From: an uncultured cyanobacterium
GTDB lineage: Bacteria > Cyanobacteriota > Cyanobacteriia > PCC-6307 > Cyanobiaceae
Reading direction: 5' to 3'
NCBI GenBank assembly: GCA_963697335.1
Contig: CAVONQ010000008.1
Span: 32,001-96,000, forward strand
DNA length: 64,000 nucleotides
The translations under genes and the position numbers were made by a program. The notes below the pieces were generated by a model. It was given only the letters and a program-made list of their open reading frames with translations. It did no database searches and was not told where the DNA came from. This document shows positions 1 through 64,000 of the stretch, piece by piece (within the stretch, counting starts at the first letter, position 1; the number at the start of each line of letters is the position of its first letter).

Positions 1-1399
1 TGACGAAGGCCATCAGGGCGCCGGGTTTCTCGGGAAACTCGAAGCGATACAGCAGCTCCTCACCCTGGTCGAGGGCCTTGCCGGCACTGGCCGGCAGCCG
101 GCCTCCCACCATGTGGCGCAGGTGCAGCTTGGCCAGCTCGTTGCAGCTGAGGTCGAGGCAGGGGAAGCCGTTGGCCTCCAGGCTGGCCAGCAGGGCCCGG
201 GTGTCGGCATGGCCCTGGATCTGCACCCCCACGAAGATGTGGGCCCGGCGAGGGTCCGCCAGGCGATAGCTGAACTCGGTGAGGCTGCGATCCCCGAGCA
301 TCTGGCAGAAGCGCCGCAGGCTGCCGGGCTGCTCGGGGATCTCCACGGCCAGCATGGCTTCGCGCTCCTCGCCCAGCTCGGCCCGCTCGGCCACGAAGCG
401 CAGCCGGTCGAAGTTCATGTTGGCGCCGCAGGCCACCGCCACCAGGGTGCGGTCCTGCAGCCCCTGGCGCTCCACGTCCACCTTCATGCCGGCCACGGCC
501 AGCGCGCCGGCGGGCTCGAGGATCGAGCGGGTGTCCTCGAACACGTCCTTGATGGCGGCGCAGATCTCGTCGCTGCCCACGGTCACCATCCGATCCACAT
601 GGCGTTGGGCCAGGGCAAAGGTGTGGCGGCCCACCTGGCGCACGGCCACGCCATCGGCGAACAGCCCCACCTGCTCCAGCCGCACCCGCTCGCCACAGGC
701 CAGGGAGCGTGCCATGGCATCGGCATCGTGCGGCTCCACCCCCACGATCTGCACGCCTGGCCAGAGGGTCTTGACGTAGGCGGCGATGCCGGCGATCAGC
801 CCGCCGCCCCCCACTGCCACGTAGATCACATCGGGCGGGTGGGAGCACTGGCGCAGGATTTCGAGGCCGATCGTGCCCTGGCCGGCGATCACATCGGGAT
901 CGTCGAAGGGGTGGATGAAGCTGAGCCCAGCCTCGGCAGCCAGCTCCAGGGCATGGGCGCAGGCGTCGTCATAGGTGTCGCCGTGCAGCAGCACCTCGGC
1001 GCCCCTGGCAGCCACGGCCCGCACCTTCATCTCCGGCGTGGTGACGGGCATCACGATCACAGCCCGGCAGCCCAGGCGCTGGGCGCCGAGGGCCACTCCC
1101 TGGGCGTGGTTGCCGGCGCTGGCGGCGATCACGCCCCGCTCCAGCTCCGCCGGGCTGAGCCCCACCATCTTGTTGTAGGCGCCGCGCAGCTTGAAGCTGA
1201 ACACGGGCTGCAGATCCTCCCGCTTCAGCAGCACCCGGTTGCCCAGCCGGGTGGAGAGGTTGGGGGCAGGATCGAGCGGCGATTCGATCGCCACGTCGTA
1301 GACCCGGGCCCGCAGGATGCGCTGCAGATAGCCGTCGGGGTCTGGGGCCGCCTCCGCCGGAGCGACGTCGGCGCTGGGGTTTCCGGGCTGCTGGCTCAT
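1..1399 (-). CDS. ilvA: Threonine ammonia-lyase, biosynthetic (3' end runs off the window)
   Basis: Not in the ORF track because it is open at the edge. Manual translation from ATG 1399 gives YLQRILRARVYDVAIESPL...LLKREDLQPVFSFKLRGAYNKM, SAGNHAQGV. Confidence 0.95.
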   Translation of the reverse strand, partial: MSQQPGNPSADVAPAEAAPDPDGYLQRILRARVYDVAIESPLDPAPNLSTRLGNRVLLKREDLQPVFSFKLRGAYNKMVGLSPAELERGVIAASAGNHAQGVALGAQRLGCRAVIVMPVTTPEMKVRAVAARGAEVLLHGDTYDDACAHALELAAEAGLSFIHPFDDPDVIAGQGTIGLEILRQCSHPPDVIYVAVGGGGLIAGIAAYVKTLWPGVQIVGVEPHDADAMARSLACGERVRLEQVGLFADGVAVRQVGRHTFALAQRHVDRMVTVGSDEICAAIKDVFEDTRSILEPAGALAVAGMKVDVERQGLQDRTLVAVACGANMNFDRLRFVAERAELGEEREAMLAVEIPEQPGSLRRFCQMLGDRSLTEFSYRLADPRRAHIFVGVQIQGHADTRALLASLEANGFPCLDLSCNELAKLHLRHMVGGRLPASAGKALDQGEELLYRFEFPEKPGALMAFV

Positions 1400-1470
1400 C
1401 CCCCCAGTGTCGCAATCTGCACGGGTCCCCCAGGCGAACCCCCTAGATTGCCCGCATCGCCAGGGTCGTG

Positions 1471-3393
1471 ATGCATCTCAGTGAGCTGAGCCACCCAAAC
1501 CAGCTGCACGGCCTCAGTACCGCCGAGCTCGAAGCGATCGGCCGCCAGATCCGGGAGCGCCACCTCGAGGTGGTCAGCACCAGCGGTGGCCATCTCGGTC
1601 CGGGCCTGGGGGTGGTGGAACTCACCCTCGCCCTCTACCAGACCCTCGACCTCGACCACGACAAGGTGGTGTGGGATGTGGGCCACCAGGCCTATCCGCA
1701 CAAGCTGATCACCGGCCGCTACAAGGATTTCCACACCCTGCGCCAGCAGGGAGGCGTGGCGGGCTACCTGAAGCGCAGCGAGAGCAGCTTCGACCACTTC
1801 GGCGCCGGCCACGCCAGCACCTCGATCTCCGCCGCCCTGGGCATGGCCCTGGCCCGCGACCGCCGCGGCCAGGATTTCAAGTGTGTGGCGGTGATCGGCG
1901 ACGGCGCCCTCACCGGCGGCATGGCCCTGGAGGCGATCAACCACGCCGGCCACCTGCCCCACACCAGGCTGCTGGTGGTGCTCAACGACAACGACATGTC
2001 GATCAGCCCGCCGGTGGGGGCCCTCTCCACCCACCTCAACCGCATGCGGCACAGCCCGCCGCTGCAGTTCCTGCAGGACAACGCCGAGGAGGCGATCAAG
2101 CACCTGCCGTTCATGCACGGCGAGTTGCCGCCTGAACTCAAGAACCTCAAGGAGAGCATGAAGCGGCTGGCGGTGCCCAAGCTGGGGGCCGTGTTCGAGG
2201 AGCTGGGCTTCACCTACATGGGCCCGATCGACGGCCACGACATCGCCGGCATGGTGAAGGTGTTCCAGCAGGCCCACGCCCACGACGGTCCTGTGCTCGT
2301 GCATGTGGCCACCACCAAGGGCAAGGGCTACCCCTACGCCGAAGCCGATCAGGTGGGCTACCACGCCCAGGGCGCCTTCGACCTGGCCACTGGCAAGGCC
2401 TACCCCTCCAGCAAGCCCAAGCCGCCCAGCTACAGCAAGGTGTTCGGCCAGACGCTGGTGAAGATCTGCGAGCAGGATCCGCTCGTGGTGGGGATCACCG
2501 CCGCCATGGCCACCGGCACGGGCCTCGACCTGCTTGAGAAGGCCCTGCCTGGTCAGTACTTCGATGTGGGCATCGCCGAGCAGCACGCCGTGACCATGGC
2601 GGCCGGCATGGCCTGCGAGGGGCTCAGCCCGGTGTGCGCCATCTACAGCACCTTCCTGCAGCGGGCCTTTGACCAGCTGATCCACGATGTGGGCATCCAG
2701 AAGTTGCCGGTCACCTTCGTGCTCGACCGCGCCGGCATCGTCGGCGCCGACGGCCCCACCCACCAGGGGCAGTACGACATCAGCTACCTGCGGGCGGTGC
2801 CCAACTTCACGGTGATGGCCCCGAAGGATGAGGCCGAGCTGCAGCGGATGCTGATCACCGCCATCCAGCACAGCGGGCCGTGTGCTCTGCGCATCCCCCG
2901 GGGCGAGGGTGAAGGGGCCCCCCTGGCCGAGGAGGGCTTCGAGCCCCTGGAGATCGGCCGCGGTGAACTGCTCGCCGATGGCGACGACCTGCTGATCGTG
3001 GCCTATGGCGCCATGGTGTACCCCGCCATGGCCACCGCTGGTCTGCTGCAGGAACAGGGCATCCGGGCCGCTGTGATCAATGCCCGTTTTGTCCGGCCCC
3101 TGGATGAGGCCCTGATCCTGCCGATGGCGCGCCGCATCGGTCGGGTGGTGACCATGGAGGAGGGCTGCCTGCCGGGGGGCTTCGGCGCCGCGATCACCGA
3201 GTGCCTCAACGACCACGACGTGCTCGTGCCAGTGCTGCGCATCGGCATTCCCGACCAGCTCGTGGATCACGCCTCACCGGACCAGAGCAAGAGCGCCCTT
3301 GGCCTGACACCGCCCCAGATGGCGGATCGGATCCTGCAGCGTTTCGGGGCTGGCCTGCGGCTCACGGTGCCGGTGAAACCCCTGGTCGTCTGA
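1471..3393 (+). CDS. dxs: 1-deoxy-D-xylulose-5-phosphate synthase
   Basis: [53 protein letters not shown]. Confidence 0.98.
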
Positions 3394-3425
3394 GGCCCCT
3401 GGCTCCCGTCGCGAGCCCCTTCACG

Positions 3426-4610
3426 ATGCTGGATGTGCTCGTGGTGGGCGCCGGGCCCGCCGGGGGCAGGTTGGCCCTGCAGCTGGCCCGAGGCGGTGCC
3501 CGGGTGATGCTGGTGGATCGACTCCCCGACCTGGCCCAGGCGGCCTTCAGCAGTGCGGCCTTGCCGCTGGCGGCGGTGCAGGCCCTCGGGCTGCCCGAGC
3601 TGGTGATCGCGGCCCGCTGGAGCGGTTGGCAGCTGCTGGGGCCCGCCGCTGGGCAGCGCCAGTGGTGGGGCCGGCGCCCTCTGGGTGCGGTGCTGGATTT
3701 CGGTGCCCTGCGCTGTTGGCAGGCGGACCAGGTCCGACAGCTGGGTGTGCAGTTGCGGCTCGGCTGGCGCGCCGTGGCCTGCGGGGCCATGGGCGGCCAC
3801 GCCATGCGCACCTGGCTGTGCCCCCCGGGCAGCTCCACGCCGCGCAGCATCGAGAGCCGCTGGGTGGTGGACGCCACGGGGCAGGCCAGGGCTCTGCTGG
3901 GGGAGCCTGCTCCGGGCCAGGGGGCGCTGGTGCGGGGCCTCGGGGTGGAGTGGCTGCTGCAGGTGGACCCGGAGCTGGGCCAGCACTGGGCCGATCGGCT
4001 CAGCTTCTGCCTGGGCAGCGACTGGGTGCGGCAGGGCTATGGCTGGGTGTTCCCGATGGCCGCCGGCCAGCTCAAGGTGGGCGTGTGCCGGCTGCAGGAT
4101 GGCCGCCGTGATCAGGGGCCCCTCGGCCCCGAGCTGGCCCGAATGCTGCAGCGGCTGGGGCTGGATCAGGCGCGGGTGCTGGATCGCCACGGCGGACTGA
4201 TCCGCAGCACGGTGGAACGGCGCGAGGCCCATGGCCACGGCCGACTGCTGGGGTTGGGGGATGCCGTGAGCACCGCCAACCTGCTGGGCGGTGAGGGCAT
4301 TCGCCATGCCATGGCCAGCGCCGATGTGCTCGCGCCGCTGCTGCTGCAGGACGGGTTCAGCCCTGGGACACTGGTGGCGAAGTACCGGCGGGGTTTGGCT
4401 TCAGCCCTGGGATGGCGCTGGAGCCTGAGTGGGCGGCTGGCCCGGCGCATCTGGCTGGGCCTGGATCAGGGGTCAGGCGACCGCCATCTCGACCGCCTGC
4501 TCAGGGGCCTGGAAACGCGCAGGGCTGAGGATCTCTCCGCCCTGCTGTTTGACTACCGCTTCGAGCGTTACGGCCTGCGGGCCGTGCCCTATCTGCTGGG
4601 TTGGCGCTGA
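3426..4610 (+). CDS. FAD-dependent oxidoreductase, geranylgeranyl reductase family
   Basis: Starts MLDVLVVGAGPAGG (Rossmann motif); GYGWVFP; GDAVSTANLLGGEGIRHAM. Confidence 0.85.
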   Translation: MLDVLVVGAGPAGGRLALQLARGGARVMLVDRLPDLAQAAFSSAALPLAAVQALGLPELVIAARWSGWQLLGPAAGQRQWWGRRPLGAVLDFGALRCWQADQVRQLGVQLRLGWRAVACGAMGGHAMRTWLCPPGSSTPRSIESRWVVDATGQARALLGEPAPGQGALVRGLGVEWLLQVDPELGQHWADRLSFCLGSDWVRQGYGWVFPMAAGQLKVGVCRLQDGRRDQGPLGPELARMLQRLGLDQARVLDRHGGLIRSTVERREAHGHGRLLGLGDAVSTANLLGGEGIRHAMASADVLAPLLLQDGFSPGTLVAKYRRGLASALGWRWSLSGRLARRIWLGLDQGSGDRHLDRLLRGLETRRAEDLSALLFDYRFERYGLRAVPYLLGWR

Positions 4611-4615
4611 GCCGT

Positions 4616-4873
4616 TCAGACCACGCCGCGGGAGGCGAGGCCGAGGATGGTGCCGATGCCGAGGATGTGGCCCAGGCTCAGGGTGCCGAGCATGGCCCCG
4701 TGGCTCATGCCGCCGAACATGGCGTTGTTGGGCAGTTGCAGGCCCACGTTGGGCTGCTTGATGGTGGCCTTGCCGATCGCGATGGCGATCACGTTGCAGA
4801 CGATCATCACCAACGCCACCTTCGGCGACCAGGTGAGGGTGGCGGGGGCCACAGCCAGAAGAGGAGCGAGCAT
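4616..4873 (-). CDS. psaK: Photosystem I subunit PsaK
   Basis: WSPKVALVMIVCNVIAIAIGK...SLGHILGIGTILGLASRG. Confidence 0.95.
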   Translation of the reverse strand: MLAPLLAVAPATLTWSPKVALVMIVCNVIAIAIGKATIKQPNVGLQLPNNAMFGGMSHGAMLGTLSLGHILGIGTILGLASRGVV

Positions 4874-4951
4874 GGATCAAGAGCCGACGCCCCATCTTCT
4901 GGGGCTGCGCAGCCCTGGGCCGCCTGCCTTAAGACTTGTTCATCCGCCGGC

Positions 4952-5296
4952 TCAGGGTTCCGGTGGCTGCGGTGGCGGGCTCTGGCCGACGAAGCCCAGC
5001 ACCACCACCAGGTTGGCCAGGGTCAGAAAGGACTCGGCGCCCCCGTGCAGGGGATCCACATCGGCCAGCTGGCGGCCCCACAGCTGCTCGGCCGCCACAG
5101 CGGCCACGATCGTCACCGTCACGAACAGCAGGGTGAGCTGGAAACCCCGCAGGGCGAGCCTGGGGAAGGCCTGAACCTGCCTCGCCCACCACAGAAACAG
5201 GAGGTAAGGCAGCAGAGAGAGCACGAACAGGGGCCCTGGATCCACCGTGGCCAGCCGCTCCAGCAGGTTCTCCATCAGCTGCGGCAGCGCTGTCAT
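4952..5296 (-). CDS. DUF3593-like membrane protein
   Basis: LFVLSLLPYLLFL...LADVDPLHGGAESFLTLAN; ATGA overlap with the upstream gene. Confidence 0.8.
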   Translation of the reverse strand: MTALPQLMENLLERLATVDPGPLFVLSLLPYLLFLWWARQVQAFPRLALRGFQLTLLFVTVTIVAAVAAEQLWGRQLADVDPLHGGAESFLTLANLVVVLGFVGQSPPPQPPEP

Positions 5297-5610
5297 CCGG
5301 CGCCAGGGGGTTGGGAGGCGCGCTGCTGGCGCAGCAGGTGGAGGGCGGCGACGGCCAGGGCGCCGTTACCCAGCAGGGTGCAGCCTGCCTGCAGCACCAC
5401 CAGGCCGTCCAGGGCGGGGGTGTTGTCAAACAGGTGCCAGGTGCAGGCGGCCATGGCGCTCACCAGGGCCGGCAGCATGGCCAGGGCCAACCAGCGCCAG
5501 CCCCCCTCCCGCCGCCGCTGTCCGTAGCTGTGCACCGCAGCGATGGCGGCGATCCACTCCAGCACCGAGGCGATGTGGATCCACCAGGTCGGCAGGGAGA
5601 GCGCGTGCAT
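5293..5610 (-). CDS. DUF2499 (Ycf49-like) membrane protein
   Basis: MHALSLPTWWIHIASVLEW...AMAACTWHLFDN. Confidence 0.85.
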   Translation of the reverse strand: MHALSLPTWWIHIASVLEWIAAIAAVHSYGQRRREGGWRWLALAMLPALVSAMAACTWHLFDNTPALDGLVVLQAGCTLLGNGALAVAALHLLRQQRASQPPGAG

Positions 5611-5657
5611 GGGCAGACTCTGGCACTGAGATCCACTCCTCCGTGGCGACCGAGCCC

Positions 5658-6239
5658 ATGGGCCTGCGCGCCCGCCTGTTGCTTCCCGTGCTGATCCTGG
5701 CGGTGCCCTGGCTGCAGGAGCTGCTGGATCAACTGCTGTTCGGCGGCCGCTGGAACCTGCCGCTGGTGCCCGGCGGGCCGGTGTGGGGGGTGTTCACGGC
5801 GCCCTTCAGCCACGGTGGCTTTGCGCACCTGTTCAGCAATTCGCTCTGGTTCCTGCCGCTCTCCTGGCTGGTGCTCTCCCGCGGCCTGCGGCCCTACCTG
5901 CGGGTCTGGGCCTCCGTGCTGCTGTGCTCGCTGCCGGTGTGGCTGCTGTGGCACAACGCCAGCCATGGCCTCTCCGGTGTGGTCTACGGCCTGCTGGGCT
6001 ACCTGCTGGCGGTGGGGCTGGTGGAGCGGCGGCCCTGGCCGATCGTGCTTTCTGTGGTCTGCGTGGTCGCCTATGGGGGGCTGCTGCCGTCGTTGTTGCC
6101 CCTGTTCAGTCCGCCGGGGGTCAGCTGGATCGGCCATGCCTCGGGCTTTGGCGCCGGGGTGCTGGCGGCCTGGGTGGGAGCACCGCTGACGGAGCGCCTC
6201 CCGGGCTCCCCGGGGGACCCCGGCCGCTTGCGGTGGTAG
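5658..6239 (+). CDS. Rhomboid family intramembrane serine protease
   Basis: HLFSN, GLSG (catalytic Ser) and SWIGHASG (catalytic His); hydrophobic. Confidence 0.85.
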   Translation: MGLRARLLLPVLILAVPWLQELLDQLLFGGRWNLPLVPGGPVWGVFTAPFSHGGFAHLFSNSLWFLPLSWLVLSRGLRPYLRVWASVLLCSLPVWLLWHNASHGLSGVVYGLLGYLLAVGLVERRPWPIVLSVVCVVAYGGLLPSLLPLFSPPGVSWIGHASGFGAGVLAAWVGAPLTERLPGSPGDPGRLRW

Positions 6240-6241
6240 GG

Positions 6242-7309
6242 ATGGCGCCTGCCGCCCAGCCCCCCGTGCCCCTGCGTGAACGCCCCCTGCTGGTGGGCTA
6301 TTACGGCGAGCACAACCTGGGTGATGACGCCCTGCTGGAGGTGTTGCTGGCCGGCCTGCCGGCAGGCTGCAGCCCCGTCGTGACGGCCCGGGATCAGCCC
6401 CTCGTGCAGCGGCGCTACGGCGTGGCCACGGTGGACCGCACCCACCTGGCGGCGGTGCTGGCGGCGGTGGGCCGCTGCGATGCCGTGGTGTTCGGCGGCG
6501 GAACGCTGCTCCAGGACAGCACCAGCTTTCTCAGCCTCGTGTACTACGCCGCGCTGGTGGTGCTCGCCCGGAGTCAGGGCAAGCCGGTGCTGCTCTGGGG
6601 CCAGGGTCTCGGGCCCGCTGCGCCGGCGCCGCAGCCGCTGGCTGGTGCGGGGGGTGCTCCCCTGGTCACCGCCGTGAGCTGGCGGGATCCTGGTTCGGCG
6701 GCCCTGGCCCGCAGCCTGGGAAGCCCGGATGCGGGGGCGGTGGGGGCCGATCCGGTGTGGAGCGTGGCGCCGGAACTGTGGCGGGGCGAGGGGGGGCCGA
6801 TCGTGCTCTGTTTCCGGCCCACAGCCCAGCTGCAGGGCCAGGCCTGGACCCCCTGGTTGCGGGCCCTGGAGGGGCTGGCACCGGAGCGCGAGCTGCTGTG
6901 GCTGCCGTTCCACGCCCATCAGGACCGGGGACTGCTGGCGAGCCTGCGCGCCCAGGGTCTGCTCAGCCCTGCCCTGGCCGCCCGCAGCCGCGAACTGCAG
7001 CCCCGATCGCCCGCGGGAGGCGATGCGCCTTTGCGCCACCAGCGGCCTGGTGCTGGCCATGCGTCTGCACGGCCTGATCCTGGCCGCCGCCGCGGGTGCG
7101 CCCACAGCGGCGCTCAGCTACGACCCCAAGGTGAGGCCGCAGCCGCCTCGAGTCTGGGCTGTCCCTGCGCCTCGCTGGATCAGCCTCCGCCCGCCGATCT
7201 GACGGCCCTCTGGGAGGCCTGCCTCGATGCTCCTCCGGCAGTGGAGCGGCTGAACAGGCTGCGGGCCAGCACGGCCGTGCACCGCGATCTGTTGGCCAGC
7301 CTGGCCTGA
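6242..7309 (+). CDS. csaB: Polysaccharide pyruvyl transferase CsaB, with two apparent pairs of compensating frameshifts
   Basis: GYYGEHNLGDDALL, GGGTLLQDSTS and WGQGLGP are in the main frame; conserved MRLHGLILAA..SYDPKV lies in a shifted frame (~7004-7134). Confidence 0.8.
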   Translation: MAPAAQPPVPLRERPLLVGYYGEHNLGDDALLEVLLAGLPAGCSPVVTARDQPLVQRRYGVATVDRTHLAAVLAAVGRCDAVVFGGGTLLQDSTSFLSLVYYAALVVLARSQGKPVLLWGQGLGPAAPAPQPLAGAGGAPLVTAVSWRDPGSAALARSLGSPDAGAVGADPVWSVAPELWRGEGGPIVLCFRPTAQLQGQAWTPWLRALEGLAPERELLWLPFHAHQDRGLLASLRAQGLLSPALAARSRELQPRSPAGGDAPLRHQRPGAGHASARPDPGRRRGCAHSGAQLRPQGEAAAASSLGCPCASLDQPPPADLTALWEACLDAPPAVERLNRLRASTAVHRDLLASLA

Positions 7310-7333
7310 GCGGCGCTGCCCGCCCGCAGGGCA

Positions 7334-7909
7334 TCAGACCTGCTGGAGCGCCAGAAGGGTTTCCAGCACTTCGTTGCTGTGGCCACTGGGGCGCACGGCC
7401 ACCCAGCGGGCCCGCAGGATGCCCTCGGGGTCGATCAGGAAGGTGTGGCGCTGGGAAAAGGGAGCCAGCCAACTGCCGTAGCGCCCGCTCACCTGGCCGG
7501 CGGGGTCGGAGAGGAGCGGGAACACCAGTCCTTCACTGCTGCAGAAGTCGCTGTGGGAGGAGGCGTCGTCGGCGCTCACCCCAACCACGGCGGCTCCGGC
7601 GGCCTTGAAGCGGGCCAGATCCTTCTGGAAGCCCCGGGCTTCGAGGGTGCAGCCGCCGGTGAAGTCGCGCGGGTAGAAATAGAGCACCAGCCACTGGCCA
7701 GCGAAATCAGCCAGAGCCAGCAGGCTTTCCTGCGGGGCGCCATCAGGGCCAGGAGTCACCCCCGGAAGCCGAAAATCGGGGGCCGGCCGATCCAGCTCCG
7801 GCAGGGTACCCCCCAGGGCTTCGGCCCGCTTGCCGGCAGAGAGCAGGCCCAAGCCCAAAACCAGGGCAGAGGTGCCAGCCCGTAGCAGCTCACGGCGCCG
7901 CATCAGCAT
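7334..7909 (-). CDS. bcp: Peroxiredoxin BCP/PrxQ with Tat-like N-terminus (complete copy)
   Basis: LYFYPRDFTGGCTLEA (peroxidatic Cys), RHTFLIDPEG; MRRRELL leader. Confidence 0.9.
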   Translation of the reverse strand: MLMRRRELLRAGTSALVLGLGLLSAGKRAEALGGTLPELDRPAPDFRLPGVTPGPDGAPQESLLALADFAGQWLVLYFYPRDFTGGCTLEARGFQKDLARFKAAGAAVVGVSADDASSHSDFCSSEGLVFPLLSDPAGQVSGRYGSWLAPFSQRHTFLIDPEGILRARWVAVRPSGHSNEVLETLLALQQV

Positions 7910-7937
7910 GAAGGTTTTGAACTCCCAGTCTGGTGGC

Positions 7938-8174
7938 TCAGATCTTGGCCAGGTTCACGCCCAGCTCCTTGGCGTAGGCACCGAGACCCTTCTTCTGGAT
8001 GGTCTTGAGGGCTTTGGTGGACACCCGCAGCTTCACGAAGCGCTTGCCCTCCGCCCACCAGAGGCGGCGCTCCTGGAGATTCACCTGTTGGAGCTTCTTG
8101 GTGCGCACGTGGGAGTGCGAGACGGCCATGCCGTTGTTGGCGCGCTTGCCGGTGAGCTGGCAGACCCGGGACAT
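7938..8174 (-). CDS. rpmB: 50S ribosomal protein L28 (copy 1)
   Basis: [34 protein letters not shown]. Confidence 0.97.
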
Positions 8175-8266
8175 GACCTACAACCGTTCAGAACAACTTC
8201 TGGGCATATGCCCAAGCGGAGACTTTACCAAAGAGTCGAGGCCTGCAGTGGCATCTCCCCAGGGGT

Positions 8267-9937
8267 TCAGAGGCCGCGCTCCATCAGCTGACCCATCAGA
8301 TCGGCGCTGCGTTGCTGGAAGCCCGCCAGCTGGTTGGGCTCGAGGCCACCCACCGCCAGGCGGGCCATCTCGTAGAGGTGGGCGCTGAGGGCGCTGGCCA
8401 GCTCCTGGCTGGGGGAGCTGCCCGAACCGGTGATCACCGAGCCGGCGCTGAGCTTCAGCAGCCCTTCCACCAGCCGGTGACGGCGGTTGATCAGCAGCAC
8501 GTGGTGGTCGGGCAGGCCTGGCAGGCGCTGTTCCATCAGGGCGCCCATGTCGTTGATGCGGCGCATCTGCTCCGGCAGCAGGATCAGGGCTGCGGGGGCG
8601 TTGTCGCCCTTCAGCGCCTGGATCTGGAGGGTCACCCGGTCGTCGTTGAGGGCCGCCTTGAACAACTCGCGCAGCTTCTCGGAACTGTCCTTGCCCTCGG
8701 CATCGGCCAGTTCACTCTCCTTCTCCTGCAGGGAGTCATCCAGCTCGGCATCGACCCGCTGGAACTTGAGCTCCTCGTGGCGCATCTCCAGCCAGGGGAT
8801 GAACTGGGTATCGATGAAGGTGTCGGCCAGCAGCACTTCGGCGTCCTGGCTCTTCCACAGGGCGAGGGGGCCTGCCTGGCCGGCCTCATCGGTGCAATAG
8901 AGCACCCGCTTGTCGTTGTCCCCGCTGAGGCGACCGCGGTAGCCCAGCAGGGTGGTGAAGGCCTTGCCGCCCTCGGCCGGGATCGGATCGAGGCTGGTGC
9001 CTTCGGCGGGGTCGCCCTCCATGGCTGCGGCGGTGGTGCCGAACAGCACCAGATCCGCCACCTGGTCAGCGAACTTGTCGTCTTCCATGGCGCCAATCTT
9101 GATGAAGGGGGCCACGGATTCCCAGATCTCGGCGTAGCGCCTGGGATCGTCGCGGTGCAGCTCCTTGAGCCGATCCCCCACCTTCTTGGCCACGAAGCCG
9201 CCAATCGAGCGCACGCGGCGATCGGTCTGCAGGGCTGAGCGGCTCACATTGAGGGGGATGTCCGGCGAGTCGATCACGCCGCGCAGGGGCAGCAGGTAGC
9301 GGGGCACCACCTCCTTGATCGAGTCGCTCACGAACACCTGGTTGCAGTAGAGCTTGATTTCGCCCTTCTCCCAGTCGGCCCGGCCGCTGGATTTCGGGAA
9401 ATAGAGGATGCCCTGCAGGGTGTAGGGGTAGTCGGTGTTGAGGTGCACCCAGAGCAGGGGGTCGCCCTGGAAGGGGTAGAGGTAGCGATAGAGCTCGATG
9501 TAGTCGTTGGCGCTGAGCTCGCGGGCGCTCTTGCGCCACGGAGCCTCCCGCTTGTTGACGGTCTCGCCCTCCAGCTGCACCGCCACGGGCATGAAGTCGC
9601 AGTAGGTGGTGATCAGGGTGCGGATGCGGGAGGGCTCGATGTACTCGAGCTCCTCCTCCATCAGGTGCAGGATCACATCGGTGCCCGGCTCGCTGCGTTC
9701 CGCGGCCTCAAGGCTGAAGTTGGGGGAGCCATCGCAGCTCCAGCGCACCGCCTCACTGCCCTCCCGCGCGCTCAGGGTCACCAGCTCCACCTGGCTGGCC
9801 ACCATGAAACTGGAGTAGAATCCCAGTCCGAAGTGGCCGATGATGGCGTCGCCCTCGCTCTTGTACTTCTCGAGGAAGTCTTCGGCGCTGGAGAAGGCCA
9901 CCTGGTTGATGTAGCGCTTCACCTCATCGGCGCTCAT
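8267..9937 (-). pseudogene. htpG: 5'-truncated htpG copy created by the duplication
   Basis: Near-identical to the distal part of 10782-12698 but begins at MSADEVK; lacks ELVSN and DNGIG of the ATPase domain. Confidence 0.85.
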
Positions 9938-10424
9938 GCCGGGGGTCGATCAGGAAGGTGTGGCGCTGGGAAAAGGGAGCCAGCCAACTGCCGTAGCGCC
10001 CGCTCACCTGGCCGGCGGGGTCGGAGAGGAGCGGGAACACCAGTCCCTCACTGCTGCAGAAGTCGCTGTGGGAGGAGGCGTCGTCGGCGCTCACCCCAAC
10101 CACGGCGGCTCCGGCGGCCTTGAAGCGGGCCAGATCCTTCTGGAAGCCCCGGGCTTCGAGGGTGCAGCCGCCGGTGAAGTCGCGCGGGTAGAAATAGAGC
10201 ACCAGCCACTGGCCAGCGAAATCAGCCAGAGCCAGCAGGCTTTCCTGCGGGGCGCCATCAGGGCCAGGAGTCACCCCCGGAAGCCGAAAATCGGGGGCCG
10301 GCCGATCCAGGTCGGGCAGGGTACCCCCCAGGGCTTCGGCCCGCTTGCCGGCAGAGAGCAGGCCCAAGCCCAAAACCAGGGCCGAGGTGCCAGCCCGTAG
10401 CAGCTCACGGCGCCGCATCAGCAT
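9924..10424 (-). pseudogene. bcp: 3'-truncated bcp copy at the duplication junction
   Basis: Matches copy 1 up to FLIDP, then reads RHERR* in out-of-frame htpG sequence. Confidence 0.85.
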
Positions 10425-10452
10425 GAAGGTTTTGAACTCCCAGTCTGGTGGC

Positions 10453-10689
10453 TCAGATCTTGGCCAGGTTCACGCCCAGCTCCTTGGCATAGGCACCGAG
10501 ACCCTTCTTCTGGATGGTCTTGAGGGCTTTGGTGGACACCCGCAGCTTCACGAAGCGCTTGCCCTCCGCCCACCAGAGGCGGCGCTCCTGGAGATTCACC
10601 TGTTGGAGCTTCTTGGTGCGCACGTGGGAGTGCGAGACGGCCATGCCGTTGTTGGCGCGCTTGCCGGTGAGCTGGCAGACCCGGGACAT
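10453..10689 (-). CDS. rpmB: 50S ribosomal protein L28 (copy 2)
   Basis: Protein identical to copy 1; one synonymous difference (7974/10489). Confidence 0.95.
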
Positions 10690-10781
10690 GACCTACAACC
10701 GTTCAGAACAACTTCTGGGCATATGCCCAAGCGGAGACTTTACCAAAGAGTCGAGGCCTGCAGTGGCATCTCCCCAGGGGT

Positions 10782-12698
10782 TCAGAGGCCGCGCTCCATC
10801 AGCTGACCCATCAGATCGGCGCTGCGTTGCTGGAAGCCCGCCAGCTGGTTGGGCTCGAGGCCACCCACCGCCAGGCGGGCCATCTCGTAGAGGTGGGCGC
10901 TGAGGGCGCTGGCCAGCTCCTGGCTGGGGGAGCTGCCCGAACCGGTGATCACCGAGCCGGCGCTGAGCTTCAGCAGCCCTTCCACCAGCCGGTGACGGCG
11001 GTTGATCAGCAGCACGTGGTGGTCGGGCAGGCCTGGCAGGCGCTGTTCCATCAGGGCGCCCATGTCGTTGATGCGGCGCATCTGCTCCGGCAGCAGGATC
11101 AGGGCTGCGGGGGCGTTGTCGCCCTTCAGCGCCTGGATCTGGAGGGTCACCCGGTCGTCGTTGAGGGCCGCCTTGAACAACTCGCGCAGCTTCTCGGAAC
11201 TGTCCTTGCCCTCGGCATCGGCCAGTTCACTCTCCTTCTCCTGCAGGGAGTCATCCAGCTCGGCATCGACCCGCTGGAACTTGAGCTCCTCGTGGCGCAT
11301 CTCCAGCCAGGGGATGAACTGGGTATCGATGAAGGTGTCGGCCAGCAGCACTTCGGCGTCCTGGCTCTTCCACAGGGCGAGGGGGCCTGCCTGGCCGGCC
11401 TCATCGGTGCAATAGAGCACCCGCTTGTCGTTGTCCCCGCTGAGGCGACCGCGGTAGCCCAGCAGGGTGGTGAAGGCCTTGCCGCCCTCGGCCGGGATCG
11501 GATCGAGGCTGGTGCCTTCGGCGGGGTCGCCCTCCATGGCTGCGGCGGTGGTGCCGAACAGCACCAGATCCGCCACCTGGTCAGCGAACTTGTCGTCTTC
11601 CATGGCGCCAATCTTGATGAAGGGGGCCACGGATTCCCAGATCTCGGCGTAGCGCCTGGGATCGTCGCGGTGCAGCTCCTTGAGCCGATCCCCCACCTTC
11701 TTGGCCACGAAGCCGCCAATCGAGCGCACGCGGCGATCGGTCTGCAGGGCTGAGCGGCTCACATTGAGGGGGATGTCCGGCGAGTCGATCACGCCGCGCA
11801 GGGGCAGCAGGTAGCGGGGCACCACCTCCTTGATCGAGTCGCTCACGAACACCTGGTTGCAGTAGAGCTTGATTTCGCCCTTCTCCCAGTCGGCCCGGCC
11901 GCTGGATTTCGGGAAATAGAGGATGCCCTGCAGGGTGTAGGGGTAGTCGGTGTTGAGGTGCACCCAGAGCAGGGGGTCGCCCTGGAAGGGGTAGAGGTAG
12001 CGATAGAGCTCGATGTAGTCGTTGTCGCTGAGCTCGCGGGCGCTCTTGCGCCACGGAGCCTCCCGCTTGTTGACGGTCTCGCCCTCCAGCTGCACCGCCA
12101 CGGGCATGAAGTCGCAGTAGGTGGTGATCAGGGTGCGGATGCGGGAGGGCTCGATGTACTCGAGCTCCTCCTCCATCAGGTGCAGGATCACATCGGTGCC
12201 CGGCTCGCTGCGTTCCGCGGCCTCAAGGCTGAAGTTGGGGGAGCCATCGCAGCTCCAGCGCACCGCCTCACTGCCCTCCCGCGCGCTCAGGGTCACCAGC
12301 TCCACCTGGCTGGCCACCATGAAACTGGAGTAGAATCCCAGGCCGAAGTGGCCGATGATGGCGTCGCCCTCGCTCTTGTACTTCTCGAGGAAGTCTTCGG
12401 CGCTGGAGAAGGCCACCTGGTTGATGTAGCGCTTCACCTCATCGGCGCTCATGCCGATGCCGTTGTCGGAGATGGTGAGGGTCTTGGCCTCCCGGTCGAT
12501 ACGGATCTGGATCCTGCCCTCCTCGCCCTCGCTGCAGTCGCCGGCCATGGCGGCCATGCGGCGCTTGCTGATGGCATCCACCCCGTTGCTCACCAGTTCC
12601 CGTAGGAACACCTCATGGCCGCTGTACACGGCCTTCTTGATGATCGGGAAGATGTTCTCGGTATGGATCTGGATCTGGCCCTGTTCGGCTTGCAGCAC
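10782..12698 (-). CDS. htpG: Hsp90 chaperone HtpG (full length; GTG start inferred)
   Basis: GQIQIHTENIFPIIKK, FLRELVSN, DNGIGM, IGHFGLGFYS, PLNVSRS. Confidence 0.97.
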   Translation of the reverse strand: MLQAEQGQIQIHTENIFPIIKKAVYSGHEVFLRELVSNGVDAISKRRMAAMAGDCSEGEEGRIQIRIDREAKTLTISDNGIGMSADEVKRYINQVAFSSAEDFLEKYKSEGDAIIGHFGLGFYSSFMVASQVELVTLSAREGSEAVRWSCDGSPNFSLEAAERSEPGTDVILHLMEEELEYIEPSRIRTLITTYCDFMPVAVQLEGETVNKREAPWRKSARELSDNDYIELYRYLYPFQGDPLLWVHLNTDYPYTLQGILYFPKSSGRADWEKGEIKLYCNQVFVSDSIKEVVPRYLLPLRGVIDSPDIPLNVSRSALQTDRRVRSIGGFVAKKVGDRLKELHRDDPRRYAEIWESVAPFIKIGAMEDDKFADQVADLVLFGTTAAAMEGDPAEGTSLDPIPAEGGKAFTTLLGYRGRLSGDNDKRVLYCTDEAGQAGPLALWKSQDAEVLLADTFIDTQFIPWLEMRHEELKFQRVDAELDDSLQEKESELADAEGKDSSEKLRELFKAALNDDRVTLQIQALKGDNAPAALILLPEQMRRINDMGALMEQRLPGLPDHHVLLINRRHRLVEGLLKLSAGSVITGSGSSPSQELASALSAHLYEMARLAVGGLEPNQLAGFQQRSADLMGQLMERGL

Positions 12699-12700
12699 AG
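12678..12700. repeat. Direct repeat of the htpG 5' end, left copy (partner 14510-14532)
   Basis: GCCCTGTTCGGCTTGC identical at 12678-12693 and 14510-14525; 21 of 23 nt match when extended. Confidence 0.9.
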
Positions 12701-12724
12701 TGCCTATTGGCAACGACGTGTGGT

Positions 12725-12904
12725 TCAGGATCCATCCCGGCAGGGGTTCCCGCCAAGGGGGCGCCATGGGCAGGAAACCGTCCTGCGCCCCCAGCCTTGG
12801 TCACGCCCAGCCGGAGCCACAGATGCCCCAGGGGGCTTGAAGGCGGCGTGAGACCAGCCCAGGGCGGCGGCGCGCAAGACGACGTATGGAGAGGCGATCG
12901 CCAT
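12725..12904 (-). CDS. Small hypothetical protein, 59 aa (paralog of 14550-14765)
   Basis: MAIASPYVVLRAAALGWSHA aligns with MVVASPYAVFRAADVAWFQA with several synonymous third-position changes. Confidence 0.55.
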   Translation of the reverse strand: MAIASPYVVLRAAALGWSHAAFKPPGASVAPAGRDQGWGRRTVSCPWRPLGGNPCRDGS

Positions 12905-12918
12905 CACGGTTCATGCAT

Positions 12919-12956
12919 GGTACTTGCGTACTAGCCATGGATGGGGCGGCTATCAA
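12919..12956 (-). promoter_or_regulatory. Sigma70-type promoter with overlapping LexA-type box
   Basis: TTGATA(12956-12951)-N17-TAGTAC(12933-12928); AGTAC-GCAA-GTACC at 12932-12919. Confidence 0.7.
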
Positions 12957-13002
12957 TGGCGGCTCACAACAGCTGCTTGGCACAGCCTCCCCATCTGCCG
13001 GT

Positions 13003-14130
13003 TCAGCCAAGGAAGGAGACCCTCTCGAAGCCGATGGCCCGCAGGGTCTTGCCTGCCTGGGTGAAGGCGGTGCCGCCGCGGATCCTGCTCGTTGTGTAGT
13101 CACTGGAACTGCCGGGCAGGAAGAGTGCATCCCTTCCTGCCCCTCCGATCAGGGTGATCTGGCCGAAGCCGTAGGCCCTGTCCTTGCCGCCGCCCAGGTT
13201 GAACACGCCGCCACCGGCGAAGCCGCCGTTGCGTGCATCCACCCGATCGCTCCCCCCGAGGGTGTTCACCACGCCGCTATTGACGATCCCGGAGCCGCGC
13301 CTGCCGCCGCTGCCGGCCGTGCCATTGGCGCCTGTGCTCCCGAAGAGCCCATTCGGCCCAGGTGATCCGGGTTCGCCTGTTTCCGGTTGGCCGGTAGGCA
13401 CTATCACCGAAAATCCCCGCGCCCCACCTAAACCGGGATTGCCGGCCAAACCGCGAAGCCCAGGGCCCCCACCGCTTCCAGAGAAGCCGCCCACTCCCCC
13501 GAGGCCGCCCTTGCCGATCACCACATCGGCTTTTGCGCTGAGCCTGTGGCGCGCACCCCTGAACACCACGCCGTGGCCGCCATCTCCACCCAGGCCGCCG
13601 TTGCCGCCTGAGCCGCCGCTGCCGGCATTACCACCGCTGCCGGCGTTACCGCCCCTGCCTCCATTCCCACCGATCCCGAACTCGACTGTTGGAGGAGTTC
13701 CTGGATTAATACGAACGAAACCATCCCCACCATTGCCTCCTGGGCCGCCATCGGCGCCGTTGCGTCCATTGCCGCCGCCGCCACCGTTACCGCCATTCCT
13801 GCCGTCACCGCCGCCGCCACCGGTGCCTTCGATGATGAAGCGCTGGCTTCGTTTACGCGTTTGACGCCTGCCGATCGTGAGGCCCACAGCGCCCTCGCTG
13901 CCGGAAGCACCAGCACCGCCGTTGCCTCCGTCCCCCCCGGAGAAGCCGTTGCCACCATTGCCGCCGGGGCCTCCCCTCTCGCCGTTGGGGGAAGCATTAT
14001 TACCGTTGATCCCATTGAAGCCGGTGAAACCAATCAGGGGGAAGAATGGAGTGGTGAATCCAGGAGTACCGTTGGAACCTGCGCTGGCGCCATTGGCCCC
14101 TGCAGCGCCTGTGTTTCTAAGAGTGGGCAT
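13003..14130 (-). CDS. Glycine-rich (PE-PGRS-like GGNGG) protein with RTX/hemolysin-like C-terminus
   Basis: Long GGNGGxG tracts; C-terminal LGGSDRV, LGGGKDRAYGFG, GGAGRDALFLPG; more A/T-ending codons than core genes; no signal peptide seen. Confidence 0.8.
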   Translation of the reverse strand: MPTLRNTGAAGANGASAGSNGTPGFTTPFFPLIGFTGFNGINGNNASPNGERGGPGGNGGNGFSGGDGGNGGAGASGSEGAVGLTIGRRQTRKRSQRFIIEGTGGGGGDGRNGGNGGGGGNGRNGADGGPGGNGGDGFVRINPGTPPTVEFGIGGNGGRGGNAGSGGNAGSGGSGGNGGLGGDGGHGVVFRGARHRLSAKADVVIGKGGLGGVGGFSGSGGGPGLRGLAGNPGLGGARGFSVIVPTGQPETGEPGSPGPNGLFGSTGANGTAGSGGRRGSGIVNSGVVNTLGGSDRVDARNGGFAGGGVFNLGGGKDRAYGFGQITLIGGAGRDALFLPGSSSDYTTSRIRGGTAFTQAGKTLRAIGFERVSFLG

Positions 14131-14509
14131 GGCCTACGCCATAGCAAGCTTTTGATTCCAGCATGGTAGATCGGCATGGTCTTGCTTCCGTCAGTTATTG
14201 ATCTTTACCAGCGCGTTGTTGGCTCCAGTGCTTGCGCATCGGCTAGTCAGGTCACTAGGTAGAAGCTTCAATGGACAGTCTTTTTCCGATCGAGGCGTGA
14301 GGCCATGTCTGGGTGTTTCTGATGAAGGGTGACCCCTCCTCAAGTTGCTCACCGGCATGCAGCTGCCCCTAAGAGTTGGCGAGATTCGGGTCGTGGAGTT
14401 GATTCAGGCTCACGAACAACGTGCACTCTGTGTCACCGCGCACCCCGCTCTTCCAAGGCGGATTGGCGTAGTCAGCTTGCCTGCAGGTGGATCACCCTTT
14501 GGAATCATT

Positions 14510-14532
14510 GCCCTGTTCGGCTTGCTGCACTG
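14510..14532. repeat. Direct repeat of the htpG 5' end, right copy
   Basis: Minus strand reads GTG CAG CAA GCC GAA CAG GGC versus htpG GTG CTG CAA GCC GAA CAG GGC, then diverges and stops after 12 codons. Confidence 0.9.
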
Positions 14533-14549
14533 CAGAGAGGCACCCAGGC

Positions 14550-14765
14550 CTAGGACCACGGGCCAGCGGCAGCAAACAGTTCACCCTGGATCAGCCCCTC
14601 CCAGCCGGGCTGCCCCACGGCTGCCGCAGTGCTAGCGATTGTGCTGGGATGGGGCCGGGCGCTTGGGTCCGGCTGGGCTGCCCGTCGCTCGACTGGCGGC
14701 GGAACAGCCTGGAACCAGGCCACATCGGCGGCCCGAAAGACGGCGTAGGGGGAAGCAACGACCAT
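14550..14765 (-). CDS. Small hypothetical protein, 71 aa, downstream of a LexA-type box
   Basis: MVVASPYAVFRAADVAWFQAVPPP...LIQGELFAAAGPWS; ATG 14 nt from the box. Confidence 0.6.
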   Translation of the reverse strand: MVVASPYAVFRAADVAWFQAVPPPVERRAAQPDPSARPHPSTIASTAAAVGQPGWEGLIQGELFAAAGPWS

Positions 14766-14778
14766 GGTCTGATCGGGA

Positions 14779-14816
14779 AGTACACACGTACTAGCCGGGC
14801 TCGGCATCGCTGTCAA
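14779..14816 (-). promoter_or_regulatory. Sigma70-type promoter with overlapping LexA-type box
   Basis: TTGACA(14816-14811)-N17-TAGTAC(14793-14788); perfect arms AGTAC-N4-GTACT at 14779-14792. Confidence 0.75.
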
Positions 14817-15057
14817 CCTTGCCTGCGCTGGCAGCCTTGGTGTCACGGCTCTCGGCCGCCGGGGGCAGGTTGCGCTCCACCTGCACGAACAGCAGCCAGG
14901 CCAGGCCGCCGCTGACGCCCGTGCCCCAGTCGCCCCGCACCGTGGCGACGATGGCGATCGTGCTGGCGACGATGCGCAGGGCACGGATCCCGAAGCGGCC
15001 GATCCTGCCGACAGACGGCTGATCGAAGCACACAGGCATCCGGGCAGGCTGCCCCAC
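14791..15057 (-). CDS. Small hypothetical membrane protein
   Basis: AGGAG just upstream of GTG 15057 (alternative ATG 15039); hydrophobic RALRIVASTIAIVATV and GGLAWLLFVQV segments. Confidence 0.45.
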   Translation of the reverse strand: MGQPARMPVCFDQPSVGRIGRFGIRALRIVASTIAIVATVRGDWGTGVSGGLAWLLFVQVERNLPPAAESRDTKAASAGKVDSDAEPG

Positions 15058-15086
15058 CAGTCTCCTCTTGATCCGGCGGCCCCGGC

Positions 15087-15242
15087 TCAGAACTTGCGCA
15101 GTTCGCGGCGCAGCCGTTCCGTTCCCCCTGGCTGCCGTTGCCCCTGGGGCTCGGAGCCCGGCAGCAGGGCCGAGGCCAGTACGGCCAACACCAGCCAGGT
15201 GGCCAACCACGAGTAGAGCGATCGACCGCCTGGATGGCTCAA
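15087..15242 (-). CDS. Small hypothetical single-TM protein, 51 aa
   Basis: Manual translation MSHPGGRSLYSWLATWLVLAVLASALLPGSEPQGQRQPGGTERLRRELRKF; below the ORF track cutoff. Confidence 0.4.
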   Translation of the reverse strand: MSHPGGRSLYSWLATWLVLAVLASALLPGSEPQGQRQPGGTERLRRELRKF

Positions 15243-15266
15243 CCCGCCTGCCCTTGGCAGAGCCCC

Positions 15267-15734
15267 CTACTCACACCCCTTCACGGAAATGCGATAGCTG
15301 AAGCCCAGGGAGCCGGGATGGCGGCTGGAGCCCACGCGGAAGTTCATCAGCCGGCTGCGTCGGCCGGGCACGGCCTTGAAGGGGCCGAACTCCCGTCCCT
15401 CGCCGGGATTGAAGGTCGGCGTTTCGTTGATCACCTGCAGATTGGCCCCATCGGTGAACACCATGAAGCCCGCAATCGGAAACAGGGCCCGTTCCGTGGA
15501 GGCGGAGGTGAAGAAGAAGCGATAGCTCTTGTAATCCCGATCCACCACGAAATCGGTGTTCCAGTTCGTGCGGCCCAGGGCCCGGTCAGGACCGATCTGT
15601 TTGCTCACCACTGGGTCACCACCCCCGCCCAGGGGCACCAGGAACCTGCAGCTGGCCTGGGCCGGGGCGAGCCCCGAGGTGGCCGTGATCGCGAGGGTGG
15701 AGAGCATGGCAAGGCTCCCGCCAATCCAGGACAT
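15267..15734 (-). CDS. Conserved cyanobacterial hypothetical secreted protein
   Basis: Signal peptide ending PAQA-SC; GRTNWNTDFVV, GFSYRISVKGC. Confidence 0.7.
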   Translation of the reverse strand: MSWIGGSLAMLSTLAITATSGLAPAQASCRFLVPLGGGGDPVVSKQIGPDRALGRTNWNTDFVVDRDYKSYRFFFTSASTERALFPIAGFMVFTDGANLQVINETPTFNPGEGREFGPFKAVPGRRSRLMNFRVGSSRHPGSLGFSYRISVKGCE

Positions 15735-15758
15735 AGGCAGGGATTCGGAGCCTGAAAC

Positions 15759-15989
15759 CTACTTGAAGCCGCCCTGCTGCAACCCCGGCTTTTCCTCCGG
15801 CAGAATCGCACCGCTCACGGGACACACCTGCAGGCAGATGCCGCAGTCGATGCAGGTGTCGAAATCAATCCAGTAGAAGCCGGTGCCCTTGGTGTTGGCG
15901 CCCTGGCCGGGGTGAATGCAGGCCACCGGACAGGCATCCACACAATCGGCCACCCCTTCACAGACGTTGGTGACGATCGTGTGGGCCAT
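15759..15989 (-). CDS. Bacterial-type dicluster (4Fe-4S) ferredoxin
   Basis: CEGVADCVDACP and CIDCGICLQVCP. Confidence 0.93.
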   Translation of the reverse strand: MAHTIVTNVCEGVADCVDACPVACIHPGQGANTKGTGFYWIDFDTCIDCGICLQVCPVSGAILPEEKPGLQQGGFK

Positions 15990-16015
15990 CGGGGCGGGGG
16001 TGACTGGGGCGGATC

Positions 16016-17206
16016 CTAGGGAGCCAGCCAGTGCAGCTTCGAGCAGCCGCGCTCGCGGGCGACCGCCTCAGCGGCGGCGTGGCTGCTGAACGCACCCGGC
16101 AAAAGCTCGGCCTTGATGGCGCTGCGGTGCAGGGCTTCGAGGCTGTCGAGGGCCTGGGCCAGCTGCTGCGGGGCGCCGTAGGCCACCAGCTCAGGGCCGC
16201 TAGCGGACTCGCCTGCCGCACCGCTGCCCCCACCGGCGGCCAGGAGTTCGCGCACCGCCTCCACATGGAAGGCGAAGCCCACGCCCGCGGCGGCCTGACC
16301 CTCGCCGCTGAAGCGCCCCACCAGGGCGTCGTAGCGGCCGCCACCGGCGATCGCTACCGGGGCGTCGGGCCCTTGGCACACCAGCTTCAGCACCAGCCCG
16401 TCGTAGAGGGCGAAGTGGGGCTGGTAGGTGGGATCGAGCTGCACCTCCACCCCGAGCCGCTGCGCCGCCGGGGTGACCACCGCCAGGGTGTGGCTGAGCT
16501 CCTCGAGCAGGGGGATCGGCCCCAGCCACTGCTCCAGCTGATAGAGCACCTGGGAGGCATCGCCCCGCAGCCGCATCAGGGCGCTGAGCCGCTGGCGATC
16601 GGTGCCCTGGAGCTGGAGCTGCTCCAGGGCGATTGGATCGAAGCTGGTGAGGGCGGCCCGGGCCGCTGCCTGCTGGCCGGCCGGCAGTTGCTGCAGCAGG
16701 GCCCTGAGCACGCCGTGGTGGCCCACCAGCAGCCTGGGGCTGTGCTCCGGGCGCAGGCCGAGGTTGCCGGCCGCCGCCAGCAGCAGCCGGGTGAGCTCGG
16801 CATCGGCCGCCGCCGAGGGTTCCCCCAGCAACTCCACGCCACTCTGCAGCTGCTCGTGGATCCGCTGCAGGCCGGAGTCGCCCACGCTGCTGCGGAAGGT
16901 GCTGCCCTCGGTCCAGAGGCGCAGGGGCCTGGGGCGTTCGGCCATGCGGGTGCTGGCGGCCCGGGCGATCGAGGCGGTGAACTCCGGCCGCAGGCCGAGG
17001 GGCTCGTCGGCGGCCAGGCGCACCAGCTCGCGGCCATCGATGCCGCCGCCTGCGGCCAGGGTGTCGAGCCGCTCGAAGCCGGGGGGCGCCACCTCCTGGT
17101 AACCCCACAGCCGGTAGATCGCTGCCAGATCGGCACAGATGCGGCGGTTGCGCTCCACCTGGCGCGGGTTCAGATCCCGGGCGCCGGCGGCGGGTTGCAG
17201 GGCCAT
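16016..17206 (-). CDS. hisZ: ATP phosphoribosyltransferase regulatory subunit
   Basis: MALQPAAGARDLNP, LGLRPEFTASIAR, QSGVELLG, GGGRYDAL. Confidence 0.93.
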   Translation of the reverse strand: MALQPAAGARDLNPRQVERNRRICADLAAIYRLWGYQEVAPPGFERLDTLAAGGGIDGRELVRLAADEPLGLRPEFTASIARAASTRMAERPRPLRLWTEGSTFRSSVGDSGLQRIHEQLQSGVELLGEPSAAADAELTRLLLAAAGNLGLRPEHSPRLLVGHHGVLRALLQQLPAGQQAAARAALTSFDPIALEQLQLQGTDRQRLSALMRLRGDASQVLYQLEQWLGPIPLLEELSHTLAVVTPAAQRLGVEVQLDPTYQPHFALYDGLVLKLVCQGPDAPVAIAGGGRYDALVGRFSGEGQAAAGVGFAFHVEAVRELLAAGGGSGAAGESASGPELVAYGAPQQLAQALDSLEALHRSAIKAELLPGAFSSHAAAEAVARERGCSKLHWLAP

Positions 17207-17236
17207 GGAGGCAGGCGGTTGGAACGCCGCCCGATC

Positions 17237-18160
17237 CTATGGAGCGGCCTGGGCGGCGGCTCCATCCAGCTCCGGAGCCCCGAAGCTGGCGCCGGCCAGG
17301 GGCCGGCAGGCGGCCAGGCCCTCGATCAGGGCTGGCTGCAGGGCGGGCCCACAGGCAATCAGCCGGCCCTGCTCCAGCAGCAGCGGCCCGCCCCCATAGC
17401 TGCTCACCCGTCCACCGGCCTGCTCCACCAGCACGACACCCGCGGCCAGGTCCCAGGGGGAGAGGCCCCGCTCCCAGTAGCCATCGAGTCGGCCGGCGGC
17501 CACGAAGGCCAGGTCCACCGCGGCGGCGCCGCCGCGCCTCACCCCATGGGTGCGGTGGGTGAAGTAGGCGAACTCGGCGTAGTTGTTGTCGAGCCTCTGG
17601 AAACGGTCGTAGGCGAAGCCGGTCACCAGCAGGGCGTCCTGCAGGCACGTGCAGCCGCTCACCTGCAGCCGCTGGCTGGTGCCGGCTCGCTGGTCGTCGC
17701 ACCAGCTGCCCAGGCCCGGCGCGGCCCAGTAGAGCTCCTGCAGGGCCGGCACCGCCAGGGCGCCGAGCAGGGGTGTGCCCTGCCAGCACAGCCCCACCGA
17801 GGTGCCGAAGAAGGGATAGCCATGGGCGAAGTTGGTGGTGCCATCCAGGGGATCCACGCACCACTCGAAGGAGCCCTGGCCGCTGCGGCGGCCGCTCTCC
17901 TCCGCCAGCACCCCGAAGCCGGGCGTTTCGCGCTGCAGCAGGGCCAGCACGGCGGCCTCGGCGGCCAGGTCCGCCTCCGTGACCAGATCGCCACAGCGAC
18001 CCTTTTCCCTCACCTGGCGCACGCGGCCGAACTGCTGGCTCAGCAGGGCGCCGCCGGCCTCCGCCGCCCGCCGGGCCACGGCCAGCAGCTCGTCCCGCTC
18101 GGAGGGGGTCAGGCCCGACTGGGCCAGGGCCCGATCGGAGGCGGCCTCAGGGCCGCTCAT
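17237..18160 (-). CDS. suhB: Inositol monophosphatase family protein
   Basis: DLVTEAD, WCVDPLDGTTNFAHG, WDLAAG. Confidence 0.9.
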   Translation of the reverse strand: MSGPEAASDRALAQSGLTPSERDELLAVARRAAEAGGALLSQQFGRVRQVREKGRCGDLVTEADLAAEAAVLALLQRETPGFGVLAEESGRRSGQGSFEWCVDPLDGTTNFAHGYPFFGTSVGLCWQGTPLLGALAVPALQELYWAAPGLGSWCDDQRAGTSQRLQVSGCTCLQDALLVTGFAYDRFQRLDNNYAEFAYFTHRTHGVRRGGAAAVDLAFVAAGRLDGYWERGLSPWDLAAGVVLVEQAGGRVSSYGGGPLLLEQGRLIACGPALQPALIEGLAACRPLAGASFGAPELDGAAAQAAP

Positions 18161-18525
18161 TCCTCCTCCAGGGGTAGGCCGGCCCGCACCTGACCGCGGC
18201 CGAAGTAGCGGCCGAACTGCAGGTCGTAGACCTCGTCCTCATCCTGGGTTTCCACCTCCAGAGGGCCGATGGCCCGGGCCACGCAGAGCAGGCCGTAGCC
18301 CCGCTCGCGCAGCTCGCGCGAGAGGCCCAGGGCCTCGCGGTGGTCGATGCTGCCGCTGAGCACCCGCACGGCGCAGGCGGTGCAGCAGCCGTTGCGGCAG
18401 CTGAATGGCAGAGGATCACCCTGCTCCTCAAAACTGCGCAGGATGTAGGCCCCCTCCGGCACCTGATGGCGGATGGTGCGTCCGCTCTGGCGCCAGTGGA
18501 CGGTGATCGGGTAGGTCGTGGTCAT
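18157..18525 (-). CDS. 2Fe-2S ferredoxin with C-terminal extension
   Basis: LPFSCRNGCCTACA...LLCV...QDEDEVYDLQFG. Confidence 0.92.
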   Translation of the reverse strand: MTTTYPITVHWRQSGRTIRHQVPEGAYILRSFEEQGDPLPFSCRNGCCTACAVRVLSGSIDHREALGLSRELRERGYGLLCVARAIGPLEVETQDEDEVYDLQFGRYFGRGQVRAGLPLEEE

Positions 18526-18563
18526 GCTGCTACATTGCCACCTGAGTGCCCCATTTAGCCGCT

Positions 18564-18650
18564 GGAGAGGTGGCCGAGTGGTCGAAGGCGCAGCACTGGA
18601 AATGCTGTATAGGGGCAACTCTATCGAGGGTTCGAATCCCTCCCTCTCCG
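18564..18650 (+). tRNA. tRNA-Ser(GGA)
   Basis: Acceptor GGAGAGG/CCTCTCC, anticodon arm CAGCA-CTGGAAA-TGCTG, long variable arm, GGTTCGAATCC; CCA not encoded. Confidence 0.97.
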
Positions 18651-18657
18651 CTTCCCC

Positions 18658-18681
18658 GCCAGCCTTCGTGCTGGCTTTTTT
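18658..18681 (+). terminator. Intrinsic terminator after tRNA-Ser
   Basis: GCCAGC-cttcgt-GCTGGC followed by T6. Confidence 0.85.
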
Positions 18682-18703
18682 CATGGCCGCTCAACGTTCG
18701 GTT

Positions 18704-19531
18704 TCAGCCGAAGCGGCCGGTGACGTAATCCTGGGTGGATTGCTGGGCTGGACTGTTGAAGATCTTTTCGGTTTCACTGAACTCCACCAGATAGCCCACC
18801 TTGCCTGAGCCCCCTGAAACCGCCTCGGCGTTGTAGAAGGCGGTGAGATCCGCCACCCGCACGGCCTGCTGCATGTTGTGGGTCACGATCACGATCGTGT
18901 AGCTGCGCTTGAGCTCATGCATCGTCTCCTCGATCTTGAGGGTGGAGATCGGATCGAGAGCCGAGCAGGGTTCATCCATCAGGATCACTTCCGGCTCCGT
19001 GGCGATCGCCCGGGCGATGCAGAGGCGCTGCTGCTGGCCGCCGGAGAGGGCCAGACCACTCTCCTTGAGCTTGTCCTTGCATTCATCCCACACCGCGGCC
19101 TTGCGCAGGGAGCGCTCCACCAGTTCATCCATGTCGCCTCGGTAGCCGTTGATGCGGGCGCCGAAGGCGATGTTTTCGTAGATCGTCTTGGGGAAGGGGT
19201 TGGGTTTCTGGAACACCATGCCGATCCGCCTGCGCACTTCCACCGCATCCACATTGGGCGCGTAGATGTCGTGCCCGTCAAACACCACGCGGCCCTTGAG
19301 GTGGCAGCCGGGGATCAGGTCGTTCATGCGGTTGAGGGCCCGCAGCACCGTGGATTTGCCGCAGCCGGAAGGGCCGATGAAGGCCGTCACTTTGCCGCGT
19401 GGAATATCCATGTAGACGTTCTTCACCGCCTCGAAATTGCCGTAGGAGATGGTCACGTTCTCCAGGGCCAGGCAGGTGTCTGGAGTGGAGGCTGGAGTGG
19501 GAGCCATACTGCTGCTGTGGGCGGTGGTCAT
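18704..19531 (-). CDS. pstB: Phosphate ABC transporter ATPase
   Basis: [49 protein letters not shown]. Confidence 0.97.
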
Positions 19532-19561
19532 GGTGTTGGTGGAGGTAGGCCCAGGCGACGC

Positions 19562-20485
19562 TCAGGCGCGGGAGAAGCTGGCGATCCAGCGGGCCAGCAG
19601 ATTGGCCACCAGAATCATCATCACCAGCACGAAGGAGGCCGCCCAGGCCAGTTCGTTCTGGGCCTCATAGGGCATGATCGCGAAGTTGAAGATCAACACC
19701 GACATGGTGGCGATCGGGTTGAACACCCCCTCGGGCCAGAAGGGTGAAAACAGGGCCGTGAAGATCAGCGGTGCGGTTTCCCCGGCGGCCCGGGCAATGC
19801 CGAGCACCACGCCCGTGGCGATGGGCGTGAACGCCGCCGGCAGGGTGATGCGCATCACCGTCACAAACTTGGAGGCCCCCACGCCGTAGGCGCCCCAGCG
19901 CAGTTCCTGGGGCACGAGCTTGAGACCCTCATCGGTGGTTTTGATCACCGTGGGCAGCATCAGGGTGGCCAGGGCGATGCCACCGGCCATGGCGCTGTAG
20001 CTCTGATCAAAGAAGATGCGGGTGGCCACCACGATGCCGTAGACGAACACGCCGCAGATGATCGAGGGCACGCCGGCCAGCACGTCGTTGCCGAAGCTCA
20101 CGAACTTGGCAAACCAACCCCTCTGGGAATACTCCGTGAGGTAGATCCCACCCCCCACACCGATCGGCACGGCGATCAGGGAGGCGATCAGGGTCACCAA
20201 CAGGGTGCCCAGCACCGCATTGCCGATGCCGCCGCCGTCCAGGCCCGGAGGGGGCGGCAGCTCGGTGAACAGGCTGAAACTGATCAGCCGGCCGCCCTGC
20301 AACAGCACGTAGAGGATCACCAGGAACAGGGGCAACACCGCCGTGATGGCAAACAGCCCGGCGATGCCGGTGCAGAGCCGATTGATGCGGTTGCGCTTGA
20401 GCGAGCGGTCGAAGGTGAGGGGCCGCCTCACAAACAGGCTCTCGGCAAGTTCGGGTTCGTTGTGCCTGGTGGAGATGGTCGCCAT
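19562..20485 (-). CDS. pstA: Phosphate ABC transporter permease
   Basis: GGIGNAVLGT, LAGVPSIICG, ARAAGETAPLIFT. Confidence 0.95.
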   Translation of the reverse strand: MATISTRHNEPELAESLFVRRPLTFDRSLKRNRINRLCTGIAGLFAITAVLPLFLVILYVLLQGGRLISFSLFTELPPPPGLDGGGIGNAVLGTLLVTLIASLIAVPIGVGGGIYLTEYSQRGWFAKFVSFGNDVLAGVPSIICGVFVYGIVVATRIFFDQSYSAMAGGIALATLMLPTVIKTTDEGLKLVPQELRWGAYGVGASKFVTVMRITLPAAFTPIATGVVLGIARAAGETAPLIFTALFSPFWPEGVFNPIATMSVLIFNFAIMPYEAQNELAWAASFVLVMMILVANLLARWIASFSRA

Positions 20486-20493
20486 GGGGAGGG

Positions 20494-21459
20494 TCAGTAG
20501 CGGAGGCTGAGACGACGCACCAGCCACTGGGCCAACACGTTGACGAGAAAGGTGAGCACCATCAGCACCAGGGCCGCATACATCAGGGCCGACACCTGGA
20601 TGCCACTGGCCTCCCCAAACTGGTTGGCGAGCATCGCGGCAATCGTGTTGCCTGGAGCCAAAAGCGAAAAGCTGAAGTTGAGGGAGTTGCCGATGATCAT
20701 GGTCACGGCCATGGTTTCGCCCATGGCCCGGCCCAGGGCCAGCATCACCCCCCCGGTGATGGCCGAGACGGCCGCCGGCAGGATCACGCTGGTGATGGCC
20801 CCCCAGCGGGTGGTGCCCACGCCGTAGGCCCCCTGGCGCAGTTCCACGGGCACCTGGTTGAGGGCATCGCGGGAGATCGAGGTGATGATCGGCAGGATCA
20901 TCACCACCAGGATCAGGATCGCCGGCGCCATGCCCGGGCCGCGCGGCACGGTGTCGAACAGGGGCGACCAGCCCAGCAGGCCATGCAGGAGATTCAGGGC
21001 CGGCCGGATCGCCGGCTCCATCACGAAGATGGCCCAGAGACCCAGCACCACCGAGGGGATCGCGGCCAGGAGCTCCACCATCAGACCCACGGCGCTGCGC
21101 ACGAACGGCGGCACCAGGTCTTCGGTGATGAAGATCGCCGTGCCCACCCCCAGGGGAACGGCGATCAGCAGGGCCAGCAGGGAGCTCACCAGGGTGCCGT
21201 AGATGGCGATCAGGGCGCCGTACTGGTCGTTGACCGGATCCCAGGCCGAGGTGGTGAGGAAACGCAGTCCGAAGGCCTGGATGGCGTCCTGGGAGCCCCG
21301 CAGCACCACGATGAAAATGCCCAGCAGGGCAATGGCCACCACCGAGGCCAGGCAGAGGGTGAGCTGGCGGAAACCGATGTCCACCAACTTGTCTGAGGGG
21401 GGCCGGCGACGCAGCGTGAAGGCGTCGTCGGTGGCTGCAGGGGGCACGGCTGCGGTCAT
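20494..21459 (-). CDS. pstC: Phosphate ABC transporter permease
   Basis: ELLAAIPSVVLGLW, LGRAMGETMAVTM, LANQFGEA. Confidence 0.95.
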   Translation of the reverse strand: MTAAVPPAATDDAFTLRRRPPSDKLVDIGFRQLTLCLASVVAIALLGIFIVVLRGSQDAIQAFGLRFLTTSAWDPVNDQYGALIAIYGTLVSSLLALLIAVPLGVGTAIFITEDLVPPFVRSAVGLMVELLAAIPSVVLGLWAIFVMEPAIRPALNLLHGLLGWSPLFDTVPRGPGMAPAILILVVMILPIITSISRDALNQVPVELRQGAYGVGTTRWGAITSVILPAAVSAITGGVMLALGRAMGETMAVTMIIGNSLNFSFSLLAPGNTIAAMLANQFGEASGIQVSALMYAALVLMVLTFLVNVLAQWLVRRLSLRY

Positions 21460-21532
21460 GGTGATCCGGGTGCGCTGTGGTCAGTCCACGGACGGTCCGG
21501 ACCCCAGGAATGTACGAAGCACTCCCTGCAGC

Positions 21533-21552
21533 TGCATTAAGTCGTGATTAAC
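21533..21552 (-). promoter_or_regulatory. Candidate Pho (SphR) box
   Basis: Minus strand GTTAATCA-cga-CTTAATGC: two TTAA cores 11 bp apart, about 75 nt upstream of pstC. Confidence 0.5.
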
Positions 21553-21607
21553 GCCGGTCAGCCCGGTAGTTTTGGGGCGCCACAGGGGTGACGGGGCCGC
21601 GCAGTTC

Positions 21608-24010
21608 ATGGGTCGCATCGTCGGCATCGACCTCGGGACCACCAATTCGGTGGTGGCGGTGCTTGAGGGCGGCCGTCCAGCGGTGATCGCCAGCGCCGAG
21701 GGCGGTCGCACCACCCCCTCGGTGGTGGGCTTCAACCGGGAGCGGGAGCTGCTGGTGGGGCAGCTGGCCCGGCGCCAGCTGGTGCTCAATCCCCGCAACA
21801 CCTTTGCCAACCTCAAGCGCTACGTGGGGCGCCGCTGGGACGAGCTCGAGGAGTCGAGCCTGGGGGTGCCCTACACGATCCGGGCCAACGACCAGGGCAA
21901 CGTGCGGGTGGTGTGCCCCGCCACCGAGCGTGAGTACGCGCCGGAGGAGCTGGTGGCCAGCATCCTGCGCAAGCTGGTGGACGATGCCGCCACCTACCTC
22001 GGTGAGCCGGTGGAGGCGGCCGTGATCACCGTTCCCGCCTACTTCAATGACGCCCAGCGCCAGGCCACCCGCGACGCCGGCCGCCTGGCGGGCATCAGCG
22101 TGGAGCGGATCCTGAACGAGCCCACGGCGGCGGCCCTGGCCTACGGCTTCGATCGCTCCGCCGTGAAGCGGGTGCTGGTGTTCGACCTCGGTGGCGGCAC
22201 CTTCGACGTGTCGGTGCTGCGGATCGCCCAGGGGGTGTTCGATGTGAAGGCCACCAGTGGCGACACCCAGCTGGGGGGCAACGACTGGGACCGCCGCATC
22301 GTGGACTGGCTGGCCGATGGCTTCCAACAGGAGCACGGCGTCGATCTGCGCCGCGACCGTCAGGCCCTGCAGCGCCTCACCGAGGCGGCGGAGAAGGCCA
22401 AGATGGAGCTCAGCGGGGTGCAGACCACCCCGATCTCGCTGCCCTTCATCGCCACGGGTTCCGAGGGCCCGTTGCACATCGAGACCAGCCTGGAGCGCCG
22501 CCGTTTCGAGGCCCTGTGTCCTGACCTGCTGGATCGGCTGCTGCGCCCCGTGCAGCGCGCCCTGCGCGACTCCAACCTGGCAGCCGATCAGATCGACGAC
22601 GTGGTGCTGGTGGGGGGCTCCACCCGCATGCCGATGGTGCAGGAGATGGTGCGCACCCTGGTGCCGCGGGAGCCCTGCCAGTCGGTGAATCCCGATGAGG
22701 TGGTGGCCATCGGCGCCGCCGTGCAGGCCGGCATCCTCACCGGCGAGCTGCGCGACCTGATGCTCAACGACGTGACGCCCCTCGGTCTGGGTCTGGAGAC
22801 GATCGGTGGCGCCATGAAGGTGCTGATCCCGCGCAACACGTCGATTCCTGTCCGCAAGAGCGACCTGTTCAGCACCTCGGAGGCCAACCAGAACTCCGTG
22901 GAGATCCACGTGCTGCAGGGGGAGCGCCAGATGGCGGCCGACAACAAGAGTCTCGGCCGCTTCCGCCTCTCCGGCATCCCGCCGGCTCCCCGGGGGGTGC
23001 CCCAGGTGCAGGTGTCGTTCGACATCGATGCCAACGGCCTGCTGCAGGTGTCCGCCACCGACCGCACCACGGGCCGGCAGCAGAGCGTCAGCATCCAGGG
23101 AGGGTCCAACCTCAGCGAGGAGGAGATCGCCCGGCTGTTGCAAGAGGCTGAGGAGAAGGCGGCGGAGGACCGGCGCAAGCGCGCCGCGCTCGACCGACGC
23201 AACAAGGCCCTCACCCTGATCGCCCAGGCCGAACGCCGGCTGCGCGATGCCTCCGTGGAACTCGGCCCCTACGGCGCCGAACGCCAGCAGCGGGCTGTGG
23301 AGGTGGCCCTGCGCGACGTGCAGGACCTGATGGCCCTGGAGCCCAGCGGCAAGAGCGATGCCGGTGAGCTGGAGCTGTCGGTGAGTCAGCTGCAGGAGGC
23401 GGTGTATGCCCTGAACCGGCGCCTGCTGAGCGAGCGTCGCAGTGAGCAGGGCCCGCTGCAGGGCCTCAAGAACACCCTGGGATCGCTCAAGGATGAGCTG
23501 TTCAGCGACGACGACGACTGGGATGACTGGAGCCGCCCGGGCAGTGACCCCTGGGCGATGTCCTCCGGTCGATCCCGGGGCGGCTACGACAACCTGGGCG
23601 CCCCAGGCCGCAATGACCTCGAGCGCGGCTACGACGACCGCCGCTACGACGAGCGTGGCGACGGCGACCGCCGCTATGCCGAACGCAGCTACCCCGAACG
23701 CAGCTACGCCGACAACGCCTATGGAGATCAGGGCTATGGCGCTCGCGGCGACGAGCCGAGGGGCTACGCCGCCCCCAATGATCTCGACCGCGACGACCAG
23801 CCCCGCAGGGCGCCTCCGGCCCGAAGCTCCGAGGCCTGGGACGACCTGAGGGATGGCAGCGCCAGGGATCCAGATCCGTACCTGAACCGAAGCCGCCGGC
23901 GCCCCGCCGAGCCGGCGGACCCCACCGGTCGTGGGGACCCGCAGGACGGCTACCCCCAGGCACGTCCTGTCGCCCGGGTGCCGGATGACGACCCCTGGTC
24001 TGACGGCTGA
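21608..24010 (+). CDS. dnaK: Hsp70 DnaK (DnaK3-type) with long acidic C-terminal tail
   Basis: GIDLGTTNS, TVPAYFNDAQRQAT, DLGGGTFDVS, NPDEVVAIGAA; DDDDWDDW tail motif. Confidence 0.95.
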   Translation: MGRIVGIDLGTTNSVVAVLEGGRPAVIASAEGGRTTPSVVGFNRERELLVGQLARRQLVLNPRNTFANLKRYVGRRWDELEESSLGVPYTIRANDQGNVRVVCPATEREYAPEELVASILRKLVDDAATYLGEPVEAAVITVPAYFNDAQRQATRDAGRLAGISVERILNEPTAAALAYGFDRSAVKRVLVFDLGGGTFDVSVLRIAQGVFDVKATSGDTQLGGNDWDRRIVDWLADGFQQEHGVDLRRDRQALQRLTEAAEKAKMELSGVQTTPISLPFIATGSEGPLHIETSLERRRFEALCPDLLDRLLRPVQRALRDSNLAADQIDDVVLVGGSTRMPMVQEMVRTLVPREPCQSVNPDEVVAIGAAVQAGILTGELRDLMLNDVTPLGLGLETIGGAMKVLIPRNTSIPVRKSDLFSTSEANQNSVEIHVLQGERQMAADNKSLGRFRLSGIPPAPRGVPQVQVSFDIDANGLLQVSATDRTTGRQQSVSIQGGSNLSEEEIARLLQEAEEKAAEDRRKRAALDRRNKALTLIAQAERRLRDASVELGPYGAERQQRAVEVALRDVQDLMALEPSGKSDAGELELSVSQLQEAVYALNRRLLSERRSEQGPLQGLKNTLGSLKDELFSDDDDWDDWSRPGSDPWAMSSGRSRGGYDNLGAPGRNDLERGYDDRRYDERGDGDRRYAERSYPERSYADNAYGDQGYGARGDEPRGYAAPNDLDRDDQPRRAPPARSSEAWDDLRDGSARDPDPYLNRSRRRPAEPADPTGRGDPQDGYPQARPVARVPDDDPWSDG

Positions 24011-24015
24011 CTCCT

Positions 24016-25047
24016 GTGGCAGTGCGTTCCTCGGCCCCATCGGACTACTGGGCGGTGCTCGGCCTGGATCCGGGGGCCGATCTCCCCAGCCTGAAGCGGG
24101 CCTTCCGGGCCCAGGCCAGGCGTTTCCACCCCGACCTCAACGGCAACGACCCCAGCGCCGAGGAGCGCTTCAAGCTGGTCAACGAGGCCTATGCGGTGCT
24201 CTCCGACCCCCGGCGACGGGCAGCCTGGGAGCGCGGCGAAGGGGCCGGGACCGCTGCGCCGGCCGATCCCTTTGCCAGCGGCTTTCCGCATTTCGAGACC
24301 TACCTCGAGGCGCTCTTCGGCCAGCGGCAGCGCAGCCGCTCCGCCCCGGTGGACGATCCTGACAGCAGCTGGGAGCAGGACGAGAGCGCCTACGACGGTT
24401 CAGCTGGCGAGCCGTTCGCGGCGGATCCAAGCCCTGCCGATGGCGGCAGAGATTCCGTCAGCGGTGGCTGGGGGGCGGGGGGCTCCGTGACAGCCTCGCC
24501 AGCCCCGCCACCGCCGGTGCAGGCCAGCACTGATGCGGAGAGCACGGTGGTGCTGAGTCCCGAGCAGGCGCTGCAGGGGGAACGGGTGGAGCTGGAGCTG
24601 CCTGACGGCAGCGCTGTTGAAGTGTGGACGCCGGCCATGGCGGGCGATGGCTGGAGGCTGCGCTTGGAGGGCGTTGCCCCTGGCGGCGGGGATCACTTTC
24701 TGCAGTTGCGGGTGCGCACGGAGGAGGGGCTGCGCATCGATGGCCTGCGGGTGCACTACAGCCTCGATCTCACCCCCGCCGAAGCGGCCCTGGGCTGTGT
24801 GGTGGTGGTGCCCACCCTGCGCGGCCCGGTGAAACTCACGGTGCCGCCCTGCTCCTCCAGTGGTCGGCTGCTGCGGCTGCGGGGCCGGGGCATGGAGTGG
24901 GGCGACCAGCGCGGTGACCAGCTGGTGGAGGTGCGCATCGTGCTGCCGGACCAGCTGGACGATGCCGAGGCAGCCCTCTACGGCCGTCTCCAGGAGCTCG
25001 CCGACCATGCGGCCGATGAGGCCGCCCAGGAGCAAGCCGGGCGGTGA
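24016..25047 (+). CDS. dnaJ: DnaJ-class co-chaperone (J domain plus C-terminal domain, no zinc finger)
   Basis: DYWAVLG...FHPDLN...FKLVNEAYAVLSDP; LRLRGRG. Confidence 0.9.
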   Translation: MAVRSSAPSDYWAVLGLDPGADLPSLKRAFRAQARRFHPDLNGNDPSAEERFKLVNEAYAVLSDPRRRAAWERGEGAGTAAPADPFASGFPHFETYLEALFGQRQRSRSAPVDDPDSSWEQDESAYDGSAGEPFAADPSPADGGRDSVSGGWGAGGSVTASPAPPPPVQASTDAESTVVLSPEQALQGERVELELPDGSAVEVWTPAMAGDGWRLRLEGVAPGGGDHFLQLRVRTEEGLRIDGLRVHYSLDLTPAEAALGCVVVVPTLRGPVKLTVPPCSSSGRLLRLRGRGMEWGDQRGDQLVEVRIVLPDQLDDAEAALYGRLQELADHAADEAAQEQAGR

Positions 25048-25086
25048 GAGAGTGGAGCACCTGCGCCCCTCCTCCCACCTCCTCCC

Positions 25087-25551
25087 ATGCCGGTGCACGT
25101 GCTGCTCTTCGATCCCGGAACCGATCAGGAGGGCATCCATTCCCTCGAGATCAACGGCCGCACCGTGGTGCTGCTGTTCGAGGCCCGTGATGACGCCGAG
25201 CGCTATGCGGGCCTGCTGGAGGCCCAGGACTTTCCCGTGCCCTGTGTGGAGGCCCTGGAGCGCCCGGAGATGGAGCAGTTCTGCCTGGAATCGGGCTATG
25301 AGGCCCGCTTCGTGCCCGTGGGCTTCCTGCCCCAGAGCCCCGAGGACCGGCTGCTGATCGCGCCGCCGGAACGCAACATGGACGTGACCACCTGGCAGGA
25401 GCAGACCGCCGCTGCCGGCACCATGGCCGGCTCCCATGGTGCCGGCGAGCAGGGCCTCGATCCTCCCGGTGAGCGGACGCCGGCCGACCCCATCAACAGC
25501 GGCGATCCGGAACTCGAGGCCTTCCGCCGCAAGCTGGAGGGGCTGCTGTGA
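25087..25551 (+). CDS. DUF3110 domain protein
   Basis: VHVLLF...EGIHSL...FEARDDAERYAGLLEAQDF...RRKLEGLL. Confidence 0.85.
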   Translation: MPVHVLLFDPGTDQEGIHSLEINGRTVVLLFEARDDAERYAGLLEAQDFPVPCVEALERPEMEQFCLESGYEARFVPVGFLPQSPEDRLLIAPPERNMDVTTWQEQTAAAGTMAGSHGAGEQGLDPPGERTPADPINSGDPELEAFRRKLEGLL

Positions 25552-26504
25552 GCCCGGCCACCGCCGCTGGGGCCGATCGGGGCCACCTGCTCACCGAACA
25601 GGCCAATCCCCTCAGCGCCAGCCTCGATCAGCTGCCCACCGCGGAGTTGGTGGAGCTGTTCATTCGCAACGACCTCGAACCCCAGCGGGCCGTGGCCGCC
25701 GCCGCCCCTGCCCTCAGCAGCGCCATCGAGGCGATCACCTCCAGATTGCAGGCCGGGGGGCGACTCTTCTACCTGGGAGCCGGGACCTCCGGACGGCTGG
25801 GAGTGCTGGATGCGGCGGAGTGTCCCCCCACGTTCTGCAGCCCGCCAGAGCTGGTGCAGGGGGTGCTGGCGGGCGGAGCACCGGCGCTGCTGCGCAGCTC
25901 CGAGGGTCTGGAGGATCTGGAGGAGGCGGGCCGCAGCGACCTGCAGGCCCTGGGCTTCGGGCCGGGGGACTGCCTGGTGGGCATTGCGGCCGGCGGCACC
26001 ACCCCCTATGTGCTCGGCGGCCTGGAGCACGCCTCTGCCAGCGGCGCCCTGGCCATCGCCATGGCCTGCGTCCCCGCCGACCAGGTGCCGATGCCCTGCA
26101 GCATCGACATTCGCCTGCTCACGGGCCCTGAGCTGCTGGCCGGTTCCACCCGCCTCAAGGCCGGCACGGCCACCAAGATGGCGCTGAACATCCTCTCCAC
26201 CGGCGTGATGGTGCGCCTGGGCAAGGTCTACGGCAACCGCATGGTGGATGTGGCGGTGACCAATGCCAAGCTGGAGGATCGGGCCCTGCGCATCCTGCGC
26301 GACCTGGCCGGGGTGGAGCGCGCTGCCGCTGTGGCGCTGTTGGAGCGCTCGGGCGGTTCCGTGAAGCTGGCCCTGCTGATGCAGGCCACAGGGCTGGAGG
26401 CAGCTGCAGCCACCGAGGCCCTGGCGACCCATGGGCCCAGCCTGCGCAGCACCCTTACTGCCCTGGGGGCCTGCCTGGATCAGCCGTCGAACGGGCCCCA
26501 GTAG
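25548..26504 (+). CDS. murQ: N-acetylmuramic acid 6-phosphate etherase
   Basis: [33 protein letters not shown]. Confidence 0.96.
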
Positions 26505-27436
26505 GGGCTGGTGAACAGGTCCACGCGGCGGCGGGTTTCGGCGGGCACCTGCTCGGCAGGCGTCATCAGGGCATGGCGCAGGGCCTGGTGAAAGCTGCTG
26601 CTGGGCCGCAGCTCCCCCACCCGCTCAGCCGCCAGGCGCACAATCTGCTGGGCCAGGGCGGCATTGGAGCGCAGGTTGTCGATCACCAGCTCCACCGTCA
26701 CCGAGGCGTGCTCCTGGTGCCAGCAGTCGTAGTCGGTGACCATCGCCAGGGTGGCGTAGGCCATCTCGGCCTCGCGGGCCAGGCGGGCCTCGGTGTGGTT
26801 GGTCATCCCGATCACGCCGCAGCCCCAGCTGCGGTAGAGCTCGGACTCGGCCCGGGTGGAAAAGGCCGGCCCCTCCATGCACAGGTAGGTGCCGCCGCGG
26901 TGCATGTGGCGGCCCGGCGGCATCAGGCTGTCGCCCACGTCGGCCAGCAGGCGGCTGAGGGCGCCACAGAAGGGATCGGCTGCGGTGACATGGGCCACCA
27001 CCCCCTCGCCGAAGAAGGTGAGGGGGCGCTGGTGGGTGCGATCGATGAACTGATCGGGCACCATCATGTCGAGGGGCCGGAACTGCTCCTGCAGGGATCC
27101 CACCGCCGACACCGACAGGATCCAGCGCACACCCAGGGAGCGCAGGGCCCAGAGGTTGGCCCGGTAGGGCACCTCGCTCGGCGTGAAGCTGTGGTGGCGG
27201 CCATGGCGGGCCAGGAACACCACCTCCAGGTCGTTGATGCGTCCCAGCCGCAGGCTGTCGGATGTGGGGCCGTAGGGCGTCTCGACGCTGATCTCGCGCA
27301 TGTCCTCCAGCCCGTCCATGGCGTAGAGGCCGCTGCCTCCCAGCACGCCGAGGCGGGCTCGGCGCAGGTCGGGGGCGGCACTGGTGGGGGCCGGCTCGGC
27401 AGGGGCGGGGGTGGTGGTGATGGGGGGTGTGGGCAT
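26480..27436 (-). CDS. mtnP: S-methyl-5'-thioadenosine phosphorylase
   Basis: [36 protein letters not shown]. Confidence 0.95.
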
Positions 27437-27532
27437 CGGGGACTTCGGGTGGGAGCCGCGCTCTGGCAGGCGGCGCAAACCGGCCCCATTGTCGTGCCGG
27501 CCCCATACAGTCGTGCTTTCAGCCATTCCCCC

Positions 27533-27973
27533 ATGACCAAAGCCCTGATGGAGACGGATGCCGGCAGCATCGAGCTCGAGCTCTTTGACGCCGACGCCCC
27601 GAACACCGTGGCCAACTTCACCAAGCTGGCCAAGGAGGGCTTCTACGACGGCCTCGCCTTCCACCGGGTGATCCCTGGCTTCATGGCCCAGGGCGGATGC
27701 CCCAACAGCCGCGACGGTGCCCCCGGCATGGCCGGCACGGGCGGCCCTGGCTACCACATCGACTGCGAGATCAACGGCCAGAAGCACAAGTCCGGCACCC
27801 TGGCCATGGCCCATGCCGGCAAGAACACCGGTGGCTCGCAGTTCTACATCTGCCATGAGGCCCAGCCCCATCTCGATGGCGTGCACACCGTGTTCGGCCA
27901 CACCACCAACATGGATGTGGTACAAGCCCTCAAGAACGGCAGCAAGATCACCAAGCTGACCATTCAGGACTGA
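27533..27973 (+). CDS. Cyclophilin-type peptidyl-prolyl isomerase
   Basis: [34 protein letters not shown]. Confidence 0.95.
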
Positions 27974-27986
27974 GCCGCCGCGGGCC

Positions 27987-29720
27987 TCAGCGCCAGACCA
28001 GGAAGGCCTCGGCCTGCAGCGGCAGGCCCGCCACGCCGCCCCCCTGGAGCTCCGCCAGGGGGCGCTGCTGGCACTGCAGCTGGGCGCTGGGATGGGCGGT
28101 GCGCTGCGCATCGGGCGTGAGCAACAGCGCCACGCTCTCGGTGTTTGGCCAGACGGCCAGCCGCCGCAGCAGGTCGGTGATGCCCTGCTCCCGCAGGCCA
28201 TCGGCCCCACGGCCTGAACTGAGCAGCAGGGCCAGGTCGGGCTGGTTGAGCAGGGCCAGCAGCCGGGGGTGCTCCTCGCGCCCCAGCAGCAGCCCCTGTT
28301 CCAGGGCCCAGGCCTGCAGATGGTCCAACCGCTCCGCCCGGACGGCCGCTGGCCCACCGGACGCGTCGGTGGCCTCGCTCCAGGCCAATACCGCGGTGAG
28401 CCCCAGGGGGCAGCTCGGCCCGTCCCCCATCAGGTGCCCGAGCTTGGAGCGCTTGACGGCCAGGTAGGCCGCGTTGTGGGTGCCGGGATCCATGACCAGG
28501 GGCACCCGGTCCACCACCTCCAACCCATAGCCGCCGAGACCGGCGATCTTGCGGGGGTTGTTGGTGATCAGACGCAGTCGCTGGATGCCCAGGTCGCTGA
28601 GAATCTGGGCACCCACGCCGTAGTTGCGCAGGTCGGCGGGGAAGCCCAGCCGCTCGTTGGCCTCCACCGTGTCCAGGCCCGTGTCCTGGAGTGAGTAGGC
28701 CCTGAGCTTGTTGATCAGGCCAATGCCCCGGCCCTCCTGGCGCAGGTACACCACCACCCCTTCGCCAGCCTCCTCCAGCATTCGCAGGGCCGTCTCCAGC
28801 TGGGGGCGGCAGTCACAGCGCAGCGACCCGAAGGCATCCCCGGTGAGGCACTCGCTGTGCACCCGCACCAGCACGGGCGCAGTGGCCTGCTCGGGATGGC
28901 CCTTGACGATGGCCACATGCTCGCTGCCATCGAGCTCATTGCGGTAGCCGATCGCCCGGAACTCCCCGAAGCTGCTGGGCAGGGCCGCCTCCGCCTGGCG
29001 GCGCACGAAGCGCTCGGTGTCGAGGCGGTAGCCAATCAGATCGGCGATGTTGATCAGGCGCAGGCCGTGGCGGCGGGCGTAGGCGGCCAGCTGGGGCAAC
29101 CGGGCCATCGAGCCGTCGGGGTTCTGGATTTCGCAGATCACCCCGGCGGGGTAGAGGCCGGCCAGCCGGGCCAGATCCACGGCGGCTTCGGTGTGTCCCG
29201 CCCGCTTGAGCACCCCACCCTGGCGTGCCCGCAGCGGAAAGATGTGGCCGGGCCGGCGCAGGTCGCTGGGGCGGCTGGCGGGATGGATGGCCACCTGGAT
29301 CGTGCGGGCCCGGTCATCGGCGGAGATGCCGGTGCTGACGCCGTTCTCCGGGCCGGCATCGACGCTCACGGTGAAGGCCGTCTGGTTGTTGTCGGTGTTG
29401 CGATCCACCATCAGGGGCAGATCCAGGGCATCGAGGCGCTCGCCCTCCATGGCCAGGCAGATCAGGCCCCGCGCCTCGGTGGCCATGAAGTTGATCTGCT
29501 CGGGGGTGGCGAACTGGGCGGCGCAGATCAGGTCGCCTTCGTTTTCACGGTTTTCGTCGTCCACCACCACGATCGAGTCACCGTTGCGGATCGCGGCGAG
29601 GGCATCGGCGATGGCATCGAAGCGGATGGCACCGGCGTCGGCCGCCTCGGAGCTGGCGACGGATGGGTTGCTCAGGGCGGTCAACGGGGGCGGTCGGACC
29701 CAAAGGCCCGGTGCAATCAT
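27987..29720 (-). CDS. ribBA: Bifunctional DHBP synthase / GTP cyclohydrolase II (start uncertain)
   Basis: [44 protein letters not shown]. Confidence 0.96.
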
Positions 29721-29761
29721 CCTTTATAAAGCCCGCACCATCTCTCCATCGGGGCTCCGCC

Positions 29762-30826
29762 ATGGCCAGCAAGCGCGTCGCGGTGATCGGTGCCAGCGGT
29801 TATGGCGGCCTCCAGACCCTGCGGCTGCTGCAGGGGCATCCCGGGTTTGAGGTGAGCTTCCTGGGCGGGGAGCGCAGCAGCGGCAAACGCTGGAGCACCA
29901 TCACGCCCTTCCTTCCCCTGCCCGGTGATCCGCTGGTGCAGAGCCCCGACCCCGAGGCGATCGCTGCCGCCGCCGACTTCGCCGTGCTGAGCCTGCCGAA
30001 CGGCCTGGCCGCCCAGCTGGTGCCGCCGCTGCTGGAGCGCGGCGTGCGGGTGGTGGATCTCTCCGCCGACTACCGCTACCGCAGCCTGGAAACCTGGCAG
30101 ACGGTGTACAGCGCCGAGGCCGCGGCGGTGCCCCGTCAGGACGCCGACCTCTGTGCCGAGGCGGTCTACGGCCTGCCCGAGTGGGAGGGTCGCCGTTTGG
30201 CCACAGCCCGATTGGTGGCGGCCCCCGGCTGCTTCCCCACGGCCTCCCTGCTGGGTCTGCTGCCCCTGCTCAAGCAGGGCCTGATCGACACCAGCGGCAT
30301 CGTGATCGACGCCAAGACCGGCACCAGCGGCGGCGGCCGCGCCGCCAAGGAAAACCTGCTGCTGGCGGAGGCCGCCGAGGCGATCGCCCCCTACGGTGTG
30401 GTGGGCCACCGCCACACCAGCGAGATCGAGCAGATCGCCGGCCAGGTGGCCGGGCAACCCATCCAGCTGCAGTTCACCCCCCACCTGGTGCCGATGGTGC
30501 GCGGCCTGCTGGCCACCCTCTATGCCCGCCTGAGGGACCCCGGCCTCACCGCCGAGGACTGCCGCACGGTGCTGAGCTCCGCCTACCCGGACAGCCCCTG
30601 CGTGCAGGTGCTGCCGGTGGGCACCTACCCCTCCACCAAGTGGGTGCGCCAGACCAACCGCGCCCTGCTCTCGGTGCAGGCCGACCCGCGCACCGGCCAG
30701 CTGATCGTGATGGGGGCGATCGACAACCTGGTGAAGGGCCAGGCGGGCCAGGGCGTGCAGTGCCTCAACCTGATGGCCGGGCTGGAGGCCACCACGGGGC
30801 TGCCCTTGCTGCCCTTCTACCCCTAG
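29762..30826 (+). CDS. argC: N-acetyl-gamma-glutamyl-phosphate reductase
   Basis: GASGYGG, APGCFPT, TGTSGGG, IDNLVKGQAGQ. Confidence 0.96.
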   Translation: MASKRVAVIGASGYGGLQTLRLLQGHPGFEVSFLGGERSSGKRWSTITPFLPLPGDPLVQSPDPEAIAAAADFAVLSLPNGLAAQLVPPLLERGVRVVDLSADYRYRSLETWQTVYSAEAAAVPRQDADLCAEAVYGLPEWEGRRLATARLVAAPGCFPTASLLGLLPLLKQGLIDTSGIVIDAKTGTSGGGRAAKENLLLAEAAEAIAPYGVVGHRHTSEIEQIAGQVAGQPIQLQFTPHLVPMVRGLLATLYARLRDPGLTAEDCRTVLSSAYPDSPCVQVLPVGTYPSTKWVRQTNRALLSVQADPRTGQLIVMGAIDNLVKGQAGQGVQCLNLMAGLEATTGLPLLPFYP

Positions 30827-31512
30827 GCCTCCAGCTCCAGGGCCCGGGCCGCCAGGGCCACCCCCAGGGGCAGGAGGCGATGCTCTAGCGGCCTGATGCG
30901 TGCCGCCAGCTGGTCACGGCTGTCGCCGGCCAGCACCGGCACGGCCGCCTGCACCAGGATCCGGCCCGCATCCACCTCCTCGCTCACCAGGTGCACCGAG
31001 CAGCCGCTGAGGGTCACGCCGGCGGCGAGGGCCTGGCCCACGGCGTCGATGCCCCGAAAGCTGGGCAGCAGGGAGGGATGGATGTTCACCAGCCGGTCCG
31101 GGAAGGCGGCGATCAGGGTGGGGGTGACGATCCGCATCCAGCCCGCCATCACCACCAGATCGGCCCGGGCCTGGCGGAAGGCGGTGATCAGGGCCGCATC
31201 CAGGGCGGCGCGGCTGGGCTGCCGCCGGTGATCGATCAACTGGCAGGGGATCCCCAGCCGTTCGGCCCGCTGCTGGGCCCCGCAGCCGGGGTTGTTCACC
31301 ACCAGCAGCGCCACGTCGGCATGCAAAGCAGGCGGCTGCCCGCGGGTGGCGTCCACCAGGGCCTCGAAGTTGCTGCCCTCCCCGGAGGCCATCACGCCGA
31401 GGCGCAAGCGCGGGGCTCCGGGGCCGGGACCGACTGGTGCCAGGGGTGGCAATGGCCACTGGATGCTCGGCCAGTGATCGCTAGGGTCAGACAAAGCGGG
31501 CCTCGGCTCCAT
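30823..31512 (-). CDS. purN: Phosphoribosylglycinamide formyltransferase (start uncertain)
   Basis: MASGEGSNFEAL, MAGWMRI, NIHPSLLP, GCSVH..DAG. Confidence 0.93.
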   Translation of the reverse strand: MEPRPALSDPSDHWPSIQWPLPPLAPVGPGPGAPRLRLGVMASGEGSNFEALVDATRGQPPALHADVALLVVNNPGCGAQQRAERLGIPCQLIDHRRQPSRAALDAALITAFRQARADLVVMAGWMRIVTPTLIAAFPDRLVNIHPSLLPSFRGIDAVGQALAAGVTLSGCSVHLVSEEVDAGRILVQAAVPVLAGDSRDQLAARIRPLEHRLLPLGVALAARALELEA

Positions 31513-31855
31513 GTCCCATCTCTCCATCCTGCCCACCCAGTTCCGCGACATCGAGGGACTGGCTGCAAGCCTTGAGGCCCTCGGGCTCACCCCCAGCTAT
31601 GGCGGGGTGCTGCGGGGTTTTGCCGATGAGCGCCAGCCCGTGGCGCTGCAGGTGAGGGTGGAGGCGGAGCTGAGCCTGGGCTGGAGCCGCCAGTCCGACG
31701 GCTGCCTGGCTCTGGTGGGCGATCTGCAGCGCCTCAGCCGCAGCCGCTCCCTGCAGGGGCTCTTGGGTCGGCTCACCCGGGCCTACGCCGCCCGGTTGGC
31801 CCTCAGGGATGCCGGGCTCCACTTCGCCGATGCCCAGGTGAGCGTCAGCACCTGA
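31511..31855 (+). CDS. Ycf35 / DUF1257 family protein
   Basis: MSHLSILPT...LGW...LVGDL...LTRAYA. Confidence 0.8.
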   Translation: MSHLSILPTQFRDIEGLAASLEALGLTPSYGGVLRGFADERQPVALQVRVEAELSLGWSRQSDGCLALVGDLQRLSRSRSLQGLLGRLTRAYAARLALRDAGLHFADAQVSVST

Positions 31856-31857
31856 AG

Positions 31858-33621
31858 TTGCCTGTGTCGTCGCCTGCCCCAGCCTGCCCTCGCTTTCAGC
31901 TCGATCTCAGCCAGCCCAGCAGCCACCTGGTGGGGGTGCGGTTGCAGCACACGCCCCGAAGCCGTTACCTGCGCTTCGCGCTGCCGGCCTGGACGCCGGG
32001 CTCCTACCTGATCCGTGACTACGTGCGCCAGCTGGAGGGCCTGGAGCTACTGCAGGGCGGCCAGGCCCGCCGCCTGCGCCGGGTCGGCACCAGCCGCTGG
32101 CAGGTGGAGCTGCCCAGCCTGGAACCGCTGGAGATCCGCTACCGGATCCTGGCCACGGAGCTCACGGTGCGCACCTGCCACCTCGACAGCGACCACGGCT
32201 TCCTGGCCCTGGCCGCTGTGGCCCTCGAACTGGAGGGGGAGCGCTGGAGTCCCCAGACCCTGGAGCTGCGGCTGCCGCCGGAGTGGCAGGCCTTCGTGGC
32301 CCTGCCCCAGGACCCCTCCGGCCGCTGGCAGGCGAGCAGCTTTGATCAGTTGGTGGACACGCCGGTGGAGGTGGGGCCCCACCGCTGCCACCAGTTCAGC
32401 GTGGCCGGGGTGCCCCACCGCTGGGTGAGCTGGGGCCGCACCCTGGCCGGCGAGGATCTGCCGTCACCGGCCCCCCGCTGGCTGGCGGATGTGGAGCAGG
32501 TGTGCCTGGCCTGCTGCCGCCTGATGGGGGTGGAGCGGCCGGCCGCCGAGGCCTATCTGTTCGTGCTGCACCTGAACGCCAACGGCTATGGCGGGCTTGA
32601 GCACGACAGCAGCACCGTGCTGCAGTTCGGCCGCCGGCGCCTGGCCCGGCCGGAGGGCCGCCGCAAGCTGCTGCAGCTGGTGGCCCACGAATACCTGCAC
32701 CAGTGGAACGTGCGGCGGCTGCGGCCCGCCGAGCTCACCCCCTACGACTACGGCCAGGCGGTGGTGATTCCCACGCTCTGGTTCGCCGAAGGCATCACCA
32801 GCTACGTGGACCAGCTGCTGCCCCACAGCGCCGGGCTGTGCAGCGCCGCTGACGTGCTCGACGACCTCGGCACCGATCTGAGCCGTTATCTGTTGACCCC
32901 CGGCCGGGGCGTGCAGAGCCTGCGTCAGAGCGGCGAGGAGGCCTGGGTGAAGCTCTACCGCGCCGATGCTGACGCCCCCAACAACCAGATCAGCTACTAC
33001 CTCAAAGGCGCCGTGGTGGCTCTGGTGCTCGACCTGCACCTGCGTCGCCTGGGCAGTGGCCTGCCGGTGGTGTTGCGGCAGCTCTGGCGGCGGCTGGGCA
33101 GCGTGGGCCGTGGTTACCGGGAGGCCGACCTGTTGGAGGCCTTTGCCGCCGAGGCCCCTGACCTCCAAACCCTGCTTCCGGCCTGGCTGGAGGGCTTGGA
33201 AGACCCCCCTCTGGCCTCCTATCTGGCCGATGTGGGGCTGAGCCTCCAGCCCCGCAGCGAGAGCGGTGCCTGGGTGGGGTGGCAGCTGCAGAGTGGCACA
33301 GGGGGGTTGACGTTGCAGCGGGTTTTGCGGGACTCTCCAGCCCAACAGGCTGGATTGATGGTGGGGGATGAATTGCTGGCCCTGAAAGGCTGGCGCCTGC
33401 ATCAACCGGACGACGTGGCCCCACTCCTTGAGCCTGCAGCAGCCCTCGGCACGGCGGAAGACGCGATCCCGCTGCTGTATGCCCGCGATGGCCAGGTGAG
33501 AGCCACCCATCTCAGCCCTGCCCCGCCCGCCACCGAAGGCTGGGATCTGAAGCCAGATGCCGAAGCTGACGCGGCCAGCCTGGAACGGCGGCGCCGCTGG
33601 CTGGCTCTGGAGCTGCCGTGA
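31858..33621 (+). CDS. M61 family metallopeptidase with PDZ domain
   Basis: PAWTPGSY, GGLEH, AHEYLHQWN (HExxH), LWFAEGITSY, SPAQQAGL..GDEL. Confidence 0.92.
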   Translation: MPVSSPAPACPRFQLDLSQPSSHLVGVRLQHTPRSRYLRFALPAWTPGSYLIRDYVRQLEGLELLQGGQARRLRRVGTSRWQVELPSLEPLEIRYRILATELTVRTCHLDSDHGFLALAAVALELEGERWSPQTLELRLPPEWQAFVALPQDPSGRWQASSFDQLVDTPVEVGPHRCHQFSVAGVPHRWVSWGRTLAGEDLPSPAPRWLADVEQVCLACCRLMGVERPAAEAYLFVLHLNANGYGGLEHDSSTVLQFGRRRLARPEGRRKLLQLVAHEYLHQWNVRRLRPAELTPYDYGQAVVIPTLWFAEGITSYVDQLLPHSAGLCSAADVLDDLGTDLSRYLLTPGRGVQSLRQSGEEAWVKLYRADADAPNNQISYYLKGAVVALVLDLHLRRLGSGLPVVLRQLWRRLGSVGRGYREADLLEAFAAEAPDLQTLLPAWLEGLEDPPLASYLADVGLSLQPRSESGAWVGWQLQSGTGGLTLQRVLRDSPAQQAGLMVGDELLALKGWRLHQPDDVAPLLEPAAALGTAEDAIPLLYARDGQVRATHLSPAPPATEGWDLKPDAEADAASLERRRRWLALELP

Positions 33622-34526
33622 ACCTTCGCCAGCGTCCCTACATGCTCGCCGGCGTTGCGGCCTCTGGTGTGCTCCTCCTCGCCGGCATCGGCTGGCTTGC
33701 TGCCACCCTGGGCGGAGCCTCGGCGGGGGATCCCAGCCAGGCCACCCTGATGGAGCTGCTGGAGGAGGTGCGCACGCCCCCCATGGCCCCCCGGCCGGGC
33801 CGCCGCAATGCCCCGTCCCCTCCCGTTCCCAGCGATTGGACGTCGCCCCTGGCCGGGGGCACCTGCGCTGGCTCTGGTTCGGCGGATTCACCGCGGTTGC
33901 GGGCCCAGCTCGATCGCCTGCGCACGGCACCGCTGCGGCTCAGGATCGACCCCAGCAACTACGGCACCCGCTTCAACCGCGATGCCTTCGGCAACCCCCT
34001 CGACACCACGCCGCGGGTGGTGATCCTGCACGAAACCGTCTTCGGCATCAGCTCGGCCATCAACACCTTCCTCACGCCCCATCCCCGCGATGAAGACCAG
34101 GTGAGCTACCACGCCGTGATCGGCCTGGATGGCAAGACGGTGCTGCTGCTCGACCCCAGCTCCCGGGCCTTCGGAGCGGGTAACTCCGCTTTCCGGGGTC
34201 AGTGGGTGGTGACCAATCCCGACTTCAGCGGTTCGGTGAACAACTTCGCCCTGCACGTGAGCCTGGAGACGCCCCTGGATGGTGAGGACACGGGTCCCAG
34301 CCACAGCGGCTACACCCCGGCCCAGTACGACGCCCTGGCGGTGCTGCTGGCCGACTGGATGGAGCGCTTCCCCATTCCCCCCGACCACATCACCACCCAC
34401 CAGGCGGTGGACCTGGGCGGCGAGCGCATGGATCCCAGAAGCTTTGACTGGCAGGCCCTGAAGACACGGTTGTCGGCCCTGAAGGCCTTCTGCGACAGCC
34501 CCGGCACCACCACAGCCCGCAACTGA
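33618..34526 (+). CDS. N-acetylmuramoyl-L-alanine amidase (Amidase_2-like), N-terminal membrane anchor
   Basis: VILHET, VSYH, RAFGAGNS, VNNFALHVSLE, TTHQAVD...DP. Confidence 0.85.
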   Translation: MNLRQRPYMLAGVAASGVLLLAGIGWLAATLGGASAGDPSQATLMELLEEVRTPPMAPRPGRRNAPSPPVPSDWTSPLAGGTCAGSGSADSPRLRAQLDRLRTAPLRLRIDPSNYGTRFNRDAFGNPLDTTPRVVILHETVFGISSAINTFLTPHPRDEDQVSYHAVIGLDGKTVLLLDPSSRAFGAGNSAFRGQWVVTNPDFSGSVNNFALHVSLETPLDGEDTGPSHSGYTPAQYDALAVLLADWMERFPIPPDHITTHQAVDLGGERMDPRSFDWQALKTRLSALKAFCDSPGTTTARN

Positions 34527-34544
34527 GCAGGACCGCCGCTGAAG

Positions 34545-35360
34545 TCAGATCAGAGGCGAGAGGTCAGGCCGGCGCTGGCCGTAGAGGAGGGCGTGCAGTT
34601 CCGGATCCTGCATCGAGCGCAGGATGCGGCGGTGATAGTCGAGCTTGCCGTTGTGCAGGTAGGCCAGGGTGGCCAGGGCCTTGGCCTCGCGAGGACCGGC
34701 GCTGGCCTGGAGCACCCGGCCGGAGGGGAAGTCGAGATCGCGGCTGAGACGGGCGAACTTGCCCACCAGCAGGCGCACGTTCTGCTCAGGATCAAGCAGT
34801 TGGCTGCGGGCCTCCATCACCTCCTCGTCGGTGGCCTGGGCTTCCAGGAGCCCCTGATGCACCATTTCGCCCAGGCCCAGCTGGGCCGGTCCATGGGTGC
34901 TGAACAGGCCGGAATGGGCCGCCAGGGGCAGGTCTTCCCCTGGCTTGGCATGGCGCATCTCATCGAACAGCACGGCGGTCACCAGCATCGGGTTGATGTG
35001 GTGGCGCGCCGATTCGCTCAGGATCACCGGCCGCAGTTCCTCCAGCCGCCCCAGGGCATGGCTGCGCAGGGGCTGGAACTGATCGATGCCCTCGGTGAAC
35101 AGCTGGGCCAGGCGGGGCTGGGGCCCATGCACGCCGAAACGCCGCTGCAGCTCCTGCAGCTCACTGGCGGAGAACTGCAGCGGATCGGCCTGGGCGCCGC
35201 CATCGGGGTAATTGATGCTGCCACTCAGCCCCGGGTCGATCAGCAGAGGGGACTCAGGCACCCAGCGGCCTGCAGGAGCGAGCAGCGCCACCGCCAGGGC
35301 AGTCAGCACCCCGAAGCGTCGCCTCAGGCGCTGCCTTGGTGGCATCGCCAGAGCGATCAC
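34545..35360 (-). CDS. Conserved exported hypothetical protein, lysozyme/SLT-like motif order
   Basis: INPMLVTAVLFDE...GPAQL...LLDPEQNV...LAYLHNG. Confidence 0.65.
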   Translation of the reverse strand: MIALAMPPRQRLRRRFGVLTALAVALLAPAGRWVPESPLLIDPGLSGSINYPDGGAQADPLQFSASELQELQRRFGVHGPQPRLAQLFTEGIDQFQPLRSHALGRLEELRPVILSESARHHINPMLVTAVLFDEMRHAKPGEDLPLAAHSGLFSTHGPAQLGLGEMVHQGLLEAQATDEEVMEARSQLLDPEQNVRLLVGKFARLSRDLDFPSGRVLQASAGPREAKALATLAYLHNGKLDYHRRILRSMQDPELHALLYGQRRPDLSPLI

Positions 35361-35634
35361 AGCCGGTCGCCGTTCGGCCAGGTCTCCGCCGCCGCTACGC
35401 CCAGGTTCTGGACCTGGGCTGCACCAGCCCGGCTGGCAGGCTGGGATCGAGGCTTGAAACCGGAGCGCACAGGCAGCACATCAAACACGAAGATCATATT
35501 AAGAAGCCTGTCCAGCCTTTGATCTGTGCGTCGAACGGTCCCGTGGCCGGCACCTGACGCGGGGAGGCGTCGGGATCAGACCTAGTTTCTGGGCGTCAGA
35601 CCCGGTGCCCCAGGGCGCAACCCCAGCCGACTCC

Positions 35635-37263
35635 ATGCCTGCCGACTTCGATGGTTCCAGCCCCGCCACCCAGTGGAGCCGTTTCTGTGACCTGCTCTGG
35701 TACCACGATGGCCTGGGTGTCTGGCTCGATGTGAGCCGGATGGCCCTCAACCAGGCCGACCTCAGCCGTCTGGAGCCCGGTTTCGCCTCGGCCTTCACCG
35801 CGATGGCGGCCTTGGAGCAGGGTGCGATCGCCAACCCCGACGAGCAGCGGATGGTGGGGCACTACTGGCTGCGGGCCCCCGGGCTGGCCCCGGATGCGGC
35901 CACCGCCGACCACATTGCCGCGGAGATCGACCAGATTGAGTCCTTCGCCACGAAGGTGCTCTCCGGTGCCCTGCGGGCCCCTGGGGCGGTGCCCTTCAGC
36001 GACGTGCTCTGGATCGGCATCGGCGGCTCCGGCCTGGGCCCCCTGCTGATCATCGAGGCCCTGCAGCAGGAGGGCTGCGGCTTGCCCTTCCACTTCATCG
36101 ACAACGTCGATCCCCAGGGCATCAGCCGCATCCTGGCCCGGCTCGGGGAGCGCCTGCGCACCACCCTGGTGATCGTGGTGAGCAAGTCCGGCGGCACGCC
36201 GGAGCCCCGCATCGCCATGGAGCAGGTGCGTGAGCGGCTGGGCAGCCTCGGCGGCCACTGGGCCCAGCAGGCCGTGGCGGTGACGATGGTGGGCAGCCGT
36301 CTGGACCGCCTCGCCAGCCAGGAGCAGTGGCTGGCCCGCTTCGACATGTTCGATTGGGTGGGCGGTCGCACCAGCATCACCAGCGCCGTGGGGCTGCTGC
36401 CCGCCGCCCTGGTGGGCGCGGATCTGCGCGCTTTTCTCGATGGCGCCGCCCAGATGGACGAGGCCACTCGTTGCCCCACCGTGGCGGCCAACCCCGCCGC
36501 CCTGATGGCCGCCGCCTGGCACGTGGCCGGCCATGGTCGCGGCGAGCGGGACATGGTGCTGCTGCCCTACCGCGACCGCCTGGCCGTGTTCAGCCGCTAC
36601 CTGCAGCAGCTGGTGATGGAGAGCCTCGGCAAGCGCCTCGACCGCGATGGCCAGGTGGTGAACCAGGGCATCGCCGTGTACGGCAACAAGGGCTCCACCG
36701 ACCAGCACGCCTATGTGCAGCAGCTGCGCGATGGCGTGGACAACTTCTTCGTGACCTTCATCGAGGCCCTCGATGATCCCAGCGACCTTCCCGCCCTCCA
36801 AGGCGAGTGGCCCGGGGATGTGCTGGAGGGGTTCCTGCAGGGCACCCGCACTGCCCTGATGGAGAGCGGCCGCCAGAGCCTCTCGATCAGCCTGCGCCGC
36901 TTCGACGCCCGCAGCCTGGGCGTGCTGGTGGCCCTGTTCGAGCGCGCCGTGGGCTTCTATGCCGAGCTGGTGAACATCAACGCCTACGACCAGCCCGGCG
37001 TGGAGGCAGGCAAGCTGGCTGCCGCCTCGATCCTGGAGCTGCAGGGCCGCCTGCATCAACTGCTTGCCGATGGCCAGCCCCGCAGCCTGGAACAGATGCG
37101 CCAGGCCCTGGAGGTGCCCTCAGCCGAGCCCCTGTTCTGGATCCTGCGCCACCTCTGCGCCAACCAGCCCGGCTACATCGTGGAGGGCGACTGGGGCAGC
37201 CCCGAGAGCCTGGTGGTGGCCAAGACCGCGAGTGCTGGGGTTGTGGCCCGGGCTTCGGCCTGA
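35635..37263 (+). CDS. pgi: Glucose-6-phosphate isomerase
   Basis: IGIGGSGLGP, SKSGGTPE, DWVGGRTS, QQLVMESLGK, YDQPGVEAGK. Confidence 0.97.
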   Translation: MPADFDGSSPATQWSRFCDLLWYHDGLGVWLDVSRMALNQADLSRLEPGFASAFTAMAALEQGAIANPDEQRMVGHYWLRAPGLAPDAATADHIAAEIDQIESFATKVLSGALRAPGAVPFSDVLWIGIGGSGLGPLLIIEALQQEGCGLPFHFIDNVDPQGISRILARLGERLRTTLVIVVSKSGGTPEPRIAMEQVRERLGSLGGHWAQQAVAVTMVGSRLDRLASQEQWLARFDMFDWVGGRTSITSAVGLLPAALVGADLRAFLDGAAQMDEATRCPTVAANPAALMAAAWHVAGHGRGERDMVLLPYRDRLAVFSRYLQQLVMESLGKRLDRDGQVVNQGIAVYGNKGSTDQHAYVQQLRDGVDNFFVTFIEALDDPSDLPALQGEWPGDVLEGFLQGTRTALMESGRQSLSISLRRFDARSLGVLVALFERAVGFYAELVNINAYDQPGVEAGKLAAASILELQGRLHQLLADGQPRSLEQMRQALEVPSAEPLFWILRHLCANQPGYIVEGDWGSPESLVVAKTASAGVVARASA

Positions 37264-37281
37264 TCGGCCTGATCAGGCTGA

Positions 37282-38112
37282 TCAGCTGGAGGCGCTGGTG
37301 TAGTGGCGCAGGGCGTAGCGCCAGAACCAGCGGCTAGCCACGAAGGTGGCCAGCGCCATCGCCAGCCCACCGACCGCCCAAAGCGGTTCACCCCGCCCCA
37401 GCACGGCCTCGGCCGGCACCGTGGTGAGGAAGGCCACAGGCAGCACAAAGGTGAACACCAGCCGCAGGGCCTGGGGGTAGGCACTCACCGGATAGCGGCC
37501 GGCCACCAGGGTGTAGCGCAGCACCTCGGTGGCGTTCCACACCTTCACAAACCAGATGCTGAGGGCCGCCAGCACGAACCAGAGGCTGTAGAGGATCACG
37601 GCGCTGGCCGCCAGCAGGGAGGCACTGAGCAGGAGCCCCAGGGGATTCCAGCTGGCGCCGGCCCGGGCGGCGGCCCAGCCGCACAGCCCGAAGCCGGCCA
37701 GGATCCCCGGCAGCCCCCAGGGCGAGATCATGCGGGTGGAGAGCCAGAACTGGCTGTCCAGGGGCTTCAGCAGCACGAAATCGAGGCTGCCGTTCTGCAC
37801 GTGCCCCACGATCCGGCTCAGGTTGGGCTGCAGCAGGCTGGTGGTGAAGCCATCGAGCACGGTGTAGAGGCCCAGCACCACCAGAGCTTCATCCCAGCTC
37901 CAACCCCCCAGGTTGGCGCTGCTCTGCCGCTCCGGCCCTCCGAACAGCAGCCCCAGCACGAACACACTGCCCGCCAGGTTGCCCAGCACCGAGAGGGCCT
38001 CGATCCAGAAGTTGGCCGGGTATTCGAGTTCGGCGCTCAGCGACGTGGCCCAGAAGCTGCCCAGGCTGCGCCAGTAGCGCCCGAGCCTGGAGGGGAGGTC
38101 TGGTGTCGGCAT
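37282..38112 (-). CDS. ABC-2 family permease
   Basis: GGWSWDE, GSLDFVLLKPLDSQF, RHYTSASS. Confidence 0.88.
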   Translation of the reverse strand: MPTPDLPSRLGRYWRSLGSFWATSLSAELEYPANFWIEALSVLGNLAGSVFVLGLLFGGPERQSSANLGGWSWDEALVVLGLYTVLDGFTTSLLQPNLSRIVGHVQNGSLDFVLLKPLDSQFWLSTRMISPWGLPGILAGFGLCGWAAARAGASWNPLGLLLSASLLAASAVILYSLWFVLAALSIWFVKVWNATEVLRYTLVAGRYPVSAYPQALRLVFTFVLPVAFLTTVPAEAVLGRGEPLWAVGGLAMALATFVASRWFWRYALRHYTSASS

Positions 38113-38918
38113 CAGGCCCCCATGGAGGAGTAGCGCCGCAGTCCCCGGCGCCAGAGCCAGGCGGCGATGGGCAGCAACAGGGCGCACCAGGCGGCGATGG
38201 TGGCGAAGCCCAGCGGCGCCGACACCGGCAACCCCGCCAGCAGCCGGGCCGGGAAGTCGACCATCCAGGGGAAGGGGGTGGCGAGCGCCAGCCGACGCAT
38301 GCCCGGAGGGAAGCTGTCGAGGGGGGCCACCAGGCCGGAGAGGAACAGGTAGGGGATCAACAGCAGCCGATCCAGGGCGGCGGCGCGCTCGGTCCAGAAG
38401 CAGGCCATCGCCACCACGGTCTGCAGCAGGAAGCGCAGCAGAAAGGCGGCCCCGATCGCCAGCAGGCCAAGCAGCAGCTGCGGGATCGGGGGCAGCCACA
38501 GCCCACCAGGCAGCAGCAGGGCCAGGGGCAGCAGCATCAGGGCCACGAACGGCACCCGGGTGCCCTGCTCAGCCACGTGGGCGGCCAGATAGCGCCACAG
38601 GGGCAGCAGGGGTTGCAGCAGCAGGGGGGAGAGCTTGCCCTGCAGGGTGTCCTCCTCGAACACGTGGATCAGCCACACCACGCTGAACTGGCGCACCAGA
38701 AAGGCGGCCAGGAAATAGCGGCGCAGCTGGATGGGATCCAGCCCCGAGGCGCCACTGGCCTCGGCGCCGCTCCACACCCCCAGCATGATCAGGGGCAACA
38801 CGCCCGAGAGGGCCCAGAGGGCGATTTCGGCCCGATACTCGAGCATGTAGGCGTACTGGGTGACCAGCAGGGTCCAGGCGATGCGCCAGGCCCGCCGCGG
38901 GCGCCATGGGCCGCTCAT
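38112..38918 (-). CDS. ABC-2 family permease
   Basis: MLEYRAEI, GKLSPLLLQP, LSGLVAPL, GLRRYSSMGA. Confidence 0.88.
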   Translation of the reverse strand: MSGPWRPRRAWRIAWTLLVTQYAYMLEYRAEIALWALSGVLPLIMLGVWSGAEASGASGLDPIQLRRYFLAAFLVRQFSVVWLIHVFEEDTLQGKLSPLLLQPLLPLWRYLAAHVAEQGTRVPFVALMLLPLALLLPGGLWLPPIPQLLLGLLAIGAAFLLRFLLQTVVAMACFWTERAAALDRLLLIPYLFLSGLVAPLDSFPPGMRRLALATPFPWMVDFPARLLAGLPVSAPLGFATIAAWCALLLPIAAWLWRRGLRRYSSMGA

Positions 38919-39898
38919 CGGCCGGCCTCGCGGCGGAACAACCCGCCGATCAGCTCGTCGATCGGCGGGTCGCCCACCTCCAGATCGCTCACCTCGAAGC
39001 GGCTGAGCAGGGCGGCCACCCGCTCGGTGAGCTGCTGGCGCGGAATGCGCAGCCGCACGTGGTGGCCCTGGTGTTCATCCACCAGGCCGTAGGCCTCGAA
39101 GCAGCCGGCCGGCTGCAGCTCCTGCAACTCCAGACGGACCTGCCGATGGGGGGCCAGCTCCTGGGTGAGCCGCTCCAGGGAGCCGTCATGGAACAGCCGG
39201 CCCTGGTGGATCAGCAGCACCCGGGGACACAGCGCCGTGATGTCACCCATGTCGTGGCTGGTGAGCAGCACGGTGGCGCCGGTACGGCGGTTGTAGTCGG
39301 CGAGAAACTCCCGCACCCGGGCCTGGGCGTTCACGTCGAGGCCGAGGGTGGGCTCATCGAGGAAGAGCACGGCCGGCCGGTGCAGCAGCGCGGCCAGCAG
39401 CTCGGCCTTCATGCGCTGCCCCAGGGAGAGCTTTCGGACCGGCCGGCGCAGTTCGCTGCCCAGCTCCAGCATCTCGGAGAGCTCGGCGATGCGCTGCTGG
39501 GCGGTGCTGTCGTCGATGCCGTAGACGGCCGCATTGACCCGGAAGCTGTCGAGGGCCGGCAGATCCCAGATCAGCTGCTGGCGGTTGCCCATCACCAGGG
39601 TGATCTGCTGCAGGAAGCGCTCCTGGCGCTGGAAGGGCACACAGCCCGCCACCTGCACGGAGCCGCCGCTGGGGTGGATCAGGCCGGTGAGCATTTTCAG
39701 GGTGGTGGTCTTACCGGCGCCGTTCGGCCCCAGGAAGCCCACCATCTCGCCGGGCTCGATCTGGAAGCTCACCCCCTGCACGGCCGGCACATCCCGGTGG
39801 CGCCGCCGCACCAGGTGCTCCAGGGTGCCGCGCAGGCCCGGGCGCTTCTCGGCCACCCGGTAGTGCTTCCTCAACTGGCGCACGTCGATGATCGGCAT
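38915..39898 (-). CDS. ABC transporter ATP-binding protein
   Basis: GPNGAGKTT, LSLGQRM, LFLDEPTLGLD. Confidence 0.93.
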   Translation of the reverse strand: MPIIDVRQLRKHYRVAEKRPGLRGTLEHLVRRRHRDVPAVQGVSFQIEPGEMVGFLGPNGAGKTTTLKMLTGLIHPSGGSVQVAGCVPFQRQERFLQQITLVMGNRQQLIWDLPALDSFRVNAAVYGIDDSTAQQRIAELSEMLELGSELRRPVRKLSLGQRMKAELLAALLHRPAVLFLDEPTLGLDVNAQARVREFLADYNRRTGATVLLTSHDMGDITALCPRVLLIHQGRLFHDGSLERLTQELAPHRQVRLELQELQPAGCFEAYGLVDEHQGHHVRLRIPRQQLTERVAALLSRFEVSDLEVGDPPIDELIGGLFRREAGR

Positions 39899-39951
39899 CG
39901 CCGCGCCTCCGAACCAGTCGGCATTCTGGGGGCCCTGCCGTCCCGGTTGCC

Positions 39952-41547
39952 ATGGCCCCGATCAAGCCGCGCTGGTGGGTGAGGGGCGATCTCGACGGCC
40001 TGCTGGGCCTGGCACTGGACAACCTGATCCAGATCCTGCTGATCCTCTCCCTGTGCCGGGGGTTGCTGGGCTACCCCGATGCCCTGCTGTTCGGCACGGT
40101 GCTGCCCGCCACCGGCGTCAGTCTGGTGCTCGGCAACCTGGCCTACGCCCGGCAGGCCTACCGGCTCGACCGGCGGGATGGCACTGGCGAGCGCACCGCT
40201 CTGCCCTACGGCATCAACACGGTGAGCCTTTTCGCCTACGTATTCCTGGTGATGCTGCCGGTGAAACTGGCCGGCCTGGCGGCTGGCCTGGCGGAGGCCG
40301 AGGCGGTGACCCTCTCCTGGCAGGCGGGGATGATGGCCTGTCTCGGTTCGGGGCTGATCGAAACGGGGGGCTCCTTCGTGGCCCACCTGCTGCGGCGCTG
40401 GTTGCCACGGGCGGCCCTGCTCTCCACCCTGGCCGGCATCGCCCTCGGCTACATCGCCCTGGGGTTCCTGCTGCGCACCTACGCCCAGCCGCTGGTGGGC
40501 CTGGCCGTGCTGGCGGTGATCCTGGTGGTGTACTTCGGCCGGGTGCGGCTGCCCCTGCCCGGTGGGCTGGTGGCCGTGCTGCTCGGCATGGCCCTGGCCT
40601 GGAGCAGTGGGCTGCTGCGCATCGACCCGCTCAGCTGGAGCCAGGCCACGGCCCAGCTGGGGCTGCGGCTGCCTGCCCTGCAGCTGGGGGGCCTATGGCA
40701 AGCCCGCGGTGAGTTGCTGCCCTGGCTGGGGGTGATCGTGCCGATGGGGCTGTTCAACGTGATCGGCTCCCTGCAGAACCTCGAGAGCGCTGAGGCCGCC
40801 GGTGATCGCTATCCCGTGCGCGAGTCGTTGCTGATCAACGGGATCGGCACGGTGGCGGCAGCCCTGTTCGGCTCCTGCTTCCCCACCACCCTCTACATCG
40901 GCCATCCGGGCTGGAAGGCGATGGGCGCCCGACTCGGCTACTCCTGGGTGAATGGACTGTTGATGGCGGCCGCCTGTCTGCTGGGGGCCTTCGGAGTGAT
41001 CGCCCTGGTGGTGCCGATCGAGGCGGGCATGGCGATCGTGCTCTACCTCGGCGTGGTGATGGCGGCCCAGGCCTTTGAGGCCACGCCGCGCCACCATGCC
41101 CCGGCGGTGGTGCTGGGCCTGCTGCCCGGCCTGGCTGGCTGGGGGGCGCTGATGCTCAAAGCCGGACTGAGGGTCGGCGGGGCGGGAACGGCAGCGGCGC
41201 CCTTCGCGCCGGCCTTGCTGGAGCCCCTGCAGCGGGCCGATGTGTGGGCCACGGGGGCCTTTGCCCTGGAGCAGGGCGTGATCATCACGGCGATGCTGCT
41301 CTCGGCCCTGCTGGTGTACGTGATCGAGCAGCGCTTTCTGGCGGCTGCCCTCTGTGCCGCCGTGGCGACACTGGCGTCCTGGTTCGGGGTGATCCACGCC
41401 TGGCGCTTCGACCAGGCTGACACCGTGCTGCAGCTCGGCTGGGGGGTGGGGGCACCCTGGGCTTCCGGCTACGCGGCCATGGCCCTGGTCCTGCTGGGCA
41501 CGGCATGGTGGCAGCGGCGGCAGACCGGGCAGATGCCGAACCCCTAG
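39952..41547 (+). CDS. NCS2/AzgA-like permease
   Basis: GDLDGLLGLALDN, TALPYGINT, PTTLYIGHPGWK; many TM segments. Confidence 0.8.
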   Translation: MAPIKPRWWVRGDLDGLLGLALDNLIQILLILSLCRGLLGYPDALLFGTVLPATGVSLVLGNLAYARQAYRLDRRDGTGERTALPYGINTVSLFAYVFLVMLPVKLAGLAAGLAEAEAVTLSWQAGMMACLGSGLIETGGSFVAHLLRRWLPRAALLSTLAGIALGYIALGFLLRTYAQPLVGLAVLAVILVVYFGRVRLPLPGGLVAVLLGMALAWSSGLLRIDPLSWSQATAQLGLRLPALQLGGLWQARGELLPWLGVIVPMGLFNVIGSLQNLESAEAAGDRYPVRESLLINGIGTVAAALFGSCFPTTLYIGHPGWKAMGARLGYSWVNGLLMAAACLLGAFGVIALVVPIEAGMAIVLYLGVVMAAQAFEATPRHHAPAVVLGLLPGLAGWGALMLKAGLRVGGAGTAAAPFAPALLEPLQRADVWATGAFALEQGVIITAMLLSALLVYVIEQRFLAAALCAAVATLASWFGVIHAWRFDQADTVLQLGWGVGAPWASGYAAMALVLLGTAWWQRRQTGQMPNP

Positions 41548-42699
41548 CCCCCCAGCAGGCCGGCCATCGTCAGGCCAAGGTAGGTGCCCACCACATACCC
41601 CAGCAGGCCAATCGCCACACTCGGCAGGGCCAGATCGGGGCGGTGGAGGGCACCGGCGAGGGCCAGGGCGGTGCTGGGGCCACCCACTGCCGCCTGGCAC
41701 CCCACCAGGCTGTCGGCAAGCCCCCAGTGCCGCCAGCGGCCCACCAGCAGCACGACCAGCGCCTGCACCGCCACGATCAGGCTGGCCAGGGCGAACACCC
41801 ACCGGCCCTCCCCCAGCAGACCCTGCACTGGCGAATTGAGGCCGATCACGGTGAAAAAGGGCTGAATCAAGAGCAGCCCGAGCGGATAGCTGAGCTGCAG
41901 CCGGGACAGGGCCGGCAACTGGGCCGCCGCCAGGGCGATGCTGGTGAGCACCAGGATGCCGGGGGTGCCGGGCCACCAGTTCTGCAGCACGCCGGTGGCC
42001 GCCTCGCTGATCACCACGATCACCACCCCCCAGAGCAGGGCGACGCCGCCGGCGCGGCTCAGCAGGTCGCGGTGGCGGCCACTGGCGGGGGCCCAGGCTG
42101 CGGAGCTGGCGATCTGTTCAGGGCTGGCAGCAGGCGCTGGGCCGGCGGCTGCGACGCTCAGGGCCCCAGCTGTAACGGGCCTTTGACGGCGTCCCAGGGC
42201 CAGGCTGATCAGAAACCAGAGGCTGAACACCACGTGGTCGGCGGCGGTGGCCACCAGCACCAGGCCCTCAGGGGGTTGGAGGGTGCGGGCCACCGACACG
42301 AAGTTGAGGCTGCCGCCGCTGAAGGTGGCCGTGAACAGGCCGCTGAGGGCCGGCAGGTCGGCACCGAGGCGCCCGCCCAGCAGCCATGCCCCCAGGCCGG
42401 TGCCCAGCACGGCCGCCAACACCGACGTGGCGAAGGGCTGCAGCAGCCGCTGCGCCCCGGGCCACACCCGGCGCAGATCCACCGCCATCAGCAACAGGGC
42501 GATGGCGAGGGAGGTGAGGGGCCCGCTCACTACGGCCTCGGCCGCTGCATCGGCACTTCCAGCCGAAGAGGTTGGTGGTGAGCAGGCCCAGAAACAGCAC
42601 CAACAGGGTGGTGCCCAGCTGGCGGCCGATCGCGGTGGCCTCGGCCAGCCACCAGCCAGCCCCGGTGAGCAGGGCGATCAGCAACAACGAGAGCAGCAT
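41544..42699 (-). pseudogene. DUF819 family membrane protein, split by one extra base near 42555 (possibly a sequencing error)
   Basis: N-terminal TM part in ORF 42268-42699 and the rest (ATFSGGSLNF, QAAVGGPSTA) in ORF 41544-42530. Confidence 0.7.
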
Positions 42700-42947
42700 G
42701 GCGACGGCCAGGAGCCGGTTTGTCTGGCCGGCTCCAGTGAAGGCCGAGCTGAAGCGGTGTGCAACGGCGCTTCAGCTCGGCCGTGCTGCCCAGAGGCTGG
42801 GATCACCAGCCGCTGGGGGTGCTCCGCGGGTGACAGCGGCCGGTAGCCACCGGAATGGGGGCCACCGCGCTGGCTGGCCTGGGCCACGCCGCCGAAGGAG
42901 CCGGCGAGCACCACAGCCATGGCCAGGGATTGGAGGAGAGTCGTCAC
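42678..42947 (-). CDS. Hypothetical protein with signal-peptide-like N-terminus
   Basis: MTTLLQSLAMAVVLAGSFGGVAQA; fills the gap between cutA and DUF819. Confidence 0.4.
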   Translation of the reverse strand: MTTLLQSLAMAVVLAGSFGGVAQASQRGGPHSGGYRPLSPAEHPQRLVIPASGQHGRAEAPLHTASARPSLEPARQTGSWPSPCCSRCC

Positions 42948-42999
42948 GGCTTGTTCCGCAAAGGAGCCCAGGCTGCCCGTGGCGTGCCTGTATTGACCG

Positions 43000-43428
43000 C
43001 TACCGTTCAGCTATGGGATCGGATGGCCCGGGGCTCTCCGGCACCTGGTCCGGTTCCTGCTCCGGTTTCTGCGCTGGAGCCGGTGCCGCTGAGGGGTGGA
43101 GCTGCTCGATCAGCCAGCGCCGATAGGCGGGCTCAACATCCTGCAGCGTGGTGGTGGAGATCTCCGGGACCTCGTAGGGGTGTGCCTCCCGGATCAGCGC
43201 CATCAGGGCACGCTGCTGCCCCCTGGTGGTCTTGAAGCTGATGCGGATCTCCGGCTCCTCAACCAGTTCACCCTTCCAGAGATAAAGGCTTTCGATCGGC
43301 TGCAGCTGGGCGCAGGCCGCCAGCCTTCGTGTCACCACCTGGCGCGCCAGCTGCATGGCGTCGTCCTGGTTGGCCACGCTGGTGTGAACGCTGAGCAGCT
43401 GGTGCTCCTGGTCGATTGAGCCCATCAT
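43000..43428 (-). CDS. cutA: Divalent-cation tolerance protein CutA
   Basis: RLAACAQ...SLYLWKG...E..ISFKT...HPYEVPEI. Confidence 0.9.
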   Translation of the reverse strand: MMGSIDQEHQLLSVHTSVANQDDAMQLARQVVTRRLAACAQLQPIESLYLWKGELVEEPEIRISFKTTRGQQRALMALIREAHPYEVPEISTTTLQDVEPAYRRWLIEQLHPSAAPAPAQKPEQEPDQVPESPGPSDPIAER

Positions 43429-43523
43429 CCCGAGGCCGTCAGCAGGTGGTGACGATCGTGCCCAATCCAACCAGCTCCTTAGCTTGTAGTTGACAAGCAG
43501 AGCAGGCCCTAGCCCCTTCGCCC

Positions 43524-44231
43524 ATGACAACGACGGATTGGCTCTGGGTGTTGCACCCCGCTCTGGCGGTGGTGCTCGTGTACCCCCTGCTCGGCCTGGT
43601 GCTGCGCCTGGCCCAGCAGACCCGGCAGCGGCGCGTTCAGAAGCTGAAGCTGCCCCCCAGCGTGGGCGGGGAGCACGTGGACTTCGGCCGGTGGTTGGCG
43701 GCGGCCGTGGTGGGCATCGAACTGCTGGCGATGGTGGTGGTGATCAGCACCAAGCAACCCTCGGCGCTGACCCCTAGCCGCAGCGCCCTGTTGCTGCTGG
43801 TGCTGGCCGGCACCGTGGCGGCGTTGGTAGCCCTCTGGCGTGCCAAGGAGGCGATCTACCGGGCCAGCTTCGCGCTGCTCTGTTGGGCCGGTGTGATCGG
43901 CCTGGGGCTGCAGCCTGAGGTGTGGCGCCTCAGCGACAACCCCCTCGATCCGGCCTTCTGGCAATCCCATTTCTGGGGCGGCATGGGGCTCACGGGGCTG
44001 ATGCTGTTCTCGGTGGCGGCCCGGCCGGAGATCCTGCGGCAACTGCGCTGGCGGCGGCTGCACATCACCGCCAATGCGATCGCGGCCCTGATCTTTGTGG
44101 CCCAGGGCATCAGCGGTCCTCGCGATCTGCTGGAGATCCCGCTCAGCTGGCAGAAACCCGTCGTCTACGCCTGTGACTTCACCAACAAGGTTTGCCCACC
44201 GCCGGCACCAGCTCCGGCGCCCCAGCCCTGA
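43524..44231 (+). CDS. DUF4079-like membrane protein
   Basis: LHPALAVVLVYPLLG, EHVDFGRW, WQSHFWGG, QGISGPRDLLEIP. Confidence 0.75.
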   Translation: MTTTDWLWVLHPALAVVLVYPLLGLVLRLAQQTRQRRVQKLKLPPSVGGEHVDFGRWLAAAVVGIELLAMVVVISTKQPSALTPSRSALLLLVLAGTVAALVALWRAKEAIYRASFALLCWAGVIGLGLQPEVWRLSDNPLDPAFWQSHFWGGMGLTGLMLFSVAARPEILRQLRWRRLHITANAIAALIFVAQGISGPRDLLEIPLSWQKPVVYACDFTNKVCPPPAPAPAPQP

Positions 44232-44240
44232 AGTGCTCTG

Positions 44241-46274
44241 ATGCGTCTCCCTTGGGCGGTGGCCCTGCTGGCCCTGCTGGCTGGCCGTTACTGGTGGTGG
44301 CGCCTCACCAGCACCCTGGTGCTGGACGACTGGCTCAGCAGCTCGATGAGTGTGCTGGTGCTGCTCGCCGAAACCTGGCTGCTGGCCCACAGCTTCCTGC
44401 AGCTCGCCTTCAGCCTGGCGCCCGATCCCGGCATCGCCGCCCGCGCTGAACGGGCGGCCGCCCGGGTGCAGCGGCGGCTGGAGCCGGCGGGATCCGCCTC
44501 GGTGCCCCTGCCCTGGGTGGATGTGCTGATTCCCACCTGCGGGGAACCGCTGGAGCTGGTGGAGCGCTGCCTGCTGGGCTGCCGGGCGCTCACCTATCCC
44601 CGCGCCCAGGTGTGGCTACTCGACGACGCCGCGCGGCCTGAGCTGCAGCAGCTCTGCCGGCGGCTGGGCTGCCGCTACAGCTCCCGCCCGGGCCGCGAGC
44701 ACGCCAAGGCCGGCAACCTCAATCACGTGCTGCCCCTGCTGCAGGGCGAGCTGATCGCCGTGTTCGATGCTGACGTGGTGCCCCTCAACACGTTCCTGCT
44801 GCGCAGCGTGGGGCTGTTCGATGAGCCCCGGGTGGCCCTGGTGCAGTCGCCCCAGACCTACATGACCGCCGACCCGGTGATCCGCAACCTGCGGCTGGAG
44901 CGCTGGCTGATGCCGGACGAGGAGAGCTTTTACCGCTGGATCGAACCGGTGCGCCAGGGCGTCGGGGCGGTCGTGTGCGCGGGCACGTCTTTCCTGGTGC
45001 GCCGTTCGGCCCTGCTGGCCGTGGGGGGCTTCGACACGGGCACCTCCTCGGAGGACCTGGCCACCGGGATCCGGCTGACGGCGGCGGGTGGGGAGTGCGT
45101 GTACCTGCCTGAAAAGCTGAGTGCCGGGCTGGCGCCGTTCACGGCCTCGGCCCTTGTGCGCCAGCGCTGCCGCTGGGCCAGCGGCACCCTCCAGACCCTG
45201 CGCACCGGTGCCAGCCCACTGCGCATTGCCGGGCTGAAACCCCTGCAGCGGCTCGCCTTCCTGGAGGGCATCCTCCACTGGTTCAATGCCCTGCCGCAGC
45301 TGCTGCTGGCCCTGATGCCGCTGATGATCGGCGTGCTGGGCGTGCTGCCCCTGCAGATCACCGGCGCAGGCCTGCTGCGCTATGCCCTGCCCTTCTTTGG
45401 CGCCCAGCTGCTGCTGGCCCGCTGGTTCAGCGACCAGGCCCGCACCGGCTTACTGCCTGAGCTCTACCGCTGGATCGTGCTGATCCCGCTGGTGGCCACG
45501 ATCTGGCGCTGGGCCCTGCGGCGCCCGCTGCGCTTCAAGGTGACCCCCAAGGCCCTGGCCCCGGGCAGCAGGCAAGCCGCGGACCCCCGCCTGTGGCTGC
45601 CGCTGCTGGCGCTGCTGCTGGTGCAGCTGCTGGCCCTGCTGAACCTCTTCAGCTTGGCGCAGGATCCGAGTCTGTCGGCGCTGGCGACGATCACCCCCGC
45701 CAGCCTGGGCCTGGGGGTGAGCTGGAGCCTGATCAATGCTCTGCTGTTGCTGCTGGCCCTGCGCTGCTGCTGGGACCGGCCGCGTCGTTCCGCCCTGCCC
45801 TGGTTTGCCGTGCGCGAACCGGCCCGCCTGGGTGGCCAGCCGGTGCTGCTGCGGGCGATCAGCGAGGAAGGGGTGGAGCTCGCCCTGGCTCCCGGCTCTC
45901 GCCTGGCTGGCCAGGTGGCGCTGCCCGTGGCTGGCCCTGCCGCGCTGCTGCAGCTCACCTGGGGCGAGGACTGCTGGCCGCTGCAGCTGGTGGCCCGCCG
46001 GGGCGAGCGGCTCGGCGCCCTCTGGGCGGGGCTCAGTCCCCACCAGCAGCGGACCCTGCACCAGCGCCTCTACCGCCAGAGCGACCTGTGGCCGCACCGG
46101 CGGGCGCCATTTGAGCCGCTGGCCCTGCTGGCGGTGCTGGGCCGACTGCTCAGCCCCATCCCCCCCGACGACTGGTTCCGGCGGAGCCTGGTGGCGATCC
46201 AGCTCACCAGCATCCCCCGGCCCCAGCGGCTGGTGCCGCCACGGGCCTATCCCAGCGCCGAGGTGGCGGTGTAA
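44241..46274 (+). CDS. GT2 processive glycosyltransferase, cellulose synthase-like
   Basis: LLDD, HAKAGNLN, FDAD, QSPQ, SED, QRCRW (QxxRW) plus TM helices. Confidence 0.9.
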   Translation: MRLPWAVALLALLAGRYWWWRLTSTLVLDDWLSSSMSVLVLLAETWLLAHSFLQLAFSLAPDPGIAARAERAAARVQRRLEPAGSASVPLPWVDVLIPTCGEPLELVERCLLGCRALTYPRAQVWLLDDAARPELQQLCRRLGCRYSSRPGREHAKAGNLNHVLPLLQGELIAVFDADVVPLNTFLLRSVGLFDEPRVALVQSPQTYMTADPVIRNLRLERWLMPDEESFYRWIEPVRQGVGAVVCAGTSFLVRRSALLAVGGFDTGTSSEDLATGIRLTAAGGECVYLPEKLSAGLAPFTASALVRQRCRWASGTLQTLRTGASPLRIAGLKPLQRLAFLEGILHWFNALPQLLLALMPLMIGVLGVLPLQITGAGLLRYALPFFGAQLLLARWFSDQARTGLLPELYRWIVLIPLVATIWRWALRRPLRFKVTPKALAPGSRQAADPRLWLPLLALLLVQLLALLNLFSLAQDPSLSALATITPASLGLGVSWSLINALLLLLALRCCWDRPRRSALPWFAVREPARLGGQPVLLRAISEEGVELALAPGSRLAGQVALPVAGPAALLQLTWGEDCWPLQLVARRGERLGALWAGLSPHQQRTLHQRLYRQSDLWPHRRAPFEPLALLAVLGRLLSPIPPDDWFRRSLVAIQLTSIPRPQRLVPPRAYPSAEVAV

Positions 46275-48763
46275 CGGGGCTGCCACCGGGCCGCATCGAG
46301 GCACTGCAATGCCTCGGCTGCCGTACTGGCCCGTTCCGCCAGACCCTCCTGCACGGCCATCAGGGCCACCGCTTCCGCCACCGCCCGGGACACGGCCTGC
46401 ACCTGGGTGAGGGGAGGCATCAGCGGCGCCAGCGGATCCTGGGCGGCGGGAATGGTGGCCGCCAGGGCTTCCAGGGCCGCATCGATCATGGGTTCGCTCA
46501 CCTGGGTCGCCCCCACGGCCACGCAGGCGAAGCCCAGGCCGGGGTACAGAAAGCAGTTGTTGCACTGCCCGATCACCCGCTCCTGGCCGTCCCAGGGCAC
46601 CGGGGCAAAGGGGCTGCCGGTGGCCACCAGGGCCCGGCCGCCACTCCAGGCCAGCAGATCGGCGGGGCAGGCCTCGGCCAGGTTGGTGGGGTTGGAGAGG
46701 GGCAGGATCAGGGGCCGCTGCGTGGCGGCGGCCATCGTCTCCACCACCGCCTGGTCAAAGGCGCCGGCCACGGTGGAGGTGCCGATCAGCACCGTGGGCC
46801 GTACCTGCTGCACCACCTCCAGCAGCCCGATCTGCCCCTGGCCGTTGCGGCTGAAGTGCTCTGCTTCCTCGGCAGGCCTGGCAAGGGCTGCGGCGGTTTC
46901 CGAACCCGGCGCTGCCACGATCAGCCCGTGGCGATCGAGGCCCCAGAGCCTCTGGCGGGCCTGGTGGGCACTGAGGCCGGCGGCTTGGAGCAGCCTCAGC
47001 AGCCGTTCGGCGATGCCGCAGCCGGCTGTGCCGGCGCCGAAGATCACGATGCGCTGCTCCGCCAGGCTGGTGCCCAGCCCCCGGCAGGCCGCCAGCACCG
47101 CCGCCGCCGCTACGCCGCTGGTGCCCTGGATGTCGTCGTTGAAGCTGGGCGCCTGCTCGCGGTAGCGATCCAGCACTCGCCTCGCCTGGCCCTTGCCGAA
47201 GTCCTCCCAGTGCAGAAACACGCCCGGGAACACCTGCTGGGCCGCCGCCACGACGGCATCGAGGAAGCGGTCGTAGGCCTCGCCCCGCAGACGCGGCTGG
47301 CGGCGGCCCAGGTAGAGGGGATCGTTGAGCAGGGCGGCGTTGTCGGTGCCGACATCGAGTGCCACCGCCAGCACCCGGCCCGGGTGGAGGCCGCTGCAGA
47401 GGGTGTAGACGGCCAGCTTGCCCTGGCAGATGTGGATGCCGCCCACCCCCTGGTCGCCCAGGCCCAGGATTCCTTCAGCATCGGTGATCAGCATCAGATC
47501 CACTGGGCCCTCGGCGGCCTGGCGCAGCAGCTCCGGCAGCCGCGTTTCCATCTCAGGTGTGAGGTAGGCGCCCAGGTCGGGTGGCTGGTGGCTGTGGCTG
47601 AAGCCCTGGATCACCCGTCCGACGGTGGGGGTGTACACCACGGGCAGGGCCGCCTCGATGTGCTCCTGCAGGAAGGCGTGGAAGAGGGTGCGGTTGCTGC
47701 GGCGCAGCCGGTCCAGGTAAGTGAAGCGCTCGAGGCTGCCCTGCAGGCCACTGAAGCCCTGCCACACCCGCTCCACCTGCTGCTCGAGGCTCTCCACCGC
47801 CGCGGGCAGCCGGGCCTCCAGCTGCAGGCTGCGCCGCTCCTCCAGGCTGAAGGCGGTGTCGCGGTTCAGCCGTGGGTCGGCCAGCACGGCCAGTCCCTGG
47901 CGAGGCTGGAATCCCTCGGGATCAGGCCCCGCCTCCACCCGCACCCGGTAGTGCATGCGGGAGCCCACGCCGGTGCCCCGGTAGTGGCCGCTCACCGGCG
48001 CCGCCAGGTGGTGATCGGCGGCCGTCACCAGGGTGACGTGGCCATCGGCCACGGCCAGGCCGAGGCTGGGGTCGTAGGCACGCCAGCCGCCGCCGGGGAG
48101 CCACACCTCCGCCCAGGCATGCAGCTCGTGCTCGCTCACCTCTGGCGGATGATGCATGGAGTAGCCGCTCACGAAGCGGGCCGCCAGGCCGAGGCTGCGG
48201 CAGGCCGCCACGTAGAGCATGGCCGTGTCGCGGCAGGCGCCGCGGCGCTGGGCCAGGGTGTCGGCGGGCGCCATCGGCTCGCCGTCGAAGCGACCGATGT
48301 GCTCGAAGCTGTGGTGGATGCGGTCGGCCAGCAACAGCAGCAGGTCGGTGCTGCGCTGGCCGGCCTCCGCCGCCAGCTCCGCAGCCCAGGCCGCCACGCT
48401 CGGCTCGGCCTGGCCCAGGAAGGGGGCCAGGGCCGCCGCAGTGGCGGGGGGGTAGCGGAGCGGCAGGGTCTGGGCGCTGGGATCGGTGAGGATCCAGTCA
48501 AAGGGGTTGCGGCGCAGCGTTTCCACCACGGCGGTGGTGTGGATCCAGAGCTCCTGCCGCAGGCCCGTGAACCAGATCTCAGTGGTGTCGGCGCCGCCGG
48601 GCTCCTCCACCGGCGTACTGCCAGCCGCCTCCCGCACCGTGAGGGTGTGACTCAGCAGTCGCTGCGTGGCGCTCTGCCGGGGCGTGAGCCGCAGGGTGTG
48701 CGGCTCCAGGAACACGGGTTGGTCGTAGTGGTAGTGGAGCGTGTGGTGGATCCGGAAGAACAT
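46247..48763 (-). CDS. Fusion of an N-terminal transglutaminase-like domain with a C-terminal NAD-type malic enzyme (838 aa)
   Basis: IHHTLHYHY, GACRD, ARFVSGY, HAWAEV, YDP; then YTPTVG, ILGLGDQG, GKL, WEDF, FNDDIQGT, GAGTAG, PLSNP, GQCNN in one frame. Confidence 0.85.
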   Translation of the reverse strand: MFFRIHHTLHYHYDQPVFLEPHTLRLTPRQSATQRLLSHTLTVREAAGSTPVEEPGGADTTEIWFTGLRQELWIHTTAVVETLRRNPFDWILTDPSAQTLPLRYPPATAAALAPFLGQAEPSVAAWAAELAAEAGQRSTDLLLLLADRIHHSFEHIGRFDGEPMAPADTLAQRRGACRDTAMLYVAACRSLGLAARFVSGYSMHHPPEVSEHELHAWAEVWLPGGGWRAYDPSLGLAVADGHVTLVTAADHHLAAPVSGHYRGTGVGSRMHYRVRVEAGPDPEGFQPRQGLAVLADPRLNRDTAFSLEERRSLQLEARLPAAVESLEQQVERVWQGFSGLQGSLERFTYLDRLRRSNRTLFHAFLQEHIEAALPVVYTPTVGRVIQGFSHSHQPPDLGAYLTPEMETRLPELLRQAAEGPVDLMLITDAEGILGLGDQGVGGIHICQGKLAVYTLCSGLHPGRVLAVALDVGTDNAALLNDPLYLGRRQPRLRGEAYDRFLDAVVAAAQQVFPGVFLHWEDFGKGQARRVLDRYREQAPSFNDDIQGTSGVAAAAVLAACRGLGTSLAEQRIVIFGAGTAGCGIAERLLRLLQAAGLSAHQARQRLWGLDRHGLIVAAPGSETAAALARPAEEAEHFSRNGQGQIGLLEVVQQVRPTVLIGTSTVAGAFDQAVVETMAAATQRPLILPLSNPTNLAEACPADLLAWSGGRALVATGSPFAPVPWDGQERVIGQCNNCFLYPGLGFACVAVGATQVSEPMIDAALEALAATIPAAQDPLAPLMPPLTQVQAVSRAVAEAVALMAVQEGLAERASTAAEALQCLDAARWQPRYTATSALG

Positions 48764-48776
48764 GGGGGAGGCAGCG

Positions 48777-48914
48777 TCAGGCGCCAGGGCCGTTACCGAA
48801 GCGGAGCGCCGACCCCACCTTCGTCTGGTGGGGGAACAGGGTGCTGCTGGACCCGAAGAGAGCCCCGCCGAGCAAGTCCGACTGGACGTCCTCAACCGGG
48901 TTACGCAGCGTCAC
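48777..48914 (-). CDS. Unannotated 45-aa ORF directly upstream of the fusion gene
   Basis: MTLRNPVEDVQSDLLGGALFGSSSTLFPHQTKVGSALRFGNGPGA; 40 of 45 codons end in G/C; stop 13 nt before the next ATG. Confidence 0.4.
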   Translation of the reverse strand: MTLRNPVEDVQSDLLGGALFGSSSTLFPHQTKVGSALRFGNGPGA

Positions 48915-49019
48915 GTTCGGGCTGTGGCGTCCCAGTCAAGCTATGCCAGCGTGAGGATGGCCGGGGCCGCGCAAGCGGCACTCCTGCGCCATCGTCCATG
49001 CCGGCGCAGTGGTGAAGGG

Positions 49020-49442
49020 ATGCTCGCTTTTCTGCTGAACGTTCTCTGGTTTGTGCTGGGGGGCTTCGTGATGGGTCTGGGCTGGTGGCTGGCCGGCCTG
49101 GTGGCGGCCCTCACCGTGGTGGGCATTCCCTGGGCCCGGGCCTGCTTCGTGATCGGCAATTTCTCCTTCTGGCCCTTCGGAAAGGAGGCGATCAGCCGCC
49201 AGGAACTCACGGGCCACGCCGACTTCGGCACCGGCCCCCTGGGGCTGGTGGGCAACGTGATCTGGTTCCTCCTGGCGGGCTGGTGGCTGGCCATTGGCCA
49301 CCTCAGCTCGGCTCTGGCCTGCTTCGTGACCATCGTGGGCATCCCCTTCGGGATTCAGCACGTGAAGCTCGCCCTGATCGCCCTGGCCCCGATCGGCCTC
49401 ACGGTGGTGCCGAGTGGCACGAGGCCAAGCTTGGAGGGGTGA
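49020..49442 (+). CDS. YccF domain inner membrane protein
   Basis: LLNVLWFVLGG, VGIPWA, WPFG, GNVIWFLLAGWWLA, IVGIPFG. Confidence 0.9.
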   Translation: MLAFLLNVLWFVLGGFVMGLGWWLAGLVAALTVVGIPWARACFVIGNFSFWPFGKEAISRQELTGHADFGTGPLGLVGNVIWFLLAGWWLAIGHLSSALACFVTIVGIPFGIQHVKLALIALAPIGLTVVPSGTRPSLEG

Positions 49443-49540
49443 ACACGCCGGGGTAAAAGAATCCTCAGGTTGAAGACGGATTGTGTGGAGGCAACTGGCT
49501 TGGAAAGCCTCACTGCCTCCACGAGCGAGTCGGGGCTGGT

Positions 49541-49771
49541 TAACTCGATGGCTTCCCGTTGATGGCAGTGCAGCTGCAGTTCCTGGCCGGGCCCCGATTC
49601 ATTTGCTCCAGCGGAAGATACCGCGGCACTCCTCATGAAGCACCTCGTCCACCAGCTCAGTGCTCGCTGCGTCACTGATGAAGCTGGGATGGAGCTGGAT
49701 CAATGGCGACGACCAGTTCTCTCTTGGTCGCAGTCCTCAATATCCCGATCGCGGAAGGAGAAGACGTCCAT
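49541..49771 (-). pseudogene. Degraded N-terminal fragment resembling a large DEAD/DEAH-box helicase
   Basis: Three frame segments: MDVFSFRDRDIED / WSSPLIQLHPSF..ELVDEVLHEECRGIFR / LQLHCHQREAIEL; region is lower in GC; family recalled from memory. Confidence 0.55.
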
Positions 49772-49828
49772 CGGTTCTGTGCCGGGATTGGGAACCGCAT
49801 CCGGTGCGATATGAGGCAAGACACATCC

Positions 49829-50407
49829 CTATGGAAGGTCGTGGGTCTCCATCGGACACCTTTCACCCTCCAACCCACCAAATCCACACCGCAGCACCGC
49901 CAGGGCGTCATCCGGCAGCCCCAGAAAGCCATCGAGCCAGCGGTCGCCGCTGGGGGGCACCCGCGCCACGCCGACCAGACAGCCCTGGCCGCTGGCATCC
50001 AGGGGGGTGCCCTCGGCCCGATGGCGCTGGCCTGCCACCGATCCCGTGGTGAGGTCCGTGCTCACCAGCAGCGGCGGTGGTTGGTAAAGCCCGCCCCAGC
50101 TGCAGTGGAAGCGGGCCTCGAACCGCAGGGTCACGGCTCCGCTGGCCGGCACGAGCTGGCCGGCGAGGGTGAGGGGTTCGATGGTGATCTGCAACCCCGG
50201 CGGCAGGGGCAGCCCCAGCACCCGCGTCGTGCGCCAGTTCAGGGGGGGGATGCTGAGCTCGGCGGGGTCGAAGGCGATCTCCAAGGTGTCGTCAACGGGG
50301 CTGCAGGTTGCCCTGCCGCTGCCGCCCCGGGCGTCGTAGCGAAAGCGGGGATAGCGGCCGATCGCCAATCCGCAGCCCGCCTGGGTGTGCAGCTCCAGGC
50401 TGGTCAT
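49829..50407 (-). CDS. Conserved hypothetical protein (cyanobacteria/plastid type)
   Basis: YPRFRYDARGG, FDPAELSIPPL, GLPLPPGL, FLGLPDDALAVL. Confidence 0.7.
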   Translation of the reverse strand: MTSLELHTQAGCGLAIGRYPRFRYDARGGSGRATCSPVDDTLEIAFDPAELSIPPLNWRTTRVLGLPLPPGLQITIEPLTLAGQLVPASGAVTLRFEARFHCSWGGLYQPPPLLVSTDLTTGSVAGQRHRAEGTPLDASGQGCLVGVARVPPSGDRWLDGFLGLPDDALAVLRCGFGGLEGERCPMETHDLP

Positions 50408-50439
50408 GGGCAGAGGCGGAGTTGGGGGGACACGACCCT

Positions 50440-51096
50440 TCAGGCGTGGCGGAGGCCTTCGAGGCTGCCGCGGGCGTGAAGCTCGGCGAGGGCGTCATAG
50501 CCACCGATGAAGGTACCGTCGATGAACACCTGGGGCACGCTGCCAGGCTGGCTGGGCTCGATCACCCGGTGGGCAATGCCCAGGGTGCGCAGCATGCGCA
50601 GGGCCCGGGCTGAAAACGGGCAGCCGGGCAGCACGGCCACCTCCACCCTGGCAGCCGTGGGGGCCTGGGCCAGGGGCACCATCAGGGGTTCAGCGGATCG
50701 CTGGACGGCGCCCTGCAAGGTCGCTTGAGTGGCCCCTTGCTCCACGACCTGAGCAGCGGCGCCAGGCTCCGGATCAAACAGCCCCACCAGGAGGTCGGCT
50801 CCCTTGTACACCAGCGTGCCGGGCTCCAGGTGGCCGCCCCACACCTGGCAGGCGTTGTCGGAGAAGCTCAGGTGCAGGTGCACCCCCTGGGCGGCCACCG
50901 TGCCCTGCAGGGTGATGATCTCCAGCTCGCCCGCCAGCACGGTGGGACTGGGCTCACCGGGGCACTGGAACGATGCCTGGGTGAGGTTCCCCACCACGCT
51001 CAACACGAAGCCGTGGCCCCCCTCCTGGGCGGCCAGCTGCTCCAGGGACTGGCGCACGTCGCTGCCGGGTTCGAGGTGCAGGGCCAGAAACCGCAT
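50440..51096 (-). CDS. PPC (DUF296) domain fused to a glutaredoxin-like domain
   Basis: LEIITLQGT, HLHLSFSD, GGHL; then GCPFS, SVPQVFIDG..IGGYD. Confidence 0.85.
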   Translation of the reverse strand: MRFLALHLEPGSDVRQSLEQLAAQEGGHGFVLSVVGNLTQASFQCPGEPSPTVLAGELEIITLQGTVAAQGVHLHLSFSDNACQVWGGHLEPGTLVYKGADLLVGLFDPEPGAAAQVVEQGATQATLQGAVQRSAEPLMVPLAQAPTAARVEVAVLPGCPFSARALRMLRTLGIAHRVIEPSQPGSVPQVFIDGTFIGGYDALAELHARGSLEGLRHA

Positions 51097-51184
51097 GGAC
51101 AGACGGGCGAGAACGGAGGACACCAAGGCCCGAAATTAAGCCCTCGCCTGGCCCCCGGGTCGTCCAGCAGACCGCCGCCCGGCC

Positions 51185-52162
51185 ATGGGCGGCTCCACAA
51201 TGCGAGCCCGCCAGGGTCCTGTGATCGGCTTTCATTCGCCTCGCTCCTACACCCTGCTGTCCGTGGGGGCGTCCCTGGCCACGATGGCGATCAAGATCGT
51301 CGCCTGGCGCTTCACCGGCTCGGTGGGCCTGTTCTCCGACGCGCTCGAATCCCTGGTGAACCTGGCGGCGGCGCTGGGAGGCTTCTGGGCCCTGACCCTG
51401 GCGGCCAGGCCTGCCGATCGGAATCACAACTATGGCCACTTCAAGGCCGAATACTTCTCCAGCGGTCTCGAGAGCGCCCTGATCGTGCTGGCGGCGCTGC
51501 TGATCCTGCAGAGCGCCGTCGGCCGGCTGCTCAACCCCCAGCCCTTGGAGCAGGTGGGTCTCGGCCTGATGCTCACGCTGCTGGCCACGGCCCTGAACGG
51601 GCTCGTGGCGGTGCTGCTGCTGGGGGCGTCGCGTCGCTTTCATTCGATCACCCTGCGGGCCGATGGCCAGCACCTGCTCACCGACGTGTGGACCTCCCTG
51701 GGGGTGGTGCTGTCCCTGGTGCTGGTGCCGCTCACCGGCCTCACCGTGCTGGATCCCCTGGTGGCGATCGCCGTGGCAGCCAACATCCTGTTCACGGGCT
51801 GGCAGCTGCTGCACGAGACGGCCTCAGGCTTGCTGGACCGCTCCCTCGACGAGCCCGATCAGCAGCGGCTCAGCAAGCTGCTCGCGGCTCGCAGCGGCGA
51901 TGAAGTGGCCTTCCATGCCGTGCGCACCCGGGTGGCGGGCTCCCGTCGCTTCGTGACCATGCACGTGCTGGTGCCGGGCCACTGGAGTGTGCAGCGGGGC
52001 CACGACTTCTGCTCCGCCCTGGAGCGGGACATCGCCGCCGTCCTGCCCCGCAGCCACGTGTTGACCCATCTGGAGCCGATCGAGGACCCCAGCGCCTGGA
52101 ACGACGACGGCTTCCAGTGGGATGGCGATCCGGCGGCAGCCCGGGGCTCGGATTCTCGATAG
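51185..52162 (+). CDS. Cation diffusion facilitator family transporter
   Basis: SDALES, PAD..HNYGHFKAEY, ADGQHLLTD, THLEP. Confidence 0.93.
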   Translation: MGGSTMRARQGPVIGFHSPRSYTLLSVGASLATMAIKIVAWRFTGSVGLFSDALESLVNLAAALGGFWALTLAARPADRNHNYGHFKAEYFSSGLESALIVLAALLILQSAVGRLLNPQPLEQVGLGLMLTLLATALNGLVAVLLLGASRRFHSITLRADGQHLLTDVWTSLGVVLSLVLVPLTGLTVLDPLVAIAVAANILFTGWQLLHETASGLLDRSLDEPDQQRLSKLLAARSGDEVAFHAVRTRVAGSRRFVTMHVLVPGHWSVQRGHDFCSALERDIAAVLPRSHVLTHLEPIEDPSAWNDDGFQWDGDPAAARGSDSR

Positions 52163-52209
52163 CGGCGGCGGCGGCGGCCGTGCAGGTCAGCGCTGGGGAG
52201 TTCAATGCC

Positions 52210-52488
52210 TCAGAGAGCTCGGCCCGGTGGCTGGCCCTCCGGCGGTGGCAGGGGCCGGGGGCTGCGCCTGCCGGGTTCCAGGCTGGCCAGCAGGGCTCCC
52301 AAGGCCAGCAGCCCCAGCAGTCCCCACAGGGCCGGGCGGGGCAGGCGTCGCGCCGGGCCGCCGCCGCGGCGCCGCACCTGCTTCTCGGCCCTGAGGCCGA
52401 GGGGGCGCCCGCAGCGCCCGCACACAAAGCGGCCGGCCAGGCTGCGGTCTGCCTTCACCGACCAGCTGCCGCAGCTGGAACAGGCCAT
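52210..52488 (-). CDS. Small zinc-ribbon membrane protein
   Basis: CSSCGS...ADRSLAGRFVCGRCG followed by one TM helix. Confidence 0.65.
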   Translation of the reverse strand: MACSSCGSWSVKADRSLAGRFVCGRCGRPLGLRAEKQVRRRGGGPARRLPRPALWGLLGLLALGALLASLEPGRRSPRPLPPPEGQPPGRAL

Positions 52489-52520
52489 CGCGAGGGGGTG
52501 GGATCAGGGCTCCAGCATGC

Positions 52521-53522
52521 CTAGGCGCGCTCCGCCGTCCTCTGGTGGCCCCCGTCGGCATCTGCTGGCAGCAGATTGATCTGGTAGAGGGTGTCTTCGA
52601 GGGCATCGGCGGCCAGCTCGCCTGCCCAGCGCTGGGGGTACTTGGCCGTGCAGCAGCTGCTGAAGGGCTGCAGCACCGTGGTGGGCCGCGGATGGCAGAA
52701 CTGCACCACGCTCAGGCGGGGGTCGGTGGCGCCAGGATCAGCCATCACCCTGTGCCAGCCGCTGGGGATGAGGCCATTGCTGAGCCGCTCCAGCATCAGG
52801 CCGCTGTTGAGGATCACGTGACCGTCCGGAGGTGTGGCTGGCAGCCAGGTCTCCCCCACCAGCACCTGTAGCCCCGGGGCTGTGGCCCGGGGCAGGGCCG
52901 TGATCAGGTTGATATCGGCGTGGGGGGCGGCCCACAGGTGGCCCCCCGCCGGCGCCTGTGGCATCGGCGGATAGTGCACCGCCCTGGTGAGGGTGGGCGC
53001 CTCGGCCACCATTGCCTCGAAGATCGCCTCATCGAGCCCCAGCCCCAGGGCGATCACCCGCAGGAATCGGCGCTGCAGGTCGGCGATGGTGGCGTGGAAG
53101 GCCGTGAGCACGGCGCTGATGCCGGGCACCGCAGCCTCCGGCAGACATTGCTGCGGGTAGAGCAGGGGATAGCGCCGGCGCAGGGGGTGGTGCGGCGCAA
53201 TCGGCTCTGCCCAGTTGAGCATCTCCTTCCAGTCGGCGCAGGGCGCCCCGGCGGCGGTTTCCACCAGGGTGCCGGTGTAGCCGGTCTGCCCCCCGGCGCC
53301 TTCCACCCGGAAGGCCTGCTTCTGGGTGGAGGGCAGTTGGAAGAACTGCCCCAGCAGGCCATACGCCTCATCCAGGAGGTCCTGGGGCAGGTCGTGGCTG
53401 GTGGTCACAAAGCCGGTGGCCAGGCTGCGACGCACCCCATCCACCACCGCCTCCCGGGCGCGCTGGTCGCCCCGCTCAAAGCGCAGCAGGTCAACGTCGA
53501 GAACACAAGGCTCAGCTGGCAT
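52521..53522 (-). CDS. 2OG-Fe(II) oxygenase, isopenicillin N synthase family
   Basis: DWKE, HYPP, HAD (HxD), GLQV, WHRV, RLS. Confidence 0.9.
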   Translation of the reverse strand: MPAEPCVLDVDLLRFERGDQRAREAVVDGVRRSLATGFVTTSHDLPQDLLDEAYGLLGQFFQLPSTQKQAFRVEGAGGQTGYTGTLVETAAGAPCADWKEMLNWAEPIAPHHPLRRRYPLLYPQQCLPEAAVPGISAVLTAFHATIADLQRRFLRVIALGLGLDEAIFEAMVAEAPTLTRAVHYPPMPQAPAGGHLWAAPHADINLITALPRATAPGLQVLVGETWLPATPPDGHVILNSGLMLERLSNGLIPSGWHRVMADPGATDPRLSVVQFCHPRPTTVLQPFSSCCTAKYPQRWAGELAADALEDTLYQINLLPADADGGHQRTAERA

Positions 53523-53533
53523 CGCGACGCCGC

Positions 53534-53812
53534 TCAGCGCACACTGACGCCTTTCCAGAAGGCCACGCGGCCCTGGATCTGGCGGGCGGCCTCCTTGGGT
53601 TCCGGGTAGGTCCACACGGCGTTGGCGTTCACCGCACCGTCCACCACCACGTCGTAGTAGTGGGCCTCCCCCTTCCAGCCGCAGACGCTGCGGTGTTCCG
53701 AGGGCCGCACCAGTGCCTTGTTGAGGGCCTCGAAGGGGAAATAGGCGTTCCCCTCCACCATCACGATGTCGTCGCTGCTGGCAATCACGGCACCCTTCCA
53801 GCTCGCTTCCAT
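53534..53812 (-). CDS. DUF427 family protein
   Basis: VEGNAYFP, CGWKGEAHYY, AVWTYPEP, VAFWKGV. Confidence 0.9.
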   Translation of the reverse strand: MEASWKGAVIASSDDIVMVEGNAYFPFEALNKALVRPSEHRSVCGWKGEAHYYDVVVDGAVNANAVWTYPEPKEAARQIQGRVAFWKGVSVR

Positions 53813-53942
53813 GGTTCATCTGGCAATCGAATCCATCCTGCCGCTCGCCCAGGCCCGGTGCGCAGGTGCACACCGCTGGCTTGCCAAACCATGGCACTTC
53901 CCCTTCAGTGGAATGAAGTCTTAGGACTCAAGGGAGAGCGCG

Positions 53943-54146
53943 ATGGACCGACCCCCAGCCCTTGCCTCCTGGAGCCACCGCGGTTGCAGCGTTGAGCTGG
54001 CCGCTGAACCCTCAGCGGTTCCCCTGTTCCGCATCACCCATGGCAGCGGTGTGCCGCTCGGCCAGGTCTCGAACCTGGAGGAGGCCCGGGAGCTGATCGA
54101 TCGGGAACTGCCCCTGCTGCGGCAACGTCTGGCCGCCTCTGCTTAA
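53943..54146 (+). CDS. Small hypothetical protein
   Basis: Protein-like 67-aa ORF with purine-rich GGGAGAG upstream and helical C-terminus (LEEARELIDRELPLLRQRL). Confidence 0.6.
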   Translation: MDRPPALASWSHRGCSVELAAEPSAVPLFRITHGSGVPLGQVSNLEEARELIDRELPLLRQRLAASA

Positions 54147-54256
54147 CGCCCACGCCTGAACGCCCCCGGGCCAGGCCGCCTCCGTTGACACTGGCAGCTG
54201 GGCCAAAGGGCGTTAGGACAGGGACATCAGCTGGGCGCCACAGCGCCAAGGCGTCC

Positions 54257-54858
54257 ATGAACCCCACCCTTTCGGCACGGTTGCTGACGCGGCGCTCGGA
54301 TGGCTTCTTCCGGGCCCATCCGCCGGCCCCCTGGGATGCGGTGCTGGAAACCCCCGTGGCGCTCCAGGCTCTGGCCCTTGTCCAGCCTGTCGCGGCCCCT
54401 GATCCCAGTGCAGACCTGGGAGTGTGGGAACCGCAGGTCATGGAGAAGGTGCTGCCCTTCCAGCAGCAGCTCACCCCGGGAGTCACCGTTGCGGCTGCCG
54501 CCTTGGAATCTGCGGCTGCTGCCCTGGAATCACAGACCGCGGAAGCTCCGACAGCAAGCGCCGTGACGGAGGAGAAGGGCCAGCAGAGCTTGCTCCAGCC
54601 CCCACCCAAGACCCAGGCGCCGCCCCCGAGCTCCTGGTGCTGGCGTTGATGGCGGTGGTGTGGCTGGTCGATGGCTGGCTGGCCCTGCGCCAGGGCCTGA
54701 GGCGCCGCCCCACGTCAGCCGCCACCACCGCGGCCGAGTGCAAGGCCAGCGGAGTGTCCGGAACTCCCCGGCTGCCATACCAGGCTGGGATGGCCCCGGC
54801 CGGAAGCCCCCCGGCGGCCCCCAGGAGCCGCCGCCCTCCCCCGGTGCTGGTGGCATGA
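54257..54858 (+). CDS. Hypothetical protein, probably frameshifted at the C5 run 54623-54627
   Basis: First frame ends at 54649; second frame supplies a TM helix (PELLVLALMAVVWLVDGW) and ends in ATGA overlap with the next gene. Confidence 0.45.
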
Positions 54859-55127
54859 ACGGGGCCACCCCAGCGGAGCCGTCGCCGACTCTGTCCCTGG
54901 GCCCGGACGACTGGCGCCGGGTCCGCGCCGCCCTCCTCTACATGGGGCGGGATCTGCATCACCGCTCGTATGCCGTCACATCGGAGCGGAGAGAATTGCT
55001 CTGGCAGGAGATGGATGCCTGCCTGGCCTTGGCGGCTCGGATCCCGGCCGATGGCCAGGATGAGCTGTCAACCGGGCCGGCTGCGGCAATCATGGGTGCT
55101 GCCGACCCCCCAGCACCAAATGCCTGA
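54855..55127 (+). CDS. Hypothetical protein, 90 aa
   Basis: DDWRRVRAALLYMGRDLHHRSY..RRELLWQEMD; coupled to both neighbours. Confidence 0.6.
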   Translation: MNGATPAEPSPTLSLGPDDWRRVRAALLYMGRDLHHRSYAVTSERRELLWQEMDACLALAARIPADGQDELSTGPAAAIMGAADPPAPNA

Positions 55128-55798
55128 GCCACGCCCGGCCCCTCGTTCGTCCGCTCCTCAGACCGTCCTGAACCCTGGCCTGGCCAGACGGCGCTGGCGC
55201 CGCTCTGGCCAGTGCGGCCCTGGCCGTCGGCTTGCCACTGGCCTTGCCTGTCGCCGCCGGCGCCATGCCCGCCGCAGGGGCCGGGGAGCCCGGTGTGGCC
55301 CGCCTGAGCGGCGAGGCCGTCTACGGCTTCGGCTGTGTCGAAGCCCAGGGGAGCTACTGGATCGGTCTCGGCCTGATCCCGAAACCCTCTTTCAATGTGG
55401 TGACTAACCCGCTGGCCGTGCCGCCCCTCAGCACCACGCGCCTGGCCCCTGTGGCTCAGATCACTGGCGCCGTGGGGGCGGGATCGATCGCCCACCGCTG
55501 CACCAGCATCGCCACCCGTCTCACTAACCTGGCCCTGGCCACCGGCACCGCTTCGCCCCTGGGCATCCTCACCCTCACGGAGTTCCTGCAGGCTGGGGTG
55601 GTGGCGGGCCAGCCGGTGATCGCCATCGGCCAGCTGGCCCTGCCCGACGTGCTGGCCACCCTGCCCCAGGGCAGCGATCCCCAGCAGGCCCTGGACCGCG
55701 TCAGCGAGCGCATCCGCAGTGTGTCCACCGGCCCGGCCATCGCCGAGGTGCTGCTGCGGGAGGGGCTGGTGGAGTTTGTCGAGGTGCCGCTCGACTGA
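55120..55798 (+). CDS. COP23-like exported protein, probable extra base near 55200
   Basis: RCTSIATRL...LQAGVVAGQPVI...LATLPQGSDP resembles COP23; ATG 55120 frame joins a signal peptide (RRRWR|ALASAALAVGL) if one C is removed. Confidence 0.55.
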
Positions 55799-55832
55799 GC
55801 TCTGGGAGCCGCTCCAGGGGCATGGCGGCTGG

Positions 55833-58271
55833 TCAGCCAAGAGAGTCGGGCTCCAGCCGCTTGTGGCCCCCCAAGGCTTCGAGCCACACCAGCACGGCCA
55901 GCCAGTGCAGACCCACCGCCGACCAGAGCGAGCCGGTGAGGCTGTAGATGAGCACGCAGGCGCCACCCAGCAGGGTGCACTGCAACAGGAAGCGGGGGTC
56001 GTCAGAGACGGCCCGCCCCTGGGGGTACCAGAGGCGCCCCGCCAGGGGGTGGTAGGCCACGAACAGTCCCACGCTCAGGGCCCCCCAGGCCGCCATGGCG
56101 GCGGCGGGCACGCCTTCGAGGGGATGGGGCAGCAGCAGGCCCCGGAAGATCAGCTCCTCCACCAGCGCCGGCAGCACCAGCAGAGCAGCGGCGCGGCGCA
56201 GCAGGCCAGGCCAGCCTCCTCCGCCCGGCCGTCCCCAGCGCCAGGGTCCGTGCAGGAAGCCGCTGCCGAATCCCAGCCCCAGGGCCAGGGCGCCGTAGAG
56301 CAGCAGCACCAGCACCGAAAAGCCCAGGGGAGCCCCCAGCAAGGGCGGCACCAGCCCATCCATCAGCCGCGGCACCAGGGTGCCCACCACCGGCAGATGG
56401 CCCAGCAGGGTGGTGGGGGCCACCGGCTCCAGCGCGGGGTTGTTGCCGGGGATCTGGTTGGTGCGCAGGATCCAGAGCGGCAGCCCCTGGCGCAGGAAGA
56501 CGGTGGCGAGGCCGTCGTGGGCGCGGCGCGGCAGCATCGAGCGCAGGCTGAGCAGCACCGCCACCGGACCCTGGCTGGTCATGAAGGCGGGCTGGGCGGC
56601 GCCGCCCGCGGAGTCCTGGCGCAAACCCGTGCCGGCCATGGCGGTGACGCGGGCGTTGTGGCGCCAGTCGGGGCGCACCATGCCGAAGGGCGTGAGCAGC
56701 TCCTCCAGGCCCCGCCCCAGGCGACTCAGGCGGCTGTCCGGATCGGGCGCGACACCGGCCAGCCGTTGTTCGGCGCGCAGTTGATCCAGGGCGATCCAGA
56801 GGGCCTGGCTGGAATCCTGCACACAGGAGGTGGCGGGCGTCACCAGGGCCACACCCTGGCCATCGCCGGTGCGGTAGCGGGCACTGATGATTTCGGCCTG
56901 CAGGGCCAGGGCATCCAGCAGGGGGCCGTCCAGGGGCACCAGCACATCGGAGAAGGGGCGGGTGCCCAGCCAGCCCCGCTGCAGGTTGCCGGCGTAGGCG
57001 CTCCAGTCCTGACTGCCCGCAACGATGCCGTTTGGGTTGTTGGCATAGATCTGGTGGTAACGCAGATCGAGCTGGGGCTCGCCGCTGAATGGATCCACCA
57101 CCACTTCGGCCTCGCCGAGGGCCAGATGGCCGGTGGTGGTCCAGGCCGGGGAGGGTTCGCCATCGCGGCCGCCGATGCCGCCGAACAGATGGATCAACAG
57201 GGCCCGCTGGCCGGGGCTCGCCAAGGGCAGCTCGTCGGGCTCCGAGCTGAGGGCGGTGCTGGTCAGGGTGCCCCGGCGCAGGGCCGCCTCCGCCCAGTTC
57301 TCGCGGTTGATCTGCCTGAGGCCTGAGCTGGTGCCCCGCACGACCCGCGTCGGGCTGAGGCCCAGCAGGGCCCGCGGTTGCAGCGCCTGCACGGTGAACA
57401 CCCCATCGGGGCCGGGGGCGCCGCTGATCAGCCACCCCTTGGGGTTCAGCTCCGAGGCCACCAGTCCGCTCGGATCCAGCATCACCCGCCCGAACCGATC
57501 CGGCGGCAACCGGGGAATCCTGATCGATTCCTCCACTCCGGAGAAGTCACGGCCGGAGCGGTCGTAGTGCCGCACCCGCCAGCGGTGCGGATCATCGCTG
57601 GCGCTGTCGGGCCCCAGCACGGTGACCAGCCCCAGCCAGCGCCCGCTGGTCTGCACCGGCGGCTTGCTGATCCGCAGCGTGTCGCCCTCAAGGCTCACCC
57701 CCTCCAGCCGCACACTGACGCTGTCCTGGGGGCGAGCCCCGGCCAGGGACTGCAGCGGCCCCACGGCCAGCCGGCCATCCAGGCGGGTGGGCACCACATT
57801 GGCGGCGGCGGCGGCCTCTCGGGCGGCCTGGCCCAGGCGCACATCGGTGCTCACCGCCTCCACCATGGCCTGCAGTCGGGGCTGGTCGGCCCAGGTGAGA
57901 CCCAGCCGCTGGCCGATCAGGGCCTCCTGGCCAGGCGGCGCCTGCTCCAGATCCAGCCACACCCAGTCGCCGCGGCGCAGGGCCTTCTCCTCCACCGAGG
58001 GCAGGATCAGCCGGCCCATCCACTCGGCATGGGGCCGGTAGAGCTGCTGATCGGGCTTCAGGCCCAGGGGGTAGTAGGAGCTGTGGCTGAAGGGGGAGCG
58101 GTTGGCCAGGGCCTCGCTGCTCTCCGGCAGCGGGCGCTCCGGAGTGCCCTGGCGCAGCGGCACCGCCTGCAGCCCCGGGCGGAGCGGGCCCAGGGGCAGC
58201 AGGGCCAGCACCAGGGCCAGCAGCCCCCCCAGCAGGGTTCGGAGAGCACGCAGACGGGCAGAGCTGCTCAT
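55833..58271 (-). CDS. CPBP (CAAX/Abi) intramembrane metalloprotease with large N-terminal soluble domain
   Basis: C-terminal EELIFRG, FVAYH, HWLAV motifs in TM region; N-terminal signal-like segment. Confidence 0.85.
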   Translation of the reverse strand: MSSSARLRALRTLLGGLLALVLALLPLGPLRPGLQAVPLRQGTPERPLPESSEALANRSPFSHSSYYPLGLKPDQQLYRPHAEWMGRLILPSVEEKALRRGDWVWLDLEQAPPGQEALIGQRLGLTWADQPRLQAMVEAVSTDVRLGQAAREAAAAANVVPTRLDGRLAVGPLQSLAGARPQDSVSVRLEGVSLEGDTLRISKPPVQTSGRWLGLVTVLGPDSASDDPHRWRVRHYDRSGRDFSGVEESIRIPRLPPDRFGRVMLDPSGLVASELNPKGWLISGAPGPDGVFTVQALQPRALLGLSPTRVVRGTSSGLRQINRENWAEAALRRGTLTSTALSSEPDELPLASPGQRALLIHLFGGIGGRDGEPSPAWTTTGHLALGEAEVVVDPFSGEPQLDLRYHQIYANNPNGIVAGSQDWSAYAGNLQRGWLGTRPFSDVLVPLDGPLLDALALQAEIISARYRTGDGQGVALVTPATSCVQDSSQALWIALDQLRAEQRLAGVAPDPDSRLSRLGRGLEELLTPFGMVRPDWRHNARVTAMAGTGLRQDSAGGAAQPAFMTSQGPVAVLLSLRSMLPRRAHDGLATVFLRQGLPLWILRTNQIPGNNPALEPVAPTTLLGHLPVVGTLVPRLMDGLVPPLLGAPLGFSVLVLLLYGALALGLGFGSGFLHGPWRWGRPGGGGWPGLLRRAAALLVLPALVEELIFRGLLLPHPLEGVPAAAMAAWGALSVGLFVAYHPLAGRLWYPQGRAVSDDPRFLLQCTLLGGACVLIYSLTGSLWSAVGLHWLAVLVWLEALGGHKRLEPDSLG

Positions 58272-64000: not shown

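Follow-up and report, generated by a model that had tools for sequence, protein, structure and literature searches.

The interval between the ferredoxin gene fdx and htpG in the window (the whole 64,000-nt stretch of DNA that was analysed) is best explained, with a probability of roughly 0.7, as the scar of one old, inherited duplicative event in a hypervariable spacer and not as an active element at an att-like site. Two homologous modules, termed L (12678-12956) and R (14510-14816), enclose a glycine-rich (Gly-rich) gene and a low-GC spacer, and the layout and its cargo are common to relatives. The features are as follows.

10782-12698, minus strand: htpG (Hsp90 family; Pfam HSP90 E=1.7e-43, HATPase_c_3), with a probable GTG start at 12696-12698
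12678-12698, minus strand: live htpG start, 21 nt, containing the left 16-mer
12699-12786, minus strand: htpG leader, ~85 nt, conserved at about 90% whether or not a relative has the small ORF
12725-12904, minus strand: sORF_L, degenerate copy of the LexA-box small gene
12919-12956, minus strand: L promoter, with the -35 TTGATA at 12951-12956, 17 nt, and the TAGTAC/LexA-type box AGTACGCAAGTACC at 12919-12932
13003-14130, minus strand: Gly-rich gene, 375 aa, with GGxG-type repeats and a non-repetitive C-terminal domain
14131-14509, no strand: spacer, 379 bp, GC 52-60% vs about 65-70% around it
14492-14530, minus strand: fossil htpG start, in which a GTG is followed by 11 codons and a stop
14550-14765, minus strand: sORF_R, intact 71-aa family member, N-terminus MVVASPYAVFRAAD, C-terminus GLIQGELF
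14779-14816, minus strand: R promoter, with the -35 TTGACA at 14811-14816, 17 nt, and the TAGTAC/LexA-type box AGTACGTGTGTACT at 14779-14792
14791-15989, minus strand: right flank, comprising orf139 (about 83 aa conserved), orf155 and the ferredoxin gene
15267-15734, minus strand: orf155
15759-15989, minus strand: fdx, 2x[4Fe-4S] ferredoxin

The window has exactly two copies of the 16-mer GCCCTGTTCGGCTTGC, at 12678-12693 and 14510-14525 (mean of 0.12 matches in dinucleotide shuffles, two or more matches in 0 of 100), and with its flank the identity extended to 20 of 21 nt (sense GTGC(T/A)GCAAGCCGAACAGGGC, at 12698-12678 and 14530-14510; local alignment score 37 vs 19.0 +/- 2.3 for shuffles). 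On the minus strand both modules showed the same order of -35 hexamer, 17 nt, TAGTAC/LexA-type box, small ORF and GTG, the latter 26 nt (left) or 19 nt (right) after the small-ORF stop, and homology was found over the promoter, the box, the N-terminus of the small ORF and the htpG start. The direct repeats (16/16, or 20/21 with flank) are embedded in ~300 nt of diverged homology, without a discrete core. On the right, the frame that opens with the GTG (14530-14492) meets a stop after 12 codons, its homology to htpG is limited to the first 21 nt, and the leader of the R copy is deleted to about 12-19 nt. The initial annotation had described the exact repeat, the common architecture before each copy, the truncated right-hand htpG start, the Gly-rich gene with ~380 bp of lower-GC DNA between the copies and the lack of an integrase; all of these observations were reproduced, and the modules proved homologous, the right one with a dead htpG start. 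Consensus scans detected neither sigma-70 sites, the rule for which demands a T as the sixth base of the -10, nor convincing terminators. A third near-copy (20/21 nt) at G000:C7:3450-3470 was attributed to chance, lying inside an unrelated coding region and having none of the module features.

The locus was compared with 32 genomes of the genus and with contigs of four sequencing runs (word share at most 0.19 in every run). The stretch was present in no RNA run. In G012, the nearest species-level relative, the order is htpG, L module, Gly-rich ortholog, spacer, decayed R, orf139, orf155 and fdx. The R remnant of G012 has a mutated box and a deleted small-ORF body and keeps the small-ORF 3' end, about 45 nt of decayed leader and GTGCTGCAAGC....AAGGGCC; its significance derives from its blastn match to the window (66 nt, 76%, E=9e-7, small database) and its position, its score against the G012 leader (29, shuffle maximum 32) being alone not above shuffles. 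The Gly-rich gene, single copy in G000, has a full-length, colinear ortholog at the same place in G012 (L009:1063-2169; 206 of 359 aligned residues, 57%, identical), and the L block is 72% identical, whereas the flanks reach 88-91% at the nucleotide and 93-99% at the amino acid level (right flank 14785-16399, 87.5%). Members of the Gly-rich C-terminal domain family occur at various loci in 26 of the 32 genomes, and the protein had no match in Pfam, NCBIfam, the protein database or the ESM Atlas. Run X1 was 99.4% identical over 10490-12796 (htpG), and its contigs covered 14253-16500 at 97.5%, a span that begins in the spacer (256 nt, 14253-14509) and takes in the fossil start and the R module. 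The segment corresponding to 12797-14252 is in X1 either replaced or too diverged to align at 88% likeness, suggesting that the interior is still being exchanged. G002 and G019 carry a single module at the same locus, in which the 3' end of the small ORF (…LIQGELF) resembles R while the leader and the N-terminus MAIASPY match L, as expected of the undivided ancestor.

As in an inherited segmental duplication, paralogous modules were therefore found at the same positions and with the same neighbours in related genomes, namely in G012 and, for the R side, in X1, which places the event before the separation of these lineages. In the 122-nt promoter/N-terminus block L and R share 59% identity and L orthologs 72%, suggesting that the duplication is old. 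Counting against this reading, the spacer showed no detectable similarity to that of G012 (score 18 vs 18.8 for shuffles), so that the identity of the junction rests on the end point ...CAGGGC and on synteny. Independent placement of two small-gene copies, with the 21-nt match due to chance or to an assembly artefact, is scarcely credible: a perfect 16-nt run in ~300 nt at ~73% identity is not rare (we estimate roughly 0.5 expected), but the match lies at the homologous position, directly after the small-ORF stop and in register with the GTG, no shuffle contained it twice, the G012 remnant also retains leader sequence, and the fossil start is present in an independent assembly (X1).

The sequence of events under the inherited duplication can be sketched as follows. 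The ancestral unit would have consisted of a TTGACA -35, a LexA box over the -10, the small gene, the ~85-nt leader and htpG, as it still does in G002 and G019, where it is single. In an ancestor common to this genome, X1 and G012, this unit and with it the first 7 codons of htpG would have been duplicated, with the Gly-rich gene and the spacer between the copies. The original step may have been an unequal crossover of sister chromosomes, or a circularised fragment may have integrated by a single (Campbell-type) crossover; the two routes would give an identical product. R would afterwards have kept an intact small gene and lost its leader, leaving the 21-nt htpG-start fossil, while L would have kept the leader and the live htpG start as its small ORF degenerated. 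The 16-bp identity would then be the best-kept part of the fossil, with selection on htpG codons maintaining its left copy. Duplications of such kind do occur at this locus, as is shown by a separate and recent tandem duplication of 2515 bp, one end of which lies within htpG (7427-9941 / 9942-12456).

One copy may also have come from outside: a fragment of a diverged relative (spacer, Gly-rich gene, small-gene module, leader and first 21 nt of htpG) would have circularised and integrated by a single RecA-dependent crossover in the leader/htpG start. We consider this possible, if doubtful. L and R are as diverged from each other (59-63% identity) as modules of different species (R vs other species, 57-68%), which fits a foreign origin of one copy as well and counts against a duplication within the lineage; divergence from G012 is far greater in the interior than in the flanks; no stretch other than the leader/htpG start is conserved between species at about 90%, which leaves it as the only plausible crossover substrate; and, as X1 shows, relatives about 99% identical can exchange the interior. 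Against a foreign donor, the MAIASPY N-terminus and the leader of L match G002 and G019, as expected of a resident copy, of the two copies L is the more aberrant in comparison with every species (51-60%), which fits relaxed constraint after duplication better than a foreign source, and no donor lineage was found. In this scenario R would be the resident module and L and the cargo xenologous, with a topology nested in that of the duplication favoured here.

The initial annotation had proposed att-like, single-crossover integration with the 16-mer as the crossover core. Of this, a duplicative single crossover remains a fair one-step origin, and att-like mobility does not survive the comparison. 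Colinearity with the window ended at 12813 in G012, 12786 in G002, 12783 in G019, 12785 in G016, 12796 in X1 and 12780 in X2 (by blastn, at 12783-12813 for loci L009-L012), that is, in all six cases upstream of the leader and never at the 16-mer. An integrase-free islet still mobile at a 16-bp core in the htpG start, perhaps triggered by the SOS response and carrying its own promoter module, is accordingly very improbable, even though exact 16-bp direct repeats surround 1.83 kb, LexA boxes are present, relatives with a single module exist and the interval is hypervariable among members of the genus (fdx and htpG lie about 0.1 to about 5 kb apart in 19 loci, with different genes inside). In addition to the breakpoints, the structure is inherited (G012 with the same layout and cargo gene, X1 with the R side), a second 16-mer copy with other cargo was found in none of 20 relative loci, and the contig is devoid of a tyrosine recombinase (no PF00589, Phage_integrase, match on contig C8, all 6 genome matches lying on other contigs); moreover, efficient RecA recombination requires identity longer than the 21 nt available here. 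No similarity to the phage collection was found. The search for empty sites suggested with that proposal gave a divided answer, with single modules in G002 and G019 and two modules around the same cargo gene in the closest relative, and an old fixed duplication with the same cargo, named there as the outcome speaking against mobility, is what G012 and the R side of X1 display. The 12678/14510 joint was seen in no contig of the four runs, contigs being unable to show its absence. Two joints considered as excision products (X6, 12686->15793; X2, 12780->14929) were read as more distant relatives with shorter spacers, the letters between their sides being unknown. In line with the initial annotation, full-text literature searches yielded no description of htpG as an insertion site.

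The htpG genes of relatives align from the V/L-Q-A-E-Q-G start onward, and conservation does not extend to the ATG further upstream, at 12767 (G019); GTG 12696-12698 is thus the probable start. The 16-mer (0-3 mismatches) occurred once at the htpG start in 12 of the 20 relative loci scanned and is conserved htpG coding sequence, not a crossover core. At locus L013, a match with 3 mismatches lies at position 955. The leader is found also in G016, where no small ORF precedes htpG, suggesting that htpG has its own upstream region; the proposal that the incoming module restores htpG expression is thus not supported. There was no Rfam match over 12300-15300, leader included, and the leader fold was no more stable than shuffles (z = -0.33), so no RNA thermometer is claimed. 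A 19-nt leader word retrieved 16 loci in a metagenome scan, only 5 of them htpG loci, and these 5 had neither the small ORF nor a second module and showed only further short-spacer arrangements.

The small ORF, which had been taken for an upstream module of htpG, is a stand-alone LexA-box gene: in six other genomes of the genus it lies 31-40 kb away from htpG. Its family, unannotated and present in at least 7 genera, has a conserved promoter TTGAC[AG]-N17-TAGTAC with the LexA box over the -10 and the invariant N-terminal motif SPY..FRA...W. The cyanobacterial LexA operator consensus RGTACNNNDGTWCB, as quoted by Li et al. 2010 (PMC3091678), had 2 matches in the 64 kb (12919-12932 and 14779-14792; 0.03 expected), both over the -10 of the L and R modules. 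A TAGTAC-N4-GTACT box is also present about 190 nt upstream of recA, and the 2.58-Mb genome contains only 8 relaxed LexA boxes. In sORF_L the otherwise invariant F10 is L, QGELF is missing, the frame reads into the leader and, relative to the L copy of G012, ~142 nt are deleted internally. No match to the small ORF was found in Pfam, NCBIfam, the protein database or the ESM Atlas. We infer that L still drives LexA-controlled read-through into htpG.

The C-terminal motif QG[ED]LF, which formed no part of the DNA pattern used to retrieve the peptides, was present in 19 distinct peptides with Q60, G61, L63 and F64 invariant (10 of 16 copies within the genus and 9 of 10 outside); the copies lacking it comprise 4 that have a different C-terminus, 1 truncated at the end of a contig and the 2 degenerate L copies. 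The family thus has the hallmark of beta-clamp-binding proteins, a disordered tail with a conserved Q-x-x-[LM]-F peptide. Docking of sORF_R with DnaN favoured binding in the model, with an ipSAE of 0.67 (runs 0.69, 0.67, 0.67; best control 0.00). The mark that it passed was attained by 116 of the 157 solved complexes and by 2 of the 215 mismatched pairs, but the pass may reflect likeness because clamp-peptide complexes have already been solved. The runs agreed in at least 42% of contacts with a partner pLDDT of at least 37, and the modelled interface joins residues 54-64 of the small protein to DnaN 175-180, 247-252, 283-287, 325-327, 351-353 and 367-374, with QG[ED]LF in the beta-clamp cleft between domains II and III. 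The small ORF appears to encode an unannotated protein induced by DNA damage, which may grip the replication clamp. Tentatively, these picocyanobacterial proteins could be SOS-controlled, SPY..FRA...W engaging a partner and QG[ED]LF plugging the clamp cleft, thereby pausing replication or gating translesion polymerases after DNA damage; the degenerate L copy would have left a LexA-gated promoter reading into htpG. A UV-induced delay of replication has reportedly been described in Prochlorococcus (PMC2921402). The text of Tetu et al. 2013 (PMC3744912) mentions a mitomycin-induced conserved hypothetical gene, sync1474/SYNW1405. Full-text literature searches yielded no description of the small gene or of a cyanobacterial clamp-binding SOS protein; the tables and supplements of PMC3744912 and the additional files of PMC3091678 may bear on the question.

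The islet can serve as a worked example of a short exact gene-start repeat that mimics an att site and would really be the last legible piece of a duplication, the real recombination boundary lying where the htpG leader has its upstream edge. Biologically, the small gene is of greater use: it is absent from protein databases and is a candidate for coupling DNA damage to replication control in these cyanobacteria.

In Campbell-type integration and in tandem duplication by unequal crossing-over, direct repeats flank the intervening DNA and no dedicated recombinase is involved; the present locus likewise has homologous direct repeats, with one complete and one truncated target-gene start. Unlike fresh products of this type, its repeats are old and diverged (59-63%), one is without the leader and the other without the small ORF, and the original step is indistinguishable from its equivalents. 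Integrative islands and prophages (tRNA/tmRNA 3' ends; Prochlorococcus tycheposons) insert into a gene end and carry a replacement end. They share with this locus a short identical target-gene stretch on both sides and an intact target gene; here, however, there is no integrase, the site is the 5' end of a protein gene and not a tRNA, close relatives have the same cargo, the breakpoints lie off the repeat and the contigs show no sign of excision. Picocyanobacterial flexible genomic islets are exchanged by homologous recombination through conserved flanks, and the fdx-htpG spacer resembles them in varying in size and genes and in having a different interior in a ~99% identical relative, but it is very small (2-3 kb) and has a promoter/gene-start unit that is duplicated inside it. 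SOS-induced small regulators and clamp binders include SulA, SidA, YneA and SocB of Caulobacter, and QL[SD]LF-type clamp-binding motifs occur in Pol II/IV/V and Hda. The small ORF is without sequence relation to any of these proteins, and resembles them in its LexA-type box over the -10 and in a C-terminal Q-x-x-L-F whose docking in the clamp cleft was modelled.

The interval upstream of htpG is best read, from its sequence and that of its relatives, as the scar that an inherited duplication left in a flexible spacer, and not as a new kind of mobile element. Within this picocyanobacterial genome (2.58 Mb, 18 contigs; window = C8:32001-96000), the initial annotation had described a repeat, paired modules and a dead right-hand start, and every detail of this was borne out. 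The relevant features are:

10782-12698, minus strand: htpG (Pfam HSP90)
12678-12956, minus strand: L module, including the live htpG start
13003-14130, minus strand: Gly-rich gene
14510-14816, minus strand: R module, ending in a fossil htpG start

The 16-mer GCCCTGTTCGGCTTGC has two sites in the window, 12678-12693 and 14510-14525, and no third; two matches appeared in none of 100 dinucleotide shuffles, and 20 of 21 nt are identical when the GTG is counted in. On the 5' side of each copy (htpG sense) lie, in common order, a -35 hexamer, 17 nt, a box starting with TAGTAC, a small ORF and the GTG, the distance from small-ORF stop to GTG being 26 nt on the left and 19 nt on the right, where the GTG frame meets a stop after 12 codons. 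The box fits RGTACNNNDGTWCB, quoted as a LexA-box consensus in a passage of PMC3091678, which has two matches in 64 kb, both in the modules. Between the modules lie the Gly-rich ORF (375 aa) and a 379-bp spacer with 52-60% GC.

The htpG-upstream region was compared in 20 genomes of the same genus. The order suhB-hisZ-fdx-spacer-htpG was kept in 19 loci, the remaining one being too short to judge, and the fdx-htpG spacer measured ~90-125 bp in six loci; in the other 13 it was 0.9-5 kb long and varied in content, which makes the spacer a hypervariable islet. In G002 and G019, two of the closest species, which have a single module beside htpG, TTGACA and the box are followed by a small ORF ending in ...LIQGELF or ...VVQGELF, a leader of ~85 nt (GGACGGTTTCCTGCCCATG...) and the GTG. 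This leader (12699-12786 in the window) is shared by at least five species at ~90% conservation, had no Rfam match and showed no unusual predicted stability; as it is also kept in G016, where the small ORF is absent, it belongs to htpG itself. Colinearity of the relatives with the window ended as follows (X1 and X2 are sequencing runs seen as contigs):

G012: 12813
G002: 12786
G019: 12783
G016: 12785
X1: 12796
X2: 12780

These ends (12780-12813) place the beginning of the variable region at the upstream edge of the leader and not at the 16-mer in the htpG start, into which integration had been proposed. The 16-mer itself belongs to the conserved coding sequence of htpG and is present once at the htpG start in relatives, and no second copy with up to three mismatches was found in their loci except for one 3-mismatch match (L013). 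The description as integrase-free held, with no tyrosine recombinase on the contig, and the interval showed no phage similarity.

The nearest species-level relative, G012 (amino acid identity of 99% for the HtpG N-terminus, 95% for hisZ and 96% for orf155), carries its own L module, a Gly-rich ortholog, a spacer, an R remnant and orf139-orf155-fdx, in that order; the last block abuts the remnant directly and has 87.5% nucleotide identity to the window. The R remnant retains a recognisable -35 and the 3' end of the small ORF (GGCTGATCCAGGGTGA.CTGT), its box being mutated and its leader decayed; the remnant ends with GTGCTGCAAGC....AAGGGCC. The Gly-rich ortholog is full-length and colinear (206 of 359 aligned residues identical, 57%, versus 93-99% for flanking proteins); its non-repetitive C-terminal ~120 aa (…GGAGRDALFLPGSSSDYT…IGFERVSFLG) belong to a family found at varied loci in 26 of 32 genomes of the genus, for which there was no Pfam or NCBIfam model. 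In X1, a ~99% relative, htpG is 99.4% identical and 14253-16500 is covered at 97.5%, a stretch that takes in R with its fossil start and 256 nt of the adjoining spacer; outside these limits (upstream of 12796, left of 14253) the contigs diverge. The loose end past 12796 (30 nt) resembles an R-type small-ORF 3' end, and the X1 L module is probably fuller. We infer that the two-module layout with its Gly-rich cargo is older than the split of the three lineages, the outcome that the initial annotation had set as refuting an att-like insertion.

The two modules have decayed differently: L retains the leader and a degenerate ORF (invariant F10 changed to L, QGELF missing, ~142-nt internal deletion relative to G012), and R has a complete ORF with the leader cut to its first ~12-19 nt and fused to a 21-nt htpG start. 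Integration of one circular fragment by single crossover or unequal sister exchange would yield the same product, and the two routes are not separable. Across a 122-nt promoter/N-terminus block, L and R share 59% identity, L orthologs 72%, and R and other species 57-68%; this divergence would fit an old duplication within the genome, after which constraint on L was relaxed, as well as a foreign donor, although we consider the foreign-donor variant unlikely. Duplications ending in htpG do occur at this locus, as shown by a recent 2515-bp tandem duplication next to it (7427-9941 and 9942-12456, equal in length, 7 mismatches), which may be real or an assembly artefact. It comprises an AhpC/TSA (bcp-like) gene truncated at its 3' end, rpmB and the 3'-terminal 556 codons of htpG, with a junction at CATGCCG/GGGGTC (ATGCC microhomology) and one end near htpG codon 82. 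An X1 contig skips exactly 2515 nt (7974 to 10490), and this relative thus lacks the duplication.

The box of the small-ORF promoter also precedes recA (TAGTACGAACGTACT, G000:C18:473669-473683), and lexA itself carries a weaker one (GGTACATCTGTATC). Since the relaxed box RGTACNNNNGTWCB has only 8 sites in 2.58 Mb, the LexA regulon is predicted to be very small. A third TAGTACAGGTGTACT box, outside the window, stands directly 5' of a 91-aa Cys-containing ORF (G000:C18:170589-170885; MVASPSLFPLAG...CLTCRFF...), probably another LexA-box gene; the beginning of its peptide bears a faint resemblance to the N-terminus of the small ORF.

By its N-terminal pattern, the small ORF was found in 16 of 32 genomes of the genus, with two copies only in the window genome; in six it lies 31-40 kb from htpG, in three of these convergent with an ORF that we read as putatively RecQ-like. 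A stricter pattern (box plus N-terminus), searched in 301 genomes of the family (64 genera), gave a lower bound of 19 genomes in 7 genera. All copies have TTGAC[AG], 17 nt and TAGTAC-N4-GTAC. The peptides have invariant M1, S5, P6, Y7, F10, R11, A12 and W17, followed by a Pro-rich middle in which RPRKR is frequent, and invariant Q, G, L and F in QG[ED]LF. In the C-terminal motif, variation falls on third codon positions (entropy 0.79) and not on first and second ones (0.15 and 0.00), in a set selected at the peptide level (N-terminal figures are biased by the search pattern). No family match was found in Pfam, NCBIfam, a 5.8-billion-protein database or the ESM Atlas. Four loci (L035, L038, L042 and L076, in G043, G004, G015 and G275) carry a variant with box and SPYALFRA N-terminus retained, ...RYN..N..QSP in place of QGELF at its end, and a ~95-aa ORF (MQAQWNGAVIA...) following. 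Both G012 copies (L009, 446-652 and 2745-2932) look non-functional, L without QGELF and R with its body deleted; no further copy with the N-terminal pattern was found there, so that the gene may have been lost in this species.

Of most interest in the interval is the gene of the R copy, which is intact and a candidate for a clamp-binding small protein under SOS control. In a complex model with DnaN of the same genome, residues 54-64 of the small protein lie in the cleft (DnaN residues 175-180, 247-252, 283-287, 325-327, 351-353 and 367-374), with an ipSAE of 0.67 versus 0.00 for the best control. The mark for a pass was attained in 116 of the 157 solved complexes and in 2 of the 215 mismatched pairs; contact agreement between runs was at least 42% and partner pLDDT at least 37. 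Because clamp-peptide structures are already known, the model is taken to show likeness to a clamp-binding motif rather than binding.
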